Part shown: positions 1-64,000 of the stretch, one piece after another
Numbering within the stretch: position 1 is the stretch's first letter
Layout: every line of letters begins with the position of its first letter
Assembly: GCA_016432645.1 (NCBI GenBank)
Contig: CP066698.1
Coordinates: 197,062 to 261,061, forward strand
Length of the DNA stretch: 64,000 nt
Source: Candidatus Falkowbacteria bacterium
GTDB lineage: Bacteria; Patescibacteriota; Patescibacteriia; Patescibacteriales; UBA12465
Direction: 5' to 3'
Program-made: the position numbers and the translations under genes
Notes under the pieces: generated by a model
What the model was told of the DNA's origin: nothing
Databases searched by the model: none
Seen by the model: only the letters and a program-made list of their open reading frames with translations

Positions 1-1
1 A

Positions 2-1081
2 AGCAAACCCACTCCGGAAACAATCGCCGAAATGAAAACTTTAGGCGAAAGAATTAAGAAATTGGAAGAAGATTTGAATACGACGGAAACAGAGTTTTTG
101 GAAGCTATGTCAGAATTGCCAAATATACCGGCCGCTGATGTCTTGCCGGGAGGTAAAGAAAATAATGAGGTTATCCATACTTATGGCCAAAAACCAAAGT
201 TTGATTTCGAGCCCAAGGATCACGTCGAACTAGCAACTTCCTTAGGTTTAGTCGATTATGAGCGGGCGGCGAAAATGTCCGGTTCTGGCTTCTGGTGCTA
301 TACCGGAGTCGGGGCGCAATTAGAATGGGCCTTGCTTAATTATTTTATTGATTTTCATACCAAGAATGGCTATCAATTCTTGATTCCACCATTTTTACTG
401 ACTGAAAAGTCAGCTTATACTTCCGGACATCTGCCGAAATTCCGCGATGATTTATTTTGGACTCAGGATGCACTCTGCTTGAATGCCACCAGTGAGATGA
501 TGCTGGGTAATTATCATCGCGATGAAATCTTACCGATTGAAGAACTGCCTAAAAAATATTTTGCCTACTCGGCTTGTTTTAGAAGGGAAGCGGGTAGTTA
601 TCGCCAGGAAGAGCGCGGTATGATTCGTGGCCATCAGTTCAATAAAATTGAAATGTTTATTTTTTCTAAACCGGAAGAAAGCTGGAAAATGTTTGCTGAG
701 ATGGTTAATAATGCCCAAAAGTTGATGGAGGGTTTAAATCTTAATTTCCAAATTTCTAAATTGGCAGCGGGTGATGCCAGCGCCGCGATGGCTAAGACTT
801 ATGACATTGAAGTTTATATACCAAGCATGGGTATTTATAAGGAAGTTAGCAGCGCCTCTAACGCCCTTGATTACCAGGCGCGTCGCGGACAAGTTCGTTA
901 TAAAAATCCCGCGACCGGCAAGAATGAATTTGTCCATACTCTAAATGCTTCCGGTTTGGCGACTAGCCGCTTGTTACCGGCGATTTTAGAGCAAAACCAA
1001 CAGGCTGACGGCTCGGTTATTATTCCAAAAGTTTTGCGCCAGTATTTACCGAAGAGGATGAAAGTAATCAAAAAAGCTTAA
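2..1081 (+). CDS. serS: seryl-tRNA synthetase, C-terminal ~360 aa (5' end is outside the window)
   Basis: Class II aaRS core in the translation (FRREAGS, GHQFNKIEMF, TLNASGLATSRLL). The reading frame stays open upstream of the listed ATG at 32, back to position 2. Confidence 0.9.
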   Translation, partial: SKPTPETIAEMKTLGERIKKLEEDLNTTETEFLEAMSELPNIPAADVLPGGKENNEVIHTYGQKPKFDFEPKDHVELATSLGLVDYERAAKMSGSGFWCYTGVGAQLEWALLNYFIDFHTKNGYQFLIPPFLLTEKSAYTSGHLPKFRDDLFWTQDALCLNATSEMMLGNYHRDEILPIEELPKKYFAYSACFRREAGSYRQEERGMIRGHQFNKIEMFIFSKPEESWKMFAEMVNNAQKLMEGLNLNFQISKLAAGDASAAMAKTYDIEVYIPSMGIYKEVSSASNALDYQARRGQVRYKNPATGKNEFVHTLNASGLATSRLLPAILEQNQQADGSVIIPKVLRQYLPKRMKVIKKA

Positions 1082-1084
1082 ATC

Positions 1085-3112
1085 ATGAAAAAAATTATTG
1101 GTTTTTTACTTTTAGTTTTGGCATTGTATCCGCTTAATTTGCAGGCGGCTAGCCTTAAAAGCGTCTATCCGCGTTTAGCCAACTATTATTTGAGATGGGA
1201 ATTAAGTTTAGATGAAGCTCGGCAGTTGGCCAAGTGGGATTTATTAGTTTTAGATATGGAAGTGCAAGAAAATAGTCCCGAGGCCATTGATTTAATTAGA
1301 GAATTAAATCCGCAAGTAATCATTTTAGCTTACATTACTTCGCAAGAAATTATTGATGGTATCGAAAATTCCGCGGGCGGGACTAATGCTTATTTGCGCA
1401 GCGAGCTTAGCCGCAACATTGATGCTTCTTGGTGGTTGAAAGATCAGCAGGGAAATCGCGTTTCTAATTGGCCCTATACCTACATGCTGAACCTCTCCGA
1501 TGGCGCCGGCAAAAATTCAGCTAATCAGCACTTTAATGATTATTTGCCGGAGTTTGTTAACAATAAATTAGCGCAGAGTGGTTTTTTTGATGGAGTTTTT
1601 TATGATAATACTTGGGGTGATATTGCCTGGGTAAATAACGGTAATCTTGATGTAAATAATGACGGCCAAAAGGATACTGTTGCTCAGGCCAATAGTCTTT
1701 GGTCATCCGGCTTTAAAAAAATGCTCGAAAAAACTAGAGCTTTGGTCGGTGATGATTTTATTATTGCCGGCAACGGAAATATTTTTGCTGATTACCAAAA
1801 AATAATTAACGGCATGATGCTAGAATCCTTCCCCTCAAGTTGGGAAAATGGCGGCACTTGGGCTGGTTCCATGGAAAGTTATTTAAAATTTCCCGCCCTC
1901 AACCGCTACCCCCAAGTGCCGATTATTAATGTTAATAAAAAAAATCAATTTGATTATAGTGCCTTCCGTTTTGGATTAACGAGTACGCTTCTGGGGAATG
2001 GTTTTTATAGCTTTGATTATGATACTACAGCTCATGATCAGCTATGGTGGTATGACGAATATGATATAAATTTGGGTCCCGCCAGAAGCGCGGCCTATAA
2101 TCTGCTAGATATCAATAATCCGGTCTGGAAGTCCGGACTCTGGCGCCGCGATTTTAAATATGGTTCCGTGATTGTTAATTCTACCGCTAGCAGCCAGCAA
2201 TATATTTTTAAACAGGAGGAATTTGAAAAGCTTAAAGGCTTGCAAAATCCGTTGTTCAATAATGGCCAGAAAATCAGCTATTTAAAACTAGCACCCAAGG
2301 ATGGCGCCGTATTGCTCAAAAAATCAGATAGCATCGTCAATGCAACTTTTGTTAATGGTTATTTTTACCGTTTTTTTAACCTCCAGGGACAGCAAGTAAA
2401 AAATGGTGCCTTCTCCTATTCCAATGCGTATCCGGCGGGCGAGCAGGTGATAATTGCCGATGGCAACCAAAGTGAAATCGAGGATGTTAACATGTATACT
2501 AAAAGCGGGCAAGTTGTTTTAGGAAAAAATGGTACTAAGCTATCTTCATTCTATCCTTATGGTTCACTTTTTCGCAGACAACTTAATTTGGCAGCGGAAA
2601 TTAATGACGGTTATTTTAAACTAGCCGTTACCGGCCCGACAGCTGGCGGCGGTCCGCAAGTAATGGTCTATAGCGCTGATGGAAAATTAAAAAATAGTTT
2701 TTTTGCTTATGATAAAAAATTACGCGGCGGCGTCAGCGTCGCGCTCGGCGATGTGGATGGCGACGGTCAAACGGAAGTTATTACCGGCGCCGGCAAAGGC
2801 GATGAACCAACAGTTAAGATATTTACAATCAGTGGCAAATTAGAAAATAGTTTCTTAGCTTATGATAAGCGCTTTAAGGGCGGCATAGAAATTGCGGTTG
2901 GCGATGTGGATGGCGACGGCCAAGCGGATATTGTCACCGGACCCGGACCAAGCGGCGGTCCGCATGTACGCATTTTTTCCGGGAGCGGTGAATTGATGGC
3001 ACAGTTTTTTGCTTTTAACGCTTCTTATCATGATGGTTTAAAAATTTCTTTAAGCGATGTTAATTATGATGGTACCTTAGAAATTTTAACCGGTGTTAAA
3101 AATTTCTATTAA
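1085..3112 (+). CDS. secreted protein: N-terminal GHL-type (putative glycoside-hydrolase-like TIM barrel) domain plus C-terminal FG-GAP/VCBS repeats
   Basis: Signal peptide. Repeated GDVDGDGQxE(V/I)(I/V)TG motifs. The N-terminal domain is paralogous to the ORF at 24273-25553. Confidence 0.6.
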   Translation: MKKIIGFLLLVLALYPLNLQAASLKSVYPRLANYYLRWELSLDEARQLAKWDLLVLDMEVQENSPEAIDLIRELNPQVIILAYITSQEIIDGIENSAGGTNAYLRSELSRNIDASWWLKDQQGNRVSNWPYTYMLNLSDGAGKNSANQHFNDYLPEFVNNKLAQSGFFDGVFYDNTWGDIAWVNNGNLDVNNDGQKDTVAQANSLWSSGFKKMLEKTRALVGDDFIIAGNGNIFADYQKIINGMMLESFPSSWENGGTWAGSMESYLKFPALNRYPQVPIINVNKKNQFDYSAFRFGLTSTLLGNGFYSFDYDTTAHDQLWWYDEYDINLGPARSAAYNLLDINNPVWKSGLWRRDFKYGSVIVNSTASSQQYIFKQEEFEKLKGLQNPLFNNGQKISYLKLAPKDGAVLLKKSDSIVNATFVNGYFYRFFNLQGQQVKNGAFSYSNAYPAGEQVIIADGNQSEIEDVNMYTKSGQVVLGKNGTKLSSFYPYGSLFRRQLNLAAEINDGYFKLAVTGPTAGGGPQVMVYSADGKLKNSFFAYDKKLRGGVSVALGDVDGDGQTEVITGAGKGDEPTVKIFTISGKLENSFLAYDKRFKGGIEIAVGDVDGDGQADIVTGPGPSGGPHVRIFSGSGELMAQFFAFNASYHDGLKISLSDVNYDGTLEILTGVKNFY

Positions 3113-3124
3113 TTTTTTACGCAT

Positions 3125-4213
3125 ATGTTTAAAAGAATCGGCCGCCATTTAAAATGGCGTTTGGAAAAATTTTATCGCCCTAATAAATGGCATCTGATTT
3201 TAGATATTTCTTTAATCACGGTTATTGTGACGCTCATCGCCATCGTCATTGGCCTTTATCTGTATAATCCTAAAATTGATTTACGTAAAATAAATTTACC
3301 AAATTGGATTGCCCCGGCTAATCCGCAAATAGACCTTAATAACCCGCCGCTGGCGGCGACGGTTAAAGTTTTAGAGACCGCTATTTATCCCGATTCGAGT
3401 CTTAAAATTGAAATTGCTTTAGAGAATAAAGGCGATGATGATGTAAAAAATTTGAGTCTGGATTTGGTGATTAATAACAGTTATTTTGCAATTTATAAAA
3501 TAGAAGAAGTATCACCCCAAGACCAGATTGGCGACTATCAGCTGAACATTTCCGGGACTAAGATTATGATTAGCAATTTGCCAGCGGGAATGACTGCTTC
3601 TAAAACCTTAAAGATAAATTTTAAATCCGATGTTAAGAGCGCTAATTTAATAAATTGGCAGGCTAATGTTGAATATTATTTTTATAAACAATTATTTAAA
3701 AACACCATTCCTTTATCTGATATAAAGGTGGCCGCTAAAATTCAAGCGCGCGCCGCAGTTTATTATAATAGCCCCCAAGGCGATCAATTAGGTTCCGGCC
3801 CACTGCCGCCAGTCGTTGATTTGCCGACCGATTTTTGGGTATTTTTTAAAGCTGAGCCGACCGGCGACTTTAATAATTTTGTGATGAGCGCCAAATTACC
3901 GGACAATGTCTCTTTTACTGACAATTCTTCGCTGTTAGCTGGTAATTTAATTTATAATAAAGATACGCGCCAGGTAATTTGGAAGGTGGATAGTTTAAGC
4001 GCCGGTAGCGATAATTATCGGGCTGGGTTTGAATTAGAGCTGGTTCCGGAGACTAAGCAGGTCGGAAAAAATGCGCTCCTGGCCGGCGATATTCGTTTTC
4101 AGGCGGAAGATATTTTTAGCGGTTTGAATGATAATGGAAAAATTGAATCCCTTGATACCAGCTTAAATGAAGACCTAGTTAATAAAGGGAATGGCCAAGT
4201 AATTAGCGAATAA
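3125..4213 (+). CDS. membrane-anchored hypothetical protein with a CARDB/DUF11-like beta-sandwich segment
   Basis: One N-terminal TM helix. The LKIEIALENKGDDDVKNLSLDLVIN pattern is typical of CARDB-like domains. Tightly packed in the operon. Confidence 0.55.
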   Translation: MFKRIGRHLKWRLEKFYRPNKWHLILDISLITVIVTLIAIVIGLYLYNPKIDLRKINLPNWIAPANPQIDLNNPPLAATVKVLETAIYPDSSLKIEIALENKGDDDVKNLSLDLVINNSYFAIYKIEEVSPQDQIGDYQLNISGTKIMISNLPAGMTASKTLKINFKSDVKSANLINWQANVEYYFYKQLFKNTIPLSDIKVAAKIQARAAVYYNSPQGDQLGSGPLPPVVDLPTDFWVFFKAEPTGDFNNFVMSAKLPDNVSFTDNSSLLAGNLIYNKDTRQVIWKVDSLSAGSDNYRAGFELELVPETKQVGKNALLAGDIRFQAEDIFSGLNDNGKIESLDTSLNEDLVNKGNGQVISE

Positions 4214-4219
4214 AATTTT

Positions 4220-5377
4220 ATGCTGGACATAATTAGAAAAATAATTAAGCCGAAATACGAAACTTTAAATTGGCTGGAAATTGATGCCGGCAAAATTATC
4301 GCTAATTATAATTACCTAAAAAGCCTTCAAAGAGAGGCTGAGGTTTTTCCGGTGTTAAAAGCGAACGCCTATGGGCATGGCTTAAAAGAAATTTGCCAAA
4401 TTTTAAATAAAACCACGGCTAAAATGGTCGTAGTTGATTCTTATCCGGAGGCTCAAATCGCTTATCGCTATTTTAAAGGCCGAGTTTTAATTTTAGGAGA
4501 AATGCCGCTAGGCGCTTACCGTTATACTAAATTAAAAAGGACTGAGTTTGTAGTTTATAATGAGGAGACCTTAAGATATTTATCGCGCTTTGGAAATCGG
4601 GTTCATATTCATTTGTTTATTAATTCCGGCATGAACAGGGAAGGGATAAAAGATATCCGCAGCTTTATTAATAATAATAAGAAATATCTTGATAAAATAA
4701 AACTAAGCGGCCTCTGCTCTCATTTAGCCGCTGCCGATAGCACTTCAATTTTAAATGCCACCCAAGAAGATGCTTTTATGGACGCGCTTGATGTTTTAAA
4801 AATAGCTGGTTATTTTCCGCGCTGGGTTCACCTCGGAAATTCAGCGGCCATTTTTAAAACTGATAATAAATTTTTAACTGCGTATCGTCCCGGCTTAGCT
4901 CTTTATGGCTATAGTCCTTTTATGGCGGACGACGAACAGGAAACTAAATTACAGCCGGCCTTAGAATTATTTTCCCGAATAGTCTCTGTTCAAAGCCTGC
5001 GCGCCAACGAAAGCGTTTCTTACAATGAAACCTACCGCGCCTCGCAAGATACCAAAATTGCCACGATTCCTTTTGGTTATTTTGAAGGCTTGGACCGGCG
5101 GCTTTCTAATAAGGCGGAATTCTTAATTTTAAGCCAACGAAATTTTTGGGCGCGAATCGCCGGGCGAGTATGCATGAATTTAAGTTCCCTGGAAATTAAA
5201 AATAATGAAGTTAAGATCGGCGATAAGGTTAAGCTAATAAGCAATAATCCCGACGAGCCTAATTCCATTGCTCATCTAGCAAGCCTAATGGGAACGATTT
5301 CCTATGAACTACTTGTAAAAATACAGGCCAATATTAGGCGTTATATAATAAATAATCCTAAAAATAAAAATGCATAA
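4220..5377 (+). CDS. alr: alanine racemase
   Basis: PLP-lysine motif VLKANAYGHG; length and C-terminal beta domain fit Alr. Confidence 0.9.
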   Translation: MLDIIRKIIKPKYETLNWLEIDAGKIIANYNYLKSLQREAEVFPVLKANAYGHGLKEICQILNKTTAKMVVVDSYPEAQIAYRYFKGRVLILGEMPLGAYRYTKLKRTEFVVYNEETLRYLSRFGNRVHIHLFINSGMNREGIKDIRSFINNNKKYLDKIKLSGLCSHLAAADSTSILNATQEDAFMDALDVLKIAGYFPRWVHLGNSAAIFKTDNKFLTAYRPGLALYGYSPFMADDEQETKLQPALELFSRIVSVQSLRANESVSYNETYRASQDTKIATIPFGYFEGLDRRLSNKAEFLILSQRNFWARIAGRVCMNLSSLEIKNNEVKIGDKVKLISNNPDEPNSIAHLASLMGTISYELLVKIQANIRRYIINNPKNKNA

Positions 5378-6218
5378 ATGGCAAGGAAAAAATAAGCGCA
5401 TCAAAAAAGATTACCAGTGTAAGAATTTAAAGAATCCTTTTTTTCGGAAAAAAGAAAAGCCAAAAAACGTTGGTTTAAAAAAATATTTTTTGATTTTAAT
5501 TTTGGCGGCGATTATCGCTTTGGTTTGGTTTTTTTTAGCCTCCTCTTTTTGGCGTTTAAAAAATATTGAAATTGAGGGCTTAACCAGGTTCGATTCGTCG
5601 GAAATTAAAAATATTATTTTGGCCAGGGAAGGCGAGAGGCGCTGGTTATTTTTTAGAGAAAGTAATTTTTTTCTTTTTCAAACAGAAGAAGTGCAGTTAG
5701 AAATTTTAAATAAATATAATTTTGCTGATTTGCAGGTTAATAAAAAAATCCCGGGAACGATAAAACTGAAAATAAGTGAACGCCCTTATTCTTTTATTTT
5801 TCAAGAGGGAAGTAATTATTTTTATGCCGCCAGCGATGGCTATGTTATCAAAGAGATACCGGTTAGCCCCGATGATATGCTTAAATATTTTATTTTAGAA
5901 AATAAGAGCGATTCGGTTGCCATTAACGACCAAAATAAAATAACTTTAAAAGATGATTATTTAAAATTTATTTTAAACCTTAACCAAATTTTGACTGCTT
6001 ATCCCGATTTACCGGTAGAGAAATTTATTATCGATCAAGAGCTAAATTCGGCTATTGTTAAGTTTAAAGACGGGCCAGCCGCTTATTTCAGCACTAAAGA
6101 AGATGCCGCTGAACAGGTTGAGTATCTAGCTCTTGTCAAAAAGGAAAAAATAAGGGATAATTTTAACAAGACTAATTACATTGATTTGCGTTACGGTAGT
6201 CGAATTTTTATCAATTAA
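5370..6218 (+). CDS. FtsQ/DivIB-like cell-division protein (TM helix plus POTRA)
   Basis: Basic N-terminus, single TM helix, then a POTRA-like segment (LKNIEIEGLTRFDSSEIKNII). The start overlaps the alr stop by 8 nt. Confidence 0.6.
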   Translation: MHKWQGKNKRIKKDYQCKNLKNPFFRKKEKPKNVGLKKYFLILILAAIIALVWFFLASSFWRLKNIEIEGLTRFDSSEIKNIILAREGERRWLFFRESNFFLFQTEEVQLEILNKYNFADLQVNKKIPGTIKLKISERPYSFIFQEGSNYFYAASDGYVIKEIPVSPDDMLKYFILENKSDSVAINDQNKITLKDDYLKFILNLNQILTAYPDLPVEKFIIDQELNSAIVKFKDGPAAYFSTKEDAAEQVEYLALVKKEKIRDNFNKTNYIDLRYGSRIFIN

Positions 6219-6223
6219 GATGT

Positions 6224-6364
6224 ATGGAAGGAGCCTTTAAATTTCTATTTGGTTTAGCTATCTTCATTTTCGGTTTAGTTTCGGCTGGAATATTTCTCCT
6301 AGTTATTAAGATTATTTTGTTATTTCAACCCCAAGTCCATTTTATGGGCTTATTAATAAGTTAG
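6224..6364 (+). CDS. possible 46-aa hydrophobic micro-protein (MEGAFKFLFGLAIFIFGLVSAGIFLLVIKIILLFQPQVHFMGLLIS)
   Basis: An ATG ORF 5 nt after the ftsQ-like stop, shorter than the ORF-track cutoff. Hydrophobic throughout, but T-rich DNA gives such peptides by chance. Confidence 0.25.
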   Translation: MEGAFKFLFGLAIFIFGLVSAGIFLLVIKIILLFQPQVHFMGLLIS

Positions 6365-6478
6365 AATTTTTCTTTAAAATATTGCCCGGAGTTGTTTTCA
6401 TTAAATTAAGTTTTTTAGGTTATGTTTATTTGTTTTTAATTGTGTTTAAGTTGATTGTTTTTTATCTTTATATAAAGA

Positions 6479-6508
6479 AGAGGCCCACCGGGTAGACCTC
6501 TTTTTTTC
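6479..6508 (+). terminator. intrinsic terminator (AGAGGCCC-ACC-GGGtagaCCTCT plus T7)
   Basis: GC hairpin followed by TTTTTTT on the + strand. Confidence 0.6.
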
Positions 6509-6519
6509 TCCTTCATTAT

Positions 6520-6547
6520 AGGTGTATTAATATACATTATGCGAAGT
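6520..6547. other. dif-like Xer recombination site (11-6-11): minus-strand reading ACTTCGCATAA-TGTATA-TTAATACACCT
   Basis: 16 contiguous nt (CGCATAATGTATATTA) are identical to E. coli dif. The outer ACTTC matches the B. subtilis dif left arm. The site lies ~85 nt upstream of the xer gene. Confidence 0.5.
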
Positions 6548-6633
6548 ATTGATATGCCTGAAATATGGCCTTTTTGGGGCTTTTGGCTACTCTACCCCTC
6601 GGTTATTAATAAAAAAACTGCTATAATTAAAAC

Positions 6634-7590
6634 ATGGAAAATAAACCAATAATTAAATATTTAATTGACTTCCTCGATTTCTGTGAGATTGAAAAAGGAT
6701 TATCGACTAAGACTCAAGAAAATTATACCCGCTTCCTAAGGAAGTTTTTTGGCTGGCTCAAAGAGTCTCAACTTGAGGCCCTAAAGCCCTCTCAGCTGAC
6801 CCCAGACCATGTTTGGCGCTATAAAGTCTATCTTTCCCGGCACATAGACCCTAAGACCAAAAAGACCCTAAAAAAGACGACTCAGAACTACTATTTAATA
6901 GCCCTGAGGTCGCTACTAGGCTTCTTTGTTGAAAAAGACATTTCTTCCCTGTCGCCTTCAAAAATAAAACTAGCGAAGGATAAGGCGGATAAAGAAATAA
7001 AATTTTTAACGCTGGAACAATTAAAAAATCTTTTAGCCGCGCCAGATTCATCTATCATTGGTTTGCGTGATAAAGCGCTTCTAGAAACCCTATTTTCTAC
7101 CGGGCTGCGGGTAGCCGAACTAGCCGCTTTGAACCGCGATCAGGTTAGGATTAAGGACAATACGGATGAGTTGGAAATTGCCGTCATTGGCAAAGGCTCT
7201 AAGATTCGTACTGTTTATTTTTCCAAAAGAGCGGTATCTTCCCTGCGCAATTATTTAAAAAAACGCTTTGATTTGGATGAGGCATTATTTATTAATTATA
7301 AACGCGGCTGGGAAAAAAACTTAAGCGACAAATCACGCCGTCTGACGGTTAAAAGCATTGAAGATATTGTTAAAAAATACGTGGTAATTACCGGTTTGCC
7401 AGTCATGGCCACGCCCCATACTTTGAGGCACTCCTTTGCCACTGACCTGCTTAATCAAGGCGTTGATTTGCGCACTGTTCAAGAATTCTTGGGCCATAGC
7501 AACATTGCTACCACCCAAATTTACACGCACGTGACCAATAAACAGCTCAAGGATATTCATAAGAAAGTTCACGATAGTCATCATTTTTAA
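6634..7590 (+). CDS. tyrosine recombinase, XerC/XerD family
   Basis: SAM-like N-terminal domain. Catalytic residues: R in GLRVAEL, HTLRHSFAT, LGHSNIATTQIYTHV (H and Y). Confidence 0.9.
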   Translation: MENKPIIKYLIDFLDFCEIEKGLSTKTQENYTRFLRKFFGWLKESQLEALKPSQLTPDHVWRYKVYLSRHIDPKTKKTLKKTTQNYYLIALRSLLGFFVEKDISSLSPSKIKLAKDKADKEIKFLTLEQLKNLLAAPDSSIIGLRDKALLETLFSTGLRVAELAALNRDQVRIKDNTDELEIAVIGKGSKIRTVYFSKRAVSSLRNYLKKRFDLDEALFINYKRGWEKNLSDKSRRLTVKSIEDIVKKYVVITGLPVMATPHTLRHSFATDLLNQGVDLRTVQEFLGHSNIATTQIYTHVTNKQLKDIHKKVHDSHHF

Positions 7591-7625
7591 ATGAATATTT
7601 AAGACACTTCCCTTTTAATATTAGC

Positions 7626-7656
7626 AAAAAACACCCCAGTTCAGAGGTGTTTTTTA
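7626..7656. terminator. bidirectional terminator between the convergent xer and M23 genes
   Basis: AAAAAACACC-loop-GGTGTTTTTT. Confidence 0.7.
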
Positions 7657-7684
7657 TCTAATTTTTTTCTTTATTTTAAACCTT

Positions 7685-8923
7685 TTATGGCATGTAGTTG
7701 AGCGGATTAACCGGAATACCGTTCTTTCTGACCTCAAAATGGAGATGGGGGCCAGTGGTAAATGGACCGGCGCCGGCGGTGCCTGGAGTTGCCCCGGTCT
7801 TACCAATTACCTGCCCTTTAACCACATACTGGTCAACGCTAACTGAAACGGCCGAAACGTGACCATAAACCGTGGATAGGTTGTTGCCGTGAATAATCAT
7901 AATATAGGCATAGTTCTTGGAACCATCAAACTTAACCTTAGCGACATAGCCGTCGGCTGCTGCCCTTAAAGTGCTTCCTTGAGGAGCGCGGATATCAATC
8001 GCCGGGTGTTCACCGATAATCTTACGGAAAGGATAATCCGGGTCATGGAAACCGGTGGTAATATAATTTTTAGATACTGGCCAAGCAATTACACTGTCCC
8101 CATCCTCTAGGCGGTTCTTATCTTTCTGGGACATCTTTTGGCGGATAGCATTTTCGGCATTAGCAATATCAATTTGCGCTTGTTGCTGTTCGGCGCGCGC
8201 CTTAGCTAGCAAAGATTGAAAAGCCTTTTCGGAAGACTTGGTTTCGGCTAGAATACTGGTTTTACTTTCTTGGTCAAACAAGAGTCCTTCCTTTTTTTCT
8301 TCCAACTTGATTTTTAAAGCGGCTAAGTCACCATTCTTCCCTTCCAAGACTTCTTTATTTTTATCCAGCTGTTCTTTTTGTTGCTTTAAATCATTAACAC
8401 TAGCGCCAATTTCAGTATTGGCGTCCTCTAAATATTTTACTTGATTTAAGAAATCGGACAAAGAATCATTTAATAATAAAGCTTCAAGGGCCGTTGTCTG
8501 TTCTTGTTTATAAACCAGGCGCAATAAATTAGAAATATGTAATTTCTGTTCTTCAATTTTTTTGTTCAAATTTTCGGTGTCAATTTCAATTTTTTTAATT
8601 TCTAGGTTCGTTTTATCAATTTCCAGAGTTGTTTCTTCAATATCTAGGGCTGCCTTCCCTAAGCGATTTTCAATCACGGCCAGTTGATTACTTAAACTCG
8701 CTTGATCGTTTTGTTTGGCGATTATCTGTGCTTGATATTCTTTTTGTTTGGCCTGCAAAGCGTCTATTTGTTTCTTTTGATTTTGGATCTTTATATTTAA
8801 AGCATCTATTTCTTGGTCAATATCAAGATTAATCAAGGCATTTGAGGAGTGCCCGGAGCTGATAATAAATAGACTCAAAAATATTAAAAAGGCTGATTTA
8901 AAAAGTTTATTTTTCATGTTCAC
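7685..8923 (-). CDS. coiled-coil M23 family metallopeptidase (EnvC-like murein hydrolase/activator)
   Basis: Signal peptide, ~250 aa Q/E/K-rich coiled coil, C-terminal M23 motifs (HPAIDI, GPHLHFEV). Confidence 0.85.
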   Translation of the reverse strand: MNMKNKLFKSAFLIFLSLFIISSGHSSNALINLDIDQEIDALNIKIQNQKKQIDALQAKQKEYQAQIIAKQNDQASLSNQLAVIENRLGKAALDIEETTLEIDKTNLEIKKIEIDTENLNKKIEEQKLHISNLLRLVYKQEQTTALEALLLNDSLSDFLNQVKYLEDANTEIGASVNDLKQQKEQLDKNKEVLEGKNGDLAALKIKLEEKKEGLLFDQESKTSILAETKSSEKAFQSLLAKARAEQQQAQIDIANAENAIRQKMSQKDKNRLEDGDSVIAWPVSKNYITTGFHDPDYPFRKIIGEHPAIDIRAPQGSTLRAAADGYVAKVKFDGSKNYAYIMIIHGNNLSTVYGHVSAVSVSVDQYVVKGQVIGKTGATPGTAGAGPFTTGPHLHFEVRKNGIPVNPLNYMP

Positions 8924-8980
8924 ATTATATCATTTTTTTGGTTTTTTGTAAAATAAAATTGGCTTAACTCCACCTTAAAA

Positions 8981-10423
8981 TTATAAGGCCTGCTGGATAC
9001 GCGCCAAAGTCTTCTCTTTACCGAGTGCCCAAGCGATTTCTAAGGGGCCGGGGCTATTTTTTTGCCCAGAAAGTGCATAACGCAACGGCCATAAATAATC
9101 ACCATTCTTTGCCCCCTGCTCCTTTATCCAGTTAAGAGTTAGGGTTTCTAATTTTTCTTTTTCCCAATCTGTTTCAGGCACTTTTTCCAGTAAATTCATT
9201 ATGGCGCGTAAATTATTTTGGGCGGTTTCTAAGGTCATTTCCTTCCAACATAAGGCTTGTTTATCATATTTCGGAAGCTGAAAGAAGAAGCCTAAAAATT
9301 CCGGGGCATCAGCTAATTTTTTCATTCTATCTTTTCCTAAGGCAACAAATTTTTCCAAACGGTCATCCGGCCCAAAGCCCGCCGCTTCTAAAATTGGCAG
9401 ACAAAGAGCGGCTAGTTTAGAATCGGATTTTTGGCGGATATAGTAACCGTTTAAATAATCAAGTTTTTCCGTATCAAAAACTGCCGGACTAGCGCCCATG
9501 CCATCTAGGGAAAACTCTTTTTCCAGCTCCGTTAAAGAGAAAATTTCTTGGTCATCTTTAGGATGCCAACCGAGTAAAACACAAAAATTAATCAGTGCTT
9601 CAGGTAAATATCCTTTATTTAAAAAGTCCTCCACAAAAACATCGCCTTTGCGCTTGCTTAATTTACCACCGCCCTCCTTATTTAAAATTAAAGGCATGTG
9701 GATAAATTTAGGCGGCGTCCAGCCGAAAGCTTGATAAAGCAAAATATTTTTAGGATATGACGCCAGCCATTCATCGCCGCGGGTCACATGAGAAATTTCC
9801 ATTAAATGGTCATCAATTACGTTCGCGAATTGGTAGGTAGGGATTTTATTTGATTTTATTAGCACTTGATCGTCTAAATCAGCTATGGAAAATTTGATGT
9901 CGCCGCGGATTTCGTCATGAACTACTACTTCGCCGTCAAGCGGCATTTTTTGGCGGATAACAAATTTTTCTCCTTTTTGAGCGCGTTCTTCTGATTCTTG
10001 AGTGCTTAAACTACGACAGCAGCGGTCATAGCGCGGCGGCTGCTTGGCCGCTTCTTGAGCGGTGCGCATTTCCGTTAATCTTTCTTCCGTACAAAAACAA
10101 CGGTAAGCGGCGTCCTTTTTTAATAACTCGGCAGCATACTTATCATAAGTTTCCTGGCGTTCGGTTTGAATATAAGGACCATAGGTTCCCCCGATATGCG
10201 GTCCTTCGTCAAAACTGATTCCAACTTTTTTTAACACTTCAATCAATTTTTCGGTAGCGCCTTCAACTTCCCTTTTTTGATCAGTATCTTCAACCCGAAG
10301 GATAAATTTTCCACCCCAACTTTTAGCCAGTAAATATCCAAAAAGGGCGGCGCGCAGGCTGCCAATATGTAAAAATCCGGTTGGCGAAGGAGCAAATCTT
10401 AATCTGATGTTATCATTAGTCAT
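8981..10423 (-). CDS. gltX: glutamyl-tRNA synthetase
   Basis: RFAPSPTGFLHIGSLR (HIGH motif) and KLSKRK (KMSKS motif). Confidence 0.92.
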   Translation of the reverse strand: MTNDNIRLRFAPSPTGFLHIGSLRAALFGYLLAKSWGGKFILRVEDTDQKREVEGATEKLIEVLKKVGISFDEGPHIGGTYGPYIQTERQETYDKYAAELLKKDAAYRCFCTEERLTEMRTAQEAAKQPPRYDRCCRSLSTQESEERAQKGEKFVIRQKMPLDGEVVVHDEIRGDIKFSIADLDDQVLIKSNKIPTYQFANVIDDHLMEISHVTRGDEWLASYPKNILLYQAFGWTPPKFIHMPLILNKEGGGKLSKRKGDVFVEDFLNKGYLPEALINFCVLLGWHPKDDQEIFSLTELEKEFSLDGMGASPAVFDTEKLDYLNGYYIRQKSDSKLAALCLPILEAAGFGPDDRLEKFVALGKDRMKKLADAPEFLGFFFQLPKYDKQALCWKEMTLETAQNNLRAIMNLLEKVPETDWEKEKLETLTLNWIKEQGAKNGDYLWPLRYALSGQKNSPGPLEIAWALGKEKTLARIQQAL

Positions 10424-10426
10424 ATA

Positions 10427-11152
10427 TTATTGATGTTTTTTAAAAAGTATTTTAGTCATAAAAACAAAAGTCGCTCGATATATTCTTCCTAAACGTTTAG
10501 GTTGTTTTCCTAGGCGCCATAGCCATTCCAAGCCGGCGGCGCGCATAATTTTTGGCGCGCGTTTAGCTCGGCCGCTAATGAAATCGAAAGTGCCGCCAAC
10601 GCCGATAGCGAAGCGAACGCTGGGCCAATTATTTTTATTATTAAAAATGATTTTTTCTTGATAAGGAAAACCTAAAGCAGTAAAGACAATTTCTGGAGCA
10701 AAATCAGTGAGCATTTTTTGTTCCTCTGGTTCCAAATTAACGGCTCGAGGGGCATTGATAACTAAAAAATTAAGTTCCGGATATTTTTTGTTTAAAGCCG
10801 CTTTAATTTCTTCTCGGCTGGACAGGCCTTTTTCCCAGTTGATAATCACCACTTTTTTATTTTTCTCCGCGGCTAGTTTTAGTATTTTTAAACTAAAATC
10901 GGAACCGGTAATTCTCGTGATTTTTTGCTTGCTTAGCCAGCCCGCAATTTTTAGTCCGAAGCCGTCGGCCAAACTTAAGTCGGCGCGGTTTAAAATTTGC
11001 CAAAAATCAGTATCAATTTGCGCCCGTAAAATTATTTCCGGATTTGGAGTCACGGCGTAATGAAAGGAGCTACCATTTAAAAATTCCTCCACCTTTTTTA
11101 GGGCTGATTTTTCATTTTCGGCGCTTAAATTTATTCCCAAAATATCAGGCAT
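10427..11152 (-). CDS. WecB/TagA/CpsF family glycosyltransferase
   Basis: Family-typical C-terminus GLEWLWRL...PKRLGRIY and overall length. Confidence 0.8.
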   Translation of the reverse strand: MPDILGINLSAENEKSALKKVEEFLNGSSFHYAVTPNPEIILRAQIDTDFWQILNRADLSLADGFGLKIAGWLSKQKITRITGSDFSLKILKLAAEKNKKVVIINWEKGLSSREEIKAALNKKYPELNFLVINAPRAVNLEPEEQKMLTDFAPEIVFTALGFPYQEKIIFNNKNNWPSVRFAIGVGGTFDFISGRAKRAPKIMRAAGLEWLWRLGKQPKRLGRIYRATFVFMTKILFKKHQ

Positions 11153-11212
11153 ATGTTATAATATCAATGTTCTAATTTTATTATAAAAAAAGCCTTTAGT
11201 CAAAGCGGATTT

Positions 11213-12178
11213 ATGCCACATTATAAAAAAATCTCCGATCGTATCGAGGAGCTAAAAATCGACAATCCTCGCAATGAAAACTCCGGTTTGCGTTGGTTAA
11301 ATATTGTTAACGCCAGCAAACAGGAAATAAATTATCTTCGTAAAAATTATAATTTTGATTTAGGCCATTTACGCTCTACGGCCGCTTCAGTCTTATCGCA
11401 ACGGCCGCTAATTTTTCGCGGCGGCCGATATCTTTTTTTAATCCTTCATTTTCCGGCCGTAGAAAATGGTAAAGTTATCTCGGGCGAGGTTGATTTTTTT
11501 GTCGGCCATAATTTTTTAGTTACGGCTCATAACAATAATCTTCCGGCCTTGGCGCAATTTTTTAATATTGGTAAAAAAGATCCGGATTCTCTGCTCTCTT
11601 TTTCTTCAGAATCATCCGCGGTTTTGCTCTATGAAATTTTAGGGCGTTTAATAGACGACTGCTACCGCCTACTAGACGATAATAGTTTAGAAATCAAAGC
11701 GGTTGAAGATTTAATTTTTTCCGGCGATCAAAAAAAGGCGGTTGAAAAAATCTTATTATTGCGCCGCAACATTATTAACATCCGCAAGATAATGCAGAAT
11801 CATAAAAATATTTTGAAAGAGCTGACTAAAATGGATAGCAGTTTGGTGGATAGAGTAGCAATTAAAAAATATTATGAGAGCCTAGTTGAAGATTCCAAGC
11901 GTCTCTGGGAAACTCTGGATAATCAAAAAGAAATGATTGAAGTCCTAAATAATACTAACGAATCGCTTTTAAATGATCAGATGAATTCCATTATGAAGAC
12001 CTTAACCATTTTTTCGGTTATTGTTTTTCCTTTAACTTTGTTGGCGGCTATTTTCGGTATGAATGCCGTTAATATGCCATTCGTTAATCATAAATATGGC
12101 TTCTGGATAATTATTGGCATCATGCTTATTGGTAGTTTTTTTATGATGATGTTTTTCAAACGCAAGCGCTGGCTCTAA
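11213..12178 (+). CDS. corA: CorA-family magnesium/cobalt transporter
   Basis: Two C-terminal TM helices with the GMN signature (IFGMNAVNMPF). Confidence 0.85.
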   Translation: MPHYKKISDRIEELKIDNPRNENSGLRWLNIVNASKQEINYLRKNYNFDLGHLRSTAASVLSQRPLIFRGGRYLFLILHFPAVENGKVISGEVDFFVGHNFLVTAHNNNLPALAQFFNIGKKDPDSLLSFSSESSAVLLYEILGRLIDDCYRLLDDNSLEIKAVEDLIFSGDQKKAVEKILLLRRNIINIRKIMQNHKNILKELTKMDSSLVDRVAIKKYYESLVEDSKRLWETLDNQKEMIEVLNNTNESLLNDQMNSIMKTLTIFSVIVFPLTLLAAIFGMNAVNMPFVNHKYGFWIIIGIMLIGSFFMMMFFKRKRWL

Positions 12179-12195
12179 AATCTATTTTTGGGTAA

Positions 12196-12240
12196 GAAAA
12201 AACCGCCTTTTGGTTTTTTGTGAAAAAAAGGCGGTTTTTG
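12196..12240. terminator. bidirectional terminator (corA / lipoprotein gene)
   Basis: AAAACCGCCTTTT...AAAAGGCGGTTTTT. Confidence 0.75.
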
Positions 12241-12279
12241 TAAACGCCCTTTTTCTTAATTGGGCGTCTACAGACGAGA

Positions 12280-13485
12280 TCACTGTTTCAAAATTGTGAA
12301 ACGGAGCTCTTTAAAAGGTTCGTTGTAGTAGGCAGATTTTGACATCTGCGAGAAATCAGGGGTTTTATTGGCAATAACATTGCCGAATCTAAGCGAGCTT
12401 AGGGCGTTGAGCACCTGGGCTTCGTTAAATTCGGCTTTTCCATAATTTGGAAAATCTGTTACTGCTGTTAAGGCGATTGGAGTTCCCCAAACACCTGTTT
12501 CCTGATCTTTAATTTGGACAAATGGAGTAAGAGCGCTAAAGGTATTATTTAGCTTAAAGAAGACGGTAAATTTACCATTAGCTAATGTGTAGCGGAATAC
12601 CCCTTCACCGGAATCTCCTCCCATACCAGGAACTAAGGCTACTGGGGCAACATAACCGTCGCCGAGCGGAGTGATTGTCGAGTTCGGGTTAACCTTAAAC
12701 TCTATTATGCCAACATTTTTACTGGCAGTAACAAAAGTCGATCCTGACCAATCAGCCCAAGCAAAGTTTCCGGTTCCGTCAGCTTTTTCAAATTCACCAA
12801 CAGCCATTGCATAATCCCTGGCCAAAAGGTCGCGTTTAATGGCAATATATTTGCCAACATCAGCACCAGCAGAAGCTGGTAAACCGTTTTGAATGATGTA
12901 GTTAGCATCCAGAGTTGGAACTTTGGCTCCAGTTAACCATAATGACAAATTGTCATCGTTAAAGTTGCCGCTATATCCATAAACAGTTTTGTTGGCAAAC
13001 CTTTCCTTGGATAACAAGATAATAACATTATACCTTGTGTAGCCAGTCCAGGTGCCGGTAGCAACCTGATAACTGCCAGTGATATAAACTTTCACTGGAT
13101 CATAGGGAGACATGTCCCGAACAACCTTAACGGTAAAATTTCGGCTTTCGGTGGCTCCGCTTTGAAAAGTAGCGGTAACCTGTACAGCAACGTCACCCAG
13201 GGTGGCAAATTTGTGAGTAATGTTTAAACCCGTGTAACTGTTGCCTTCAACAGTCCAGGTCGCGTTGTTAAGCGGATTAGCGGTGTTAGTAGAAACTAAC
13301 GTCACGCCAGTGCTAACGTCCAGTTGGACATAAACATTTCCTCCGGAAATAAGCGCGCCCTTGAGCATCAGCTGGCTTTCTTTGGCGCCAGTTTCGATCT
13401 GACCCTCAGGGTCAAATTCAACAAATTCGCATGCTGTAAAAAAAATCGTTGCGAATAGCACAATAAACAATTTCAACTTTTTCAT
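12280..13485 (-). CDS. lipoprotein, PKD-like N-terminal domain plus unknown domains (401 aa)
   Basis: Lipobox FFTAC. Paralog of the next gene (VVRDMSPYDPVKVYI / VVKDMSPYEPVKIFV; LLSKER; NYIIQNGLPASAGADVGKY / NYVIKDGLPSQATGEVGKY). Confidence 0.7.
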   Translation of the reverse strand: MKKLKLFIVLFATIFFTACEFVEFDPEGQIETGAKESQLMLKGALISGGNVYVQLDVSTGVTLVSTNTANPLNNATWTVEGNSYTGLNITHKFATLGDVAVQVTATFQSGATESRNFTVKVVRDMSPYDPVKVYITGSYQVATGTWTGYTRYNVIILLSKERFANKTVYGYSGNFNDDNLSLWLTGAKVPTLDANYIIQNGLPASAGADVGKYIAIKRDLLARDYAMAVGEFEKADGTGNFAWADWSGSTFVTASKNVGIIEFKVNPNSTITPLGDGYVAPVALVPGMGGDSGEGVFRYTLANGKFTVFFKLNNTFSALTPFVQIKDQETGVWGTPIALTAVTDFPNYGKAEFNEAQVLNALSSLRFGNVIANKTPDFSQMSKSAYYNEPFKELRFTILKQ

Positions 13486-13551
13486 CTTTCTCTTGACCTA
13501 TACCTGGTCCAGGTTTTTGTTAAACAATTAAAAATACTAATTAAATCTTTT

Positions 13552-14394
13552 TTAATCTCCTAAGGGGGTTATGGTCCCGTCAACGTTTAGCCGAAATCTT
13601 ATCAGCCAAAAGTTAGTGCTGCTGGTTTTAATAAACTTAGAACCAGTAAAATCGCCGTAGGCAAAAAGCATTTTGTCTTTATCCTGAAACGCGCCGGCAT
13701 ACATGCGATATTCACGCGGCAGCAGTTGCAGGTGGGCGGCAAAATATTTTCCGACTTCGCCGGTAGCTTGGCTTGGTAAGCCATCTTTAATGACGTAATT
13801 TTCAGCGTCAGTAGTCACAGGGATAACTGGTCCCCAAGTTTCCATATCGAAACTCGGATTATAGTCATCAAATGAGCCCCAATAACCGTAGCCGAAACCG
13901 ACATTCTTCGTGCGTTCTTTGGAAAATAACATTAGTATATTCCAACGCGTTTGGCCTTCAAATTGAAAACCTTCATCAAAGGGTAGATAATTTCCTTTAA
14001 TAACAAAGATTTTCACAGGTTCATAAGGACTCATGTCCTTAACAACGCTAACCGTAAAGTCAGCTGCCAGCTTTGAGCCGTCTCCTAAAGTGGCCTTGGC
14101 ATGGATGGTGACATCTCTGATGGTTTTGAATATGTGGGTAACTGTTAAGCCGGTATAAACCGAGTCCTCAATCGCCCAATCAATATTCGTCACTGCGTAG
14201 CCATCGCGGGCTACTAGCGTAATAATTGTTTGTACGTCTTTTTGGACGTACTGCCAATTATTAACCATAATTCCGGCCTTTAGGGTTAATTCCCCGTCTG
14301 TCGCTGCTCGCACTTCTGCTAAGCCAGGATCATAATCAACATAATTACAGCTACTAAAAATAGCGGCTATAATAATAATTAGAACTTTTTTCAT
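13552..14394 (-). CDS. lipoprotein, shorter tandem paralog (280 aa) of 12280-13485
   Basis: Lipobox IFSSC. Collinear similarity that stops at ...TITPLGD, where the longer paralog continues for ~125 aa more. Confidence 0.7.
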   Translation of the reverse strand: MKKVLIIIIAAIFSSCNYVDYDPGLAEVRAATDGELTLKAGIMVNNWQYVQKDVQTIITLVARDGYAVTNIDWAIEDSVYTGLTVTHIFKTIRDVTIHAKATLGDGSKLAADFTVSVVKDMSPYEPVKIFVIKGNYLPFDEGFQFEGQTRWNILMLFSKERTKNVGFGYGYWGSFDDYNPSFDMETWGPVIPVTTDAENYVIKDGLPSQATGEVGKYFAAHLQLLPREYRMYAGAFQDKDKMLFAYGDFTGSKFIKTSSTNFWLIRFRLNVDGTITPLGD

Positions 14395-14467
14395 GCTTGA
14401 GTCCTCCTCTGGTCTCTTATTTTGATTAAATTATTAACGAACTAAAAATGTTTAACTAAATCTTAAA

Positions 14468-15556
14468 CTATTTTTTGTAAATTTTAAGGGTGTCTTCGGA
14501 AATTTTCTCCCAGTTGAACAGACTAACCGCCCGTTCTTTAGCTTTTACGCCCAGTTCAGTCATCTTATCTTCATGCTCGAAAGCATAAATTAACTTATTT
14601 CTTAAATCATCTTTATCTTTTTGTCTGAAATATAAAGCGGTTTCACCGGTCGCTTCCTGATTAGCGGGAATGTCACTGACGATACAAGGCAAACCGTGAG
14701 CCATCGCTTCCAGTAAAGAAATTGATAGGCCTTCCATTTCTGAAGACTGTATAAAATATTTAGCCTGGCTATAAAGTTGATTTAAAACTTCCCCGCTTTG
14801 ATTGCCGGTAAAGACAATACGCGGATCATTGCCGGCCAGTTTTTCCAGCTCTTCGCGATATTCACCATCGCCGACAATCGCCAATTTAATATCATAAGTC
14901 GGCAACTCTTTTAAGGCGGCAATTAGATATTGGATGCCTTTTAATTTAATGATTCGAGAAACGCTGACTAAATATTTTTTAGGTTCTAATCCAAAACGTA
15001 ATAAATAATTAATTTCACTGTTGTTTTCAATATAAGCCCCGTTAGGAATAATGGAACTTTCTTTGCCATGTTTCTGTAATAAGTAATCGTGCATCAAGTC
15101 AGTTAAAACAATTACTTCATGAGCATAGCGGCTCATGCTTCTTTCGCCGCGCTTTAACATAAACTTAGCGAAGCGCCCCCATTTTTCGTTGCCATAATCA
15201 AAGCTGTGCAGAGTGGCGACAACTTTTATTTTTGAAGCAAAAACTCTTGGTATCCAGGCTAGTAAGCAAGGACCGATACCGTGATAATGCATCACGTCAA
15301 CTTTCCGTCTCATCGCGTCCAGCGTTGCTAAAAAGCTATGAGTAATTGCCGCTAAGTTTTTTTGATTTATGTAAGGTAAATGGACGAGCGTTACGCCTTC
15401 CCACTTATTTATTTTTTCTGGTAAGTACCCTTGACGATTATAAACAATTACCTGTTCTCCTTTTTTCGCCAAAAACATCGCCAAATTCTCTACGTGGCGG
15501 TCAACTCCTCCATTTTGAGCGGGGATTCCCTTTTGTCCGATAAAGGCGATTTTCAT
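14468..15556 (-). CDS. GT4-family glycosyltransferase
   Basis: MKIAFIGQKGIPAQNGGVDRHVENL N-terminus and the E(x7)E-type C-terminal GT-B signature (SSEMEGLSISLLEAMAHGLP). Confidence 0.8.
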   Translation of the reverse strand: MKIAFIGQKGIPAQNGGVDRHVENLAMFLAKKGEQVIVYNRQGYLPEKINKWEGVTLVHLPYINQKNLAAITHSFLATLDAMRRKVDVMHYHGIGPCLLAWIPRVFASKIKVVATLHSFDYGNEKWGRFAKFMLKRGERSMSRYAHEVIVLTDLMHDYLLQKHGKESSIIPNGAYIENNSEINYLLRFGLEPKKYLVSVSRIIKLKGIQYLIAALKELPTYDIKLAIVGDGEYREELEKLAGNDPRIVFTGNQSGEVLNQLYSQAKYFIQSSEMEGLSISLLEAMAHGLPCIVSDIPANQEATGETALYFRQKDKDDLRNKLIYAFEHEDKMTELGVKAKERAVSLFNWEKISEDTLKIYKK

Positions 15557-15643
15557 AATATATATTTTTTAGGACTAATTATTATACAATTATTAATTTT
15601 ATTTGTCAAGGTTATAATATCATATTTTTAAAATATTGTCAAT

Positions 15644-15682
15644 AATAAAAAAGCCCCCGGAATGAATAATCCCAGGGGCAAG
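15644..15682 (-). terminator. intrinsic terminator after the 15707-16444 gene
   Basis: On the minus strand: GCCCCTGGG...CCGGGGGC plus T-run. Confidence 0.6.
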
Positions 15683-15706
15683 CAATTTAGCTATTATTAG
15701 CTATTT

Positions 15707-16444
15707 TTATCTTCTTTGAGTCTTGAATATCCAATATCCATCCTCAAGAGTCATGTCCTTGGCCATCCAAGAGGTATATGGACATTTAATGCGAAGCGGA
15801 GCTTCAAAGGATAGGCCGCCGGCTTTAAGTGATTGCTGAATCAAGTTATCAGAAACATAGAAGGTTCCGTCAACCGTGACTCCATAATCACCATCGTAGA
15901 ATTCTGTGGGTTCAACTCTCCAGTTGTACCCTTTGATTTCATTGTCTTCCGGTGCCTTAGAAAACATTACACCATGTTGCATGGCGTAGTGAGGAAAATA
16001 ACAATCCTCCCTGTTATTAGCCTGCGCACAGAAGATGATGTCTTTACCTTCTCTGAGGTAATCAAGGTTAGCTTTACCGCCAACAGCATCACTGACGAAT
16101 TTAGTGCTGGTGGGGGCGGCCGGGACAGTCGCTGATTTAGTGACAACCGGAGTTGTGGCTTTCTGAGTAGCTGAAGTACTCGTTTTTTTAACCGTAGTGG
16201 TTGTCTTTTTTGCGGCCGGTAATTTACCTTCGCAACATTCTAAGTCAGCAGTCAGGGTCGCATTATTCGCGGTTAAGGTTGTTACCTGACTTTGTAAGTC
16301 AGTTACCTGCGCTTGCAGACTGCGTATTTGCGCGGATTTTTCCGGGCAAGGATCGGTGGTGGCTGTGTTGTTATCGCCACAACTGTAAAGAAAAATGGCG
16401 CTCAAGGCAAAGAGCGTAACCATAAAGATAAAAAAATTTTTCAT
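15707..16444 (-). CDS. lipoprotein with coiled-coil, Thr-rich linker and unknown C-terminal domain
   Basis: Lipobox FLYSC. SLQAQVTDLQSQVTTLTANNATLTADL heptads. KKTTTTVKKTSTSATQKATTP linker. Confidence 0.6.
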   Translation of the reverse strand: MKNFFIFMVTLFALSAIFLYSCGDNNTATTDPCPEKSAQIRSLQAQVTDLQSQVTTLTANNATLTADLECCEGKLPAAKKTTTTVKKTSTSATQKATTPVVTKSATVPAAPTSTKFVSDAVGGKANLDYLREGKDIIFCAQANNREDCYFPHYAMQHGVMFSKAPEDNEIKGYNWRVEPTEFYDGDYGVTVDGTFYVSDNLIQQSLKAGGLSFEAPLRIKCPYTSWMAKDMTLEDGYWIFKTQRR

Positions 16445-16481
16445 GATCAGTAATTTTTATTAAGTTCAACAATGTAAATAG

Positions 16482-17369
16482 TTATCTTCTGATATTAAAC
16501 GGCATCAAATTGATGCCAAATACGAATTGCCCGCTGTTTAAATTGGGCTCAAAGCTACCAGTCTGTTGCTTCCAAAAGCAATAGATAGATAAAAAGTCAT
16601 CCCAACCGCGTTTTTTAAGCGCAATTTCCGGACCGGCAGATAACCATTGGCTGTCATCGCCAACGTAGTGATGATAACCAATCATAATCTTTGGCTCCAC
16701 TAAAGTGTTGCCGCGACCGATTTGTAAAATGCTTTGTTTTATCTCAGCACCGAAAGCTGATTTATTCCAAATCATTGACTCCTTAATGGGAGCGTCATTC
16801 CAAAAGGAAGTTTTCTCCGATTTAATCGGTTTTTGATAGGTTAGCTTAAGCTGCGAGCGCGGTAAAAGATTCTCTCTAATGCCGAAAGCCTTTAACAAGT
16901 TAATGTTAAGTTCTCCGGATAAAATTAAATCTTCTTGCTTTGCATCGTAGACGCCGAGTTCATGATTTGGTTGCACACTTTTACCAGTGCCATTATCTCT
17001 GACACTTTTAAGCATCAAATTAGCACCGAAGTAGCCGGAATATTTCTGAGTCAAAAACTCAGACCATTTCCCGCCAGCGAGTCCAATTCCCATTTCATCA
17101 GAGCTGCCATCATAGCGGCTCAAAGTTGTGTTGCTTTTGAAGTAAACGCGATCACCGACCGCACAAAATCCGAGCAACCAACCAGTTTCGGTTTTAATCG
17201 GCATGTAGTCTATATAGGCTCCATACCAGTAACCGTTGTTATTAGCATTCTGCTGGGCAGCGTAGCCACCGGCAAACAGAGACAAATTCACGCGTTCGCG
17301 GAACTGTCCAAAAACTGAGCCGACAACCAAAGTGGTCATCAAGGCCAACAAAAAAAGAGATTTTCTCAT
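16482..17369 (-). CDS. predicted transmembrane beta-barrel (porin/OMP-like) protein
   Basis: Signal peptide (..VGSVFG|QF). About 12-14 amphipathic alternating strands rich in G/Y/aromatics. Last strand QFVFGINLMPF near the C-terminus. Confidence 0.5.
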   Translation of the reverse strand: MRKSLFLLALMTTLVVGSVFGQFRERVNLSLFAGGYAAQQNANNNGYWYGAYIDYMPIKTETGWLLGFCAVGDRVYFKSNTTLSRYDGSSDEMGIGLAGGKWSEFLTQKYSGYFGANLMLKSVRDNGTGKSVQPNHELGVYDAKQEDLILSGELNINLLKAFGIRENLLPRSQLKLTYQKPIKSEKTSFWNDAPIKESMIWNKSAFGAEIKQSILQIGRGNTLVEPKIMIGYHHYVGDDSQWLSAGPEIALKKRGWDDFLSIYCFWKQQTGSFEPNLNSGQFVFGINLMPFNIRR

Positions 17370-17467
17370 TGTTTATTTAATTTGATTGTTAATGTTCGTT
17401 TTTTAAAGCGTTTATAGTTAGAAATATATAATTCTAGCTATAAAAATAATCAAAAGATTATCAAGAT

Positions 17468-17496
17468 AGCATACACTATTTTTTAAAATCTGTCAA
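17468..17496 (-). promoter_or_regulatory. sigma70-type promoter TTGACA-N17-TATGCT for the beta-barrel gene
   Basis: Hexamers read on the minus strand at 17496-17491 and 17473-17468. Confidence 0.55.
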
Positions 17497-17513
17497 GTTA
17501 ATAAGTCTATAAA

Positions 17514-17552
17514 ATAAAAAGAGCCCTCAAATTGTGGGTTCGAGGGCTTTTT
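17514..17552 (-). terminator. intrinsic terminator after the 17579-18109 gene
   Basis: AGCCCTC-loop-GAGGGCT flanked by A/T runs. Confidence 0.65.
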
Positions 17553-17578
17553 GACGGGCTAAGCGCTTATAGGTTTAC

Positions 17579-18109
17579 CTATTTAAGTTGGAAAACCAAC
17601 GCTTCTTCGCCGCCAATGGTGGCACTTTGCATTTCTACTGGAGCCCAGCCGGTTTGATCGCATTTAGTGGCACATGATTGTGTCATTCCCCATTTTTTAA
17701 GGAAGGCCATTTTGGCGTAAATACGGCCATCTAACAGGACGCCAACATCTTTGCTTTCGTCGGAAGACGGTTTCATAACCCAGTTTTTACCGGTTCTGTC
17801 GCTATTCCAAAAAATTTCTGGACCGTCTGTCCCCATTAACATTGGAATATGGCCATTTTGCCGGCCGTCAATTTGAAGACAGAATTCAGTTGCTCCATCT
17901 GGTCGAGGAGTAGCTGGGGCAGAAATGCCGGGAGCGGCAGAATTGCCGGGCTGCACAATCATCGTGCTTGGATCAGTTGCGGTTGCAACTCCGTTGTTTG
18001 CTGGGCGAAATAGCACAATTACGATCAGGGCTATAATCACCAGGAACAAAAAAACTGTGAACCACTTAGCTTTAAGCCAGGTGATTGCATTAATCATCGA
18101 TACTCTCAT
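17579..18109 (-). CDS. membrane-anchored exported hypothetical protein
   Basis: N-terminal TM helix, P/A-rich linker, ~110-aa globular C-terminus. No recognisable family. Confidence 0.5.
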   Translation of the reverse strand: MRVSMINAITWLKAKWFTVFLFLVIIALIVIVLFRPANNGVATATDPSTMIVQPGNSAAPGISAPATPRPDGATEFCLQIDGRQNGHIPMLMGTDGPEIFWNSDRTGKNWVMKPSSDESKDVGVLLDGRIYAKMAFLKKWGMTQSCATKCDQTGWAPVEMQSATIGGEEALVFQLK

Positions 18110-18155
18110 GATACTGAAATTTAAGTTAGAAACTAATTGTTAAAGAAATATATTT

Positions 18156-18276
18156 ATTCAAGGTATGGAAATAGTTTTTTAAGCGACTATTTTTTCGTAA
18201 AGCAAAAATTAATGTTAGTTAATTTTTGCCCCAGAAAAAATCCGGAGCGATAAAAAATTATTTCTATACCTTGAAT
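18156..18276. repeat. long inverted repeat: 26-nt arms (18156-18181 / 18251-18276) around a ~69-nt spacer
   Basis: Pairing checked base by base. The only two non-Watson-Crick positions are G:T as read on the + strand. Confidence 0.7.
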
Positions 18277-18319
18277 GGTTTTTAATTTTTAAATAAAAAT
18301 TTATTTTTAATTTTTCAAT

Positions 18320-19081
18320 TTACTTTCTCAACACATTCCCAATATTGCCGTGTAAATCATGATTATGGGTCTGTTGATTCATTTCTTCCCTTTCCTCAAC
18401 AATATTGCGCGCAATATCCATCTCGTTAACTTTAACGTGTTTTTTATGACGGCCGCCGACAATATTCAAATCATTGCGTCTTTCTGGAAAGATATAGATA
18501 TAGAATAAAGAAATCAAGAAAGAAGCAACTAGCGCCAAAGCGGCGTTATAAGGAATATTTGGTTTAACCGGGTAAGCTGATACTAATGGTTGATCAATAA
18601 TATTCACTTTAATATTTTGGCCGCTGTGATAGTTCTGATTATTGTTCATTAAGATATCATTAATTGCCAAAGCAATCTGTTTAGCTTCCTGGGTACTGGT
18701 ATGATAAACATTAATTTCCACAATCCCAGTGTCGCCTTGAGTACTGGTTGAAATAGTTTCACGCCATTTTTTTAGCTGCTGGTTATAGTTACCGGCAAAA
18801 TAATCGCGGTTAATGCTATAAGATGAAGCAATAACTTGGTCATAGAAGGAGCTGGAATAAACCACTTGAGCGAATAAGTTGCCTAAGTATTCATTAGATT
18901 TAGAAAGCGAATAAGCATCAGCGCTGCCGGCGTTTTGTAGAACCAAGAGCCGAGATTTGACGCCATATTTAAGCGGGCTAAGCAAAGAAAGGCCGATTAC
19001 CAGAACCACAGCTACAAACATAATAGCTAAAATAGTTTGCTTTTTACGGCCGATTAGCTTTAAAAACTCGTTAAATTCCAT
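18320..19081 (-). CDS. Wzz-like polysaccharide chain-length determinant family protein
   Basis: N-terminal Wzz-type motif with a TM helix (LIGRKKQTILAIMFVAVVLVIGLSLLSP) and a second TM helix near the C-terminus. Confidence 0.6.
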   Translation of the reverse strand: MEFNEFLKLIGRKKQTILAIMFVAVVLVIGLSLLSPLKYGVKSRLLVLQNAGSADAYSLSKSNEYLGNLFAQVVYSSSFYDQVIASSYSINRDYFAGNYNQQLKKWRETISTSTQGDTGIVEINVYHTSTQEAKQIALAINDILMNNNQNYHSGQNIKVNIIDQPLVSAYPVKPNIPYNAALALVASFLISLFYIYIFPERRNDLNIVGGRHKKHVKVNEMDIARNIVEEREEMNQQTHNHDLHGNIGNVLRK

Positions 19082-19125
19082 ATAGTTTTATAAATTTATT
19101 TATTTTACTTTATTATTGACTTTTC

Positions 19126-19154
19126 ACTATACTACAATTATTTTTATTTGTCAA
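19126..19154 (-). promoter_or_regulatory. promoter TTGACA-N17-TATAGT for the wzz-like gene
   Basis: Exact -35 hexamer, 5/6 match at -10, 17-nt spacer. Confidence 0.6.
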
Positions 19155-19186
19155 TAGCAATTTGCCAAACCCCCTGTTTTTAGGTA

Positions 19187-19215
19187 TTGACAAATATAAA
19201 AATAAAATGTATAAT
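19187..19215 (+). promoter_or_regulatory. consensus promoter TTGACA-N17-TATAAT for the 19256 gene
   Basis: Both hexamers are perfect with a 17-nt spacer, ~40 nt upstream of the ATG. Confidence 0.7.
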
Positions 19216-19255
19216 AACTTGATAAAAATTTTAATATTAAAATTAGTTAAAAAAT

Positions 19256-20533
19256 ATGAAAAAGTGGATTATGGCCGCGGTGACCATCACTACCGTTGCT
19301 GCCCTGTTTTTACTGGTTACTCCGGGAAAAACCAAAACCAAATCTTATTATTCTGGCGATGCCCTCGCCTTTAATAATCAAGTTTATGTCGCTACTACTA
19401 ATACTGGTAGCTTGGAGGTATTTAAGCTTGACGGCAAAACTTTAGGCCTAGTCGCCAAGTTAAAGCCTTACAATGCCCGTTTTAATAATTACGGCGAATT
19501 CTTTGATGCTAAATTAGTATCTGAAAGCAATCGCTTGTATGTCTATGCGGTTAGCAACTACACTATTTACAAATATGAAGTTGCTAATAATAAACTGACA
19601 GAAGTCCAAACCAACACCAACACTTACTGGGAATGGTATAATCGCATTGATAAATTCGGCGACAATATTGTAACTGTTAGCGCTAAGGGTATTAAAGTTT
19701 TCAATTCCAACTTGCAAACAATTGTTGCCTACGATTTTAAAAATCAAGAAGCCCCTTATAATTTAAGCGGTAACAATGATTTCTATTTGAATGTTGATGA
19801 GGCTAATAGCAAGATTGAAGTTTATAATGTTGAATCTCGTTCCATTATTAAAACCATTCCCTTAAATTTCAAGTTTGATAAAGGTAATCGCCGCGCTCTT
19901 TTAGACGCCAGCGATAATATTTATGTCGTTGATGATTACTACGCCAAGAAATTTGATTTATCCGGAAAATTATTGGCTAGTTATAAGCACTTAGATTATC
20001 AAGGATTTGATATTGCAGTTAGCAACCATACTGATAATGTTTATTTTTCTAATGGCGTCGGGGTTGTTAAACTTGATTCTAATCTAAAAGAAAAAGATTT
20101 TGCTTGGACCGGTAATTTAGGTGGCTATGCCGGCTGGGCGATGGGACTGAAGACAGTTTATGCTAATGGCGACAAAGTTGTTATCTTTAATAATTCTAAT
20201 ATTTTAGTATTAGATGCTAATTTAAATAAGATTGCTTCCGTCTCCGCCAGTGAACAAGAAAATACTGCTTATCCAACTGAGAATCTATTCTTAAAACTAG
20301 ATAAGAGTTCGGCAGCGGTTAATTCTGAAGTAGCGCTTTCCGGCGGTGGCTTCCTAGCCAACGAGGAATTAACCATTAAATTCGGTGATCAGAAAACAAT
20401 CGTTAAGGCTGACAGCCGCGGACGCTTCGCCACTATCATTAAAGTTCCGACTTTAATTAAGGGCGGACATGACATTAGGGTTGATGGCGCTTCTTCCACT
20501 CTCCATTACAGTATCTCCTTCCAAGTTCAATAA
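19256..20533 (+). CDS. secreted hypothetical protein, beta-propeller-like repeats plus C-terminal Ig-like domain
   Basis: Signal/anchor sequence. Repetitive YV/VY..D.N strands. C-terminal ~90-aa beta-sandwich-like segment. Confidence 0.45.
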   Translation: MKKWIMAAVTITTVAALFLLVTPGKTKTKSYYSGDALAFNNQVYVATTNTGSLEVFKLDGKTLGLVAKLKPYNARFNNYGEFFDAKLVSESNRLYVYAVSNYTIYKYEVANNKLTEVQTNTNTYWEWYNRIDKFGDNIVTVSAKGIKVFNSNLQTIVAYDFKNQEAPYNLSGNNDFYLNVDEANSKIEVYNVESRSIIKTIPLNFKFDKGNRRALLDASDNIYVVDDYYAKKFDLSGKLLASYKHLDYQGFDIAVSNHTDNVYFSNGVGVVKLDSNLKEKDFAWTGNLGGYAGWAMGLKTVYANGDKVVIFNNSNILVLDANLNKIASVSASEQENTAYPTENLFLKLDKSSAAVNSEVALSGGGFLANEELTIKFGDQKTIVKADSRGRFATIIKVPTLIKGGHDIRVDGASSTLHYSISFQVQ

Positions 20534-20552
20534 ATTAAGCTTTACTTCATTT

Positions 20553-20585
20553 AAAAATACCCCTTACTCAGGGGTATTTTTTTTA
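20553..20585. terminator. bidirectional terminator (ATACCCC-TTACTCA-GGGGTAT plus T8)
   Basis: The hairpin loop contains the stop codon of the minus-strand GT4 gene. Confidence 0.7.
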
Positions 20586-21799
20586 TCTAAGATCTCTTGA
20601 TAGAGTTTGTTAACTTGCCGCAAATTCTCCGGCTCGTTAAAATTTTTAACGCTGGCTTGTGCCCGCTGGCTAATGGCGGCCAAGTCTAAAATATCTAAAT
20701 CATTTATTTTCCTAACCAAATCCTGGATATCGCCGGGAATAAATAATAAACCATTTTCGCCGTCCTTAATTATTTCCGGAATGCCGCCAATATTGGAAGC
20801 GATGACTACCTTACCTAAGTTTAAGGCTTCTAAAAGACTAAGGGGCATATTTTCATGCCAAATAGACGGAATAACCACCGTTCGGGCCTTTAGAATTATT
20901 TGTTTAAGCTCTTCCCCACTCTTAAACCCAAGAAATTCCAGATCAGCATTAATTTTTTTAGCGAGCGTGTCCAGCTCAATTTTTTGCGGTCCGTCGCCGA
21001 CAAATTTCAATTTCGTGCCAGTTAGCGCCGCTGCTTCAATTAAAGTCTTGAGCCCCTTTTCTTCAGACAAGCGGCCAAAATATAATAGATATTTTTCTAA
21101 ACTAGGAGTAATCTCTTTTGAAGATAAACTCATTTGCGCATCAAAAGGATTAACAATAACTTTAATTTTATCTGCCGGCCAGCCCCATTCCACTAGCTTA
21201 GACTTCATAAAGGTGCTGGGGGTAATGAACGCGCTAATATTGCGTTCGTATATTTTAAGGACGGAATGGTGCAAATACATTTCTAGGGCTGCCAAGAAAC
21301 TCTTGGAACGCGAATCCTTAAAGCATTTTTTTTGTACGCATTTATAATATTTATGAGGCTTGCAGGCTTCACAAATTTCACCGTGCGCAAACAACTGATA
21401 ATTTGGACAAATTAATTTATAATCATGGACGTGCATTACTACGGGAATCCCGGCCTTTTTAGCCACATCTAAAATTGACGGCGATATTTGATGATAAATA
21501 TTATGGATATGGATAATATCTGGTTTAAAATCAACGACTAATTTTTTAAATTTTCGCTTGGCCTCTAAGCTATAAATCATCCGGCCCGGTGTTTTTAGCT
21601 TATCTTTAAAACCGCCCTCATTAAAACTTAAGCGAGAAACAAAATATTTAGCATAAGGAGTTGCCTCGTTTTTTGGATGCCGCATTGAAAAATAGGCGAC
21701 TTCATTTCCGGACGCCTCCAAGGCTCTGCCTAAGGACAAATAATACTTATCGGCCCCGCCGCGAGCATAATGGAATTTGTTAACCTGCAAAATGCGCAT
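20564..21799 (-). CDS. GT4-family glycosyltransferase
   Basis: MRILQVNKFHYARGGADKY N-terminus and a GT-B C-terminal domain (ENMPLSLLEALNLGKVVIASNIGGIPE). Confidence 0.8.
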   Translation of the reverse strand: MRILQVNKFHYARGGADKYYLSLGRALEASGNEVAYFSMRHPKNEATPYAKYFVSRLSFNEGGFKDKLKTPGRMIYSLEAKRKFKKLVVDFKPDIIHIHNIYHQISPSILDVAKKAGIPVVMHVHDYKLICPNYQLFAHGEICEACKPHKYYKCVQKKCFKDSRSKSFLAALEMYLHHSVLKIYERNISAFITPSTFMKSKLVEWGWPADKIKVIVNPFDAQMSLSSKEITPSLEKYLLYFGRLSEEKGLKTLIEAAALTGTKLKFVGDGPQKIELDTLAKKINADLEFLGFKSGEELKQIILKARTVVIPSIWHENMPLSLLEALNLGKVVIASNIGGIPEIIKDGENGLLFIPGDIQDLVRKINDLDILDLAAISQRAQASVKNFNEPENLRQVNKLYQEILDKKNTPE

Positions 21800-21805
21800 A
21801 GCTTA

Positions 21806-22939
21806 TTATTGTTTATTTATTTTAACTGCCAATAACTCCTCATACCAATCGGCATATTTGGCTACCATCTTAGCTAAAGAAAATTTCTCTCTAACTAATT
21901 GATTGACGGCTGCAACTTTCCGGGCGGTTTCTGGCGCCTGTAAATTATTGATTAAAAAATCTATCTTTTGCGCTAAAATGTCATCATCACCCGCTGGGAA
22001 CAACCAGGCATTTTCTTCGTTCAAGATTTCTAAAATACCGCCGGTAGCGCTGGCGATAATTGGTTTTTCACTCGCCCCGGCTTCTAAAATCACTAAACCT
22101 AGGCCTTCCCATAGCGAAGGCAAAACAAAGATATCAATTTGACTTAAAAAATTACGGGCGTTAACCGGGCCAATCAGTTTAACTCGATTAATTAATTCTA
22201 AATCTTTAATTCTTTTTTTAAGTTCTCCCGCCATTTCTCCAACACCGGCAATTTCAATTAAATAATTTTTATTCTTTGTTTTAGCGGCCGCCTCAATTAA
22301 GCTCATAAAGCCTTTCTGCTGGCTCAAGCGGCCGATGGCGCCTATGATTACCTTTTCGCCATCAGTTCGCCCAGGCAGCCAATCTGAGACCTGAGAGGGG
22401 TCAAAATGATAGCTATCAATGCCGTTATAAACTACTGTTATTTTTTCCGGTTTTAAATGGTAGCGGCTAATGGCGTCTTCACGGACCGCATTGCTAACCG
22501 CAAAAATTTTATTAACGCTTTTGAGATTTATTTTTTTGACCAGTTCTGCGCTTTTTTTGGCGCTTTGGTTAATATTGTGTTCCGTGGAAACAATCACGGG
22601 TACTTTTTGCAGCTTGCCGGCTAAGATGCCGTAGATGTCACCGCCAAGGTGAGTGTGAATAACATCCGGTTTTAATTTAGCTACCGCTCTGATTATCAAG
22701 GCAATATTTAGCGGGTCAATTAATAAGCGTTTATGCAGAGAAATTATTGGCACGCCAGCAGCTGCCAGTTCGGCTTTAAGCTCCTCACCCTGCTTATTAT
22801 CCTTAAATAACAATAATGCCGGAACAAAACGTTCCCGGTCAAGATTTTTTAAAATATCAACCGCCACTCTTTCCGCGCCACCGCGGCTAAGATTGGGTAG
22901 GATGTGTAGGACGCTTATTTTTTTTGTCATAAAGTTCAT
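21806..22939 (-). CDS. GT4-family glycosyltransferase (the start may be the ATG at 22930)
   Basis: VLHILPNLSRGGAER and PSLWEGLGLVILEAGASEKPIIASATGGILE motifs. Confidence 0.8.
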   Translation of the reverse strand: MNFMTKKISVLHILPNLSRGGAERVAVDILKNLDRERFVPALLLFKDNKQGEELKAELAAAGVPIISLHKRLLIDPLNIALIIRAVAKLKPDVIHTHLGGDIYGILAGKLQKVPVIVSTEHNINQSAKKSAELVKKINLKSVNKIFAVSNAVREDAISRYHLKPEKITVVYNGIDSYHFDPSQVSDWLPGRTDGEKVIIGAIGRLSQQKGFMSLIEAAAKTKNKNYLIEIAGVGEMAGELKKRIKDLELINRVKLIGPVNARNFLSQIDIFVLPSLWEGLGLVILEAGASEKPIIASATGGILEILNEENAWLFPAGDDDILAQKIDFLINNLQAPETARKVAAVNQLVREKFSLAKMVAKYADWYEELLAVKINKQ

Positions 22940-24245
22940 CAGAGAACTTGATTGCCATTAAAAACAGGACAATCGGCAGCCAAACGCGGCCCTTAAAATA
23001 TGAGGTGTTAAAAAATTGGAAAAACAAGCCGCCGCCGGCCGCCAAGGAAAAAGGTAATATCCATTTTAATTGTGGATAATATTTTCTTAAAGCCAAAAAA
23101 GCAGTGCGAGCCAGATAAAATAATAAAAATAACCAAGCACCTAAGCCAATTAGACCGTTTTCAGCTAAAAGTTTTTGCAACATGCCGTGAGAATCAAGCG
23201 GTTCGCCATATTTGGCCCGGAATCTAATATTCTCGCCAACTAAATTAACGAATTCCCCGTTTCCATAACCGATAAATGGTCGCTCTTTAAAGGCCTGGAG
23301 GGAGATTTCGGTAAGCAATACGCGATTTTCCGTAGAGCTGGTATTATTCTCTTGTAAAACACTCATCTTCCATAGCAGGGGTGAAATAACAACCAAGGCG
23401 GCAATCGAAAAAATAAACATTGCCAGGCGCTCTTTTTTATTATTTTGGGTGCGATAGAAGAAATAAATTAGAGATTGCAAGAATAAGGTTATCCAGCCGG
23501 CACGGGAAAAAGTCATAATAATGCCAACGGCAGTAAGCGCAAAAATAATATCGGTCAAGCGCTTCCCGCGTGGCGATTTAATAAATTCTCTAAAAATTAA
23601 AACAAAGAAAGCGCCAATATTTAAATACTCAGCAATTAAATTATGATTTTCGCCAAACGGGAAAATACCACCGATATTAAGAGACTTTAGCCGGAAGAAA
23701 TTATCCTGCCAATCCTGTCCGTAAAGCGAGGCATATCCGGTTAATAAAACCGCCATCGCGCTTAGAAAAACGATAATGACCGTGGTTTTTAAAATGCGGG
23801 GCGTCTTGATAATGTTGGCGGGGGTAAAAATATAAGCGAAATATAAAAAGAAAGGCCAGCGTAAAAAATAGTACAAACTGGTTTCCGGATTTTTAGAAAA
23901 CGCAATTGATAAAATACTGGCTACAAAAAATAAGAAAAACGGAAAAAACAGCGGCCAGCGGAGTTCTACTTTTTGCTTAGAGAACAAAGCATCAATCGTC
24001 AACCTTGTTAAAAAGGCGGCTAATGACAATAGTGCCGCTAAATCGCCCGCTGGAATTACAAAACTGGTAAAAGTAAAATTCCAGCCGATTAAAGGCAGGC
24101 TGGCGGCACTTAAATAAAGGCCATACTTAGGCTGGACTACAAACAGCCCAAAAAGCCCTAAAACGGCAATGATTACAAATAAATCCATAGCATTTAAATG
24201 ATAACAGACAAATAAAAATAAAAAAAGGCCATGTCTTTTGAACAT
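22887..24245 (-). CDS. O-antigen ligase/polymerase-like (Wzy_C-type) polytopic membrane protein
   Basis: About 10-12 TM helices plus a periplasmic loop with the SRAGW motif region. Lies inside the glycan gene cluster. Confidence 0.65.
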   Translation of the reverse strand: MFKRHGLFLFLFVCYHLNAMDLFVIIAVLGLFGLFVVQPKYGLYLSAASLPLIGWNFTFTSFVIPAGDLAALLSLAAFLTRLTIDALFSKQKVELRWPLFFPFFLFFVASILSIAFSKNPETSLYYFLRWPFFLYFAYIFTPANIIKTPRILKTTVIIVFLSAMAVLLTGYASLYGQDWQDNFFRLKSLNIGGIFPFGENHNLIAEYLNIGAFFVLIFREFIKSPRGKRLTDIIFALTAVGIIMTFSRAGWITLFLQSLIYFFYRTQNNKKERLAMFIFSIAALVVISPLLWKMSVLQENNTSSTENRVLLTEISLQAFKERPFIGYGNGEFVNLVGENIRFRAKYGEPLDSHGMLQKLLAENGLIGLGAWLFLLFYLARTAFLALRKYYPQLKWILPFSLAAGGGLFFQFFNTSYFKGRVWLPIVLFLMAIKFSDELYDKKNKRPTHPTQS

Positions 24246-24272
24246 GGCCCGGAGCTCATTTTTGAGCGTTTC

Positions 24273-25553
24273 TTATTTTTTGGTGATTTTACCAACTTGT
24301 TTTAAAGGGTCAACCATAACGCTGACCTTTTCGTATTCCCGGTAGTAAATACCGTTCTTGTTTTCATAGCGGCCTAATGGTCGGCCAGTTTCAATTTCCA
24401 GTTCCGGGAAAATTCCGGAATCATCTTGGCTGATAGCTAGATAGACGTTGTCCAGTAAAAGCGTGGTTGCTAACACGAAATTAACATTTGAACGATTGCC
24501 TTGAAAAACTGTGTAAGGCCCCATTTTCTTAGCGTTTTCAAAACACTGTCGCCAGCCGTTAGCCCATTTTTCTCCTAAATAATCATTAGGAAAATTTTCA
24601 AACCATTTGCCGGAAGTAATGTTCAGAAAGTCCAAACTGCCTTTGTTGGTAATAATGATGAATTGCGCCGGTTTGGCTTTTTTGATTTGGAGGATGAAAT
24701 TAGTCATTCCCTCTTTCCAGTTTTTATCAACCAGCGCGTCGTTGTCAGCCTCTTGATTGCCGTCAATGTCAATTTGCCCTGGATGCGTCCAAGAAATATT
24801 GCCGGTTCCATTATCTTGGAAATAACCATCCCAGATTGGATCATTTAGAACTTCTCGGTTCAGTTTTTGAGCCATCCACTCTTCATAATTTTGCCCGTCA
24901 ATTCGAGGGCAAGTTGCAGACATGTTAAGCATCAACATACCGCTCCAGAATTTAGCATAATCCTCTTTCCTGTCAGGGTCACCCATGATTTTAGCCACCC
25001 AAGTGGCAATGAAGCCTTCATAATTAATCGGCGCAATTGTTTTTAAGAGCCAAGCGGTACGCGTGGTAACAATTTCATCAATGATACGATTTTGCCAAGG
25101 ACGGTCGCCATACTTAATAAGATGGATTTCCATCGGATTAGAATAAGCCAGGAGCTTCAATTTCGGATTCATCTCTTTTAGAGCTTGTAAGACTTGATAG
25201 TTATTGAACTTATTTTCTAAGTCCACAATTAAAAAGTCGTGGCGAGCCAAACTTTGAGCTTCGCTTAAACTAAGCGTGGGCTTCGTCCAATAAGCGGTAC
25301 TCTTGACCGGATAAGGGCTTACTTGTCCGCGCGTTTGCCCGGTTAGAGCAAAAGAGGATAAAAGAAAAAAGGCTAAAAAAATAAACAAAAGCGTTATTTT
25401 TTTAACTTTTAACTTTTTGAGAGAGCTGCGGGCGTCATCAATTAAAACTGAAACGCCAAATAGGATAATAATTATTATCCAATCGAAATTACTGAGCTTT
25501 TTCATCTTTATAATTGTTTTTGTTAATGTTCTATTGAATAAAACATTATACAA
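24273..25553 (-). CDS. membrane-anchored GHL-type putative glycoside-hydrolase-like protein (paralog of the 1085-3112 N-terminal domain)
   Basis: Collinear similarity: LSLSEAQSLARHDFLIVDLE vs LSLDEARQLAKWDLLVLDME; NPKLKLLAY vs NPQVIILAY; DIDGNQEADN vs DVNNDGQKDT. Confidence 0.55.
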   Translation of the reverse strand: MYNVLFNRTLTKTIIKMKKLSNFDWIIIIILFGVSVLIDDARSSLKKLKVKKITLLFIFLAFFLLSSFALTGQTRGQVSPYPVKSTAYWTKPTLSLSEAQSLARHDFLIVDLENKFNNYQVLQALKEMNPKLKLLAYSNPMEIHLIKYGDRPWQNRIIDEIVTTRTAWLLKTIAPINYEGFIATWVAKIMGDPDRKEDYAKFWSGMLMLNMSATCPRIDGQNYEEWMAQKLNREVLNDPIWDGYFQDNGTGNISWTHPGQIDIDGNQEADNDALVDKNWKEGMTNFILQIKKAKPAQFIIITNKGSLDFLNITSGKWFENFPNDYLGEKWANGWRQCFENAKKMGPYTVFQGNRSNVNFVLATTLLLDNVYLAISQDDSGIFPELEIETGRPLGRYENKNGIYYREYEKVSVMVDPLKQVGKITKK

Positions 25554-25576
25554 TTATAAACAGAAATTGTCAATAT

Positions 25577-27436
25577 TTATGGAATAATTGTGAGGTCTTT
25601 ATCTAGACTAGGTGTATAAACTTCCCCGTTAATATTAGCTTTAAAAGATTCGGTGCGCCGACCGGCCTGTTTTTGAACGAATAATTGATAGGTCCTGGCT
25701 TTTAGATCAGAACTGATATTGCTTGGCAGACTGTATTCTAAGTTAATCACCCCAGCTGTCCCCGGCTCTACTGAAAAGAAGAAACCAAAAACAGTCTTCT
25801 GTAAATCACTGTCATCGCTGCTGGAAATTGATTCCTGGTCTAATTTGGTATTAACATCACCTTTTAGGCTAATCAATTTACTGCCGAGTGGTACCAGGAC
25901 GCGGGTATAGCTGCGGTACCTGGTAGTCCGCCAATCAAAACCGCCTTCATGGCGATAGCTAAGGCTTAAATTGGCATCTGCCGTACCGCCATTATTTTTT
26001 AAATTATAAGTAATTCCCTTCTTGACTACCGAATCACTTTTAAAGGCTCCAAGATTAGCATCTACCACCATCAAATAATCGCTAGTAGTTTTCTTAATTG
26101 CGCCGTCCGCTCCTAAATCATAAACCAGGGATTCGGAGCCGGAATCGTTAAAATAAATTTGAACATTCTTATTCTGAATATTAGCTGTAAAAATATTAGC
26201 CAGTGAGCCAAGCTTATTCGTTTCTAAAGATAACAAGCGAGTTTTTAGCTCATCTAAAAGTTCGTTAATCACCGCTTTTCTATCCCAAGAAGAAATGTCC
26301 TGCTCTTTATAAGCGACTTCCACATTATATTGCAGCAGGGTTTGTAAATTTTCCGGAGTATAAGTTTCGCCCTTAACAGTAATTGGTCCGACTAGCCGTA
26401 ATAAATCAGATACAAAATCCGGAGTAATGCCAATCACGCCGTTAATTGCCGGGACATCTAAGCCGACGGCTCGGCTTTCACCGATAAATATTTCTTGAAT
26501 TTTTTTAGAAGCTGTCGGCCAGTCAGGCGACCAATTAGAATCCCGCAAATACCAATTCTCCACCCCCATGTATTTACTGACTGGCACCGGCGGCGTCATT
26601 TTCCACTTACCGACAGCTGGCATGTCTAGATGGTAACTGTCATCAGTTTTTAAGTCAGCAATATTGCCATTTTTAGTTTTCAAAAAGCCAAAAACACCGA
26701 TGAAGCCGCCGCTCGGGCGCAGCTCATCATTATTATGCATAATAATCAAAAAATTGCTTTCTTGAGGATAACCGGCTAAAGCCGGTAATAATTTAAGGAG
26801 GGGGTTAGCTTCTTCGATTAGATTCTTAGCTTGGGTAAGTTCAAATTTTAAATCACTTAACTTCCCATAAATAGGCCACAGAACACCAATTTTATGAATC
26901 TTATTGAGGTTAATCAAGGCTAAATCCAAATTAGCCCGCAAACCATTAAGTTCCGGTTCCGACTCTTTGATTAATTTAAAAAAATCTGCCTTTTTCTGTT
27001 CATTTAAACTGGAAAAGTTATAACCGCTAGAATCGGCGTACAGATTGGAAAATTTTTCGGCAATCGGAACGGCACCGATTAAAGAACGGCTGATAATATC
27101 GGCGGTTTTAAGGAGATATTCTAAATCATTAATCTGATTCCGCAAGAGGACAATTTGGTTGAATGCTTGCTTATTCCTGACTTTTTCTAGCTCTAATAAA
27201 GCTGAGTTAATCTCCATACTAGCGCTTTCGGCTTTATTTTGCGCTTCCGGCCAATTTTTATTTTGCACGGCAACCGCCGCCGCTTCTAAACTAGATTTAG
27301 CGCTTAGACCGCTGGCAGCCGCTGATTTTAACTCTTTAAAAGAGGAAACGATGATAATTATTAAAGCGATAAGCGCCAAAACTCCGGCGATTACCAGATA
27401 TTTTATAAGTTTAAGGGAAAGACTCGCAATTTTCAT
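25577..27436 (-). CDS. DUF4012-like membrane-anchored extracytoplasmic protein
   Basis: N-terminal TM helix, helical region, then an NNDELRPSGGFIGVFG motif that I recall as DUF4012-typical. Assignment is from memory only. Confidence 0.45.
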   Translation of the reverse strand: MKIASLSLKLIKYLVIAGVLALIALIIIIVSSFKELKSAAASGLSAKSSLEAAAVAVQNKNWPEAQNKAESASMEINSALLELEKVRNKQAFNQIVLLRNQINDLEYLLKTADIISRSLIGAVPIAEKFSNLYADSSGYNFSSLNEQKKADFFKLIKESEPELNGLRANLDLALINLNKIHKIGVLWPIYGKLSDLKFELTQAKNLIEEANPLLKLLPALAGYPQESNFLIIMHNNDELRPSGGFIGVFGFLKTKNGNIADLKTDDSYHLDMPAVGKWKMTPPVPVSKYMGVENWYLRDSNWSPDWPTASKKIQEIFIGESRAVGLDVPAINGVIGITPDFVSDLLRLVGPITVKGETYTPENLQTLLQYNVEVAYKEQDISSWDRKAVINELLDELKTRLLSLETNKLGSLANIFTANIQNKNVQIYFNDSGSESLVYDLGADGAIKKTTSDYLMVVDANLGAFKSDSVVKKGITYNLKNNGGTADANLSLSYRHEGGFDWRTTRYRSYTRVLVPLGSKLISLKGDVNTKLDQESISSSDDSDLQKTVFGFFFSVEPGTAGVINLEYSLPSNISSDLKARTYQLFVQKQAGRRTESFKANINGEVYTPSLDKDLTIIP

Positions 27437-27446
27437 AATCTTGAGT

Positions 27447-28004
27447 TTATTTTTTTAGGGCCGTTAAATTATCAATTAAAACAATGTTTTTCCCAGAAAG
27501 CGCGTTGTATAAAAAAATGTCCATTACTTCCTGGCGATAAAAAAATTCCGCTTCGTCCATAATAGTATAATTTATTTCTCGCCCCAAATCGCCCTGCAGG
27601 ACATTAATCAGATTCAAAAAAGGCTTGCGTTTTATCTTGCCGACAATAATAATATCGGTTTTAGCTTCTTCATCGCTGGTAAAAACTCCGCTTAAAGCTA
27701 GATATTTCAAATCAGAAATTTTTTTTAGGCCATCAATGAATTTTTGGCTGGAAAGTATTTGGGCTTTCATAAGCAAAGCTTTTATTTCTGAAAAAATGAT
27801 AAAGTTTTTATTAACCCACCAAGCGTCGTCCTCATTTTTTAACAGCCCGAATTCAGTCAAGGCACTCAGTTCTTTGCGCGCCGAAGCAGCCGAAAGACCG
27901 AGCTCCTTGCTTAACTCGCGCAGCTTATATTTTTTTTCTGGGTCAAATACCAGCAGATTAAGAATCTTGGCCTTGCTTTCTGACCCGAATAGAGAGCTTA
28001 ACAT
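27447..28004 (-). CDS. winged-helix (ArsR/MarR-like) transcriptional regulator with unknown C-terminal domain
   Basis: N-terminal KILNLLVFDPEKKYKLRELSKELGLSAASARKELSALTEFGLL helix-turn-helix pattern. Confidence 0.5.
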   Translation of the reverse strand: MLSSLFGSESKAKILNLLVFDPEKKYKLRELSKELGLSAASARKELSALTEFGLLKNEDDAWWVNKNFIIFSEIKALLMKAQILSSQKFIDGLKKISDLKYLALSGVFTSDEEAKTDIIIVGKIKRKPFLNLINVLQGDLGREINYTIMDEAEFFYRQEVMDIFLYNALSGKNIVLIDNLTALKK

Positions 28005-28090
28005 ATTTTGTTATTTATAAATTTATAGTATAATATATATCATAAACAGTCAAACGAAAATTAAACTCGCTCTGGCTTCTTATTTCGCTT

Positions 28091-30361
28091 ATGTATAATA
28101 AAATTGCACAAATTATTTTGAACTCCGGCAAGGCAGCTGGCGCGAGTGATGTTTTTGTTTCTCAGCCGGATGCCACTCAAGAAAGTTTGGCCGGAAAGAT
28201 ATTCATTTTGGCGGAAATCGGCGGGAAAAAAACCGACGGTGAAAAAATAATTAATTTTTTGATTTCCGAACTCAACGAACATTATTACAATGATGAAAAG
28301 TTAATGCTGCGCGGAAAAATTGAAGGCCTAAAAATAGAAAATATTTTTGAAGCGGCGCTAGCTAAAATCAATAAAAACTTAACTGAATTTTTAAATAATC
28401 AAAGAATAAGAATCAATTCTTCGGCCACCAGTATTACTATCGGAGTAATTTATGAGAATAAGCTTCATTTTGCCGGCTTCGGCAAAAATCGTTCGCTGTT
28501 AATTTATCGCCGCTCCGACGGCTATGAAATTATCAATGTAGAAACGAGCGCGGAAAATTCTACTAGTTCTCAGGAAGAACAACATCTTAGTTCTCAGCGC
28601 CATGATGACAGTCAAAAAATCGCTGGCTTATTTTCCTCAGTAATTAGCGGTGAAGTTCCGCTCGGTTCCTATTTTATTTTTGCGAGCGAATCTTTACCGG
28701 AGTATTTATCTGGCCGAGAAATGGTGGAAATCATTACTAAACTACCACCGATTGTCGCGGCTGAACAAATTAAAAATGCGCTCTTAAAAATGAACACCTA
28801 TGTTCCCTTTTTGGGCGTTATCATAAAAAATACCACTGATTCCGGCGGCCAAGAAATTAAGGAACCGATTGAAGAAGTTTTAACGGCGCATACTTCTATT
28901 TCTTCTTTAAATTCCACCGAACAGCGGACGGAAAAAATGCTGGCACCGGCCGGAATCATCAGCTTTAAAAAAATATCCAATTTATTCGGCGACGTTCTTA
29001 AAAATTGGCGAACTAAGGCCCGAGCTAAAGCCGCTCAACAGGCTAAACGCAAGACAGTTATTTTAGAAAATACTTATAGCGAGCCGGCTCCGGAAAAAGA
29101 AAGAACCGCCAGTTTAAATTTACCAAGTGCCAGTTCTTTTTTAAGACCATCAAAAATCAAATTAAAACAAAGCTCCTCGCTGCTATTTCATAATGTCGGT
29201 AAATTAGCCAAAGCCTCTCCGGCTCTAATTCATAAATCTTTTTGGACTGGGCTAGTTTCGGGGGCTATTTCCTGGGTTAAAAATCTAAATAAAAAAAACC
29301 GCCTATTATTTGGCGGCTTAATTCTGGTCGCGTTGGTTCTGGCAATCAGTTTAACTTCTTCAATTAATAAGAGCCGCAAACAAAAAGCGGAAGAATCTTT
29401 CCAGGCTTTAGTGGCGAAAATTGAAGAAAAAGGCAGCCTGATTGATTCTTATCTTTTGTACAATAATGAGGATGGCGCCTCCAAAGTTTTAACGGACGCC
29501 GAAGCTTTAATCGCCTCTTTGCCACAGGACACTAAAGAACAGCAGGCCCATTATCAAACTTTAAGCGCCAACCTTAAAACTTTAGAAAATAAAGTTAAAA
29601 AAATAAATCAAGTTGATAATTTGGAAAAAATAAGCGATTTAGTCGGTTTAAATGTTTCCGGTTTAGTTTTCGCTGATAATAAGCTTTATGGTACCAGTGG
29701 CGGCAGCATCCAAGCTATTGATTTTAAGGCGGATAAAGTCAGTGCGACTGAAGTGAATGCGGGTGGAAATTTGAGCGGCGGTAAATATGACGGAAAAAAT
29801 GCCATATTCTATCGCGAAGGCGCTAAAATATTTAAGTTTGACATCAAAACCAGCAAAGCTGTAGCTTATGATGTTAAAGATTATAATGAAACTGATGGAT
29901 ATTCCGGCTTAAATATTTTTAATGCCAATTTATACTTAATAGCCAGCGCTAAAAACCAAATCTATAAATATAGCGGCGCCAATCTGGCGACTCGCGCCGA
30001 TTGGATTAAAGAAACGGCCAATTTATCAAAAGCAGTTGACTTATACATTGATGGTTCGATTTATGCTCTAAATAATGATGGCAGCATTAATAAATTCCAT
30101 TTAAACAAAAAGGAGGCCTACGCCAATAAAGCCCTGGACCCCGCTACTAGTTCTGCTACCAAGATTCTAGGCGATGCTAACCAGCTATACGTGCTGGACG
30201 CTGCTAACAAGCGCCTAGCAATAATTGCTAAGAGCGACGGCCATTTAATGAATCAATATGTATTTTCTTCCTTGCCCAGTTTAAGCGATTTTGCTCTTGA
30301 TGCCGCCGGCAAGATTATTTACTTATTATCAGGCGAGAGTATCTATAAGTTAGCTTTGTAA
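28091..30361 (+). CDS. membrane protein: degenerate PP2C/SpoIIE-like cytoplasmic domain, TM helix, extracytoplasmic beta-propeller-like domain
   Basis: SATSITIGVIYENKLHFAGFGKNRSLLIYR resembles the PP2C (G)TT..(V).....L..AN.GDSR block, with GDSR replaced by GKNR. TM helix LLFGGLILVALVLAISL. Confidence 0.4.
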   Translation: MYNKIAQIILNSGKAAGASDVFVSQPDATQESLAGKIFILAEIGGKKTDGEKIINFLISELNEHYYNDEKLMLRGKIEGLKIENIFEAALAKINKNLTEFLNNQRIRINSSATSITIGVIYENKLHFAGFGKNRSLLIYRRSDGYEIINVETSAENSTSSQEEQHLSSQRHDDSQKIAGLFSSVISGEVPLGSYFIFASESLPEYLSGREMVEIITKLPPIVAAEQIKNALLKMNTYVPFLGVIIKNTTDSGGQEIKEPIEEVLTAHTSISSLNSTEQRTEKMLAPAGIISFKKISNLFGDVLKNWRTKARAKAAQQAKRKTVILENTYSEPAPEKERTASLNLPSASSFLRPSKIKLKQSSSLLFHNVGKLAKASPALIHKSFWTGLVSGAISWVKNLNKKNRLLFGGLILVALVLAISLTSSINKSRKQKAEESFQALVAKIEEKGSLIDSYLLYNNEDGASKVLTDAEALIASLPQDTKEQQAHYQTLSANLKTLENKVKKINQVDNLEKISDLVGLNVSGLVFADNKLYGTSGGSIQAIDFKADKVSATEVNAGGNLSGGKYDGKNAIFYREGAKIFKFDIKTSKAVAYDVKDYNETDGYSGLNIFNANLYLIASAKNQIYKYSGANLATRADWIKETANLSKAVDLYIDGSIYALNNDGSINKFHLNKKEAYANKALDPATSSATKILGDANQLYVLDAANKRLAIIAKSDGHLMNQYVFSSLPSLSDFALDAAGKIIYLLSGESIYKLAL

Positions 30362-30386
30362 ATATTAGAATTTTATTTTTTGAAAA

Positions 30387-30417
30387 ATAAAAATCCGCTG
30401 TTTTAGCGGATTTTTTA
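30387..30417. terminator. bidirectional terminator between the convergent 756-aa and 1685-aa genes
   Basis: AAATCCGCT-GTTTT-AGCGGATTT flanked by A/T runs. Confidence 0.75.
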
Positions 30418-30432
30418 ATATTTATAATAAAA

Positions 30433-33400
30433 CTATTCGATTACTAATGCGGAAAATACTCTTTCTCCGGTAGCTCTTGCTCCCTTGTCGCCAAATTCAA
30501 TGTAGTTATCGCTCAAAGATGATTTCGGTATATCCGCCTTCATGTTTTCAACAAATGTATTAAATTTTAATCCCGGTATTTTTTCTTTTAAAATTTTCTG
30601 CAAATCTTCCGGTTTTATATTAACACTTCGCATCGCCTCGCTGGAAATTGAGATAGAAATATTTGATTCTTTAAATTCTTTTTTAATTGGTTGATATTTT
30701 TTGTAAACTGTTAAAATGTGTGAAATTAAAATATCGGGTTTTTGCGAACCATAAACCCTGTCCATAACAAAAGACATATTAGATTCCCCGTTTTCTTTTT
30801 TAGTTGGCACGAAGAAAACTATTTCATCGGCAACACTCCCTTTAGTCTTTTCTTCGCGGCTCATCATAAAAAACTTATTATAATCACCAAAAGCTAAATT
30901 AGTGTCATTGTTCACTTCTTTTCGCAAACAGCCCAAGCATTGGCGCATATTCTCAACAATCAGATTAATATCTTTTGTCATTTCGCTGACAATCATTTTT
31001 TCGCCTCCGCTTGAATAAATAATCTCCCTAATTTCTTTAAGACGATCCTTTAATTTAAGATTATTAGCTTTGGCGCTACCTTGAATTTTTTCAAAATATT
31101 CTTTAACCGTACGCATTATTCCTTCAAGTTCGGCTTTTTTTTCGCTAATAGCATCGAGATATTTTTTAGCATTTTCTTTTTCTTCCGGTGTTAGTTTGCC
31201 GCCTTCTTTTACTATTAGACTCGCCAGAGTTTCCAGGTCTTGTGAAATGGCTATGGCGCCTGAAGATGGTTTAAAGCCTAAATCGAGCTTATTGAATATT
31301 TTTATAATATCCTCAGACGGTTCAACGCGCTTATTAAGCTCCGCAATATTTTCGTCAACCTTCGTATCCTCCATGCGGTTTAATACCTTAGATATTAAAC
31401 TGATAGATTGTACTCTATCCTGTGCCGCCTTAACCGTTTCTTCTGTCCAATTTGAGATATTAAGAGCCGAGGCTAAATTGTTCTGCAGGCTTTGTTCTTG
31501 AGCGCTTAACTTTATTTCTCTATTTTTTAATGATTGGAAAGTTTTGGCTAATACGGCTCCGACTAATTTATCTCCGCGCTTAATAATAGGAATTAGGTTT
31601 TTATCTCCTTGGTCATCATAAAGATCGGGGTCAAGTAAATGCTCCATCCCCCGTTTAGCATTACCAAGCTTGGAGTCAATAGTCTCAATATTTCCAATCA
31701 TACTATTGGTAACCTCTGCTTGCAGCTTCTCTTGAAAAGGCGCCAACTCCTCCGGCTTTATATTTACCATCTCTGGCTTAAGACTGTTTTTTTCTCTGCC
31801 AGCCAAGTGGCTTTCAATTACGGCCGCCTTTTCTGGGGTTAGATAATTGGAAATCTCAATTTTTTCTCCACGCCTAAATTTATCCCAATCACCGTTTAAT
31901 TGTAAGCCCAGATAAAGAGAAATGAGGGATTCACTACTAGCATCCCGGCCGTTAATATTGCCAGTATAGCGGATTAAATTATGAACCGAACGAAAATTTT
32001 CATTATTTAATTCGGCCGGCACATTGACAATGCCAAATCTTTCTTTAAATCGAAGTCTAATATTAGTAATTAGGCTTTCTTTTTCGCCTGTTATTATTTC
32101 TTCTTTTTTCTCCGGCTGAGCAGATAAGTCGGTCATTAAATGTTTTATTGCTCTTTTCATCGGTACTAAATTTCGAGCGTCATATGTTATTTCTCCTTTT
32201 TCGTCTATTTTTTGCATAGTGATAAGTTCGGCTTGGTATAAAGGAAAAACTTCTTTGATAAACTGTTTGATTTCTTTGCCTGACATATTTTCAAAAACTG
32301 GAGCCAACGAAGAAAATAGGCTGGGTGCCGCTTCGATTATATCCTTGGCCAAACCATAAAATTCCGACTTATCATCTTGAGTCCATTTTTCTTTTTCAAA
32401 TCTTGTTTCAGCATTTTGTAATGTGTTTTTTATTTCAGCATAGGTTTTATCTGTAGTTTTTTCACTTTCAGCCGCATTTTTGACCGCGGTTATTATGCTA
32501 CTAAATGTTTCAATACGAGAAAGGTTGCCTGCTCCTCCGTATTTATCAATTGTATCGGTAATTACCCTTAATCTAAGAGGTATTTCTTGCCACGTTTCGT
32601 CTTTTAAAAATTTGTTCCAATCACTTGTCATGCCATTTAAGCAGATATCACGGTATGGCCCGGAAAATAAATCAGTAATTTGTTCCTTCTGTTTTACTTG
32701 GTCGCCCCGCTCGCCCTCTACGGACTCGATATATTTTACTAGCGCTAGGCCCCAATCCTTTTCTTCGAAAAAATTATTATCTCTGCCAAGCATTTTCTGA
32801 TTAGTGAGTGCATAAAATTTATTATTAAATTGTCCACGATACTCCTCCTCAACGCTTAAATATTTGCGATAAATTTTAGAAAATAATTCTTCGTTATCTA
32901 ATTTTTTATCTCCGCTTAAAACTGCAAGTTCGGTATCAGCTAGATTGTTTAAGGTCGAGGCTTTAGTATAGTTATCAAATTTTAGCTTTTCACGAGAAAT
33001 TAAATTAGCATCAAAATTTTCTTCAATTGATTTTTCGATTTCTGTTAATATTTTTTCAGTATTTATAGCATCATTTTCTTTAAAATTATCAACCTGGATG
33101 CCAAAATCGCTTTCCAGCTTTTTTTCTAGACCAACACTAAGTACGCCAAGTTCGGCCGCCTGCATCACTTCCTTAATTAAGACAAAAAGTTTTTCATTTT
33201 TGCGAGCGGCTAGTTTTAAAATAGCGCTTTCGGAGCGCATTTCCGGGGACAACGCGCTCATATGCTTTAAAACCAAAGCGGCATTAGCCTCTTCTTGGGA
33301 GAATATAATTTGTTTATCAATATCTTTTTCTATCCCCTTGCCGATAGCGCTGCGGGTGAGCGAGCTTTTCATTATCCATAAGTCAGTTCTTGTTTGTTCA

Positions 33401-35490
33401 ATTGTCCCATTAGTCTGCTCGGTAAAAAGAGAGGTGTTGGCTATCCTATTTTCCGTATTTGCTAATTCTTTTTCAAATAATTCTTTAGTATTTTCATGCA
33501 TCGATAAAGCGTATAACAATTCATAATTATTCTCGGATATGGCTAAATTTAAGACTGTTTGCGGATTCTGCTCGCTTATCCAGCGATTATTATGATTTTC
33601 AACATTAAAACCGGGCAAGAGCTCTGCCATTCTTTGTCCATTATACAATCCCAAAAATCCCGTTGACTTTTCAGCCTGATTAAAAATATCTTTTTCATCA
33701 AGATTGAAATAAGATATTGCTTCCACTAAATTTTGACGATTGATGGCAGAATATTCTAATTTAACGGTTCCTCGAATACTGGTAACTAATTTTTCAGCCA
33801 CCTTTGCTTTATATTCCTGGTTAAAAAGAAAAAATTTATGTCTTTCCGGATAATATTTATCAGCAAAAGCTTTAATTTTATCACGGCCTTGATTGGCAAC
33901 ATTAATAACGCCTTCAGCCGCCGCCTCTTTTAACTTAGGTCTATCCGTCGCTTCCCATTTTATATGTTCGTTTTCTTTGTCTAAAAACTCATTAATCGGG
34001 TTAAGGGTTATGGTGTCGCCATTTTTTATAGCCGATAAGTATGTCTCTTTTATTAATTGACGAAATTTAGGTGTAAAAGTAAAGCCATTTAATCCAATTT
34101 GTTTTTTAGTATAATCCTCAGAATTATTTAAGCTATAAAATCCCCGATTTAATTCGTATTTAAAATAACCGATACTAAGCGCCTCTTGTTTCTCTTTTTC
34201 TCCAACTCCAAAAAATTCGTAATTTTCTTTATCTTTAACCTCTCTTTCTTTATTATAATTATCTCCTTTAACTTTATTTATAATTATATCTTGAGCGAAG
34301 TTAACTAAAATTTCTGAAGGAATATTTAATTTTTTAAAGGCATCTAAATCATTTTTTCGTCCCTCACTTTTATCCCAGCTCCAGCCCGCTTTACTAAAAT
34401 AGGCATCTAAAAAGTCCGTTTTTAATTCCTCCCTAAGTTTTAGGGCGGCCTCCCCTAATTCTGGTAAATGTTTTTCATCAATATATTTACAAAAACCGTC
34501 AAGGCGAAAATGGTATTTGATTTTATTGTTTTCTATGTTTTGAACGGTTTTTTTTATTAGCTCTTCTTGTGAAAACTCGTTTTTATCTATTTTGAATTTT
34601 TTGAGACAAGCGTCGGCGTCATTTCCTAGAGCAATATTTTCAAAGGCAGCCTCTTTGGCTAATTCCCTGGCTTCCGGTGATTCTAAAAATTTTTTAACTC
34701 CAGGATATTCATTTATTAATTCATCCGGAATTTTTATTTCAAAGATAGTTTTTTTTATTTCCGCAATCATCGCCTTCTCAATATCGGCTTCCTTAAGACC
34801 AAACTCTTCCTTATATTCATTAAAGTTGGTCATCTTTTCTTCATTTTTCCCTAGCGATAACCAGCCGCCTTGAGCAGCCGAAATAGCTCCTTCTAATCCT
34901 ATATTTTTAAGCTCTTCCTGAGAAAACAAGGCCTTTGCATGATTGAAGTTTCCTTCCAGCGGGTGATCCGAATCCTCTTCATCTTCTCCGCCGATAACGC
35001 GAAATTCATTTTTTCGCAATCCAATCTTAAAATCCATTTTTTTACCATGGCGCAATTCTTTTTCCCATAAATTTTTACGGTAGGGGTCAAATTTTTGATC
35101 GGAAAAGAAGCTTTTATCCAAACCAAAATCAGTAATATAAGGAGAAATGCTTCCTATGCATTGGTTATCTAAGAGCGCTTTGGTTAATTTTCTCTTGAGT
35201 ATTGCTTGAATCTCTGGTGACTGCATCACATTTACAGGCAGATCTCGGTAATAGAAGCCGAGATGATTAGAATGGATTTCCTTATCAGCATTTATTTCTT
35301 CTATCAGTTCAGACAAATCCTTTTTATCTTTATCATTTAAATTATATTCATAAGCTAATTTATGAATATTTATTTCAGTAGTCAAAACTTGTTCAGAATT
35401 TTCTTGGTCTAATTTTAAAATCTCAATCGACGATTGGCTATTTTCTTTGCCATTAGTTTTTTTTACGGGAATTGCGACTTCCTCAAACAT
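30433..35490 (-). CDS. giant (1685 aa) K/E-rich hypothetical protein with no signal peptide or TM helix
   Basis: Uninterrupted ORF with its own terminator. I recognise no catalytic or repeat motifs. Confidence 0.7.
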   Translation of the reverse strand: MFEEVAIPVKKTNGKENSQSSIEILKLDQENSEQVLTTEINIHKLAYEYNLNDKDKKDLSELIEEINADKEIHSNHLGFYYRDLPVNVMQSPEIQAILKRKLTKALLDNQCIGSISPYITDFGLDKSFFSDQKFDPYRKNLWEKELRHGKKMDFKIGLRKNEFRVIGGEDEEDSDHPLEGNFNHAKALFSQEELKNIGLEGAISAAQGGWLSLGKNEEKMTNFNEYKEEFGLKEADIEKAMIAEIKKTIFEIKIPDELINEYPGVKKFLESPEARELAKEAAFENIALGNDADACLKKFKIDKNEFSQEELIKKTVQNIENNKIKYHFRLDGFCKYIDEKHLPELGEAALKLREELKTDFLDAYFSKAGWSWDKSEGRKNDLDAFKKLNIPSEILVNFAQDIIINKVKGDNYNKEREVKDKENYEFFGVGEKEKQEALSIGYFKYELNRGFYSLNNSEDYTKKQIGLNGFTFTPKFRQLIKETYLSAIKNGDTITLNPINEFLDKENEHIKWEATDRPKLKEAAAEGVINVANQGRDKIKAFADKYYPERHKFFLFNQEYKAKVAEKLVTSIRGTVKLEYSAINRQNLVEAISYFNLDEKDIFNQAEKSTGFLGLYNGQRMAELLPGFNVENHNNRWISEQNPQTVLNLAISENNYELLYALSMHENTKELFEKELANTENRIANTSLFTEQTNGTIEQTRTDLWIMKSSLTRSAIGKGIEKDIDKQIIFSQEEANAALVLKHMSALSPEMRSESAILKLAARKNEKLFVLIKEVMQAAELGVLSVGLEKKLESDFGIQVDNFKENDAINTEKILTEIEKSIEENFDANLISREKLKFDNYTKASTLNNLADTELAVLSGDKKLDNEELFSKIYRKYLSVEEEYRGQFNNKFYALTNQKMLGRDNNFFEEKDWGLALVKYIESVEGERGDQVKQKEQITDLFSGPYRDICLNGMTSDWNKFLKDETWQEIPLRLRVITDTIDKYGGAGNLSRIETFSSIITAVKNAAESEKTTDKTYAEIKNTLQNAETRFEKEKWTQDDKSEFYGLAKDIIEAAPSLFSSLAPVFENMSGKEIKQFIKEVFPLYQAELITMQKIDEKGEITYDARNLVPMKRAIKHLMTDLSAQPEKKEEIITGEKESLITNIRLRFKERFGIVNVPAELNNENFRSVHNLIRYTGNINGRDASSESLISLYLGLQLNGDWDKFRRGEKIEISNYLTPEKAAVIESHLAGREKNSLKPEMVNIKPEELAPFQEKLQAEVTNSMIGNIETIDSKLGNAKRGMEHLLDPDLYDDQGDKNLIPIIKRGDKLVGAVLAKTFQSLKNREIKLSAQEQSLQNNLASALNISNWTEETVKAAQDRVQSISLISKVLNRMEDTKVDENIAELNKRVEPSEDIIKIFNKLDLGFKPSSGAIAISQDLETLASLIVKEGGKLTPEEKENAKKYLDAISEKKAELEGIMRTVKEYFEKIQGSAKANNLKLKDRLKEIREIIYSSGGEKMIVSEMTKDINLIVENMRQCLGCLRKEVNNDTNLAFGDYNKFFMMSREEKTKGSVADEIVFFVPTKKENGESNMSFVMDRVYGSQKPDILISHILTVYKKYQPIKKEFKESNISISISSEAMRSVNIKPEDLQKILKEKIPGLKFNTFVENMKADIPKSSLSDNYIEFGDKGARATGERVFSALVIE

Positions 35491-35557
35491 TTTATTATTT
35501 TTTGACTAATTTATGACATAATTATAGCATAATTAAAATTATTTTCAAAAAAATAAA

Positions 35558-35590
35558 ACAAAAAAACCGCCCCTTTCGGGACGGTTTTTA
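35558..35590 (-). terminator. terminator of the rplJ-rplL operon
   Basis: On the minus strand: AACCGTCCC-GAAA-GGGGCGGTT plus T-run. Confidence 0.75.
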
Positions 35591-35609
35591 TCTTTAAGAG
35601 AGAAACTTA

Positions 35610-36011
35610 TTATTTCAAAGTTACTTTGCCTCCAGCTTCTTCCAATTTCTTCTTGATAGCCTCAGCTTCTTCCTTCTTAACGCCTTCCTTTACAACTTTA
35701 GGAGCGGCATCAACTAAGTCTTTAGCTTCCTTAAGACCCATTTCAGTTAATTCGCGAACAACCTTGATGACGGCAATCTTATTGGCGCCAGCGTCGGTTA
35801 ATTCGATGTCAAAGCTGTCTTTTTCTTCAACAGCGGCGGCAGCGCCAGCACCCGGAGCCATCATCATGGCTGGAGCGGCAGCGGAAACGCCGAATTTGTC
35901 TTCTAAGATAGAAACTAATTCGGCTAAATCCAAAACACTCATTTTTTCGATTTCGCCAACCAATTTCTCAAACTTTTCTGGGACGACAACGTCCTTTTTT
36001 TCTTCACTCAT
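35610..36011 (-). CDS. rplL: 50S ribosomal protein L7/L12
   Basis: Ala-rich hinge and conserved C-terminal domain ([21 protein letters not shown]...). Confidence 0.95.
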
Positions 36012-36051
36012 AGTTTTAAAATTAATTTTTTATATTTTAATTAATGATTAA

Positions 36052-36582
36052 TTATTTTTTCTCACTGATAGCCTTTAAGACACCAACAAAATTTCTCAAG
36101 TTGCCGGCTAAAACATTGACAAAGCCGGAGATTGGAGCATTCATGGAACCAACCAACTTGGCGTATAATTCCTGCTTGCTTGGCAATTTAGCTAAAGCCT
36201 CAACCTGATCTTTGGATAATAGCTTATTTTCTAAGATACCGCCCAAAAAGACAATTTTATTTTCCTTTTCTTTATCCTTACGAAATTCGCCTAAAATTTT
36301 AGCGGGAGAAACCTCATCTTCATAGGAAAAGATAGCGGCCACTTTACCATCAAAATCTCTAGCATTTAAGCTGGCAACGTTTTGATCCTTGAAGGCAATA
36401 TTCATTAAGGTCTTCTTGGCAACGTAATATTCGTTATTTCCGGCAATCAATTTTGCGCGCAAATTTTCATTATCCTTAACTCCGAAGGCATTAAAACCGG
36501 CGAAGATAACAGATTTTGATTTTTTGATTTTTTCGCTTAAATTACGTAAAATCTCTTGTTTTTGAATTTTATTCTTTGGCAT
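36052..36582 (-). CDS. rplJ: 50S ribosomal protein L10 (true start MPKNKIQKQE at 36582; the longer ORF-track N-terminus runs through the leader)
   Basis: L10-like sequence and ~176-aa length from the internal ATG. The upstream 87 nt overlap a structured leader. Confidence 0.85.
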   Translation of the reverse strand: MPKNKIQKQEILRNLSEKIKKSKSVIFAGFNAFGVKDNENLRAKLIAGNNEYYVAKKTLMNIAFKDQNVASLNARDFDGKVAAIFSYEDEVSPAKILGEFRKDKEKENKIVFLGGILENKLLSKDQVEALAKLPSKQELYAKLVGSMNAPISGFVNVLAGNLRNFVGVLKAISEKK

Positions 36583-36695
36583 ATAATAAAAAATCTGTGG
36601 TACCACAGATGTAAAAAACGCTAAAAAGCGGATAATTACCTCGGCAAGATTTACGGCCGAAGCGGCCACTTGCTGTCTGTGGTATCTTTAGTTAT
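36583..36695 (-). promoter_or_regulatory. ribosomal protein L10 leader-like structured 5' UTR
   Basis: Long-range stem ACCACAGA...TCTGTGGT enclosing hairpins GGCCG-AAG-CGGCC and CGCT-AAAA-AGCG. Its position in front of rplJ matches known L10(L12)4 autoregulatory leaders. Confidence 0.55.
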
Positions 36696-36701
36696 GGGTA
36701 T

Positions 36702-36729
36702 ATATTAGCAAATGTCTGAAATTTGTCAA
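36702..36729 (-). promoter_or_regulatory. promoter TTGACA-N16-TAATAT for rplJL
   Basis: Hexamers read on the minus strand at 36729-36724 and 36707-36702. Confidence 0.6.
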
Positions 36730-36848
36730 GCATTTTAAGTTTAACTAACCTTGACATTATCATTTTTTTCTGTTAAGTTTAAAAAACCGTTATTTTGTTT
36801 CTTTAAAAAATAAATATACATATATATTCACTTAAAAAATCCTTAATC

Positions 36849-37589
36849 ATGGACTTAGAAAACAAAAAGTTTTTTATTTTCGACTTGGACGGCGTCCTGG
36901 TCGATAGCACGCGACTTAGTTGTCAAAAAGTGGAGATGATTTTAGACCGCCTTGGGTTACCAACTATTCCCCGTTCGTTTTTAATTAAACATTGGGGGAA
37001 AAAAATGTCCGACATCTTTGATTTAATCGGAGAAGTTTTGGATGCTTCAAAGGATCAGATATCCTTGATGAATAAAATGGAACCTGAAATTTCCTTGGAA
37101 CTTCCCTATAAGTTTCCCAGGGAAACCTTTGAAGCGCTCTTGAATTTACGATTGTATGATCGCTATCTCGGACTTCTTACCAGCCGCAGTAATGCCAGCT
37201 TACAACAAGTAAGCAGCCAAACCGGAATGCCACTGACTGTCTTTCACAAAATTCAGACAACTGATCATTGGCCGCACCACAAACCTAGTGGCCGCGCTTT
37301 CGGACCATTCGCCAATTGGGCATATGCTCAAAAATTAAAACCTGAACGTCTGGTATATTTTGGGGATACTATCTCGCAAGATTTAGTGGCTACCCAAAAT
37401 TATGAGTACCCAATTGATTTTGTCGGGGTTGTCTCCGGAGTTAACACGCGGGAAGAATTCTTAGCTGCTGGAGTTCCTGATTGCCGAATCGTGGACTTTG
37501 AAAAATTACCCGAATTTCTGCATCAAATTATGAGAACCGCTAAATCATGGACTTCTGAAAATTTCCAGACTTCCAGCATTAGATTATGA
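36849..37589 (+). CDS. HAD-superfamily hydrolase (phosphatase-like)
   Basis: Motif I FIFDLDGVLVDS and motif IV YFGDTISQD. Confidence 0.75.
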   Translation: MDLENKKFFIFDLDGVLVDSTRLSCQKVEMILDRLGLPTIPRSFLIKHWGKKMSDIFDLIGEVLDASKDQISLMNKMEPEISLELPYKFPRETFEALLNLRLYDRYLGLLTSRSNASLQQVSSQTGMPLTVFHKIQTTDHWPHHKPSGRAFGPFANWAYAQKLKPERLVYFGDTISQDLVATQNYEYPIDFVGVVSGVNTREEFLAAGVPDCRIVDFEKLPEFLHQIMRTAKSWTSENFQTSSIRL

Positions 37590-37654
37590 GACGAGGAATT
37601 GAAGTTAAAACTGCAAAAAATTAAAAACAAAAACCAAGTATTAAAAACAGCAAA

Positions 37655-38143
37655 ATGAAAAAGAAACTATTAATTTTCCGATTTGAAAATGTCCTAATTG
37701 ACATTAATCCTGGGCAGTATTACATCCAAAAAAAACTATGGAAACTTCTCCGGGAATTAAAAAAAGACGGGTATAATCTCATCCTAATCACCAGTCTGGG
37801 TTTTGAAAGTACCCTGAGAGCCGTAACTTCGATGGAAGACGTGAGTGAGGTGGTTCATACTCATTTCGATAAATTGATTTCCTCACATCAACCCGACCGT
37901 CAACTTGACGAACCTCTTCGCTTCGCTGAAAAAAATAAAATCGAATTAGATGAAATTGTCTATTTCGGAAATTATTACAGCGATTACCAGGCCGCTCAAA
38001 AAGCAGGAATCGATTTTGTCGGCGTAATTGATCATTTAACAGAAACACAATTATTAAACAAAATTCTGCCTGATGAAAAGCGCGTCCACCCGATTCTCTT
38101 TGAAGAATTCTTGCAAAACTATTTAGAACTAACTAAAGTTTAA
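37655..38143 (+). CDS. HAD-like protein with degenerate catalytic motifs
   Basis: LIFRFENVLID aligns to motif I, but the nucleophile Asp is Arg and the second Asp is Glu. Motif IV is GNYYSD. Confidence 0.55.
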   Translation: MKKKLLIFRFENVLIDINPGQYYIQKKLWKLLRELKKDGYNLILITSLGFESTLRAVTSMEDVSEVVHTHFDKLISSHQPDRQLDEPLRFAEKNKIELDEIVYFGNYYSDYQAAQKAGIDFVGVIDHLTETQLLNKILPDEKRVHPILFEEFLQNYLELTKV

Positions 38144-38187
38144 AAATATAGCCGGTATTTATCGGTTATGAACACACTTATTTTCCG

Positions 38188-38219
38188 AGGCCGTTTCCCC
38201 TAAAGAAGCGGCCTTTTTC
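38188..38219 (+). terminator. intrinsic terminator after the HAD pair
   Basis: AGGCCG-loop-CGGCCT plus T5. Confidence 0.55.
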
Positions 38220-38231
38220 TTTGACAAATTA

Positions 38232-39407
38232 CTAATATTTCCCTTTTGTTTTAGCTTTTAGCCCCGCTTTCCGGCCGCGATTGGCAAAGCGATGGGCTTC
38301 TTCACGGAGTTTTAGCAAAGTAGCTTTAATGTTTTCCGCCAGCTCGCGCTGCTCTTTTTTGGTTTTAGTTGAAAAAACCAGCTTGTCGCCGCCAAACTTA
38401 GAGATACCGACCATTTGCACGCTGATATTTAATTTAGCCAGTTCGCGCGTCAAAAAACTAATCTGCGGCGAACCGCCGTCTATCATAATTAAATCCGGCA
38501 AAGGCCATTCTAAATGCTTGAAACGCCTGGTTAAAACTTCCAACAAAGAACGTTCATCATCGCCTCCAGGGGCGTCTTTAATTTTAAATAAACGATATTG
38601 AGAAGTATTAGGCTCGCCATTTTCAAAAACCACCATCGAGCCATAGCTTTCCTTGCCGGCGTGATGCGAAATATCATAGCCCTCCAGGCGGCTAATTTTT
38701 CTTTCGTTTAAATCTTCGTCGCGAGTTAAAAGCGAGACGTCTTGTAAATGCTGAAGCGCTTTAGCTTGTTCAGGGTTCGCTTTTTTAAGTTTTACCAGCA
38801 ATCTTTTTTTCTCGCCCTTCAAAAGCAAAATAATATTATCAATATTCTTTTTATATTCCCGCGCGCTAATTTTTTCGGCACAAGCGCCGGGACAAAGCCC
38901 GATTTGGTAATCAAAACAAGCGCGGCCGCTATTTGGCTTGCAAGTCCCATACGGAAAAATGCGGCGAATTAAGCGCAAAGCGTTCTGTAATAAGTAATAT
39001 GATTGATAGGGGCCAAAGACTTGAGCCGTGCCGGCCGGAAACTTTTTCAGCTCGTGGCCACGAATAATGATTGGACGAGCAAATTCTTTCTTGGGGATAA
39101 CTACATAGATAAAGGAGCGGTCATCACGGTCAACAATATTATACTTGGGCCAGTATTTTTTAATATTGGTCGCTTCTAAAATTATGGCTTCTAGTAAGTT
39201 ATCGGTCGTTTCCCAACGCAAATCAGCGGCGGCGGCAACCATTTCGGCTATCCGGGAGCTAATTCCATTCTGAAAATACTGGCTTAAGCGCGCTTTGAGG
39301 CTGGTAGCGCGTCCAACATAGAGCACATTTCCCTTTTTATCACGCCAAAAATAGACCCCAGGCTGTTTGGGGGCGCTTTTAGCGACGGTGGATAAGTCTC
39401 TTGACAT
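38232..39407 (-). CDS. uvrC: UvrC-like excinuclease subunit, short form (391 aa): GIY-YIG plus central UvrC region, no C-terminal endonuclease/HhH half
   Basis: GVYFWRDKKGNVLYVGRATSLKARLSQYF (GIY-YIG), CFDYQIGLCPGAC, EGYDISH, DLIMIDGG, EEAHRFA. Start reassigned to the ATG at 39407; the upstream 54 codons look noncoding. Confidence 0.8.
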   Translation of the reverse strand: MSRDLSTVAKSAPKQPGVYFWRDKKGNVLYVGRATSLKARLSQYFQNGISSRIAEMVAAAADLRWETTDNLLEAIILEATNIKKYWPKYNIVDRDDRSFIYVVIPKKEFARPIIIRGHELKKFPAGTAQVFGPYQSYYLLQNALRLIRRIFPYGTCKPNSGRACFDYQIGLCPGACAEKISAREYKKNIDNIILLLKGEKKRLLVKLKKANPEQAKALQHLQDVSLLTRDEDLNERKISRLEGYDISHHAGKESYGSMVVFENGEPNTSQYRLFKIKDAPGGDDERSLLEVLTRRFKHLEWPLPDLIMIDGGSPQISFLTRELAKLNISVQMVGISKFGGDKLVFSTKTKKEQRELAENIKATLLKLREEAHRFANRGRKAGLKAKTKGKY

Positions 39408-39428
39408 AAAAATAAAAAGGATTAATAT
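39401..39428 (+). promoter_or_regulatory. promoter TTGACA-N16-TAATAT on the + strand, overlapping the uvrC start codon
   Basis: Exact -35 at 39401-39406; -10 at 39423-39428. Confidence 0.55.
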
Positions 39429-39434
39429 GCTTAA

Positions 39435-39705
39435 TATAGTTCGCCCATAAAATACATGGGCTTTGCAAATCCAACTGGGTAAAACCAGAAAAACGCTGCG
39501 ACGACTTCGTGGATGTAAACTCGGGCAAGGATTAGATTCCTTTGCAAGAACCGAAACGCTTCCAAGCAAATCAAGTCAAGTAGCACTGCACCCTAGCAAC
39601 AAACGTCTCGCTCACGAAAGTTGGGCATTAATGGTTATGAGGTTTCTTAAGAAATTCTTGTTCAAATAACCGACCCTAAGACCGCTGTTGCTAGGGTCTT
39701 TTTTT
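39435..39705 (+). ncRNA. candidate ~270-nt + strand RNA of unknown class, antisense to the uvrA-uvrC spacer
   Basis: Bounded by the promoter above and a strong terminator. GC is visibly higher than other spacers. Several hairpins (GCCCAT-N7-ATGGGC; GCAAGGA...TCCTTTGC). Confidence 0.45.
39672..39705 (+). terminator. intrinsic terminator GACCCTA-N13-TAGGGTC plus T7
   Basis: The T-run is strong only on the + strand (the minus side reads GGTTATTTG). Confidence 0.7.
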
Positions 39706-39720
39706 ATTTAAAAATAATTA

Positions 39721-42237
39721 TTACTTTTTTAAATAAGGCTTTAAATATTTTCCGGTCTCGCTTTCTGGTTCACGGACAATATCTTCCGGAGCACCGGCAG
39801 CTACCAAGCGTCCGCCTTTCTCGCCGCCATCCGGGCCCAAGTCAATAATATAATCCATTGACTTAAGCATATGCATATTATGCTCAATGACTAGAACAGA
39901 ATTCCCCTTTTCTACCAGCTTATTTAAAACTGTGAGGAGCATATCAATATCATAATAATGCAGACCGGTGGTTGGTTCGTCCAATAAATACAAAGTACGC
40001 TTACCTAAAGTATGGGTTAATTCTTTAGCAATTTTAATTCTTTGGGCCTCACCGCCGGATAAAGTGGTTGCGCTCTGGCCGATTTTAATATAACCCAAAC
40101 CAACTGACTGCAAAACTTTTAATTTCTCGGTGATATAGTAATTACCGTCAAAATGTTCCACTGCTTCATCAATTGTCATATCTAGTACCTGGGCAATATT
40201 TTTGTCTTTATATTTAACTTGCAGGGTTTCGCGATTAAATCTTTTGCCGCGGCAAACTTCGCATTCCACCAAGACTGGTGGCAAAAAGTGCATTTCAATT
40301 AAATTAGCGCCCGCCCCCTCACAAGCTTCACAACGCCCGCCCGGACGATTAAAGGAAAAACGCCCGATGCCATAGCCTCTTTCCCTGGCTTCTGGTAAGC
40401 TGGCAAAAAAATCACGAATCGGCGTAAAGATGCCGGTGTAGGTAGCGGGATTGGAACGCGGGGTGCGGCCAATCGGCGATTGATCAATGACAATAACTTT
40501 ATTAATATAATCTGTGCCTTTAATCTCTTTAACGTCTTCCATCTTGGCGCGGCCGCCAGGTCGAGCTTTAATATGGGAAACATTTTTATATAAAACATCA
40601 TATAAGAAAGACGACTTGCCGCTCCCGGAAACCCCACTGATGCCGACTAGGCGTCCCAAGGGAATTTCTACCGTAATATTTTTTAAATTATTGGCACTGG
40701 CGCCGATAATCTTCAAAGAGCCGTGATTTTGTTCGCGCCTTTTCTCTGGCAAATTAATTTCCCGATGACCGTTTAAATATTGCAAAGTTAAAGACTTTTT
40801 CGTGGCATCCTTATCTTTACCGGCTAAAAGAGCCTTAACCTCGCCCGCCGCCATCACTTCCCCGCCGTGGACACCAGCTAATGGCCCTAAATCAACCAAA
40901 TAATCGGCGGCTAAAATAGTTTTTTCATCATGTTCCACAATAATAATCGTATTATCCTTATCGCGTAATTTTTTTAAAGTATCGATTAGCTTTTCGGTGT
41001 CGCGTTCGTGCAAGCCGATGGTCGGTTCATCTAAAACATACAAAGTCCGCGATAAATGTGAACTAATCTGGGAAGATAAACGGATACGCTGGGCTTCGCC
41101 ACCTGATAAAGTATGGGCTTCGCGCTCTAAGCTTAAATAATCAAGCCCGACTTTAAGTAAGAATTCCAAGCGGCTGATGATTTGAATAACGACATTTTCG
41201 GCAATGGCAAGCTCCCTTTTCGTCATCTTGTCGTAATAACTATTAAAAAACTTTAGAGTCTTATCCAATGATAGTTTGGCGACCTCGGCAATATTTTTAT
41301 TAGCAACTTTAACCGACAAGCCTTCCGGTTTTAGGCGCGCGCCAAGACAAGCTTCACATTTTTCCTCGCTAAAAAAATTCTTCTTCCCTAAACCCGCACA
41401 TTCCGGACAGGCGCCGGCCGGCGAATTAAAAGAAAATAAACGCGGTTCAACTTCGGGAAAGGAAAAATTATCATTCGGACAAGTCCAATTGGATGACAGC
41501 AGAAATTCTTGTTTTTCATATTTAGCAACCACTAGACCCTTGCTATATTCCATGGCATTTTCTACGGCTTCAAATAAGCGTGACTGATCATCCAACATTA
41601 CTTTATCAATCACGATATCAATATCATGATTTTGTTTGGAAGCCAGTTTTATCTTTTCCCGCAAAGAATGAATTTTCCCGTCCACGCGCGCTTCCGCATA
41701 GCCTAAGCCCAGATAATTATACAAAAGCTGATAATATTCGCCTTTACGATTACGAATTACCGGCGACATAATGGCCACATACTTCTCGCCCGCATCTTGG
41801 CCGCGATTAATAATAATGTCCACCATTTCTTCGGTCGTCAGCTTTTCAATTTTATGGCCGCACAGCGGGCAAAAAACATCGCCCACCCGAGCGTACAAAA
41901 CTCGCAAATAATCATAAATATCAGTTAAAGTCCCAACTGTAGAGCGTGGGTTATGAGACAGGGCTTTTTGGTCAATGGCAATTGCCGGTGCTAAACCGAT
42001 AATTTCATCAACATCGGCCGGTTTTTTCTGGCCCAAAAATTGGCGCATATAGGGCGAGAGAGATTCGACATATTGACGTTGCCCTTCAGCAAAAATAGTA
42101 TCAAAAGCCAGCGACGATTTGCCGCTTCCCGAGACTCCAGAAATAACCGTTAATTTATTATGCGGTATTTCCAAATTAATATTTTTTAAATTGTGCATCC
42201 GCGCCCCGCGGATAATCATTTTTCCTTTATCTGGCAT
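39721..42237 (-). CDS. uvrA: excinuclease ABC subunit A
   Basis: Two ABC ATPase modules (GVSGSGKSS twice; LSGGEAQR twice) and zinc-finger Cys clusters. 838 aa. Confidence 0.95.
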   Translation of the reverse strand: MPDKGKMIIRGARMHNLKNINLEIPHNKLTVISGVSGSGKSSLAFDTIFAEGQRQYVESLSPYMRQFLGQKKPADVDEIIGLAPAIAIDQKALSHNPRSTVGTLTDIYDYLRVLYARVGDVFCPLCGHKIEKLTTEEMVDIIINRGQDAGEKYVAIMSPVIRNRKGEYYQLLYNYLGLGYAEARVDGKIHSLREKIKLASKQNHDIDIVIDKVMLDDQSRLFEAVENAMEYSKGLVVAKYEKQEFLLSSNWTCPNDNFSFPEVEPRLFSFNSPAGACPECAGLGKKNFFSEEKCEACLGARLKPEGLSVKVANKNIAEVAKLSLDKTLKFFNSYYDKMTKRELAIAENVVIQIISRLEFLLKVGLDYLSLEREAHTLSGGEAQRIRLSSQISSHLSRTLYVLDEPTIGLHERDTEKLIDTLKKLRDKDNTIIIVEHDEKTILAADYLVDLGPLAGVHGGEVMAAGEVKALLAGKDKDATKKSLTLQYLNGHREINLPEKRREQNHGSLKIIGASANNLKNITVEIPLGRLVGISGVSGSGKSSFLYDVLYKNVSHIKARPGGRAKMEDVKEIKGTDYINKVIVIDQSPIGRTPRSNPATYTGIFTPIRDFFASLPEARERGYGIGRFSFNRPGGRCEACEGAGANLIEMHFLPPVLVECEVCRGKRFNRETLQVKYKDKNIAQVLDMTIDEAVEHFDGNYYITEKLKVLQSVGLGYIKIGQSATTLSGGEAQRIKIAKELTHTLGKRTLYLLDEPTTGLHYYDIDMLLTVLNKLVEKGNSVLVIEHNMHMLKSMDYIIDLGPDGGEKGGRLVAAGAPEDIVREPESETGKYLKPYLKK

Positions 42238-42253
42238 ATATCAACAAATCAAT

Positions 42254-42844
42254 TTATTTTAATTCCCAATTTATAAATGGGTTCGGCCCGGCAAAAGTAA
42301 TTAAAGGTGTGTTATGGTTAATAATATCGTTAGGAACGCCATATTTCTTATTATATAAAGTATCGGCAGCACAAAACAGCGCCTCGGAATAATCAAAACC
42401 CAATTTAGCGCTTACACTCTTAACTACCACCTCTGATTGCCCTTCAACTTCAACATAAGGCTCTAAATATGGCCACTCATCAATTGTTACCTCCGTACCG
42501 TCAAGCGTCCAGAGTTCCCGGCGGCTTTCTTGAAAGGCTTTCTGCCGTGCTCCGGTAGCCTCTAAAAGCGCAATTCCCTCTTCAAAACTATCTATTTTTA
42601 ATTGAATTTCTTTTTGATTTTCTATTTTATCGCCATCTACAATTTTTAGACTCATCGTTATTTTATCCCCCTCATCGCGGACTCTGAGCCAGGCGCCGGG
42701 AATCTCGTGACCGACCGGTAATTCAAAAACGACTCGTTTCATCAAAAATTCCGGCTTAACAAGCTGAGCACCGGCCGCTTTTAGACGCGCGCGCATCTCT
42801 TCCTTATTTATATTTATAAATGTAGCTTCGTATTCAATGTTCAT
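42254..42844 (-). CDS. CYTH-domain protein (CyaB-type class IV adenylate cyclase / triphosphate tunnel metalloenzyme family)
   Basis: N-terminal EYEATF (ExExK-like, with K replaced by T), alternating charged beta-strand pattern, ~190-aa length. Confidence 0.6.
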   Translation of the reverse strand: MNIEYEATFININKEEMRARLKAAGAQLVKPEFLMKRVVFELPVGHEIPGAWLRVRDEGDKITMSLKIVDGDKIENQKEIQLKIDSFEEGIALLEATGARQKAFQESRRELWTLDGTEVTIDEWPYLEPYVEVEGQSEVVVKSVSAKLGFDYSEALFCAADTLYNKKYGVPNDIINHNTPLITFAGPNPFINWELK

Positions 42845-42848
42845 ATTT

Positions 42849-44684
42849 TTATTCCGTCTCTATATCCAAAAAGCCTTCAATCTTTTTGGAAATATTAGCC
42901 GGAGTAATATTGTGTTCTTGATTATACTTTAATTGCTTTTTACGCCGTCTTTCGGCCTCATTTATCGCCCGCTTCATAGAATCAGTTTTCTTATCGGCGT
43001 AAAGAATAATCTTACCCTTAACGTTTCGAGCGGCGCGGCCCATAGTTTGCATTAAACTGGTCTGGCTTCTTAAAAACCCTTCCCTATCGGCGTCTAAAAT
43101 CGCCACTAGAGTTACTTCAGGCAAATCTAAGCCTTCTCTTAATAAGTTAACGCCGATTAAAACATCAAACAAGCCTTCGCGAAAATTCTTTAAGATTTCC
43201 GTACGTTCAAAAGTTTTAATGCCACTATGAAGATAATTGGATTTAAAACCTTGTCCGTTTAAGTAGGTGTTCAAATCTTCGGCTTGCTTTTTAGTTAAGG
43301 TATTGATAATCGCGCGTTCGCCTAAACGAGCGATTTCCCGAATCTCCTCCATCACATCATTTATCTGGCTATAGTTTGTTTCCTTGTTAAATACCGGTCG
43401 AATTTCAATTTCCGGGTCAATTAAACCAGTCGGTCTAATTACTTGCTCCACAATTTGCTCAGATTTTTTCAGTTCAAAATCGCCCGGCGTGGCGGTCGTA
43501 AAAATAGTCTGGCCGATGCGCGCCTCAAACTCATTAAACTTCAAGGGGCGATTATCTAAAGCGGATGGCAAGCGCCAACCATATTGAGTTAAGGTTTTTT
43601 TGCGTGCTTGGTCGCCGTTATACATGCCTCTTATTTGCGGAATGGCAATATGAGACTCGTCAACGACTAATAAAAAGTCAGGCTTTCCGTCTTTCCAAGG
43701 GAAATAAGCTAATAGAGAATCTGGGGCTTCGCCGGTTAATTTTCCAGTTAAATGCCGTGAATAATTTTCAATACCGTGACAATAACCTAAAGAATGCAGC
43801 ATCTCAATATCATATTTAGTCCGCCGTTCCAAACGCTCAGCTTCCAAAAGCAAACCTTCTTTTTTAAAATAAGCCAAACGGTCTTTTAATTCCGCTTGAA
43901 TATTTTTTATTGCGCCTTCAATTTGCGGTCCGGTAGAAACAAAGTGCTTGGGCGGAAAAATTACAATTTCTTCAAGATTTTCTAAAATATTCTTAGTTGT
44001 ATTATCAATTATTGTTAATTCAGAAATAATTTGGTCTTTCAATTCTAAACGATAAACGATATTTTCGGACTTCGGCCGAATTTCAAAGACATTGCCCCGG
44101 ACCCGGAATTGGCCGCGCTCCACGTTGCCGCTTACCCGCTCAAACTGGATTTTAATTAATTGCTTAATTAAATCAGTTCTAACCATCGGCTTCCCTTTTT
44201 CTAAAACTAAACTCGCCTCTAAATAAGAGGACGGGACGCCCAGGTTATAAATACAAGAAACGGAAGCAACAATAATCACATCGCGGCGAGAAACCAAGGC
44301 GGAAGTCGCCCCGTGGCGCAAACGATCTATTTCCTGATTAATCATCGCCTCCTTATCAATATAAGTATCAGTTATCGGCAAATAGGCTTCCGGCTGATAA
44401 TAATCATAGTAGGAAACGAAATAATGAACGGCGTTATCGGGAAAAAAATTCTTATATTCTCTATATAATTGAGCGGCGAGAGCCTTATTGGGAGCAATTA
44501 CGAGAACCGGCTTATTTTCTCCGGCAATAACATTAGCAATCGTGAAAGTTTTGCCGCTGCCGGTCACGCCTAAAAGCGTCTGGTAACGATTACCGGACGC
44601 TAAACCTTTACTAAGCTTTTTTATCGCCTCCGGCTGGTCGCCGGCGGGCAAAAAATCAGACTTTAATTTGAACATTTTTTCCAT
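42849..44684 (-). CDS. uvrB: excinuclease ABC subunit B (no C-terminal UVR coiled-coil visible)
   Basis: GVTGSGKTF Walker A, DESH box (VVDESHI), helicase motif VI (QTMGRAARN). 611 aa. Confidence 0.95.
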   Translation of the reverse strand: MEKMFKLKSDFLPAGDQPEAIKKLSKGLASGNRYQTLLGVTGSGKTFTIANVIAGENKPVLVIAPNKALAAQLYREYKNFFPDNAVHYFVSYYDYYQPEAYLPITDTYIDKEAMINQEIDRLRHGATSALVSRRDVIIVASVSCIYNLGVPSSYLEASLVLEKGKPMVRTDLIKQLIKIQFERVSGNVERGQFRVRGNVFEIRPKSENIVYRLELKDQIISELTIIDNTTKNILENLEEIVIFPPKHFVSTGPQIEGAIKNIQAELKDRLAYFKKEGLLLEAERLERRTKYDIEMLHSLGYCHGIENYSRHLTGKLTGEAPDSLLAYFPWKDGKPDFLLVVDESHIAIPQIRGMYNGDQARKKTLTQYGWRLPSALDNRPLKFNEFEARIGQTIFTTATPGDFELKKSEQIVEQVIRPTGLIDPEIEIRPVFNKETNYSQINDVMEEIREIARLGERAIINTLTKKQAEDLNTYLNGQGFKSNYLHSGIKTFERTEILKNFREGLFDVLIGVNLLREGLDLPEVTLVAILDADREGFLRSQTSLMQTMGRAARNVKGKIILYADKKTDSMKRAINEAERRRKKQLKYNQEHNITPANISKKIEGFLDIETE

Positions 44685-44843
44685 AACAAAACCTTAAAAA
44701 TGGTTCTAAAATTAATTAAAACTATATCATAGAAAGTTAAAAAATAAAAGATTAAAAGCTCAAGCTCCTTAAACAGCTAAAAATCCTTGTCGCCAAGGCT
44801 AATTTAATGCTAAAATATTAATAACAAAGTCTAGACAACCAAC

Positions 44844-47800
44844 ATGAAAAACAATTTTTTAAAAAAACTTAAGCAAGGCCAATTAAAATTTTTAATTTTG
44901 GCGGGCTTATTTTTTAGTTTTCTTTTATTAACCACTGCGCCAAACTCACAAGCACAAACTACAGAAACACCGGACAGCAAAGACGCGATTGCCGTGCGTA
45001 TTGTGGAAAATCCTAATCATTACAGCAGCGCCCGCTGGTATCAACTGCAAAATTTCCAGGGCTCGCCGCAAACTCTCCAAGTTGATGGCTACGAAGCAAT
45101 TAGAAACGGCCGCACGGTTTATGTGAACGCCGCTAACGTCGTCGATTCCAATAACGACGGCACGCCGGACGCTTTCTACACTAACATCTTCATTATTTCT
45201 TATACCGAAAGCCAAAGAGCTGATACGCCGGATATTTTTGGGCAACTGTTAAAAAACTTTAAATTTAATACTAATTTTTTTGAACTCGGCGCCTGCAGCC
45301 AGACAAGCGATAAATCTTGCTTAACCAATAAAGACTGTCCAGCGGATGAATATTGCAATAGCCAAAAATCAAAAGTAGTAAGAGACGTTAAGCGTTTAGC
45401 GGACTTAACAGAAATGCAGACCGCGCTAAATGCCTATAAACAAAAAACCGGCGTCTATCCGAGCCAAATTGCCGGTACCTATTTGGCCGGAAAAACCTTA
45501 TCAACTTGGTCCAGCTGGCAAGAAAGTTTTGCTAAAGATTTAGGAATAGTTCTGCCGGTTGATCCGATTAATAAACTAGGAACTTGTGACGGTTATGACC
45601 CCAATACCTGTTGGGATGCCAGCAATAAAACTTTTGCCACTAATATTTCCCAGGCCATTTTACCTTCCGGCAGCCATGTTTATGCTTATCTAGGCGACAG
45701 CCGCGGCGCCAATGCTAAATATTGCGCCCAAATGGAAAGCGGCTATGCTAATTTGCAAAGCTATAATTGTTTTACCGATAAACGAGAAAATAGCCAGCCA
45801 ATTATTAAAGATACCGCCCTTTTTGGCTGGCCGAAAAAAGAATTTAATGGCTATGTGAGCGTCTTTGATGCCGATGGCGACCCGCTTAAATTAAGTATCG
45901 CCCTGTCTTCTCCGGCACCCAATGTCTGGATTCAGGAAAAATGGGGCGGTTTTGCCTCTTCCACAATTACTGCTCTCCCGAGTAAGGGCCAAATGAAAAT
46001 CTATGTCCCGATAACTGGTAACGCTAAAGCTCCGGGCTATTACAAGGTTCGTTTGACTCTGGACGATCAGCAAGGAGCAGCTAACAGCATCTTTTCCCAA
46101 ATCTATGATTTAACTGTCCAACCCTTAACCAGCAGTTTAAGCAAAACTAGTAAAACCGTGACTATCGGCCAAACAGATATGGCCAGTATCAGCGGCACCG
46201 ACTCTAACGGCGATCCAATTCAAAATGTTTATTTTGAAAGCGCAACCTATAACAGCAGTCCGATAAGTCAAACGGTATTCACTAACAGCGGCTTTTCGAT
46301 TGCCGGAGCAACTTTGCAAGAAAGTTTTAGATCCGCTCAGAAAACCGGCGTTTATGTAGTAAATGTTTCCGCCAATGACAGCGTAGCGGCCGGCGGTAAA
46401 ATATTTTCTAATTTTACTTATACTATCGTTAACAAGCCGCCAGTATTTAAAAGCTTAGTAGCTACTTTTATTAACAATACCACCAAGACTTGCGCCCCCG
46501 GAGAAACCTGTTATGTCTCAATTGATAATGGCGAAGCGGCCACTGTCAGAATTACCGGCGAAGACCCGGATGGGCACGCTCTAAGCTACTCCTTAGTTGA
46601 TAACTTCGGCGGCAAATTAAGCATCAACTCCACGAGCGGCGTAATTAGCGGTTTGCAAAATTTAGGCTATCAAGAATTACAGGACCAAGTTTTTAATATT
46701 GAAGTTAAAATTTCCGATGCTTATTGCGCTAATTCCAGCCCGGCAGAATGTTCTTCAAATTATTCTTTCAGCCTGAAAGTAATGAAATATTGTTCTGTGA
46801 ATTTACCAGGCTCTACTCTTTACAAAGAGCTGCAACAAACAGTAACCGTTGCCAATTCTGGCGATAATTTAAATACCGGCCTCTTTTTAAGCGATTGCTC
46901 AGAAATCGGAACTAGTTCTATGGATGTTAAATTTGTCGGAGAAGCTCATAGCCAAGCTATAATTTTAGTCAGTGATTTATCAAAAAGCATGGACGCCAAT
47001 ATTACTATTGCCGGCGTCTCGCAACCGGCGGTTACTCGCTTAAAAAGCGCCCTCACAAAAACAACGACCGGCTTCTTAGATAGTGTTTATGGAATTGCTT
47101 CCACTTGGCCAAGCCAATATTTTATTAAAGTCGGCTTAATCGCTTACAACACTGGAGTTGTCAGCAGCCAGCCTTTAACCAATCTCGTTACTTCCGGCAA
47201 CTTAAGCAGTCTGAAAAATATAATTAATAATTATACTACCTACTATCAAACCGACACCTTATCCGCCTTAAACGCGGCCGAAACGGCTTTAGCCGGGGTT
47301 ACTGATCCAAACACGGAAAAAATTGTTATTTTAATGAGCGATGGTATTCCGGGAATTGACGGCTACACGATTAAAAATCCTTACTGCTATGAACCTTCGG
47401 AACCTACTTGTTATTGCGGCGGTACGGCGCCTGACAACTGCAACCCTTGGCCAAGTTGTGATTATACCAAGGAATACGTCTCTTATTCTCAGGATTCCTG
47501 CAGTTGCGTTTGTGCTTGCGGCGGCACTTCACCAAATTGCACCGCAAGAGCGACCTGCCCGGCCGGCCAAGAGCAAGGCGGATGTACGGCTGACGATTGT
47601 TACACCCCTACCCCGCCGCCTCATTCCAGCTTCAATCCCTTTCAAAAAATCAAACGTTTCTTCGCTAAATTGTTAAACATTAAGCCGGCACAGGCCATCA
47701 CCACCCAAAATGAATGTGCCTATAAGAGTTGTGAAGCCGCCTTCCCTGATTTCTCTTGTCCCAGCAACCAATATATGAGCTGCTCATATTATTGGACTTT

Positions 47801-48224
47801 AAATTGCGATTTAACGCCGGATGTTGATAAGCAAGCTAATATCATTAAAAGTAAAGGCATTTCTCTATACACAATTTATTACGACACCAGCAACACCTCT
47901 ACTCCTAAACAAAAGATGTGCAACTGGTCCAGCAATAACGGAGTTAATTGCGACAACAACACTTATGCTTTTGCCGGTTCGGATATCGACACCATGATTA
48001 AAAAAGTTTTAGGCAGAATTGTTACCAAACCGAAGGATGTTACTGTCGGCAACTCGTTAATTTTAGACCAAGATAGCGCCTCAACCACCAGTTTTGTCAG
48101 CGGCGCGCAGGTTGGAGGTTTAAGCTGCGGCGCAATTACGCCGAAAGTTACCTTTAGCAACAATGGTTATTTGGAATTTTCAAATATAAAATTAAATTAT
48201 TGCCCAGCTAAACTTCATCCTTAA
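44844..48224 (+). CDS. giant secreted surface protein: pilin-like globular module, Ig/cadherin-like repeats, vWA domain with a Cys-rich insertion
   Basis: Signal peptide. RDVKRLADLTEMQTALNAYKQKTGVYP (type IV pilin-like core). DPDGHALSYSL Ig-like repeat. MIDAS motif DLSKSMD. Insertion CYEPSEPTCYCGG...CSCVCACGG. Confidence 0.65.
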   Translation: MKNNFLKKLKQGQLKFLILAGLFFSFLLLTTAPNSQAQTTETPDSKDAIAVRIVENPNHYSSARWYQLQNFQGSPQTLQVDGYEAIRNGRTVYVNAANVVDSNNDGTPDAFYTNIFIISYTESQRADTPDIFGQLLKNFKFNTNFFELGACSQTSDKSCLTNKDCPADEYCNSQKSKVVRDVKRLADLTEMQTALNAYKQKTGVYPSQIAGTYLAGKTLSTWSSWQESFAKDLGIVLPVDPINKLGTCDGYDPNTCWDASNKTFATNISQAILPSGSHVYAYLGDSRGANAKYCAQMESGYANLQSYNCFTDKRENSQPIIKDTALFGWPKKEFNGYVSVFDADGDPLKLSIALSSPAPNVWIQEKWGGFASSTITALPSKGQMKIYVPITGNAKAPGYYKVRLTLDDQQGAANSIFSQIYDLTVQPLTSSLSKTSKTVTIGQTDMASISGTDSNGDPIQNVYFESATYNSSPISQTVFTNSGFSIAGATLQESFRSAQKTGVYVVNVSANDSVAAGGKIFSNFTYTIVNKPPVFKSLVATFINNTTKTCAPGETCYVSIDNGEAATVRITGEDPDGHALSYSLVDNFGGKLSINSTSGVISGLQNLGYQELQDQVFNIEVKISDAYCANSSPAECSSNYSFSLKVMKYCSVNLPGSTLYKELQQTVTVANSGDNLNTGLFLSDCSEIGTSSMDVKFVGEAHSQAIILVSDLSKSMDANITIAGVSQPAVTRLKSALTKTTTGFLDSVYGIASTWPSQYFIKVGLIAYNTGVVSSQPLTNLVTSGNLSSLKNIINNYTTYYQTDTLSALNAAETALAGVTDPNTEKIVILMSDGIPGIDGYTIKNPYCYEPSEPTCYCGGTAPDNCNPWPSCDYTKEYVSYSQDSCSCVCACGGTSPNCTARATCPAGQEQGGCTADDCYTPTPPPHSSFNPFQKIKRFFAKLLNIKPAQAITTQNECAYKSCEAAFPDFSCPSNQYMSCSYYWTLNCDLTPDVDKQANIIKSKGISLYTIYYDTSNTSTPKQKMCNWSSNNGVNCDNNTYAFAGSDIDTMIKKVLGRIVTKPKDVTVGNSLILDQDSASTTSFVSGAQVGGLSCGAITPKVTFSNNGYLEFSNIKLNYCPAKLHP

Positions 48225-48225
48225 T

Positions 48226-49083
48226 ATGAATAAAAATTATTGGTACTTTCTCTCTGTTATTCTCTTTCTAGCGCTGGGGCTGGCCGGATTTTTAATCTAT
48301 CAAAAATCTCTGGAAAGCCTCCCGGTAGACCCCGGAATTGATATCAAACAAGCGACTCCGGCCGAGTTGCAACAAGCGCAGGACAGACTGGAAAAAGACC
48401 AGGCGACTTTCAGTGAGGCTCAAACTAGCAATGATTTAGAATTATGTAAAACAATTACTAATTCCGATTTGCGAAAAAACTGCAATGTCCAGATTCAATT
48501 CAATAATGCTTTTGCCTCGCAAAAAATAAACGATTGTGAAAAAATAGATGATAAAATGTTCAAAACAAGCTGCGTAGAAAATTTAGCGACCAGCGGAACA
48601 AGCACTGGCTGTCAGATACTAAGCGATGACGAATTAAAAGACGCCTGCCTATCAATTACTTATTATAATCAAGCTAAGGCGGAAAATAAAACAGAAATCT
48701 GTAATCAAATACCGGAATTGATTAGGCGCGCCAACTGCTTATCAGAATTACAAAAGGTTGACTTGCATTCCGACGCCGACGAGGACGGTTTTGATTTCTT
48801 GCAGGAAATCATTAACGGTACCGACCCGAATCTTAAGGACACGGACAACGATGGCTACCAGGACGGCTATGAATTCCAAAATGGCTTTAATCCTGATGGC
48901 CGGGGACCTTTAAATACTCAACTGCCAATCAATATTGACTATTGTAAAAGCCTGACCGACAATAATTTAAAAATAACCTGTCTGCAAGAATTTGAAGGCA
49001 ACCCGCTGGACCTATTTAACTGCGAGAAGGTTAAAAACCAATCATTGCGCAGCTATTGTCTAAAAAACATGGATATAAAATAA
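48226..49083 (+). CDS. membrane-anchored Cys-rich protein with thrombospondin-type-3-like Ca-binding repeats
   Basis: N-terminal TM helix, regularly spaced Cys pairs, DADEDGFD...DTDNDGYQDGYE. Starts 2 nt after the upstream stop. Confidence 0.55.
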   Translation: MNKNYWYFLSVILFLALGLAGFLIYQKSLESLPVDPGIDIKQATPAELQQAQDRLEKDQATFSEAQTSNDLELCKTITNSDLRKNCNVQIQFNNAFASQKINDCEKIDDKMFKTSCVENLATSGTSTGCQILSDDELKDACLSITYYNQAKAENKTEICNQIPELIRRANCLSELQKVDLHSDADEDGFDFLQEIINGTDPNLKDTDNDGYQDGYEFQNGFNPDGRGPLNTQLPINIDYCKSLTDNNLKITCLQEFEGNPLDLFNCEKVKNQSLRSYCLKNMDIK

Positions 49084-49099
49084 AACCTATATAACGAAT

Positions 49100-49131
49100 A
49101 AAAAAGACCCCGGAATTTCCGGGGTCTTTTA
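49100..49131. terminator. bidirectional terminator GACCCCGG-AATTT-CCGGGGTC
   Basis: 8-bp GC stem flanked by an A-run and a T-run. Confidence 0.8.
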
Positions 49132-49149
49132 TAAATCCCGATACTAAAA

Positions 49150-49776
49150 TTAAATCGCAGCGCCGGTTCTTTGAAAGTCTCTGATTATCTTGATTACAAT
49201 CCCCCTGATTTCCACATTCTTGCGGAAAATCGGCTCAAAGGTCGGATTAGCCGGCTGCAGTCTGATTCTTCCCTTTTCCTTATAATATCTTTTTAGAGTC
49301 GCCTCGTTATCATCAATAATCGCCACGGCGGTATCGCCATTATCCGCCCAGGACTGCTTTTTAATAATCGCGAAGTCGCCATCAAAAATCCCGTCGCCAA
49401 TCATCGAATTTCCCCTTACTCTCAGAGCGTATAAATCGCCATCCTGGAAGCGTTTGTCCCGAGCAATCTCAATAGCCTCATCCGGGACTTCAATCGCCTC
49501 TATGGGCCTTCCAGCGGCTATTACGCCAACTAGAGGAACGGACATAAACTCTTGCTTAGCGTTAAGAGTTACCAGCTCCAAGCTGCGGGCTACCCCCTTA
49601 ACTTTTTTAATAATTCCCTTATCAATCAAATTCGCGATATGCTCGTGAATAGTGGAGATTGTGGAAACCCCAAACTTATCCTTAATCTCGGTTAAGGAAG
49701 GCGCATAGCCGTGCTTCTCGCTATACTCAGCGATGAAGTCGCGGATTTCCGCCTGTTTTTTTGTAAGCGTTGTCAT
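49150..49776 (-). CDS. lexA: LexA repressor (start at MTTLTKKQ; the ORF-track N-terminal 18 codons are rejected)
   Basis: wHTH N-terminus, Ala-Gly cleavage site (VIAAGRP), Ser (GNSM) and Lys (ATLKRY) of the S24 peptidase dyad. Confidence 0.9.
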   Translation of the reverse strand: MTTLTKKQAEIRDFIAEYSEKHGYAPSLTEIKDKFGVSTISTIHEHIANLIDKGIIKKVKGVARSLELVTLNAKQEFMSVPLVGVIAAGRPIEAIEVPDEAIEIARDKRFQDGDLYALRVRGNSMIGDGIFDGDFAIIKKQSWADNGDTAVAIIDDNEATLKRYYKEKGRIRLQPANPTFEPIFRKNVEIRGIVIKIIRDFQRTGAAI

Positions 49777-49837
49777 ATATTTGTTAATTATAATTATACC
49801 TACATTATACCCGAAACTAACCCGAAGCACAAGAGCA

Positions 49838-49864
49838 AAAGAAAACCCCGTAATTACGGGGCTA
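49838..49864 (-). terminator. terminator after gpsA
   Basis: CCCCG-TAATTA-CGGGG followed by a T-rich run on the minus strand. Confidence 0.7.
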
Positions 49865-49876
49865 TTTTGAAGGTGG

Positions 49877-50884
49877 CTAAGGCTTGGAGCGATGCGATAT
49901 TTCGGTTTTAAACTGGGCTAAATTAAGTTCCCCAGAAAACAGGCGATGAATCAAATGTAAAATATGGTAATCCTCAATTTTGGTAATAAGCGGTAAAGCG
50001 GTAATTGTTTTTAAGCCTTCAATTGTCTTTTTTTCTGCTTTCATTTTCTGCTCGGCCTCCTCAATGCTTAATCCCTGCCCGACTAAAATGCCGAACTCTT
50101 TATTCCGAGTTTTTCCGGTACAACTCACCCAGAGATCATTGCCCCAGCATTGGCTGCCTAAAGAAAAAGTTTTAGCCTGAGCGCCAAACTGTTTGGTGGC
50201 AATCGCTTCAACTTCAGCGGCAGCGCGAGAAATAATCCGCGTCTCCACGCTATAGGGCAAACCGAGGCCATTAGTGATGCCGGCTAAGATAGATAATACA
50301 TTTTTAAAGGCGGCAGCGCATTCCACGCCCGCCACGTCATCGGTCGGATAAACAAACAGATGCTCCGAGGCAAAAATGGATGCGAGTTCCGGCCACAAAT
50401 CAGTTTCCCGGCAAGCCAAACTCGCTCCTAAGGGGCCGTGGTTAAGTAAGTCGCTGGCAATCATCCCACCGGAGAGCATAGCATAAGTATAATCTTTACC
50501 GGTTAATTTTTCCGCGACAATTTCGGAAATACGCAAACCGGTTTGGCTATGGAAAGCTTTGGAAGTATTAACAATCGTTAAGGGCTTTTGAATAAAGGGA
50601 GCGATTTCCTCTAAAACCGCGCCGACCGAATCGGAAGTGACAGATAAAATCAAAACATCACAGTCCGCTAGCAGCGCTTGCGAATTAGGCGCGATTAAAA
50701 CGCGGCGGCTAATTTCCACCGGCTTAAATAAAGATAAATGTTGGCGCTGGCTATCTAAATGAGTATTTAAAAGCGGATTACGGTCGTAAGCATTTAGAGA
50801 AAAATCGCTTGCTTCTTTACGGTCCAAATGCTTCAAAATGGCATAGCCGAAATTGCCGATGCCATAGATAGAAACTTTTTTCAT
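49877..50884 (-). CDS. gpsA: NAD(P)H-dependent glycerol-3-phosphate dehydrogenase family protein
   Basis: N-terminal Rossmann fold (IYGIGNFG) and DVAGVECAAAFKNVLSILAGITNGLGL, similar to the GpsA signature. Confidence 0.75.
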   Translation of the reverse strand: MKKVSIYGIGNFGYAILKHLDRKEASDFSLNAYDRNPLLNTHLDSQRQHLSLFKPVEISRRVLIAPNSQALLADCDVLILSVTSDSVGAVLEEIAPFIQKPLTIVNTSKAFHSQTGLRISEIVAEKLTGKDYTYAMLSGGMIASDLLNHGPLGASLACRETDLWPELASIFASEHLFVYPTDDVAGVECAAAFKNVLSILAGITNGLGLPYSVETRIISRAAAEVEAIATKQFGAQAKTFSLGSQCWGNDLWVSCTGKTRNKEFGILVGQGLSIEEAEQKMKAEKKTIEGLKTITALPLITKIEDYHILHLIHRLFSGELNLAQFKTEISHRSKP

Positions 50885-50968
50885 ATCTTTTTATTTTAGA
50901 TAAAAAATATGGAAAAAGCAATTTCCGAGAACTCCCGCAAGGGGGTCCGTTTTTGTATATATATGAAA

Positions 50969-51799
50969 TTAATATTTCTGCTCTAGTTTTTCGATATTTG
51001 AATTGCCAATTAATGATTTCATTTGCGAAATTGCACTTTGGTTTAATTTTAAAAGTCTGTCTGGCTGCGTTAGGCCATCCTTTATATATTCGGCATTGAT
51101 ACTTTCAAGATTAGCCAGAACAATCAATTGACAAACATTGGAATAATCACGAATATTACCTTCTAATTTAGGGTTTTTATCCCGCCATTCTTTAGCGGTT
51201 AAATTAAATAAGGCTTTATTTAAAACATCAGCTTCGCTCGCATAAGCGATATTTGTCTCAGAATTTGATAATTCAAACGGTAAAATAAGATTATTCTGAA
51301 TTGCATCAGTATGAATCTTATAATTAATTTTAGTTAACATCCGCTTTACGTCCCAGTCGAAAGCAAGCCTCTGATTTTCTTCTGCTTTTAGTCTTTGAAA
51401 CTCTTTTATAAGATATAATTTAAACTCCGGAGAAAGCCAGGTCGCAAATTCAAAAGCAATATCTTTATGGGCGAAAGTGCCGCCATATCTACCTGTTGCA
51501 GATTTAATACCAATTGCGCGAGTTTTTTTAATCCACGCCGAAGACGAAAGTATAAAGCCGTTAGTTCCAGCTTCATTTTTAATGTTATGGAATTCCATAA
51601 CATTAAAATTAGCATTATATACTTGTTCCCAGGCGCCAATAAATTGAATTGTATACTTAGTAGTGAGCCAATTAGCAATAACTATCCCCGTAGACTCAGT
51701 ATTTTTAAACTTGGCCATATCCGTTAAAGAAATATAATCATCTCCTTCCCGTGATGTGTTTACAGCTATTGCTTTGTGGTGGATAAGAATTTTTTTCAT
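50969..51799 (-). CDS. KilA-N domain-containing DNA-binding protein
   Basis: N-terminal DYISLTDMAKF...ANWL...YGGTFAHKDIAFEFATWLSPEFKLYL is a typical KilA-N. Confidence 0.75.
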   Translation of the reverse strand: MKKILIHHKAIAVNTSREGDDYISLTDMAKFKNTESTGIVIANWLTTKYTIQFIGAWEQVYNANFNVMEFHNIKNEAGTNGFILSSSAWIKKTRAIGIKSATGRYGGTFAHKDIAFEFATWLSPEFKLYLIKEFQRLKAEENQRLAFDWDVKRMLTKINYKIHTDAIQNNLILPFELSNSETNIAYASEADVLNKALFNLTAKEWRDKNPKLEGNIRDYSNVCQLIVLANLESINAEYIKDGLTQPDRLLKLNQSAISQMKSLIGNSNIEKLEQKY

Positions 51800-51932
51800 A
51801 AATTTGTATTATTAAAATCGATCTGGTCTAATACTCAAATATTAACAAAACAAAGATAAACCCGGGCTAAGCTAAAAATAAAAAAACCCTCAATTTCTTG
51901 AAGGCTTTTTCCAAAGAACGAAGTCTAAAATT

Positions 51933-52415
51933 TTATCTCCCTGATAGGAAAGCGTTTTTAAGGCTGTTTAAGCGCGAATTGCTATGTTCCCAGAGGGTGG
52001 CGGAAATCATTAAAATTAAGCCGCAGATAAGCGCCGGCACGGAGCAGGCAAAATTAAAGATGCCTGGAAATAAGTGGCCGACATGGAAACTGATAGTTAA
52101 GAGCCAGCTCCCTAACCAGACAACGAAAACGACAACCAGCAAAAGACCGGTATAAAACAGGAAATAGGCGGCAGACATAGAATGTTTCCGATGTAAAAAT
52201 AGAAATTTCATGATGATTATCAAATAATAAGTTCCGACAAGCATCATAAAGCCGGTACTCATTCGCGGATTGCTCTCATAGAACATATCCACAAACACAA
52301 AGGATATTAGGGCCAAAAAGCTGTTCATCAAGAACGCCGACAAACTGAAAGGTTGTTTTGCCATGACTATATATTTTTTAGTTGTTAAAGAAAGAAAATT
52401 AAATATAATTATCAT
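51933..52415 (-). CDS. small polytopic membrane protein (about 4 TM helices), unknown function
   Basis: Hydrophobic helices. Probable real start at MAKQPF (52364). Confidence 0.5.
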   Translation of the reverse strand: MIIIFNFLSLTTKKYIVMAKQPFSLSAFLMNSFLALISFVFVDMFYESNPRMSTGFMMLVGTYYLIIIMKFLFLHRKHSMSAAYFLFYTGLLLVVVFVVWLGSWLLTISFHVGHLFPGIFNFACSVPALICGLILMISATLWEHSNSRLNSLKNAFLSGR

Positions 52416-52515
52416 CTAATCTAGCACTAAATAAGGGTGGGGTCAATCGGAGTAAGAATTTATATATTTATTTTAATAGTTAGAGGTTCTGTCACAATAA
52501 AGGCTCCAGACATAA

Positions 52516-52550
52516 CAAAAGCCCCTCTCCGAAGAGAGGGGCTTGTTGTT
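52516..52550 (-). terminator. strong terminator of the S-layer-like gene
   Basis: 10-bp stem AGCCCCTCTC-CGAA-GAGAGGGGCT with a T-run on the minus strand. Confidence 0.85.
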
Positions 52551-52618
52551 TCTAGTTATCCTACTAGAGGAGGCCAATTAATTAAAGAAAATTGGGAAGA
52601 CTTAACCAGTTGTAACTA

Positions 52619-55600
52619 TTAGTTACTAATGGTGGTACCAGAAAGAGTGGTTGTGCCTAATCTCAAAGGAGATTTAGCAGTAGCAGATGAAGAGTCTTTC
52701 CAAGTAATGTTAGCCATGTTAGCAACTGGGGAGCCAGTAACGGCAACCGTGCTGTCCATGTTATCTAAGCTTACATTAATAGAAACTGCCCCAGCATCGG
52801 TTACAGTGAAGGTAGGAGTTACCTTAACTAAGAAGTAAGCAGTTGTGCCTGGCATTACTTCAAAGTCAGCACCTGTGATACCGGTAGTGAAGCTGCTATA
52901 ACCAACACCCGTGGTTTGCAAATCCGCAATAGCTGACCCAGCCTTAGCGCCAGCAGTACCACCTATTCTTTCAATAGTGGAAGCAGTAGAACTTGCGTTA
53001 CCAGTAACCTTGACCTTAAATCCGTTGATATATGTCTTGACGGCATCACCATTAGATTCTGTGTTAGAGGAAGCATCAGCAGTTACGGCAATAATAGCAG
53101 TATTAGCAGCTTGACCGCTGTAAATCTTAGTAGAAACAGCGTTGCCAGAGTAACTAGAAACTAAAGCAACAGAAGACATTCTTGAAGCAAGAATACCTAG
53201 AGACTTAGAAGCTCCAGTTACAGTTCCAGAAGCAGTAATAGTACCATCATTATTGTTGTCATATCCTAACTCACCAGACTCTAAATTGGTGTCAGCGTCA
53301 GAGGCAACTAAAGAATCGCCAGAATCAAATCCTTGAGCTTCAATACCGTTGATAGTAAAGGTAATGTCCTTATCAAGAGCACCTGTTGCATCCTTACCAA
53401 TCTTAGATAAAGTTGCTTTCAAGTAATAACTCTTGGAAGACATTGGAACTACTAATTTATCGCCAGAGATATCAATAGTAGAATCTGTAGCAATCACGTT
53501 GGTTGAGCCTACTAAAGTAGAACCGTCATATAAAGCTAATTCGGAAACAATGCCATTGATATTTTCGCTAGCAATAACGTGTAGCTTGGTAACCTTTACA
53601 GTTTCGTTTTCCGCTCTCAATTTAAGAGCAGCAACACTACCGGTGGTGGTGTTAGCAACTTGATAAATATCCTTGCTAACAGCAGTGTCATTGGTGTCCA
53701 TAGAAATGTATAAAGCACCAGTGCCAGCTAAAGTGATGGTTCGAGCAGAAGTGGCAACAGAGCCAGATTCTGAAACATCTTTACCATCAACGTCTTCAAC
53801 GGTTGCACCGTTGATACCCATTTGCAGGGTTTTAGTTGAAGAATCGGTATTCTTTACAAATGATACAGTTACTTTATAGGTAACGGTAGTATTTGCGGCA
53901 ATCTCTTCATTTAAATCAGTGAAAGTTAAATCACTTCCGCTAATTTGAGAAGAAGACATGCTCTTTACTAAAGTAGTGCCCTTCCAAAGTTTAAGTCCGG
54001 AGATAGTTTGGGTTGAGAAACCTAAATTACCAGCGATCTTACTGACAGTTAAATCTCTAACATAGGCGTTAGAATTTGAAGCAGCCTTAACGTTGAAATT
54101 CAAAACTTCAACATCAGGAGTGCCGATAACTGCAGTGAAGGCAGATGATAAGGCATTCAAAGAGAAAGTAGCGCCAACTCCTTCAATAGTAACTTTCTTA
54201 AGTTCTACAGTATTAGGAGTGATGTCTGTGATAGCTGTATCATTGCCAGTTTCCTTAATGATCAAATCAGTTGAAGCATCAGCAATTTTTACAGTGTAAT
54301 CCTTGTCAGCGGATGCAGTTAATGTATCAAATCTGACAACTAATTCGTTAGTAACGCCGCTTGTCAACATTAGTCCCATGCTAGTATTGCTATAAACTTT
54401 AGTAGCAGTACCAGAAACGTAGGCTAAGTCATAAACAGTGTTATTTGTCTTGTTATATACTTCTACATTTTCAATCTTAGTAAAAGCAGCGGCTGTACCC
54501 TGGTTATCATTAGTTGTAGTGATGCTTAATTTCAAAGTTGATAATTCAGCATTCTTACCACTATTTACAGTAACCTTGAAAGTACCAGCTTCTTGGTTGT
54601 CAACATCTACTCTTAATTTATCATTGGCAGCGTTAACCTTTTCTACGCTGATAGTACCAGCTTTGATGGTTGCTAATAAAGCAGCACCAGTTGCTGTACC
54701 AGATACTGTTGTCTGATAACCATAATAGTCACCAGTTGCAGTAATATCAGAAGCGGATTCAAGATAAAGACCAATGGTCTTTGCAGCGCCATCAACTACA
54801 TCAGCAGTAACAGTTAATCTCTTATTAGCTGTATTTTTGTTGATTGTAATTGGGGTAGCTAAATTGAAGGTAACATAGCGGCTAGAAATTGAAGCGGCTG
54901 CTGCAACTTCCTTACCATCAAAGTTTAACTTCAAATTTTCAACAACGCTGTCAGAAGCAGTGCTTAAAGAGTCTTTCTTTAAAGTAACAGCTTTTACAAC
55001 AATGTTTTCAACGTTAGCATTATTAGATAATTTGAATTTGGCAATGGTAGCCCCCTTATCACCAAGTTTAACCTCGGATAAAGCAGAACCGTCTTTGTCA
55101 AAAACTAAATCACCAACAGTAACGGTAACTCCGGAAAAGATATTACCAGCAACTGGGAATGAACCGGAAACAGTGTTTCCAGCCATAACATCAGTAGCCT
55201 TAGCAATGCTTAAACCATGTTTACCAGTATCGCCAACAGTAGCTCTTACTTCAAAAGTAGCAGTTGTCCCAGCTGGGATAGTAACGGCGTTTGTGAAGTT
55301 AATTTGAGCTTCCTTATTAGAGTCAATATTACGTGCAGTGCTGTTTAATTTAACGTTGTTCTTATAAACAGAGATAGCGGTAATTTGAGATGGGGTGCCT
55401 AATCCAATAGCAGTTAATTTAACGCCAGAAACGATAGCATCGCCATCATTAGCGGCTGTTACATTAAACTTTAAAAGAGGATTAGAAGTACCAGTTGGGA
55501 TGTCATTAGAAGCTGGGGTGTTTGAGCTTAAAGAAACCATAACACCAGAACCAACTACAACATTACCAACGCTACCACCTTGTGCATCATTAGTTAAACC

Positions 55601-56260
55601 AGCTTCAGCAGCAGTGATGGCGGAACCGCCAGCAGTGATGGTGTTGCTGATAGTAATGATGTTGCCCATCGCGAAGCGATTAGCAGCTAAAGCAGATTCG
55701 GAAGCGATAGAACGATAGTTAGTACCGTCGTAGTAATATACGGCAGCGCTAGAAGCGTTCTTTACTAAAGAACCGGCAGGGACTGCACCATCAGCTAAAG
55801 CAGCGCCGATAGTGTAGTTAGTGAAGAAAGAGTCAGCGACATCGACAACTCTCTTGCTCCAGTTGGTGCCGTATAAAGCAGCAGCTTGAGCTTCACTTTG
55901 AATCTTTCTTAAAACGCCATTTGGTTCAACAGCGTATACAGAAGGATCAGTTGTAATCTTCACGAGCTTAGTACCCGGTCTCATAGTTACATTGCCGCCT
56001 AATGGGTAGCTTTGTAATTCAGATGCTGGGATAGTGACAACGCCACTGAAATCAGCATGCCAAGACATGTAGGTAGCTTCATTCGGGAAGACATATCTCT
56101 TGCCGTCGGAACCAAGGTAGTAGACAGAGGATAAACCATCCATCTTAATCAAGTCACCTGCAGAAGCAGCAGCTGAAGCCGGAGCTACAACTAAACCGCT
56201 CATAGCGATAACTGATAATACCATTACGCCGACAACTAAGAATTTGCGTAATTTATTCAT
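52619..56260 (-). CDS. 1213-aa secreted, T/S/A/V/N/G-rich, Cys-free surface-layer-like protein
   Basis: Signal peptide (VAPASA|AAS). Two N-terminal VYY(L/Y).DG.(K/N)YR..(P/A).. modules, then ~1000 aa of repetitive beta-rich sequence. Very strong terminator. Confidence 0.7.
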   Translation of the reverse strand: MNKLRKFLVVGVMVLSVIAMSGLVVAPASAAASAGDLIKMDGLSSVYYLGSDGKRYVFPNEATYMSWHADFSGVVTIPASELQSYPLGGNVTMRPGTKLVKITTDPSVYAVEPNGVLRKIQSEAQAAALYGTNWSKRVVDVADSFFTNYTIGAALADGAVPAGSLVKNASSAAVYYYDGTNYRSIASESALAANRFAMGNIITISNTITAGGSAITAAEAGLTNDAQGGSVGNVVVGSGVMVSLSSNTPASNDIPTGTSNPLLKFNVTAANDGDAIVSGVKLTAIGLGTPSQITAISVYKNNVKLNSTARNIDSNKEAQINFTNAVTIPAGTTATFEVRATVGDTGKHGLSIAKATDVMAGNTVSGSFPVAGNIFSGVTVTVGDLVFDKDGSALSEVKLGDKGATIAKFKLSNNANVENIVVKAVTLKKDSLSTASDSVVENLKLNFDGKEVAAAASISSRYVTFNLATPITINKNTANKRLTVTADVVDGAAKTIGLYLESASDITATGDYYGYQTTVSGTATGAALLATIKAGTISVEKVNAANDKLRVDVDNQEAGTFKVTVNSGKNAELSTLKLSITTTNDNQGTAAAFTKIENVEVYNKTNNTVYDLAYVSGTATKVYSNTSMGLMLTSGVTNELVVRFDTLTASADKDYTVKIADASTDLIIKETGNDTAITDITPNTVELKKVTIEGVGATFSLNALSSAFTAVIGTPDVEVLNFNVKAASNSNAYVRDLTVSKIAGNLGFSTQTISGLKLWKGTTLVKSMSSSQISGSDLTFTDLNEEIAANTTVTYKVTVSFVKNTDSSTKTLQMGINGATVEDVDGKDVSESGSVATSARTITLAGTGALYISMDTNDTAVSKDIYQVANTTTGSVAALKLRAENETVKVTKLHVIASENINGIVSELALYDGSTLVGSTNVIATDSTIDISGDKLVVPMSSKSYYLKATLSKIGKDATGALDKDITFTINGIEAQGFDSGDSLVASDADTNLESGELGYDNNNDGTITASGTVTGASKSLGILASRMSSVALVSSYSGNAVSTKIYSGQAANTAIIAVTADASSNTESNGDAVKTYINGFKVKVTGNASSTASTIERIGGTAGAKAGSAIADLQTTGVGYSSFTTGITGADFEVMPGTTAYFLVKVTPTFTVTDAGAVSINVSLDNMDSTVAVTGSPVANMANITWKDSSSATAKSPLRLGTTTLSGTTISN

Positions 56261-56289
56261 AAATAATAGTTAATTACTTTTGAGTGTCT

Positions 56290-56730
56290 AAACAATAGTA
56301 GTTTAAACGATTCAAAAATAATGATTGTCCAATTTTGGCTTACTCTCTTTTCTTCCCCGCTCTATTTTTAATAAATCAGTCGGAATCCCGCTCCGCCAAC
56401 CCGTTAAAGCTTAAGGCGAAGGCCAGCCGATCTCTATAAATAAAGTTCTGCCAGCCGAGCGCGTGTTGCCACAGGCTGGAGAAAAGCTTAACCGATTTAC
56501 CAATCATTGATTGGAGATTCAAAGGTTTGAGCTAAATTGGATATAAGTAAATTTGTAAGGGACAAACCACTCCTTTTAGGAGTTCGACCTTGACTTGGTT
56601 CGCCAGTCCGTTTTAACGCGGACTTATTAATTTATCTCACCGGGATGTCCGTGATAGGATGATATCTCTTCCGGTCAGGATCAGCCGTACAGGGAGATAA
56701 ACTAATAAGCACGCGCTAGTGCTTTTTTAT
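56290..56730. other. ORF-free, GC-elevated, hairpin-dense region (long 5' UTR of the S-layer-like gene or an independent ncRNA)
   Basis: No ORF of 60 aa or more in any frame. Hairpins at 56569-56583, 56605-56624, 56632-56700 and 56708-56723 (followed by a T-run). Duplicated GCCAGCCGA. Confidence 0.5.
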
Positions 56731-56732
56731 TT

Positions 56733-57590
56733 TTATTTAATAATTTCTGTTACTTCGTTTAACTTATCAATCACGCTATGATAATCTTTGTTGTTGAATG
56801 ATTCTTTGGCTTCGTCAATTATCTTATCGGCTTCATTTATTTTAGCGTCAGCTTCCGCCTCAACTTTTATTTCTACGGAACTTGTCGCCTTGGTTTCGGT
56901 GCTAGTCGTGGTTTGTTCGGTTTTAATTGCCGCGCCGGCATTAATTACTGGGGCTTGGCGGGAGGCTTCATTTTCTTTAATTTGAATTCCCTGTTCGGTT
57001 TTATATTCAGTGGCAATCGCGACGGCCTCTTCCGACATTTCCACTGGCTCGTTGGTGCTGGTTTCTGTTTTATAGGATTTAGCGACGCTGGCGTTCACAA
57101 TTTTTTTAACGGTCTCAATTTCTTTATTAAAGCTATCACTTAACTTCGCTACTTGGTCCTTGTTCTCTTCATTATTGAAACTCGGGTCGGATAAGACGGC
57201 GGAGATATCTTGTGCATGGTTAGTCGCGAACTTAACGGCTAGCTTGTTTTTCTCCTCCGGGTTTAACAGCGTATTGAGCTTAGCCTTTTCGGAAATAATT
57301 CTGGCGATATACAAGGAGTCGTTTGGTTTGGCTTGGCTAAAAAGTTTATGGCCAAAAATACTGCTGGCAACCAGAACTAACATAAAAACGCCCAAGGCAA
57401 AAACCGGCTGCGAAGAAGCCTTTAAGAAACTTTTTAGATTGATGAAGAAGACCTGGCCGCCGGATAATTTATCGGCACCGGAATTGGAGATTTGGGCTAA
57501 AAAAAGCTCCCGATTGCTCGTAAGCCACGAGCTATCCGGATTAACATTTTTTAGGGTATTTAGTTTTGAGATTAAATCTTTGTCTGTCAT
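56733..57590 (-). CDS. single-pass membrane protein downstream of the sigma factor gene (possible anti-sigma / DUF5667-like)
   Basis: Short cytoplasmic N-terminus, TM helix VFALGVFMLVLVASSIFG, helical extracytoplasmic part. Gene order sigma then this gene. Confidence 0.45.
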   Translation of the reverse strand: MTDKDLISKLNTLKNVNPDSSWLTSNRELFLAQISNSGADKLSGGQVFFINLKSFLKASSQPVFALGVFMLVLVASSIFGHKLFSQAKPNDSLYIARIISEKAKLNTLLNPEEKNKLAVKFATNHAQDISAVLSDPSFNNEENKDQVAKLSDSFNKEIETVKKIVNASVAKSYKTETSTNEPVEMSEEAVAIATEYKTEQGIQIKENEASRQAPVINAGAAIKTEQTTTSTETKATSSVEIKVEAEADAKINEADKIIDEAKESFNNKDYHSVIDKLNEVTEIIK

Positions 57591-57643
57591 ACGCTATAAT
57601 ATACGGAAAAACTCCAGAAACGTTACAGTTAATTAATAGTTGA

Positions 57644-58222
57644 CTAAGCGTTCGGCTTAGGCTCAATTAGGTCTTTTAGAGCGCTGAGCGCACGGTGCAG
57701 CAAAACTCTAACATTTCCACGGCTTTTTTGGGTAATATCGGAGATTTCTTCCAAGCTTAAATCATTGATAAAGCGCATGATAATAATTTCCCGATATTCC
57801 TCTTTTAAAAACGGCAATTTACTGACAATTCGTTTTAAATCCTGATCATCATCAATTTTATCGGATTGGCTCATATCAGCCGCAATATCAATTGGATTTT
57901 CCTCATCATCAAGCGAAATTGGCTTATGACTTCCCCGTTCGCGATAATAGTCAATAATGGCATTTCTGGCGACTTTATAGAGCAAGGCGCGCAGGGTTTT
58001 GGCGTCTTCCAGGGTGTTTTTTTGGATATGGTCCCAGGTCTTTAAAAAGATAATTGAAGTTAAATCATTAGCTTCTTCCCGACTGCCGATTTTAAAATAA
58101 ACGAAGCGGTGGATATCGCTCACATTAGCATCATAAACCTCAGTAAAAACCTCCTTATCCCGGCTTTTCAGACGGCTTAGGGTTTGCTTATTCTTAAATT
58201 TTTTAACTATATTAGACGGCAT
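57644..58222 (-). CDS. sigma-70 family (ECF-like) RNA polymerase sigma factor
   Basis: Region 2 (DIHRFVYFKIGSREEANDLTSIIFLKTW) and region 4 HTH (LSLEEISDITQKSRGNVRVLLHRAL). Confidence 0.85.
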   Translation of the reverse strand: MPSNIVKKFKNKQTLSRLKSRDKEVFTEVYDANVSDIHRFVYFKIGSREEANDLTSIIFLKTWDHIQKNTLEDAKTLRALLYKVARNAIIDYYRERGSHKPISLDDEENPIDIAADMSQSDKIDDDQDLKRIVSKLPFLKEEYREIIIMRFINDLSLEEISDITQKSRGNVRVLLHRALSALKDLIEPKPNA

Positions 58223-58253
58223 TTAATTTTCTTTTTTAGATTAGTCCTAATAA

Positions 58254-58283
58254 CAAAAAATAACGGGAAAACACTTGTCCCGT
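58254..58283 (-). terminator. terminator-like hairpin inside the sigma-factor leader (ACGGGA-N9-TCCCGT, then TATTTTTTG)
   Basis: Read on the minus strand, ~40 nt upstream of the sigma ATG and downstream of a TTGCTT-N17-TAAAAT promoter-like pair. Confidence 0.4.
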
Positions 58284-58434
58284 ACACCTTGAATTTATTT
58301 TTAATCTGCCCCTATTTTAACATAGCTTTTTTTTAAAAGCAAATGTTAATTAGGCTGACTTTTCCCCATTTTTAGCTTTTTATCTTGCTATCTTTTACTA
58401 CGATTATGGGGGCTAAGAACTTCAATCTTGGCTC

Positions 58435-58463
58435 TTGACTTTTTATCAAATAGGGGTTAAGAT
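58435..58463 (+). promoter_or_regulatory. promoter TTGACT-N17-TAAGAT for the HTH gene
   Basis: Hexamers at 58435-58440 and 58458-58463. Confidence 0.55.
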
Positions 58464-58471
58464 TCAAAGAC

Positions 58472-58497
58472 TTAAGTCCAGAAAGTTATGGACTTAA
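58472..58497. promoter_or_regulatory. inverted repeat TTAAGTCCA-N8-TGGACTTAA in the HTH-gene leader
   Basis: 9-bp perfect arms. Confidence 0.6.
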
Positions 58498-58546
58498 AGC
58501 CCTAAGATTAATTTTACCCTTTTATTTATTGGTCGTCTTTTAAGAG

Positions 58547-58574
58547 CTTTAGTCTACAATATTGTAGACTAAAG
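58547..58574. promoter_or_regulatory. 28-bp perfect palindrome CTTTAGTCTACAAT|ATTGTAGACTAAAG, 10 nt upstream of the HTH gene ATG
   Basis: Verified base by base. Shares the TTAGTC/GACTAA core with the repeat at 58472-58497. Confidence 0.75.
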
Positions 58575-58584
58575 TGCTAAAAAC

Positions 58585-58887
58585 ATGGACAAGTTTGTAG
58601 ATATTAAGAAGCCAAATATCTCTTTAGAGAATGTAGCCAATCCGATTTGGGTATCCGTATCCGAAGCGGCGGCTTTAGGAGGCGTCCAGGGAAAGACTAT
58701 TAGACGGGCTTTGAAGGATGAAAAAGGGACTCTCGTCTTTAAGATTGTTAAAGACCGATATCAAATTGAACTCGGTTCCCTGATTATTTTTTTACATCGG
58801 AATAAAAAGCTGAATAATAAATTGCAAGACTTTGGTTTGGGACAATATGTTAGCGAGTGGAAAGCGGAGACCGAAAAGGAGCGCTAA
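58585..58887 (+). CDS. small helix-turn-helix DNA-binding protein (excisionase/MerR-like HTH)
   Basis: WVSVSEAAALGGVQGKTIRRAL is a classic HTH. 100 aa. Confidence 0.65.
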   Translation: MDKFVDIKKPNISLENVANPIWVSVSEAAALGGVQGKTIRRALKDEKGTLVFKIVKDRYQIELGSLIIFLHRNKKLNNKLQDFGLGQYVSEWKAETEKER

Positions 58888-58913
58888 CTTATTTCCTTAA
58901 AACCGTTGCCTAT

Positions 58914-58946
58914 AAAAAAGCCCCTCTGACAAGGAGGGGCTTTTTG
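58914..58946 (+). terminator. terminator after the HTH gene (GCCCCTC-N7-GAGGGGC plus T5)
   Basis: GC stem plus T-run. Confidence 0.8.
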
Positions 58947-58986
58947 TTTTAAGCGGAGTTTATCTGACATCAGTTATAATACTTTT

Positions 58987-59064
58987 GATGTGGGCCCGGG
59001 AGTGGTCTCCGTGGCCAGATTTAGCACCCGGCTTCCGGGGTTCGATTCCCCGCGGGTCCACATC
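58987..59064 (+). ncRNA. tRNA-like cloverleaf RNA that is not a canonical tRNA
   Basis: 12-bp terminal stem (GATGTGGGCCCG / CGGGTCCACATC), with G:U at the third pair of the inner 7 bp. Mini D-like hairpin GGAG-UGGU-CUCC. 4-bp stem with a 13-nt loop. Canonical T-arm CGGGG-TTCGATT-CCCCG. TATAAT at 58975-58980. Confidence 0.6.
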
Positions 59065-59096
59065 TGGTTTGGGCTTAATTGATAACCAAAAAAATA

Positions 59097-59125
59097 TTGA
59101 CTAAGCTTGTCGCTTTTGCTATAAT
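59097..59125 (+). promoter_or_regulatory. near-consensus promoter TTGACT-N17-TATAAT
   Basis: Hexamers at 59097-59102 and 59120-59125. Confidence 0.7.
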
Positions 59126-59131
59126 AAATTT

Positions 59132-59209
59132 TACGAGTGCTAAATCTGGCGACAATATACAAGACCATTCTGAAGTGTGAAAAACCTCTCCTAAACGGAG
59201 AGGTTTTTT
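59132..59209 (+). ncRNA. candidate ~78-nt sRNA (promoter to terminator)
   Basis: Starts ~7 nt after the -10 and ends at the ACCTCTCC-TAAAC-GGAGAGGT plus T6 terminator. Nucleotides 59137-59150 are the exact reverse complement of 59014-59027 in the tRNA-like RNA. Confidence 0.6.
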
Positions 59210-59235
59210 ATTTACCCGCAAGTCTTCATCCGGCA

Positions 59236-59274
59236 AAATAAAAACCACCTTGGATTCCGTCAAGGTGGTTTTTG
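59236..59274 (-). terminator. terminator of the HU gene (ACCACCTTG-N8-CAAGGTGGT)
   Basis: 9-bp stem with T-runs on both strands. Confidence 0.8.
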
Positions 59275-59321
59275 TATATGAGAAACTAAAGTTCTCGGAG
59301 GATAACTGTGTAAGCTAAATA

Positions 59322-59603
59322 CTAAAGAATAGCATCTTTAGCCGCTTTAGCTAAGCGGAACTTAACAACAGTTTTTGCCGGTATCTTGATGGTCTCACCC
59401 GTTGCTGGGTTGCGGCCTTCTCTGGCTTTTCTCTTAACTTTTACTAATTTACCAAATCCTGGAACGATGCATTCACCATTCTTTTTTACTTCCTTATAAA
59501 CAACTTCGGTAAGAGCATCCATAAAGCTACTTACTTGTTTTTTGCTTAACTCTACACTTTCGGCCAAGGCCGCAATCATTTGGGACTTTGTCATTTTGGA
59601 CAT
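59322..59603 (-). CDS. hup: HU/IHF-family nucleoid protein (start at 59603 or 59594)
   Basis: MTKSQMIAALAE...GFGKLVKVKRKAREGRNPATGETIKIPAKTVVKF. Promoter TTGGCA-N17-TATAAT at 59718-59690. Confidence 0.9.
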   Translation of the reverse strand: MSKMTKSQMIAALAESVELSKKQVSSFMDALTEVVYKEVKKNGECIVPGFGKLVKVKRKAREGRNPATGETIKIPAKTVVKFRLAKAAKDAIL

Positions 59604-59736
59604 AGTTTTGTAAATGGAACTAATCAAGAAAGCCCTATTTAAAGCTCTAAAGAAAAGTTCTTTTAATTATATACAATGTTTATAAGGATATTATAGCACA
59701 CTATAAAATATATGCCAATAAATAAAGGGGATATCT

Positions 59737-60477
59737 TTATTTTACTTTATAGGTCAAAGTAACTTCCACCTTAACTTCATTTTGTCCGGACTCAATGCTG
59801 GGGCTGGAAATGGCCTCGGCGCCGGCCACACTCTTCATTTCCAATCTAACATTAGAATAATCCATCATTGGCACATAGCTGGAAGAACTTTCATAAACCC
59901 CAACGATTTTACCTAAATTAAGCCCGGATTCATTGGCAATCATCACTGCTTTTTCTTTAGCTTTTTCAATCGCTAAGGCGCGCGCTTGATTTTTTAAATC
60001 ATATTCATCATCAATCGTGAAGCCGATATTACCGACTTGATTAGCACCTTGTTCGGTAGTTTTAGCGATGATGTCGCCGATTTTTTCTAAGTCTCTAATT
60101 TTTAAAGTCACGTTTTGAGAAACTTGATAACCGCTTAAAACTTGGCCGGATTTTTCCGTCCAGTTATAAACCGGGCTTAATTGGTAATCGGTAGTTTTAA
60201 TATCTTTATCTTCTACTCCCAAACCTTTCACGGCCGCGACAATGGCATTCATTTTTTCCGTGCTGTTTTTAGTCGCTTCGGCGGCAGTTTTTTTGACTTC
60301 AGTTTTAACGCCGACTGTTAGGCTGGCAATATCGGCTTTAGCGTAAACTGTTCCGGAACCGGTCACAGAAAAACGATCCTGCATGTCGTTCTTATTACTA
60401 AAATAAAAGGCGCCAACAATTACTGCGCCGACCACAATAATTCCTAGTGTGGCCAAGAATACTTGGGCTTTTTTCAT
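59737..60477 (-). CDS. SIMPL (DUF541) domain protein
   Basis: TM/signal N-terminus and family-typical pattern (GSGTVYAKADIASLTVGV...DIKTTDYQLSPVY...). Confidence 0.75.
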   Translation of the reverse strand: MKKAQVFLATLGIIVVGAVIVGAFYFSNKNDMQDRFSVTGSGTVYAKADIASLTVGVKTEVKKTAAEATKNSTEKMNAIVAAVKGLGVEDKDIKTTDYQLSPVYNWTEKSGQVLSGYQVSQNVTLKIRDLEKIGDIIAKTTEQGANQVGNIGFTIDDEYDLKNQARALAIEKAKEKAVMIANESGLNLGKIVGVYESSSSYVPMMDYSNVRLEMKSVAGAEAISSPSIESGQNEVKVEVTLTYKVK

Positions 60478-60566
60478 AACGTTTTTAGTTTAATTAAATA
60501 AATTAGCTTATTGCTTATTTATATTAGACGCCAAAAACCGCCAAAAAGTAACAAAGAGAGAAATAC

Positions 60567-60643
60567 TGGTGGTCGCTAGTGGATTCGAACCACTGACCTC
60601 CGCGATGTGAACGCGGCGCTCTAACCAGCTGAGCCAAGCGACC
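60567..60643 (-). tRNA. tRNA-Val (anticodon CAC), CCA encoded
   Basis: Manual cloverleaf: acceptor GGTCGCT/AGCGACC, D-arm GCTC...GAGC, anticodon arm CCGCG-TTCACAT-CGCGG, T-arm AGTGG-TTCGAAT-CCACT, ACCA. Confidence 0.9.
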
Positions 60644-60658
60644 ATTTCCATTTTAAGG

Positions 60659-60742
60659 TGCCCAGAGGGGGATTTGAACCCCCACAGGATTGCTCCTACA
60701 GCGTTCTGAACACTGCGTGTCTACCAATTTCACCATCTGGGC
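60659..60742 (-). tRNA. tRNA-Leu (anticodon CAG), long variable arm
   Basis: Acceptor GCCCAGA/TCTGGGC, anticodon arm CAGTG-TTCAGAA-CGCTG, variable arm AGGA-GCAA-TCCT, T-arm GGGGG-TTCAAAT-CCCCC. Confidence 0.9.
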
Positions 60743-60768
60743 TTATAAATATCTGGCTATATCTTAAA

Positions 60769-61878
60769 TTAATTTTTTGCTTTCGTCCAATTTGGCCGCC
60801 AAGAAGCCAGAAAAGTAGCAATTGGCATTGAAGCCATCACCCCGATACTACCAACCAGCGTCCGCACAATTTCCGTAGTCACCGATTCTGTGTTTAGCGC
60901 CCGGCTAATACTAAGACCGGACTGCTGATTAATTATAAGAAGCAATAATAAGGGTAAGGCCGCTCCGGCATAAGTTAAGAATAAGGTGTTCACAATTGCT
61001 CCTAGATGCGTGTTTCCAACCTTATAAGCGAGCGCGAAAACCTTTCTCGGGGGTAATTTCGGATTAGCCAGCCGAATGCTGTCTACGGCCTCAATTTGCC
61101 CTAAAATGATATCATCCAGAACCCCGATGGCTCCAATTAACATTCCGGCCAATAAGAGCCCCTTAAAATTAATAATGGCATTGCCATTGCCCAGCAAGAA
61201 AAAGGATTCTTCTTGGGCCATACCCGTCAGCCGGGTTAGGTTGCTAAAAATAATTGATAGGAGGAGCGTCAAAATTAATGATAGAAAAACCGAAAAAATA
61301 GCTAAATGTGATTTACGGTTAAAACCTTCGGTTAAATAGATGATAAAAAACATCATCATCAAGCCGCCGATAAGGCTGATTAAAAATGGGTCTCGGCCAT
61401 TTAGAATCTGGGGCAAAATGAACTTGATAATAATAAAAAAACTGACGACTAAACTTAAAAGCGCCCGCAAGCCTTTAACGCGGCCGACGATTATAACCGT
61501 TAGCACAAAAATAAGTGTTAGCCATAAAATCGGACCGCTGCGGACGTAATCAACTACATAATATGTTTCCTGCCCGTTCTCATCGCTAAAGGCGTCAATA
61601 AAAACCTTATCTCCGACTTGATAAGTATTGGCATCGCCCACTTCAATCTCCGAGATGCCATAATAAACGGCCTCCTGCCCCTTTCTATCGCCATCCAGAA
61701 CCTTAAAACGCAGATTTTGCTGGGTAAAGGTGCTACCATCTTCCCTAACTTTCTGAGCCTCTTGTTCAACCTTAATGATTTCCGCCTTAAAACTATCAGC
61801 CTTATCTTGCGCGCTCGCCAGCGGAGCGGCTAAAGCCGATATCAAAAACAAAAAAATAAAAACAAAAGTTTTTTTCAT
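60769..61878 (-). CDS. YibE/F-family integral membrane protein
   Basis: Signal peptide plus ~100-aa extracytoplasmic domain, then about 7 TM helices with a GRVKGLRALLSL-type motif. Confidence 0.6.
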   Translation of the reverse strand: MKKTFVFIFLFLISALAAPLASAQDKADSFKAEIIKVEQEAQKVREDGSTFTQQNLRFKVLDGDRKGQEAVYYGISEIEVGDANTYQVGDKVFIDAFSDENGQETYYVVDYVRSGPILWLTLIFVLTVIIVGRVKGLRALLSLVVSFFIIIKFILPQILNGRDPFLISLIGGLMMMFFIIYLTEGFNRKSHLAIFSVFLSLILTLLLSIIFSNLTRLTGMAQEESFFLLGNGNAIINFKGLLLAGMLIGAIGVLDDIILGQIEAVDSIRLANPKLPPRKVFALAYKVGNTHLGAIVNTLFLTYAGAALPLLLLLIINQQSGLSISRALNTESVTTEIVRTLVGSIGVMASMPIATFLASWRPNWTKAKN

Positions 61879-61890
61879 GTTAAATAATAA

Positions 61891-62832
61891 TTAGGAATTT
61901 TTCAGGGAGGCGGAGAGACGAATTTTCTTTTTATTATATTTAACCGAGAGAAATAAAAATAAACCGAGCAAGCCCATCATCACGACCGGCGAAAACCAGA
62001 ACGGGAATTCCATGCCGAAACTTTCTAAAACCATAATGGAACCCAAGACGCCAATGGCATACATCGCTCCATTTTTTAAGAATTCAAATTTGGTAATGAA
62101 GTCTATGCCTCTGATTGTCAGTTCCCGCACCACAAAGGCTCCCAGGCCATTACCAATAATAATCAGCGGAATGCTCATCGTAAAAGCGAAGGCGCCGATA
62201 ACGCCATCAATCGAAAAGGAAGTATCTAGAACTTCCAAATAAAAAATCTTGCTCCAAGCGCTCATTGAAGGGTCCATCAGCTGCTTTTCCTTCTCTTCCG
62301 CATTCTTTTTAAAACCATCGGTAATAAAGAAAGCGGAGACACCGATAGTCGCCGCTAAAGCCAAAATGGCGTTTTCTTTTAAGGAAAAATAAACAACGCC
62401 AGTTGTCACCAGCGAAGCCAGCGCGTAAAACCAAACTCCTTGGCGATGAATAAAACCTTCAACCATAAAGGCATACTTTTTTTCCTCCAAAAATAACCAA
62501 GATAAAAACACTAAAAACAAGTAAATACCGCCACCAAGGAGTAATAATGGCTTGGAGTGCTCTAGGTAGCCCTTGACCTCTTCGCTATTAGAAAAAGCGG
62601 CCGTAACCACCTGCCCGAGATTTAAGTCCGGATTGGCAATCCAAACAATTAAAAACGGTAGGACGCCTCTAACAACAAAGACAGCAAATAATAAGCCCCA
62701 TAGTAAAAATATCTTGCGATATTTTTCCGGCATCGTCTTGAGAACATGGGCATTAACGACGGCATTGTCCACACTGCTGATAACCTCAAAAATACACAGC
62801 CCAATAATAATCACGATGACGCTCCAAATCAT
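61891..62832 (-). CDS. DUF475 / TerC-like integral membrane protein
   Basis: N-terminal FEVISSVDNAVVNA motif and a second SFSIDGVIGAF half. Confidence 0.55.
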   Translation of the reverse strand: MIWSVIVIIIGLCIFEVISSVDNAVVNAHVLKTMPEKYRKIFLLWGLLFAVFVVRGVLPFLIVWIANPDLNLGQVVTAAFSNSEEVKGYLEHSKPLLLLGGGIYLFLVFLSWLFLEEKKYAFMVEGFIHRQGVWFYALASLVTTGVVYFSLKENAILALAATIGVSAFFITDGFKKNAEEKEKQLMDPSMSAWSKIFYLEVLDTSFSIDGVIGAFAFTMSIPLIIIGNGLGAFVVRELTIRGIDFITKFEFLKNGAMYAIGVLGSIMVLESFGMEFPFWFSPVVMMGLLGLFLFLSVKYNKKKIRLSASLKNS

Positions 62833-62856
62833 ACTAATTTATTTTTAATTTATTAA

Positions 62857-63378
62857 TTAAGCAGCCGCGGCGTAAGGGCCGGAAGGAATATAAGTCCGTG
62901 CTTTTAATTCCTGGTCTATCATATAAATAACCGACCCCTCGGAACCAGCTAAATTTAATTTATCTAGAATTTCTACGGCATTAGCTTCCTCTTCGACTTG
63001 CTCGTCAACATACCATTTAATAAATGATTCCAAGGCAGAATCCTTTTCCTCTTTAGCTAGTTGGTGAATATTACTGATGCGTTCGGTAATATGCTGCTCG
63101 TGTTTCAAGCCAGCGCTAAATATATCTTTAATATTCTTTAGACCCGACAAATCCGGCTTGGCAATCGCCTCTAAAACCGGTTCTTCGTTGCGATCTAAAA
63201 GAAAACGATAAAAACCTAAGGCATGATCATTTTCCTCTTTAGCCTGGATATTCATCCAATTAGCAGCTCCCTTTAGGCCCTTTTTCTCTAAAAAAGCGGC
63301 GAAAGCCAAATAAAGATAGGATGAGTAGAATTCCTCATTTATCTGCTTATTTAAAATGTCTTTTATTTTACTGGTCAT
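62857..63378 (-). CDS. ferritin (non-haem, Ftn-type)
   Basis: Four-helix ferritin pattern with ferroxidase residues (QINEEFYSSYLY; KEENDHALGF; LKHEQHITE). Confidence 0.85.
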   Translation of the reverse strand: MTSKIKDILNKQINEEFYSSYLYLAFAAFLEKKGLKGAANWMNIQAKEENDHALGFYRFLLDRNEEPVLEAIAKPDLSGLKNIKDIFSAGLKHEQHITERISNIHQLAKEEKDSALESFIKWYVDEQVEEEANAVEILDKLNLAGSEGSVIYMIDQELKARTYIPSGPYAAAA

Positions 63379-63497
63379 ATGTTTAATATTAGTTAATTAA
63401 TACTTTATTATAGGGTTATTATAGCATTCTTTAATGAATTAGCAAAAAATAAAAAAACGCCCAACTCGGAGTTGAACGATTTTTTATTTTTCTGGAT

Positions 63498-63632
63498 TTA
63501 GTGCTTAATGTTGTGTTTCAACTTTTTAGCCGCCTTCTCTTCGAGCATTACGCGCTTAGCTTCTAATCTTTTTGCGGTCTTGCGGGAATGGGTCGGTTTC
63601 ATTTTGCCGACGCCGGTGCTTCTTTTAGCCAT
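63498..63632 (-). CDS. possible 44-aa highly basic protein (MAKRSTGVGKMKPTHSRKTAKRLEAKRVMLEEKAAKKLKHNIKH)
   Basis: ATG ORF shorter than the ORF-track cutoff, followed on the minus strand by a hairpin plus T-run at ~63455-63490. Composition resembles small ribosome-associated proteins. Confidence 0.4.
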   Translation of the reverse strand: MAKRSTGVGKMKPTHSRKTAKRLEAKRVMLEEKAAKKLKHNIKH

Positions 63633-63776
63633 AGATGTATTTTATAAAATAGTTTATTTAACTTTATTATCTTAACCTAAAGCTCAAATAAAATCAATCT
63701 TTTTGACAATAATGAAGCATTATGATAATTTAAAGGATAATTCTGAATATTTTTGAACCTTAAAAATAAGTAAAAA

Positions 63777-64000
63777 ATGAGAAAACCAAAAATTTTGCCA
63801 TTTGCTTCTGGGACGAAAGACGGGGGCGGCTCTGGATTTGAAGTCTTATTCCACGCGATTGAGGCGGGAAAATTGAACGCCGAAATGGTCGGCGTAGTCT
63901 CTAATCATGCTCATGGTGGCGTACGCGAACGCGCTGACCGCCTGGGCATTCCCTTTTACTTCATGGCTTCTTTTGAAGCTGAGGATTACCAAAAAATTGC
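63777..64000 (+). CDS. formyltransferase (PurN-like) N-terminal fragment, continuing beyond the window
   Basis: ILPFASGTKDGGGSGFEVL...AEMVGVVSNH resembles the PurN/Fmt N-terminal fold. Promoter TTGACA-N17-TAATTT at 63703-63731. Confidence 0.4.
   Translation, partial: MRKPKILPFASGTKDGGGSGFEVLFHAIEAGKLNAEMVGVVSNHAHGGVRERADRLGIPFYFMASFEAEDYQKI

Follow-up and report, generated by a model that had tools for sequence, protein, structure and literature searches.

A conserved tRNA-like RNA and its predicted co-evolving antisense partner form a two-gene module in Falkowbacteria

What is the role of a bacterial RNA that carries the acceptor stem and T arm of a tRNA together with an unusual arm at the anticodon position? 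Such an RNA, which we call tRL (tRNA-like RNA, 78 nt), is encoded at 58987-59064 on the + strand of the window, the 64-kb stretch of Candidatus Falkowbacteria DNA analyzed here, as judged from its sequence, predicted fold, covariation and a score of 99 bits with a covariance model built from relatives (CM R1), which gives 88-102 bits to the tRLs of related contigs. All features described below lie on the same strand, apart from two bidirectional terminators. The four helices claimed in an earlier note on this DNA are all found in place. A 12-bp closing helix (58987-58998 with 59053-59064; inverted repeat I7) combines an acceptor stem (5′ strand GGGCCCG, 58992-58998; 3′ strand, 59053-59059) with a 5-bp leader/trailer extension (58987-58991 with 59060-59064), and consists of 11 Watson-Crick pairs and G58994:U59057, the equivalent of G3:U70. 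A59060, directly after the acceptor 3′ strand, corresponds to the discriminator (A73). Enclosed by this helix are a D-like hairpin GGAG-UGGU-CUCC (58999-59010), a variable arm and a T arm CGGGG-UUCGAUU-CCCCG (59036-59052), which is near-invariant in relatives and varies only at the R57-equivalent position (G/A), giving a T loop of UUCGAUU or UUCAAUU. The folding energy is −42.1 kcal/mol (z = −3.6), and no shuffled sequence was as stable (0/200).

The 7-bp acceptor stem, 5-bp T stem and UUCRAUU T loop are those of a tRNA. The rest of the geometry departs from it: where a tRNA has a 5-bp anticodon stem with a loop of 7 nt, linker nucleotides at positions 8-9 and a variable region that is either 4-5 nt or long, tRL has a 7-bp stem, a 9-nt loop, no linker between acceptor stem and D hairpin, and a 1-nt variable region. 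Comparison of 12 distinct tRLs from related metagenome contigs revealed pairwise identities of ~96% for the scaffold, against 66% for the arm and 71-82% for flanking intergenic DNA. The alanine-identity features pointed out earlier hold throughout, with G1-C72, G2-C71, G3:U70 and A73 constant in 12/12 relatives. Covariation of the helices in related loci, to which the earlier note had looked as a check, is present: cloverleaf positions are 97.6% paired in the 12 sequences, eight pairs have both sides changed, and the covariation score is matched by 0/500 shuffles. Acceptor and extension pairs have changed by way of wobble intermediates (loci L043 and L024): depending on the relative, columns 2/77 of the extension hold A-U, G.U or G-C, and columns 11/68 of the acceptor stem hold C-G, U.G or U-A. 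The scaffold helices outside the arm vary little, and pairing in the D and T stems is drawn mainly from the analogy with tRNA. No conserved ORF runs across tRL: gene callers give inconsistent 106-aa ORFs or none, the scaffold sequence does not vary at any codon position, and co-variation of the arm follows RNA pairing. This conservation pattern indicates that tRL is a genuine conserved RNA gene of a small Falkowbacteria group, with the constancy of its scaffold presumably imposed by the tRNA-handling machinery.

The arm at the anticodon position (59012-59034; stem 59012-59018 with 59028-59034, loop 59019-59027) is defined by stem covariation and by its pairing with a small RNA (sRNA). In the family form, a 9-nt loop of consensus AYUURRCAC caps a stem of 7 bp; the loop in the window reads AUUUAGCAC, and the stem of this copy contains two mismatches (U.U and A.C). 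It had earlier been described as a 4-bp stem with a 13-nt loop; the arm itself stands, and its family form is the longer one. Both sides are changed in 6/7 arm stem pairs among relatives. The loop contains a YUNR motif, known as the U-turn of loops used in antisense recognition (PMC6562991), and its U35, U36, C39 and A40 are invariant although co-variation with the sRNA would be possible. Pairing with the sRNA would involve the loop together with the arm's 5′ strand, and the arm may take any sequence provided that pairing is kept. Transitions make up 86% of arm and seed differences. The variation of the arm, mostly compensated transitions, fits neutral helix drift as well as diversifying selection.

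The predicted antisense sRNA (~77 nt, 59133-59209) is encoded by a separate, co-oriented gene 70 nt downstream of tRL. Sequence, relatives and fold place an unstructured 5′ part ahead of a terminator hairpin with a U run (59180-59208; inverted repeat I4, 12 bp, 100%; fold). Its promoter (59097-59125) comprises TTGACT, 17 nt and TATAAT with a TG upstream of the −10, matches the consensus at 11/12 positions, and is retained in every sRNA copy of the relatives. This near-consensus promoter contrasts with that of tRL, which has a −10 box only (TATAAT, 58975-58980, 6 nt before the first G) and no recognizable −35; a −10-like hexamer occurs at the same spacing in all relatives. Two stretches of the sRNA are complementary to tRL. 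The seed (59134-59153) is complementary to 59011-59030 with 18/20 Watson-Crick pairs (inverted repeat I1), and box B (AGACCAUUCU, 59162-59171) is complementary to the D hairpin at 58999-59008. The predicted box B duplex has an energy of −15.0 kcal/mol in the window, reached by 1% of shuffles; the sRNAs of relatives contain an equivalent element, and in 11/15 sRNAs at most 1% of shuffles attain the duplex energy. Cofolding favors the heterodimer by 5-17 kcal/mol.

The complementarity between seed and arm is maintained across the family. In 12 cognate tRL-sRNA pairs, 93.3% of seed/arm cells are paired, the cognate being taken as the best match where a locus has several sRNAs, which biases the count (8/12 loci have a single sRNA); slid registers of the same alignment reach 45% at most. 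Both sides have changed in 13/20 intermolecular pairs (39 cells), which none of 500 shuffles equals, and the predicted duplex measures 16-20 bp. When each of 10 tRLs was compared with 15 sRNAs, the highest Watson-Crick match came from an sRNA of the same locus in nine cases. The L028 type has an imperfect partner, with 15 Watson-Crick pairs and one G.U of 20 and an interior mismatch. As judged from these comparisons, we find that the tRL arm and the adjoining sRNA co-evolve as a specific intermolecular pairing. At 10/14 non-Watson-Crick interior positions the apposition is G.U on the annotated strands, an excess that is weakly significant given 86% transitions (P ~0.09, if half of the changes gave G.U). 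The predominance of transitions and the G.U pairs suggest that the pairing acts at the RNA level. The earlier idea of a regulatory decoy comes closest to this arrangement.

Does the locus belong to a described RNA family? ARAGORN made no tRNA or tmRNA call in the window and no tRNA call in L020, L024 or L028, and no Rfam family matches at gathering score, RF00005 included (tRNA cut-off 29 bits). The earlier view that the RNA would not decode as a normal tRNA is borne out by these rejections and by the arm geometry, and its statement that no described family fits agrees with the Rfam result. The Rfam E-value scan likewise returned tRNA-like matches below threshold only. The best match within the Rfam clan is tmRNA (RF00023, 22.6 bits against a cut-off of 47, E 5e-8 for a short stretch), which out-competes RF00005 in the E-value scan; the alignment uses the ends of the model, and 328 model positions are deleted. 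The suggested likeness to the tRNA-like domain of tmRNA is therefore real as a resemblance and falls far below the family threshold. Shared with that domain (RF00023; two-piece RF04321) are the GGG...UCC acceptor, the G3:U70 pair (G.U in 12/12) with A73, a reduced D region with a UGG motif, a canonical T arm, the lack of an anticodon, and a helix leading elsewhere in place of the anticodon stem. tmRNA differs in that this helix leads to pseudoknots and a tag reading frame, whereas in tRL, only 78 nt long, it is capped by a 9-nt loop; no mRNA-like domain was found in tRL, its gene order is not permuted, and its partner RNA has no frame-conserved ORF and would unfold the D hairpin. Two-piece tmRNA (RF04321) matched only in part, at the T arm and 3′ end (18.6 bits), and was rejected since both acceptor strands lie in one 78-nt RNA. 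Neither smpB nor alaS is present among the window ORFs checked.

Other tRNA mimics resemble tRL in part. mascRNA/menRNA (RF01684, 32.5 bits, below the 42.5-bit cut-off) combines an acceptor stem, a T arm and a small D hairpin without a decoding arm, and extension of its acceptor stem by leader and trailer is known from mascRNA processing (PMC8457004); tRL carries such an extension too. mascRNA is eukaryotic, at the 3′ end of a vertebrate lncRNA, whereas the host of tRL is bacterial. The YrlA-like alternative raised earlier, or another bacterial Y RNA, found no support: the Ro-binding helix and rsr linkage that characterize YrlA were not seen at the locus, no rsr/TROVE gene occurs in ~40 kb of surrounding ORFs scanned, and the Rfam E-value scan returned no Y RNA family. 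None of mascRNA/menRNA, YrlA and the viral tRNA-like structures is known to have a dedicated antisense partner, unlike tRL. A type I toxin-antitoxin system was also rejected, as there is no conserved ORF for a toxic peptide and the arm co-varies as RNA. Literature searches turned up no account of an antisense-paired tRNA-like RNA from bacteria of the candidate phyla radiation (CPR). As a whole, the locus is an RNA-only module of two genes and fits none of the described families.

The module is bounded on the left by the bidirectional terminator hairpin of an upstream 100-aa gene (58915-58945; inverted repeat I3, terminator scan of both strands), and the slot ends on the right at the bidirectional terminator of the HU gene (59240-59273; inverted repeat I2), which is kept in all syntenic loci. 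The earlier note had set the RNA between two terminators; both hairpins exist, and the downstream one belongs to the separate sRNA gene, which it had overlooked. Between the sRNA and the HU terminator lies a decayed remnant of a tRL 3′ end (59215-59232; ACCCGCAAGUCUUCAUCC against CCCCGCGGGUCCACAUCC), and the same junction holds an intact tRL 3′ end in L042 and an undecayed remnant in L002 and L003. We examined these remnants (59215-59232 in the window, near 3634 in L002, near 885 in L003) as potential attachment sites of an integrative element: the apparent inserts are sRNA and tRL units only, the surroundings contain no integrase, and there is a 2-nt difference between the boundaries of the remnants. 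The conserved 100-aa neighbor and the small ORFs in the same slot of relatives have no Pfam or PHROGs match. The earlier note had mentioned neither the sRNA partner nor the co-variation linking it to the arm, and likewise neither the tandem arrays of relatives nor the 3′-end remnant.

A strict pattern scan of GTDB genomes identified 3 loci, all in Falkowbacteria or Patescibacteria, and a metagenome scan identified 15 loci, 3 of which are family members. Four of the 12 non-members (L012, L016, L019, L025) are ordinary tRNAs according to ARAGORN that share the D arm GGAGUGGYCUCC, and the remainder are unrelated or uncalled tRNA-like sequences. L018, a 43-bit tRNA-like sequence with G3:U70 in a different context, was not counted, having no complementary partner in its 1-kb contig. 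Scans of viral contigs, phage records and plasmid records were empty. A complementary sRNA adjoins tRL in 12/12 cases and tRL was never seen without one, whereas sRNAs without a matching tRL occur in L037, L002 (b and c), L003 (f) and L010 (d). Modules are single or in tandem (1-3 units; tandem in L002 and L003), are present or absent among close relatives, and occupy two unrelated chromosomal contexts, a slot beside HU and a slot between pilin genes; in L007 the same slot holds a HigB/HigA-type toxin-antitoxin pair. The module behaves like an accessory element. Flanking-protein identities of 72-100% indicate that the relatives are not one recent clone, and the stable synteny of L024 and L043 indicates that the module is not highly mobile.

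The consistent presence of an sRNA with every tRL, the orphan sRNAs, the strong sRNA promoter, and the contrast between a structured tRL and an sRNA with an unstructured 5′ part together suggest antidote-like genetics. We tentatively read the locus, with confidence short of even, as a toxin-antitoxin-like (type VIII-like) pair in which a stable tRNA mimic would be neutralized by a labile cognate antisense RNA. Both genes would be expressed, the first giving a compact G+C-rich tRNA mimic and the second, from its much stronger promoter, an AU-rich sRNA with an unstructured 5′ part. Pairing would nucleate between the 5′ end of the sRNA and the 9-nt YUNR-type loop and extend along the 5′ strand of the arm to 16-20 bp, and box B would then invade the invariant D hairpin. 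The sRNA would in this way open the arm and elbow of the mimic and inactivate it, and the long duplex would probably be exposed to a double-strand RNase. Free tRL, the presumed toxic effector, would have the translation apparatus as its target: it might be alanylated through G3:U70 and then compete for AlaRS, EF-Tu, SmpB or the ribosome. A bolder version, which we consider doubtful, is that RNase P and RNase Z process tRL, which then receives a CCA end, is alanylated through G3:U70 and enters translation, where it would serve either as a "template-less tmRNA" dependent on SmpB or as a GYY decoder with a long arm. It would then be the first tRNA-mimicry RNA toxin, each copy silenced by its own sRNA, and the orthogonal tandem pairs and orphan antidotes would make up an RNA-only addiction or defense system in CPR bacteria.

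Pairing and covariation would be explained equally well by a non-toxic regulatory pair, in which tRL is a tRNA-scaffolded sponge or target mimic titrating the sRNA, or the sRNA tunes a beneficial tRL, and the sRNA has other targets. Sponges derived from tRNA precursors are known (3′ETS-leuZ in E. coli), a tRNA-like fold would make the RNA stable and let it be processed cleanly, and orphan sRNAs fit sRNAs with an independent role. We nevertheless regard this explanation as possible but rather unlikely: the seeds diverge among relatives and paralogues (71% identity), which is hard to square with conserved mRNA targets, the seed complement has no second match anywhere in the 64-kb window, and box B is aimed specifically at the tRL scaffold, so that the sRNA appears dedicated to tRL. 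3′ETS-leuZ, likewise a tRNA-associated transcript that titrates sRNAs by base pairing, derives from the spacer of a genuine tRNA operon, and its partners are conserved sRNAs with many mRNA targets, whereas the pairing site of tRL lies inside the tRNA-like body. A tmRNA-like function, with alanylated tRL and SmpB forming a minimal or split tmRNA templated in trans by the sRNA, or with tRL donating alanine to, for example, Fem-type transferases, is very unlikely. The invariant alanine-identity positions, the 22.6-bit tmRNA match, a U at −1 and a T-loop/D-loop GG compatible with RNase P processing and elbow formation, and a stop codon just ahead of an A run in several sRNAs (for example CAU UCU GAA GUG UGA/UAA) speak for it. 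However, the score is far under the RF00023 cut-off, there is no smpB nearby, and the 5-bp leader/trailer helix is conserved. We rejected the reading of the sRNA as a tag ORF on three counts: the linkers from seed to conserved box (13, 4, 13, 6, 6 and 6 nt) do not keep a frame, the putative tags HSEV, HFET and RKAT lack the usual hydrophobic or Ala-Ala end, and box B would unfold the D hairpin needed by an SmpB-bound tRNA-like domain.

An aberrant, decoding-competent tRNA that is charged with alanine and mistranslates or frameshifts at GYY codons has a slimmer chance again. Recognition by AlaRS is independent of the anticodon. At the 3′ side of the loop, seven nucleotides (UU-RRC-AC) offer U33-like and A37-like positions and the triplets AGC/GGC (Ala) and AAC/GAC (Val), and the four invariant loop positions are retained despite possible co-variation with the sRNA; a YUNR U-turn for antisense pairing explains the same positions. 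The arm moreover exceeds any normal anticodon arm by 2 bp in its stem and 2 nt in its loop, position 8/9 nucleotides are missing, the variable region is 1 nt, and both ARAGORN and the Rfam tRNA model reject the RNA. We give hardly any credence to a DNA-level feature, in which the inverted repeats are recombination sites (an invertible promoter or an integrase site) and the RNAs incidental, although the 20-nt inverted repeat of the window flanks a 103-bp segment with a strong promoter, direct-repeat remnants of the tRL 3′ end exist and the slot collects insertions. The complementary copy lies upstream, with no promoter enclosed by the repeat, in L010, L020, L042 and L002 unit 1, on which ground the invertible-promoter reading was rejected. 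Read in the sense orientation, most non-Watson-Crick positions are G.U, and 86% of the changes are transitions. The linkers of the second, discontinuous stretch complementary to the D hairpin vary, and the window neighborhood contains no recombinase. Least credible is a decaying tRNA-Ala pseudogene or functionless leftover att site, which the earlier note had named among the outcomes that would refute it. tRNA finders indeed make no call and a true decayed fragment adjoins at 59215-59232; this explanation is contradicted by a scaffold ~96% identical across lineages with flanks at 71-82%, by compensatory changes in four helices, by the tRL −10 box and by the co-evolving partner.

The toxin-antitoxin-like reading has its nearest counterparts among antisense systems. 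In the type VIII systems SdsR/RyeA and CreT/CreA the small-RNA antidote acts through antisense pairing (PMC8610362). They share with tRL/sRNA two small RNAs, adjacent genes, a strong antidote promoter and tolerance of orphan antidotes, and pairing of the antitoxin RNA with the toxin RNA would here be provided by the 16-20 co-varying base pairs together with box B. SdsR/RyeA is cis-antisense, from opposite strands of one locus, whereas the genes of tRL and its sRNA are separate and co-oriented, and their complementarity must therefore be maintained by co-evolution. To our knowledge, no described RNA toxin is a tRNA mimic. hok/Sok (type I toxin-antitoxin), CopA/CopT and RNA I/RNA II of ColE1 pair loop-first and then spread into the stem, as proposed for tRL, and owe their specificity to a small number of loop and stem nucleotides, which vary from one related system to the next; RNA I of ColE1 is itself cloverleaf-like. 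Recognition in these systems uses a loop with a YUNR U-turn (PMC6562991). In contrast to these systems, the target here is a non-coding, tRNA-shaped RNA and not an mRNA or replication primer, the locus lacks a toxin ORF, the two genes are encoded in trans, and the pairing is bipartite and includes a conserved scaffold hairpin.

The locus is thus a compact, sequence-defined case of two separately encoded, co-evolving RNAs, in which a tRNA scaffold presents a variable recognition arm and a dedicated antisense RNA also targets the scaffold. As far as we know, the non-coding RNA biology of CPR bacteria is almost unexplored. If the tRNA mimic is the effector, the module would extend RNA-only toxin-antitoxin systems to tRNA mimicry and would represent a new class of accessory element for CPR bacteria; if it is a sponge, it would be a natural counterpart of the engineered "tRNA scaffold" that stabilizes RNA inserts. 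Either way, the twelve natural specificity variants are ready-made orthogonal RNA-RNA pairs, and the invariant G3:U70 acceptor stem makes a clear, testable prediction on alanylation.

The tRNA-like RNA (tRL; 58987-59064, + strand, 78 nt) reads GAUGU-GGGCCCG-GGAGUGGUCUCC-G-UGGCCAGAUUUAGCACCCGGCUU-C-CGGGGUUCGAUUCCCCG-CGGGUCC-ACAUC. The features assigned to it by eye in an earlier note recur in our analysis: the 12-bp closing helix is recovered by the repeat search as inverted repeat I7, G3:U70 is the pair G58994:U59057 among its inner seven pairs, with A59060 next, the D-like hairpin with a UGGU loop (GGAG-UGGU-CUCC) and the T arm (CGGGG-UUCGAUU-CCCCG) are present as described, and the upstream TATAAT box lies at 58975-58980. 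The folding energy of the 78-mer is −42.1 kcal/mol vs −30.3 ± 3.3 for shuffles. ARAGORN makes no call at the tRL, reporting in the window only tRNA-Val and tRNA-Leu (60567-60742), and Rfam at gathering score matches the same tRNA pair plus an L10 leader in the window and nothing at the tRL. At permissive thresholds the best Rfam matches of the tRL are mascRNA (32.5 bits, cut-off 42.5) and tmRNA (22.6 bits, cut-off 47), the latter covering both termini of the model once 328 internal positions are deleted. On the basis of the fold, ARAGORN and Rfam results, the tRL lies outside every curated family and reads as tRNA-like, specifically resembling the tRNA-like domain of tmRNA.

The leader, a ribosomal protein L10 leader (RF00557, 54.8 bits; 36579-36700, − strand), is the only cis-regulatory RNA called by Rfam in the window. 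Within the tRNA pair (60567-60742, − strand), tRNA-Val(CAC) has an encoded CCA end and the adjacent tRNA-Leu(CAG) does not, CCU coming next; judging from these genes, CCA must be added post-transcriptionally in this organism.

The window comes from a metagenome-assembled Candidatus Falkowbacteria genome, in which the HU gene and a conserved gene encoding 100 aa (58585-58887) flank the tRL and a small RNA (sRNA) gene. Syntenic contigs were found via homologues of the 100-aa protein, and pattern scans were also run on GTDB genomes (3 loci) and JGI metagenomes. The two RNA genes are conserved. The tRL covariance model R1 scores the element at 88-102 bits in the loci L027-L034, L040, L042 and L043. 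Ten of the 12 distinct tRL sequences occupy the slot between the 100-aa and HU genes, and pilin genes flank the other two (L024, L043), which belong to another Patescibacteria lineage. The RNA module is absent from the close relatives L035, L036 and L041. The HU slot is an accessory-cargo hotspot, with a Gp49/HTH (HigBA-type) pair as alternative cargo in L007 and an IS200-type transposase in L003.

Alignment of the family retains the non-standard anticodon arm of the earlier note but not its proposed 4-bp stem and 13-nt loop, the family having a 7-bp stem and a 9-nt loop, AYUURRCAC. Mean identity is 96% in the scaffold (columns 1-24 and 49-78), 66% in the arm (columns 25-48) and 71-82% in the surrounding intergenic DNA. 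Covariation, proposed in that note as a check, is evident: 97.6% of cloverleaf cells are paired vs at most 55% in slid registers, and the covariation score is reached by 0 of 500 shuffles. Six of the seven arm stem pairs have changed on both sides, and the closing helix co-varies via wobble intermediates, both at columns 11/68 (C-G in 10 sequences, U.G in L043, U-A in L024) and at extension columns 2/77 (A-U in 10, G.U in L043, G-C in L024). The D and T stems are uninformative on covariation because they are invariant, except for G-C to G.U at columns 13/24. In the T loop the R57-equivalent position (G/A) is the only variable one, and G3:U70 is invariant. The family shows a tRNA-like fold whose acceptor end is of the alanine type. 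In the 9-nt loop (59019-59027; columns 33-41 of alignment A4), the final seven nucleotides resemble an anticodon loop, U-U-RRC-A-C, with Ala triplets (AGC, GGC) and Val triplets (AAC, GAC). Its UU, C and A positions are invariant though free to co-vary with the sRNA, which a YUNR U-turn may explain.

The repeat search returned a 20-nt inverted repeat, I1 (59011-59030 vs 59134-59153, 18/20 complementary), overlooked in the earlier note, whose second arm lies at the 5′ end of a separate, short transcription unit, the sRNA gene (59133-59209, + strand). Its promoter (59097-59125, + strand) comprises TTGACT, a 17-nt spacer and TATAAT, with TG upstream of the −10 and 11/12 consensus matches, and its terminator (59180-59208, + strand) is a 12-bp hairpin with a U run. 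The sRNA is ~77 nt long, its first ~40 nt are predicted to be unstructured, and the complement of its seed (59134-59153) has no other occurrence within the 64-kb window. Directly upstream or downstream of each tRL is an sRNA gene in the same orientation, and these genes share one promoter and terminator architecture. The tRL arm and sRNA seed are CCAGAUUUAGCAC and GUGCUAAAUCUGG in the window and CCGGACUUAGCAC and GUGCUAAGUCCGG in L004; the L024 arm, CGUAACCAAACUUGACACU, is matched by its seed over 19/19 nt, and in L043 a 19-nt stretch of the arm pairs with the seed in a duplex that includes two G.U pairs. When the register is fixed, an sRNA from the same locus is the best Watson-Crick partner (16-19/20) for 9/10 tRLs. 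Across 12 concatenated tRL and seed rows (the analysis was also run with 11), the intermolecular helix is 93.3% paired, vs at most 45% in slid registers, and 13/20 pairs (39 cells) have changed on both sides, which 0/500 shuffles reached. Transitions make up 86% of arm and seed differences, and interior non-Watson-Crick positions are G.U in sense orientation at 10/14, an excess that is only weakly significant taken alone. This substitution pattern points to RNA helices evolving through wobble intermediates, unlike a DNA inverted repeat. We regard the tRL-sRNA pairing itself as very probably real.

By RNAduplex and cofold, the interaction reaches past the seed. The sRNA body carries a conserved box complementary to the invariant tRL D hairpin. 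In the window this box B, AGACCAUUCU (59162-59171), pairs with 58999-59008 at −15.0 kcal/mol; a second sRNA class carries GGAACCAUUUC, and L024 and L043 carry GGAGGCC, complementary to the 3′ half of the hairpin. For 11/15 sRNAs, at most 1% of shuffled bodies pair equally well with the D hairpin, and seed-to-box linkers are 4 to 13 nt. Seed and box complementarity together make the sRNA a bipartite antisense of tRL columns 13-44, in a specific, co-evolving interaction centred on the 9-nt YUNR-containing loop. Full pairing would exclude the arm stem and D hairpin, and with them the tRNA-like elbow.

Units occur singly or in arrays (L002, 2 tRLs and 4 sRNAs; L003, 3 tRLs and 6 sRNAs with the IS200 insertion). 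L037 has an sRNA without any tRL, and sRNAs L002 b and c, L003 f and L010 d are without a good tRL partner; none of the 12 distinct tRLs is without a complementary neighbour. Downstream of some sRNA terminators lie tRL 3′ ends in truncated form (CCGCGGGUCCACAUC). In the window a decayed partial 3′ end, ACCCGCAAGUCUUCAUCC (59215-59232), directly precedes the HU terminator, a junction holding an intact tRL in L042 and an undecayed remnant in L002 and L003. These sequences indicate past duplication and deletion of units, through which the arrays turn over. The ORFs checked over ~40 kb surrounding the locus include none for an integrase, SmpB, AlaRS or Ro protein.

Several other features of the neighbourhood were recorded. 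The 100-aa protein has a helix-turn-helix-like stretch, WVSVSEAAALGGVQGKTIRRAL, and no Pfam family; it is 65-100% conserved across >160 Patescibacteria protein clusters, its gene always adjoins an ECF-type sigma factor gene, and it occurs both with and without the RNA module. A Gp49 (HigB-like) toxin and HTH antitoxin replace the module in L007 and L008 (2961-3618). The L003 transposase (1280-1880; IS200/IS605-type Y1, 99 aa) lies within the tRL/sRNA array, which has an extra unit missing from the otherwise near-identical L002. Slot ORFs of 105 aa (L037, 3008-3325; L020, about 1500-1830, − strand) and 212 aa (L004, 2969-3607) have no match in Pfam or PHROGs. An annotated 106-aa ORF in L027 (2876-3196), with equivalents in L030-L034, begins within the tRL (ATGTGGGCCCGG...) and extends across the sRNA; missing or different in other loci, it almost certainly results from a false gene call spanning the two RNA genes. 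L018 (399-476, − strand) holds a tRNA-like sequence with G3:U70, the same D hairpin and a ~9-nt loop replacing the anticodon loop (R1, 43 bits), uncalled by ARAGORN and flanked by one unknown and one HTH-type ORF; this 1-kb contig yielded no antisense partner. The GGAGUGGYCUCC D arm, whose D loop is 4 nt, is shared by genuine tRNAs, most of them tRNA-Met(CAU), encoded in tightly packed arrays of 8-13 tRNA genes on the unrelated metagenome contigs L012, L016, L019 and L025. Elsewhere in the window (49150-51799), LexA repressor and KilA-N domain protein genes flank a glycerol-3-phosphate dehydrogenase gene a short way downstream of a uvrABC cluster, a chromosomal housekeeping context; the KilA-N gene is possibly phage-derived.

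A harmless sponge or titration pair would account for the tRL-sRNA pairing but leaves the variable seeds and the scaffold-directed box B unexplained, and we consider it unlikely. The resemblance to a tRNA-like domain would suit a role as Ala donor or as a minimal or split tmRNA; against this, no ORF keeps its frame across the sRNAs, the tags they would encode are atypical and box B would break up the tRNA-like domain. We rate this reading as quite improbable. More improbable still is a decoding or mistranslating tRNA, which the UU-RRC-AC loop pattern would favor and the over-long arm argues against. Variable partner position, the substitution pattern and conservation contradict both a DNA-level switch, which is very improbable, and a pseudogene or att remnant, the least probable explanation of all.

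The earlier note knew of no described family of this kind, and we likewise find no Rfam family, no match in phage or plasmid records and no description of the module in the searched literature. The components are known in kind (tRNA mimic, antisense sRNA), but their co-evolving, arrayed two-RNA combination is not.

In hok/Sok and in plasmid copy control, U-turn motifs of the YUNR type speed up recognition by antisense RNA (PMC6562991). By nucleating on the tRL loop, the sRNA could open the arm and D hairpin, so that the tRNA mimic would be inactivated or marked for cleavage. The invariant G3:U70 and A73, the U at position −1 and the extended leader/trailer helix, comparable to that in mascRNA processing (PMC8457004), make RNase P processing and alanylation of the tRL plausible. 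A charged tRL might then interfere with AlaRS, EF-Tu or SmpB-dependent steps. The logic would be that of RNA/RNA (type VIII) toxin-antitoxin pairs (PMC8610362), with the tRL in the role of stable effector, because the sRNA occurs alone and the tRL does not, the sRNA promoter is strong and that of the tRL just a −10 box, the tRL is structured and the sRNA unstructured, distribution is accessory, and the same slot elsewhere houses a HigBA pair. We tentatively propose, as a possibility somewhat short of even, that the module as a whole may be a type VIII-like pair in which the tRL would be the stable effector and the sRNA its antisense antidote.

What the first reader, a model, noticed from the sequence alone, without database searches (positions are those of the whole stretch)
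59097..59209. Autonomous ~78-nt sRNA whose 5' region is a perfect 14-nt complement of the tRNA-like element's loop
A near-consensus promoter (TTGACT-N17-TATAAT) and a strong terminator (ACCTCTCC-TAAAC-GGAGAGGT-T6) bracket a short transcript. Its nucleotides 59137-59150 (GTGCTAAATCTGGC) are the exact reverse complement of 59014-59027 (GCCAGATTTAGCAC). That stretch covers the 3-bp top of the anticodon-like stem plus most of the 13-nt loop of the upstream tRNA-like RNA. By a rough estimate, a 14/14 match within ~200 nt has a chance expectation on the order of 1e-4. The rest of the sRNA 5' half looks unstructured, like a seed region. If the two RNAs pair in trans, they would build a long helix where tmRNA has helix P2, joined to an Ala-type acceptor/T-arm. 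This could be a two-RNA, tmRNA-like or kissing-loop regulatory module. That is speculative: an Ala-initiated 13-codon frame (GCT AAA ... GTG TGA, 59139-59180) exists, but its SEV end does not resemble known degradation tags.
Basis: partly seen in the sequence, partly recalled or inferred. Interest (0 to 1): 0.8.

Follow-up and report, generated by a model that had tools for sequence, protein, structure and literature searches.

The report
Alanine tRNA mimic plus antisense sRNA
This locus encodes a compact alanine-type tRNA look-alike and, just downstream, a separately promoted ~77-nt RNA whose 5' end is its co-evolving antisense partner; the same two-gene RNA module recurs across many Patescibacteria (CPR) lineages and I found no description of it.

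Summary
59137-59150 is the exact reverse complement of 59014-59027. The match extends to 18/20, and a second 10-bp block pairs 59161-59170 with 58999-59008, the mini D arm. The promoter (TTGACT-17-TATAAT, TG-extended) and terminator are real.

In 38 distinct related elements from Falkowbacteria, Saccharibacteria, Magasanikbacteria and other lineages, a 67-69-nt cloverleaf is followed 41-73 nt later by a sigma70 promoter (37/38). Each promoter drives an sRNA that begins with the complement of that element's own variable anticodon-like arm and D arm (22-30 bp).
- Cognate duplexes average -38.5 kcal/mol against -19.9 for non-cognate ones.
- Transition mismatches are G.U 37 times and A.C 5 times, which points to selection on RNA rather than DNA.
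- G3:U70 is kept in every acceptor-stem variant.
- Genomes carry several paralogues, arrays and orphan sRNAs.

The tmRNA-like tag idea fails. The 13-codon frame is not conserved, and 12/37 sRNAs have no stop codon after the pairing region.

Best reading: a dedicated antisense sRNA invades through the loop and unzips an alanine-identity tRNA mimic, neutralising it in the way a cognate antitoxin would. What the mimic itself does remains inferred. It looks like a new RNA family with a new type of target.

The parts
58975..58980 (+). -10 box (TATAAT) of the tRNA-like RNA; no recognisable -35
   Evidence: Sequence. A -10 box lies 8-12 nt (one outlier at 5) before G1 in 37/38 relatives. -35 matches are at chance level, mean 2.2 of 6.
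58987..58991 (+). 5-nt leader GAUGU, starting at the predicted transcription start; pairs with A73 plus the trailer (59060-59064)
   Evidence: Inverted repeat I7, 58987-58998 / 59053-59064. The leader/trailer pairs covary and U-1:A73 is invariant. Genuine tRNA-Ala genes lack this pairing.
58992..59060 (+). 69-nt tRNA-Ala-like cloverleaf: acceptor 58992-58998/59053-59059 with G3:U70; mini D arm 58999-59010; anticodon-like arm 59011-59035 (9-nt loop AUUUAGCAC, 59019-59027); no variable loop; T arm 59036-59052; A73 at 59060
   Evidence: Rfam tmRNA model 31.2 bits, below threshold. Constrained folds. Structure test 94.7% paired, covariation 0.272 against 0.104 in shuffles. Family model R1 scores it 80.7 bits.
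59061..59096 (+). Trailer and spacer without an intrinsic terminator, so transcripts of the tRNA-like gene can read into the sRNA gene
   Evidence: No terminator-like site found here; sequence.
59097..59125 (+). sRNA promoter TTGACT-N17-TATAAT with TG extension
   Evidence: 11 of 12 consensus matches. An equivalent promoter is present in 37/38 relatives against 3.2% of shuffles.
59133..59209 (+). ~77-nt antisense sRNA; the 5' end is inferred from promoter geometry and the 3' end from the terminator T run
   Evidence: family median length 71 nt.
59134..59153 (+). Pairing block 1: complementary to 59011-59030, the 5' strand and loop of the anticodon-like arm; 14 bp exact, 18/20 overall
   Evidence: Compensatory changes in L001, L005 and others.
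59161..59170 (+). Pairing block 2: complementary to the mini D arm 58999-59008 (10 bp, 2 G.U)
   Evidence: RNAduplex. Block 2 is present across the family.
59180..59209 (+). Rho-independent terminator, bidirectional in form: A-tract, 8-12-bp stem, loop UAAAC, T6
   Evidence: Inverted repeat I4; fold.
59211..59239 (+). Degenerate remnant of a tRNA-like 3' end (24/29 identical to the L005 sequence, which carries an intact TTCCCCGCGGGTCCACATC there)
   Evidence: Taken as a relic of an array; not thought to be functional.

Best explanation
Two small RNAs are made from the same strand.

RNA 1 (mature form about 58992-60) is a compact alanine-identity tRNA mimic. It has the acceptor stem (G3:U70) and T arm of Patescibacteria tRNA-Ala(GGC) genes. 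It differs from a real tRNA in having a 4-bp D arm, no variable loop and a hypervariable 8-bp anticodon-like arm with a 9-nt loop.

RNA 2 (about 59133-59209) comes from a much stronger, full-consensus promoter. It begins at its first nucleotides with sequence complementary to RNA 1.

Proposed mechanism. The unstructured 5' end of RNA 2 docks on the exposed loop as a toehold. It then displaces the 3' strand of the anticodon-like stem. After a short internal loop it invades the D arm. The result is a 22-30-bp duplex that destroys the L-shaped fold, leaves only the acceptor/T minihelix, and is a plausible RNase III substrate. RNA 2 is thus a dedicated, sequence-addressed antagonist of RNA 1, working like the cognate antisense antitoxins of multi-copy type I systems but aimed at an RNA mimic rather than an mRNA.

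Read-through transcripts of RNA 1 carry the same antisense segment in cis, and the leader/trailer helix locks the acceptor end. The precursor should therefore be inactive until processed.

Shown here: the complementarity, its co-evolution and specificity, selection at the RNA level, conserved promoters and terminators, and conserved G3:U70.

Inferred: expression, pairing in vivo and its outcome. Also inferred is that RNA 1 acts on the translation apparatus (AlaRS, EF-Tu, SmpB or the ribosome), where a tRNA-like-domain-only RNA is known to inhibit tmRNA.
For: - Exact 14-mer match, extended to two blocks totalling 28 bp.
- The same architecture occurs in 38 distinct elements from many Patescibacteria lineages.
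- Cognate duplexes average -38.5 kcal/mol against -19.9 for non-cognate ones, and the cognate ranks first in 28/38.
- Real tRNAs that happen to be followed by a promoter give only -7 to -20 kcal/mol.
- Transition mismatches are 37 G.U against 5 A.C, p = 4e-7.
- The sRNA promoter is present in 37/38 loci, and pairing starts a median 7 nt after the -10 box.
- The tRNA-like gene has only a -10 box.
- The cloverleaf and the leader/trailer helix covary, and tRNA-Ala controls lack that helix.
- G3:U70 is kept in seven different acceptor-stem variants.
- Several specificity-distinct paralogues occur per genome, along with arrays, orphan sRNAs, and cognate sRNAs lying upstream of their target, which can only act in trans.
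- The central arm is hypervariable between close relatives while the scaffold is invariant.
- A tRNA-like-domain-only molecule strongly inhibits tmRNA (PMC4131195, PMC11915505, citing Mao et al. 2009).
Against: - No expression, end-mapping, aminoacylation or binding data exist for either RNA.
- The cellular role of the tRNA mimic is unknown. Toxicity is an analogy, not a result.
- Several subfamilies sit at fixed positions between housekeeping genes (gatC/gatA-ligA, mnmA-parA). That fits an ordinary regulatory or housekeeping role as well as an addiction-type module.
- None were found on viral contigs.
- The direction of control could be the reverse, with the mimic sponging the sRNA.
- The leader/trailer helix, if it is not removed, would prevent charging. 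That sits uneasily with the conserved G3:U70.
- Sequences were collected through a 22-mer shared with tRNA-Ala, so the true breadth of the family and its diversity are under-sampled.
Confidence: 0.55

Rival explanations
1. Bipartite, tmRNA-like ribosome-rescue RNA. The heteroduplex is the active species: an Ala-charged acceptor/T minihelix carried on an intermolecular helix that stands in for tmRNA helix 2, with the sRNA tail acting as a mini message or with no tag at all.
For: G3:U70 and the T arm are conserved. The Rfam tmRNA model matches both ends of the element. The 22-30-bp interrupted helix has roughly the length of tmRNA helix 2 (own knowledge). The minihelix would remain chargeable when the sRNA is bound (established for AlaRS minihelix substrates; own knowledge). 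smpB is expressed in Patescibacteria (PMC9938205). Tag-less tmRNAs exist in mitochondria, plastids and phage DS6A (PMC11915505).
Against: There is no conserved reading frame: 12/37 sRNAs have no stop codon in any frame after the pairing region and 23/37 have no GCN...stop frame. There are no pseudoknots. The Rfam scores are 31 and 13 bits against a threshold of 47. Genomes carry 3 or more copies with different specificities, and orphan sRNAs exist. Only 5-9 nt link the far end of the duplex back to the T arm, too few to span a continuous 30-bp helix such as those in L034 and L063 (geometric inference). The element has a D stem and an anticodon-like hairpin, like a tRNA.
Confidence: 0.12
2. Reversed logic. 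The sRNA is the effector, with mRNA targets elsewhere, and the tRNA-like RNA is its dedicated sponge or decoy, as tRNA-precursor spacers sponge sRNAs in enterobacteria.
For: Stable, structured tRNA-like RNAs make good sponges. Orphan sRNAs exist without an adjacent mimic. The sRNA has the look of a trans-acting sRNA: a free 5' seed, an A-rich stretch and a terminator.
Against: Within the window the seed has no target better than shuffled seeds reach (-29.3 against a shuffled best of -29.6), whereas the mimic gives -32 with the seed alone and -43 in full. The seed is hypervariable between close relatives and tracks the mimic, which is hard to reconcile with conserved mRNA targets. This model does not explain the conserved G3:U70 or T arm.
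Confidence: 0.12
3. One RNA, not two. A single ~220-nt transcript from the upstream promoter folds through long-range pairing, and the internal 'promoter' is incidental.
For: No terminator lies between the two genes. The minimum-free-energy fold of 58985-59209 uses the long-range helix (-83 kcal/mol).
Against: A full-consensus promoter with TG extension is conserved in 37/38 spacers against 3.2% by chance, and it is positioned so that transcription starts at the first paired base. Cognate sRNAs can lie upstream of their target (L005 sRNA-a, L040) or stand alone with their own promoter and terminator.
Confidence: 0.08
4. A DNA-level inverted repeat, for example an invertible promoter switch or recombination site, or a chance or duplication relic.
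For: Inverted repeats flank a ~100-bp segment that holds a promoter, which is the layout of an inverton. There are traces of duplication and deletion: a 3'-end remnant and arrays.
Against: Mismatches are strongly biased towards G.U on the transcribed strand (37 against 5), which DNA pairing would not produce. The segment has the same orientation in all 38 or more loci. The two blocks are separated by an asymmetric internal loop. No recombinase is linked to the locus. Chance is excluded by the shuffles and by the conservation.
Confidence: 0.03

Closest known systems
tRNA-like-domain-only / tag-less tmRNAs (mycobacteriophage DS6A, jakobid and oomycete mitochondria, some plastids)
   Same: A ~65-70-nt RNA with the G3:U70 acceptor stem and a T arm but no tag reading frame. 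A molecule of this kind inhibits endogenous tmRNA, perhaps by titrating SmpB (PMC4131195, PMC11915505).
   Different: This element has a D stem and an anticodon-like hairpin, shares its acceptor stem and T arm with Patescibacteria tRNA-Ala(GGC) genes, is multi-copy, has a paired leader/trailer, and always comes with a cognate antisense sRNA. No such partner is described for those RNAs.
Two-piece (circularly permuted) tmRNA, Rfam RF04321
   Same: Two RNA pieces held together by base pairing, one of which carries the Ala acceptor end.
   Different: In permuted tmRNA the acceptor stem itself is split between the pieces, both pieces are cut from one precursor, and the coding piece has a tag frame and pseudoknots. 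Here the tRNA-like piece is complete, the partner has its own promoter, and there is no frame. The model scores 13.1 bits against a threshold of 47.
Multi-copy type I toxin-antitoxin pairs with cognate-specific antisense RNAs (Ibs/Sib, Zor/Orz) and RNA-RNA (type VIII) toxin-antitoxin pairs (own knowledge)
   Same: Adjacent genes, a strongly promoted short antisense RNA, 18-30 nt of complementarity, several paralogues per genome each matched to its own partner, tandem arrays and orphan antisense genes.
   Different: The target is not an mRNA for a toxic peptide; no conserved ORF is present. Toxicity of the tRNA mimic has not been tested. Several subfamilies sit stably between housekeeping genes.
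ColE1 RNA I / RNA II copy-number control (own knowledge)
   Same: Recognition between a cloverleaf-like RNA and its complement starts at loops and spreads into a long duplex. The loop and stem sequence sets the specificity (incompatibility).
   Different: RNA I and RNA II are transcribed from opposite strands of the same DNA and control replication priming. Here the two genes are separate, lie on the same strand, and are chromosomal.
Genuine tRNA-Ala(GGC) of Patescibacteria
   Same: Identical acceptor stem, G3:U70, T arm and A73.
   Different: The element is 67-69 nt. It has no nucleotides 8-9 linker or variable loop, a 3-4-bp D stem with a 4-nt loop, a 6-9-bp anticodon-like stem and a 7-9-nt loop with non-Ala triplets. 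Its leader and trailer are paired. ARAGORN does not call it. The family model separates the two classes at 69-92 against 31-50 bits.

Membership tests
tmRNA (standard, Rfam RF00023) | Acceptor stem with G3:U70 plus a T arm | tested here: met
   Sequence; both ends align to the model; G3:U70 is invariant in the family. This feature is shared with tRNA-Ala, so it does not discriminate.
tmRNA (standard, Rfam RF00023) | Score at or above the curated threshold, or a call by ARAGORN | tested here: not met
   31.2 bits against a gathering score of 47, with 328 internal model positions replaced by 25 nt. ARAGORN finds no tmRNA in the window or in the related Patescibacteria loci.
tmRNA (standard, Rfam RF00023) | mRNA-like domain: a resume codon and an in-frame stop, conserved among relatives | tested here: not met
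   12/37 sRNAs have no stop in any frame after the pairing region; 23/37 have no GCN...stop frame; the window's 13-codon frame is not conserved.
tmRNA (standard, Rfam RF00023) | Partnership with SmpB, and being the genome's only (or main) ssrA | not testable with these tools
   Whole genomes could not be read. tblastn with SmpB found nothing in the ~640 kb held. Multi-copy occurrence argues against a housekeeping ssrA.
Two-piece permuted tmRNA (RF04321) | Acceptor stem formed between two pieces cut from one permuted precursor; the coding piece carries a tag | tested here: not met
   13.1 bits against 47. The acceptor stem is intramolecular. There is a separate promoter and no tag.
tRNA (RF00005 / ARAGORN) | Canonical cloverleaf with a 7-nt anticodon loop, a purine at position 37, a variable loop and the 8-9 linker | tested here: not met
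   Not called by ARAGORN. Folds show a mini D arm, no variable loop and a 7-9-nt loop. The family model scores real tRNA-Ala 20-40 bits lower.
Cognate antisense RNA pair (type I / type VIII toxin-antitoxin-like) | Extended complementarity between two adjacent, independently transcribed RNAs, maintained by co-evolution and specific to the cognate pair | tested here: met
Cognate antisense RNA pair (type I / type VIII toxin-antitoxin-like) | The target RNA (or its product) is toxic and the antisense RNA neutralises it | not testable with these tools
   Needs expression in cells. There is only an analogy to the tRNA-like-domain-only inhibitor of tmRNA (PMC4131195).
Invertible promoter (inverton) | Inverted repeats kept identical at the DNA level; both orientations occur; a recombinase is involved | tested here: not met
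   G.U against A.C bias of 37:5; a single orientation in all loci; no linked recombinase.

The most novel reading that the evidence does not exclude
The module is an RNA-only system acting on translation that is ancient in Patescibacteria. One version: the Ala-charged mimic is a tag-less, tmRNA-like rescue or poison RNA whose activity is gated by a sequence-addressed antisense RNA, making it an RNA toxin / RNA antitoxin pair built from a tRNA. The other version: the heteroduplex itself is a two-gene analogue of tmRNA, with an Ala minihelix on a trans-formed helix 2. Either way, each genome keeps several orthogonal mimic/antisense pairs.
Probability: 0.2. Interest if true: 0.95.

Novelty: new variant of a known kind. 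Interest (0 to 1): 0.8.

Why it matters
If correct, many Patescibacteria lineages carry an undescribed pair of small RNAs. These bacteria are a huge, poorly understood group with minimal genomes and few known regulators. One RNA is a tRNA-Ala derivative that keeps the alanine identity pair. The other is a private antisense RNA that co-evolves with it.

This would add tRNA mimics to the targets of dedicated antisense control. It would also provide a natural set of orthogonal RNA-RNA pairs. It could bear on how these organisms handle alanine charging, ribosome rescue or intragenomic conflict.

The module is directly testable in cultured Saccharibacteria. It is also an annotation issue: the elements fall between tRNA and tmRNA detectors.

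Tried and rejected
- **ARAGORN and Rfam at gathering thresholds.** Nothing was found at the locus. Permissive Rfam hits (mascRNA, PyrR, RNAI, leader peptides) are below threshold and reflect the generic tRNA-like or terminator shape.
- **Tag reading frame.** Rejected.
- **Conserved peptide ORF over the tRNA-like gene.** An ATG at 58988 opens 39 codons, but other lineages lack the ATG, so it is rejected.
- **Linkage to the upstream 100-aa ORF or to HU.** Rejected. Those genes are present with or without the module.
- **Mobile or phage origin.** No match in IMG/VR and no recombinase nearby.
- **Inverton.** Rejected.
- **Other targets of the sRNA seed in the window.** None beyond what shuffled seeds reach.
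- **Second copy in the window.** None.
- **smpB or canonical ssrA in the DNA held.** None found in Patescibacteria loci, so the question of a canonical tmRNA in these genomes stays open.
- **The loop as a -35 box.** Rejected, because no -10 box follows it at the right spacing.
- **Literature.** Nine full-text searches found no description of the module.

Full report
**The observation.** The window is 39% G+C and belongs to a Candidatus Falkowbacteria (Patescibacteria) genome: the upstream 100-aa ORF is 100% identical to a protein of such a MAG. GTGCTAAATCTGGC (59137-59150) is the exact reverse complement of GCCAGATTTAGCAC (59014-59027), and each 14-mer is unique in the window. No shuffle of the flank out of 2000 reaches 14; the maximum is 12. 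The repeat finder extends the match to 18/20 over 59011-59030 / 59134-59153. RNAduplex adds a second block, 58999-59008 (GGAGUGGUCU) with 59161-59170 (AGACCAUUCU). Together these give 28 bp at about -43 to -45 kcal/mol. The promoter at 59097-59125 matches 11/12 consensus positions with a TG extension. The terminator is the 12-nt perfect inverted repeat 59180-59191 / 59197-59208 followed by a T run.

**The upstream element.** 58992-59060 is not called by ARAGORN. The Rfam tmRNA model aligns only its two ends (31.2 bits, threshold 47), with the 328 internal positions replaced by 25 nt. mascRNA, another tRNA mimic, also scores below threshold. The element reads as follows:
- a 7-bp acceptor stem with G3:U70;
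- a mini D arm, GGAG-UGGU-CUCC;
- an 8-bp imperfect anticodon-like stem with the 9-nt loop AUUUAGCAC;
- no variable loop;
- a canonical T arm and A73.

The 5 nt before G1 (GAUGU) pair with A73 plus CAUC, extending the acceptor helix to 12 bp. A TATAAT box ends 11 nt before G1, so the leader should start at the transcription start.

**Relatives.** Homologues of the upstream ORF gave syntenic loci. The interval between that ORF and the HU gene is variable. It is empty in L008 and L010. It holds a Gp49/HTH toxin-antitoxin pair in L009 and a Bro-N gene in L003. In L001, L005 and L006 it holds the same tRNA-like element plus sRNA.

In those relatives the scaffold of the element is invariant, but the anticodon-like arm differs completely, and the 5' end of the sRNA differs in step:
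- L001 has a 17/17 exact match.
- L005 element 1 pairs with sRNA-a over 22 bp with one G.U.
- L005 element 2 pairs with sRNA-d over 20 positions with one mismatch and one G.U.

L005 carries an array of four sRNA genes and two elements. One cognate sRNA lies upstream of its target, and two sRNAs are orphans.

**Breadth of the family.** A scan of one genome per species with the 22-nt 3' end returned 69 loci. These fall into two classes.
- The first class is genuine tRNA-Ala(GGC) genes of Patescibacteria, which share the acceptor stem and T arm.
- The second class is 38 distinct tRNA-like elements of 67-69 nt. They come from Falkowbacteria, Saccharibacteria, Magasanikbacteria, Brennerbacteria, Spechtbacteria, unclassified Patescibacteria and some MAGs labelled otherwise.

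Every one of the 38 has, 41-73 nt downstream, a segment complementary to its own central region. In 37/38 a TTGACn-16..18-TAnnnT promoter sits in the spacer, against 3.2% of shuffled spacers. It is TG-extended in 31, and pairing begins a median 7 nt after the -10 box, which is at the transcription start. Pairing always has the same two blocks: loop plus 5' stem strand, then the D arm up to about G7. The total is 22-30 bp. A GAGAC/GAAAC/GAAGC motif, an A-rich stretch and a terminator follow. The median sRNA length is 71 nt.

**Tests of the pairing.**
- Cognate duplex energies average -38.5 kcal/mol against -19.9 for the 1406 non-cognate combinations, and the cognate sRNA ranks first for 28/38 elements.
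- As a negative control, real tRNAs that happen to be followed by a consensus promoter, found in the metagenome scan, give only -7 to -20 kcal/mol. Module members in the same scan give -27 to -50.
- Complementary blocks were delimited by a criterion blind to wobble pairs. Within them, transition mismatches are G.U on the transcribed strand 37 times and A.C 5 times (p = 4e-7).
- That asymmetry is expected for RNA-RNA pairing of these two transcripts. It is not expected for a DNA inverted repeat, which argues against an invertible-promoter switch. So does the uniform orientation in all loci.

**Tests of the tRNA-like fold.** On the 38-sequence alignment the proposed helices are 94.7% paired, against 32-56% when partners are slid. 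The covariation score is 0.272 against 0.104 in shuffles (0/500 reach the observed value), and both-sided changes occur in the D stem, the base of the anticodon-like stem and the leader/trailer helix. U-1:A73 is invariant. Genuine tRNA-Ala genes show no leader/trailer pairing, with 0.2 consecutive pairs on average against 3.9.

A covariance model separates the family (69-92 bits) from tRNA-Ala (31-50 bits) and finds a single copy in the window. It also finds diverged copies with other acceptor stems. With the metagenome hits, the variants are GGGGCCG, GGGCCCA, GGGGGUG, GGGCCGA and two forms of GGGCUCG. All keep G3:U70, and each has its own promoter and complementary sRNA. The alanine identity pair is therefore under selection, which suggests AlaRS recognition.

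**Copy number and context.** Single genomes carry several modules with different central arms: JAEHGX01 has L023, L040 and L041; CAYSIJ01 has L018, L038 and L059. L078 and L012 each hold three modules within a few kb. Subfamilies occupy fixed contexts: the 100-aa ORF...HU interval, gatC-gatA...ligA (interleaved in L078), and mnmA...parA. No member was found in IMG/VR.

**What it is not.**
- The sRNA is not a tmRNA message.
- Multi-copy occurrence with divergent specificities is also unlike ssrA.
- Only 5-9 nt connect the far end of the duplex to the T arm. Full pairing, which is continuous over 30-31 nt in L034 and L063, should therefore break the tRNA-like architecture rather than extend it. 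This is a geometric inference.
- Whether these genomes also have a canonical ssrA could not be tested. No smpB or ssrA lies in the DNA held, though smpB is reported as highly expressed in ultra-small groundwater prokaryotes (PMC9938205).

**Most likely mechanism.** A strongly promoted antisense sRNA docks with its 5' end on the loop of the tRNA mimic. The sRNA promoter has -35, TG and -10 elements, whereas the mimic's has only a -10 box. The sRNA then displaces the stem's 3' strand and invades the D arm, which unfolds the mimic and probably exposes a long duplex to RNase III.

Read-through transcripts of the mimic contain the antisense segment in cis, because no terminator lies in the spacer. 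The leader/trailer helix closes the acceptor end, so the precursor should be inert.

Several features resemble multi-copy antisense toxin-antitoxin families such as Ibs/Sib (own knowledge): the hypervariable, pair-specific recognition region, the arrays and the orphan sRNAs. The precedent that a tRNA-like-domain-only molecule strongly inhibits tmRNA gives a plausible activity for the mimic (PMC4131195; PMC11915505).

The complementarity, co-evolution, specificity, RNA-level selection and conserved signals are shown. Expression, pairing in vivo, the fate of the duplex and the activity of the mimic are inferred. The fixed housekeeping contexts leave room for an ordinary regulatory role, for the reverse logic (the mimic as a sponge), or for an active heteroduplex.

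**Novelty.** The element is in no Rfam 15 family, and nine full-text searches found no description. The latest tmRNA survey mentions tag-less forms only in organelles, phage DS6A and two bacterial groups (PMC11915505). I file it as a new RNA family. It works like a cognate antisense pair but has a new kind of target, an alanine-identity tRNA mimic.

Noticed in passing
window 58888-59321; L003 2932-3777; L009 2961-3618; L001 2969-3607; L008, L010: The interval between the conserved 100-aa ORF and the HU gene is a variable hotspot in relatives. It is empty, or holds a Gp49/HTH toxin-antitoxin pair, a Bro-N gene, an unknown 212-aa ORF, or the tRNA-like/sRNA module(s).
   Followed up: partly
window 59211-59239; L005 3631-3649: Directly after the sRNA terminator lies a remnant of a tRNA-like 3' end. 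It is intact in L005 (TTCCCCGCGGGTCCACATC) and 24/29 identical but degenerate in the window. This suggests past arrays and deletions.
   Followed up: partly
L005 2870-3650; L040; L078 3849-6300; L012 2725-6013: There are arrays of modules and orphan sRNA genes. L005 has 4 sRNAs and 2 elements. L078 has 3 modules interleaved with gatA and gatC on the opposite strand. L012 has 3 modules. The orphan sRNA downstream in L040 matches the window's element (-44 kcal/mol) better than its own neighbour.
   Followed up: partly
window 59021-59023 and alignment A1 columns 39-41: The centre of the anticodon-like loop reads UGA, UAA or UAG in 31/38 elements (pattern U-U-R-R-C-A). In another register the loop looks like a canonical U33-RRC-A37 anticodon loop with two extra 5' nucleotides. 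The significance is unknown, and the counts are not corrected for phylogeny.
   Followed up: partly
L012 5930-6013 and 2725-2809 (minus strand): These diverged Saccharibacteria members have the T loop UGCAACU/UGCAAAU instead of UUCGAUU, and a D loop without the GG. This may be a co-variation of the elbow contact.
   Followed up: no
window 58988-59107: A 39-codon ORF opens at the ATG inside the leader (gATGt) and runs over the tRNA-like gene. It is absent in lineages with other leaders, so it is judged non-coding.
   Followed up: yes
L018, L021, L034, L038, L050, L055, L059, L069, L078: These MAGs are labelled 'uncultured Gammaproteobacteria' in their records, yet they carry the same module. 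L021 and L034 also share the Falkowbacteria-type neighbours seen in the window. The taxonomic labels look doubtful.
   Followed up: no
L085 1496-1563 region: This metagenome locus has a module sRNA and the T arm/acceptor 3' half, but the 5' half of the tRNA-like element is replaced by unrelated AT-rich sequence. The element appears disrupted.
   Followed up: no
window 36579-36700 (-); 60567-60742 (-); 52619-56260 (-): Other features of the window: a ribosomal protein L10 leader (54.8 bits), tRNA-Val(CAC) and tRNA-Leu(CAG), and a 1213-aa secreted repeat protein.
   Followed up: no
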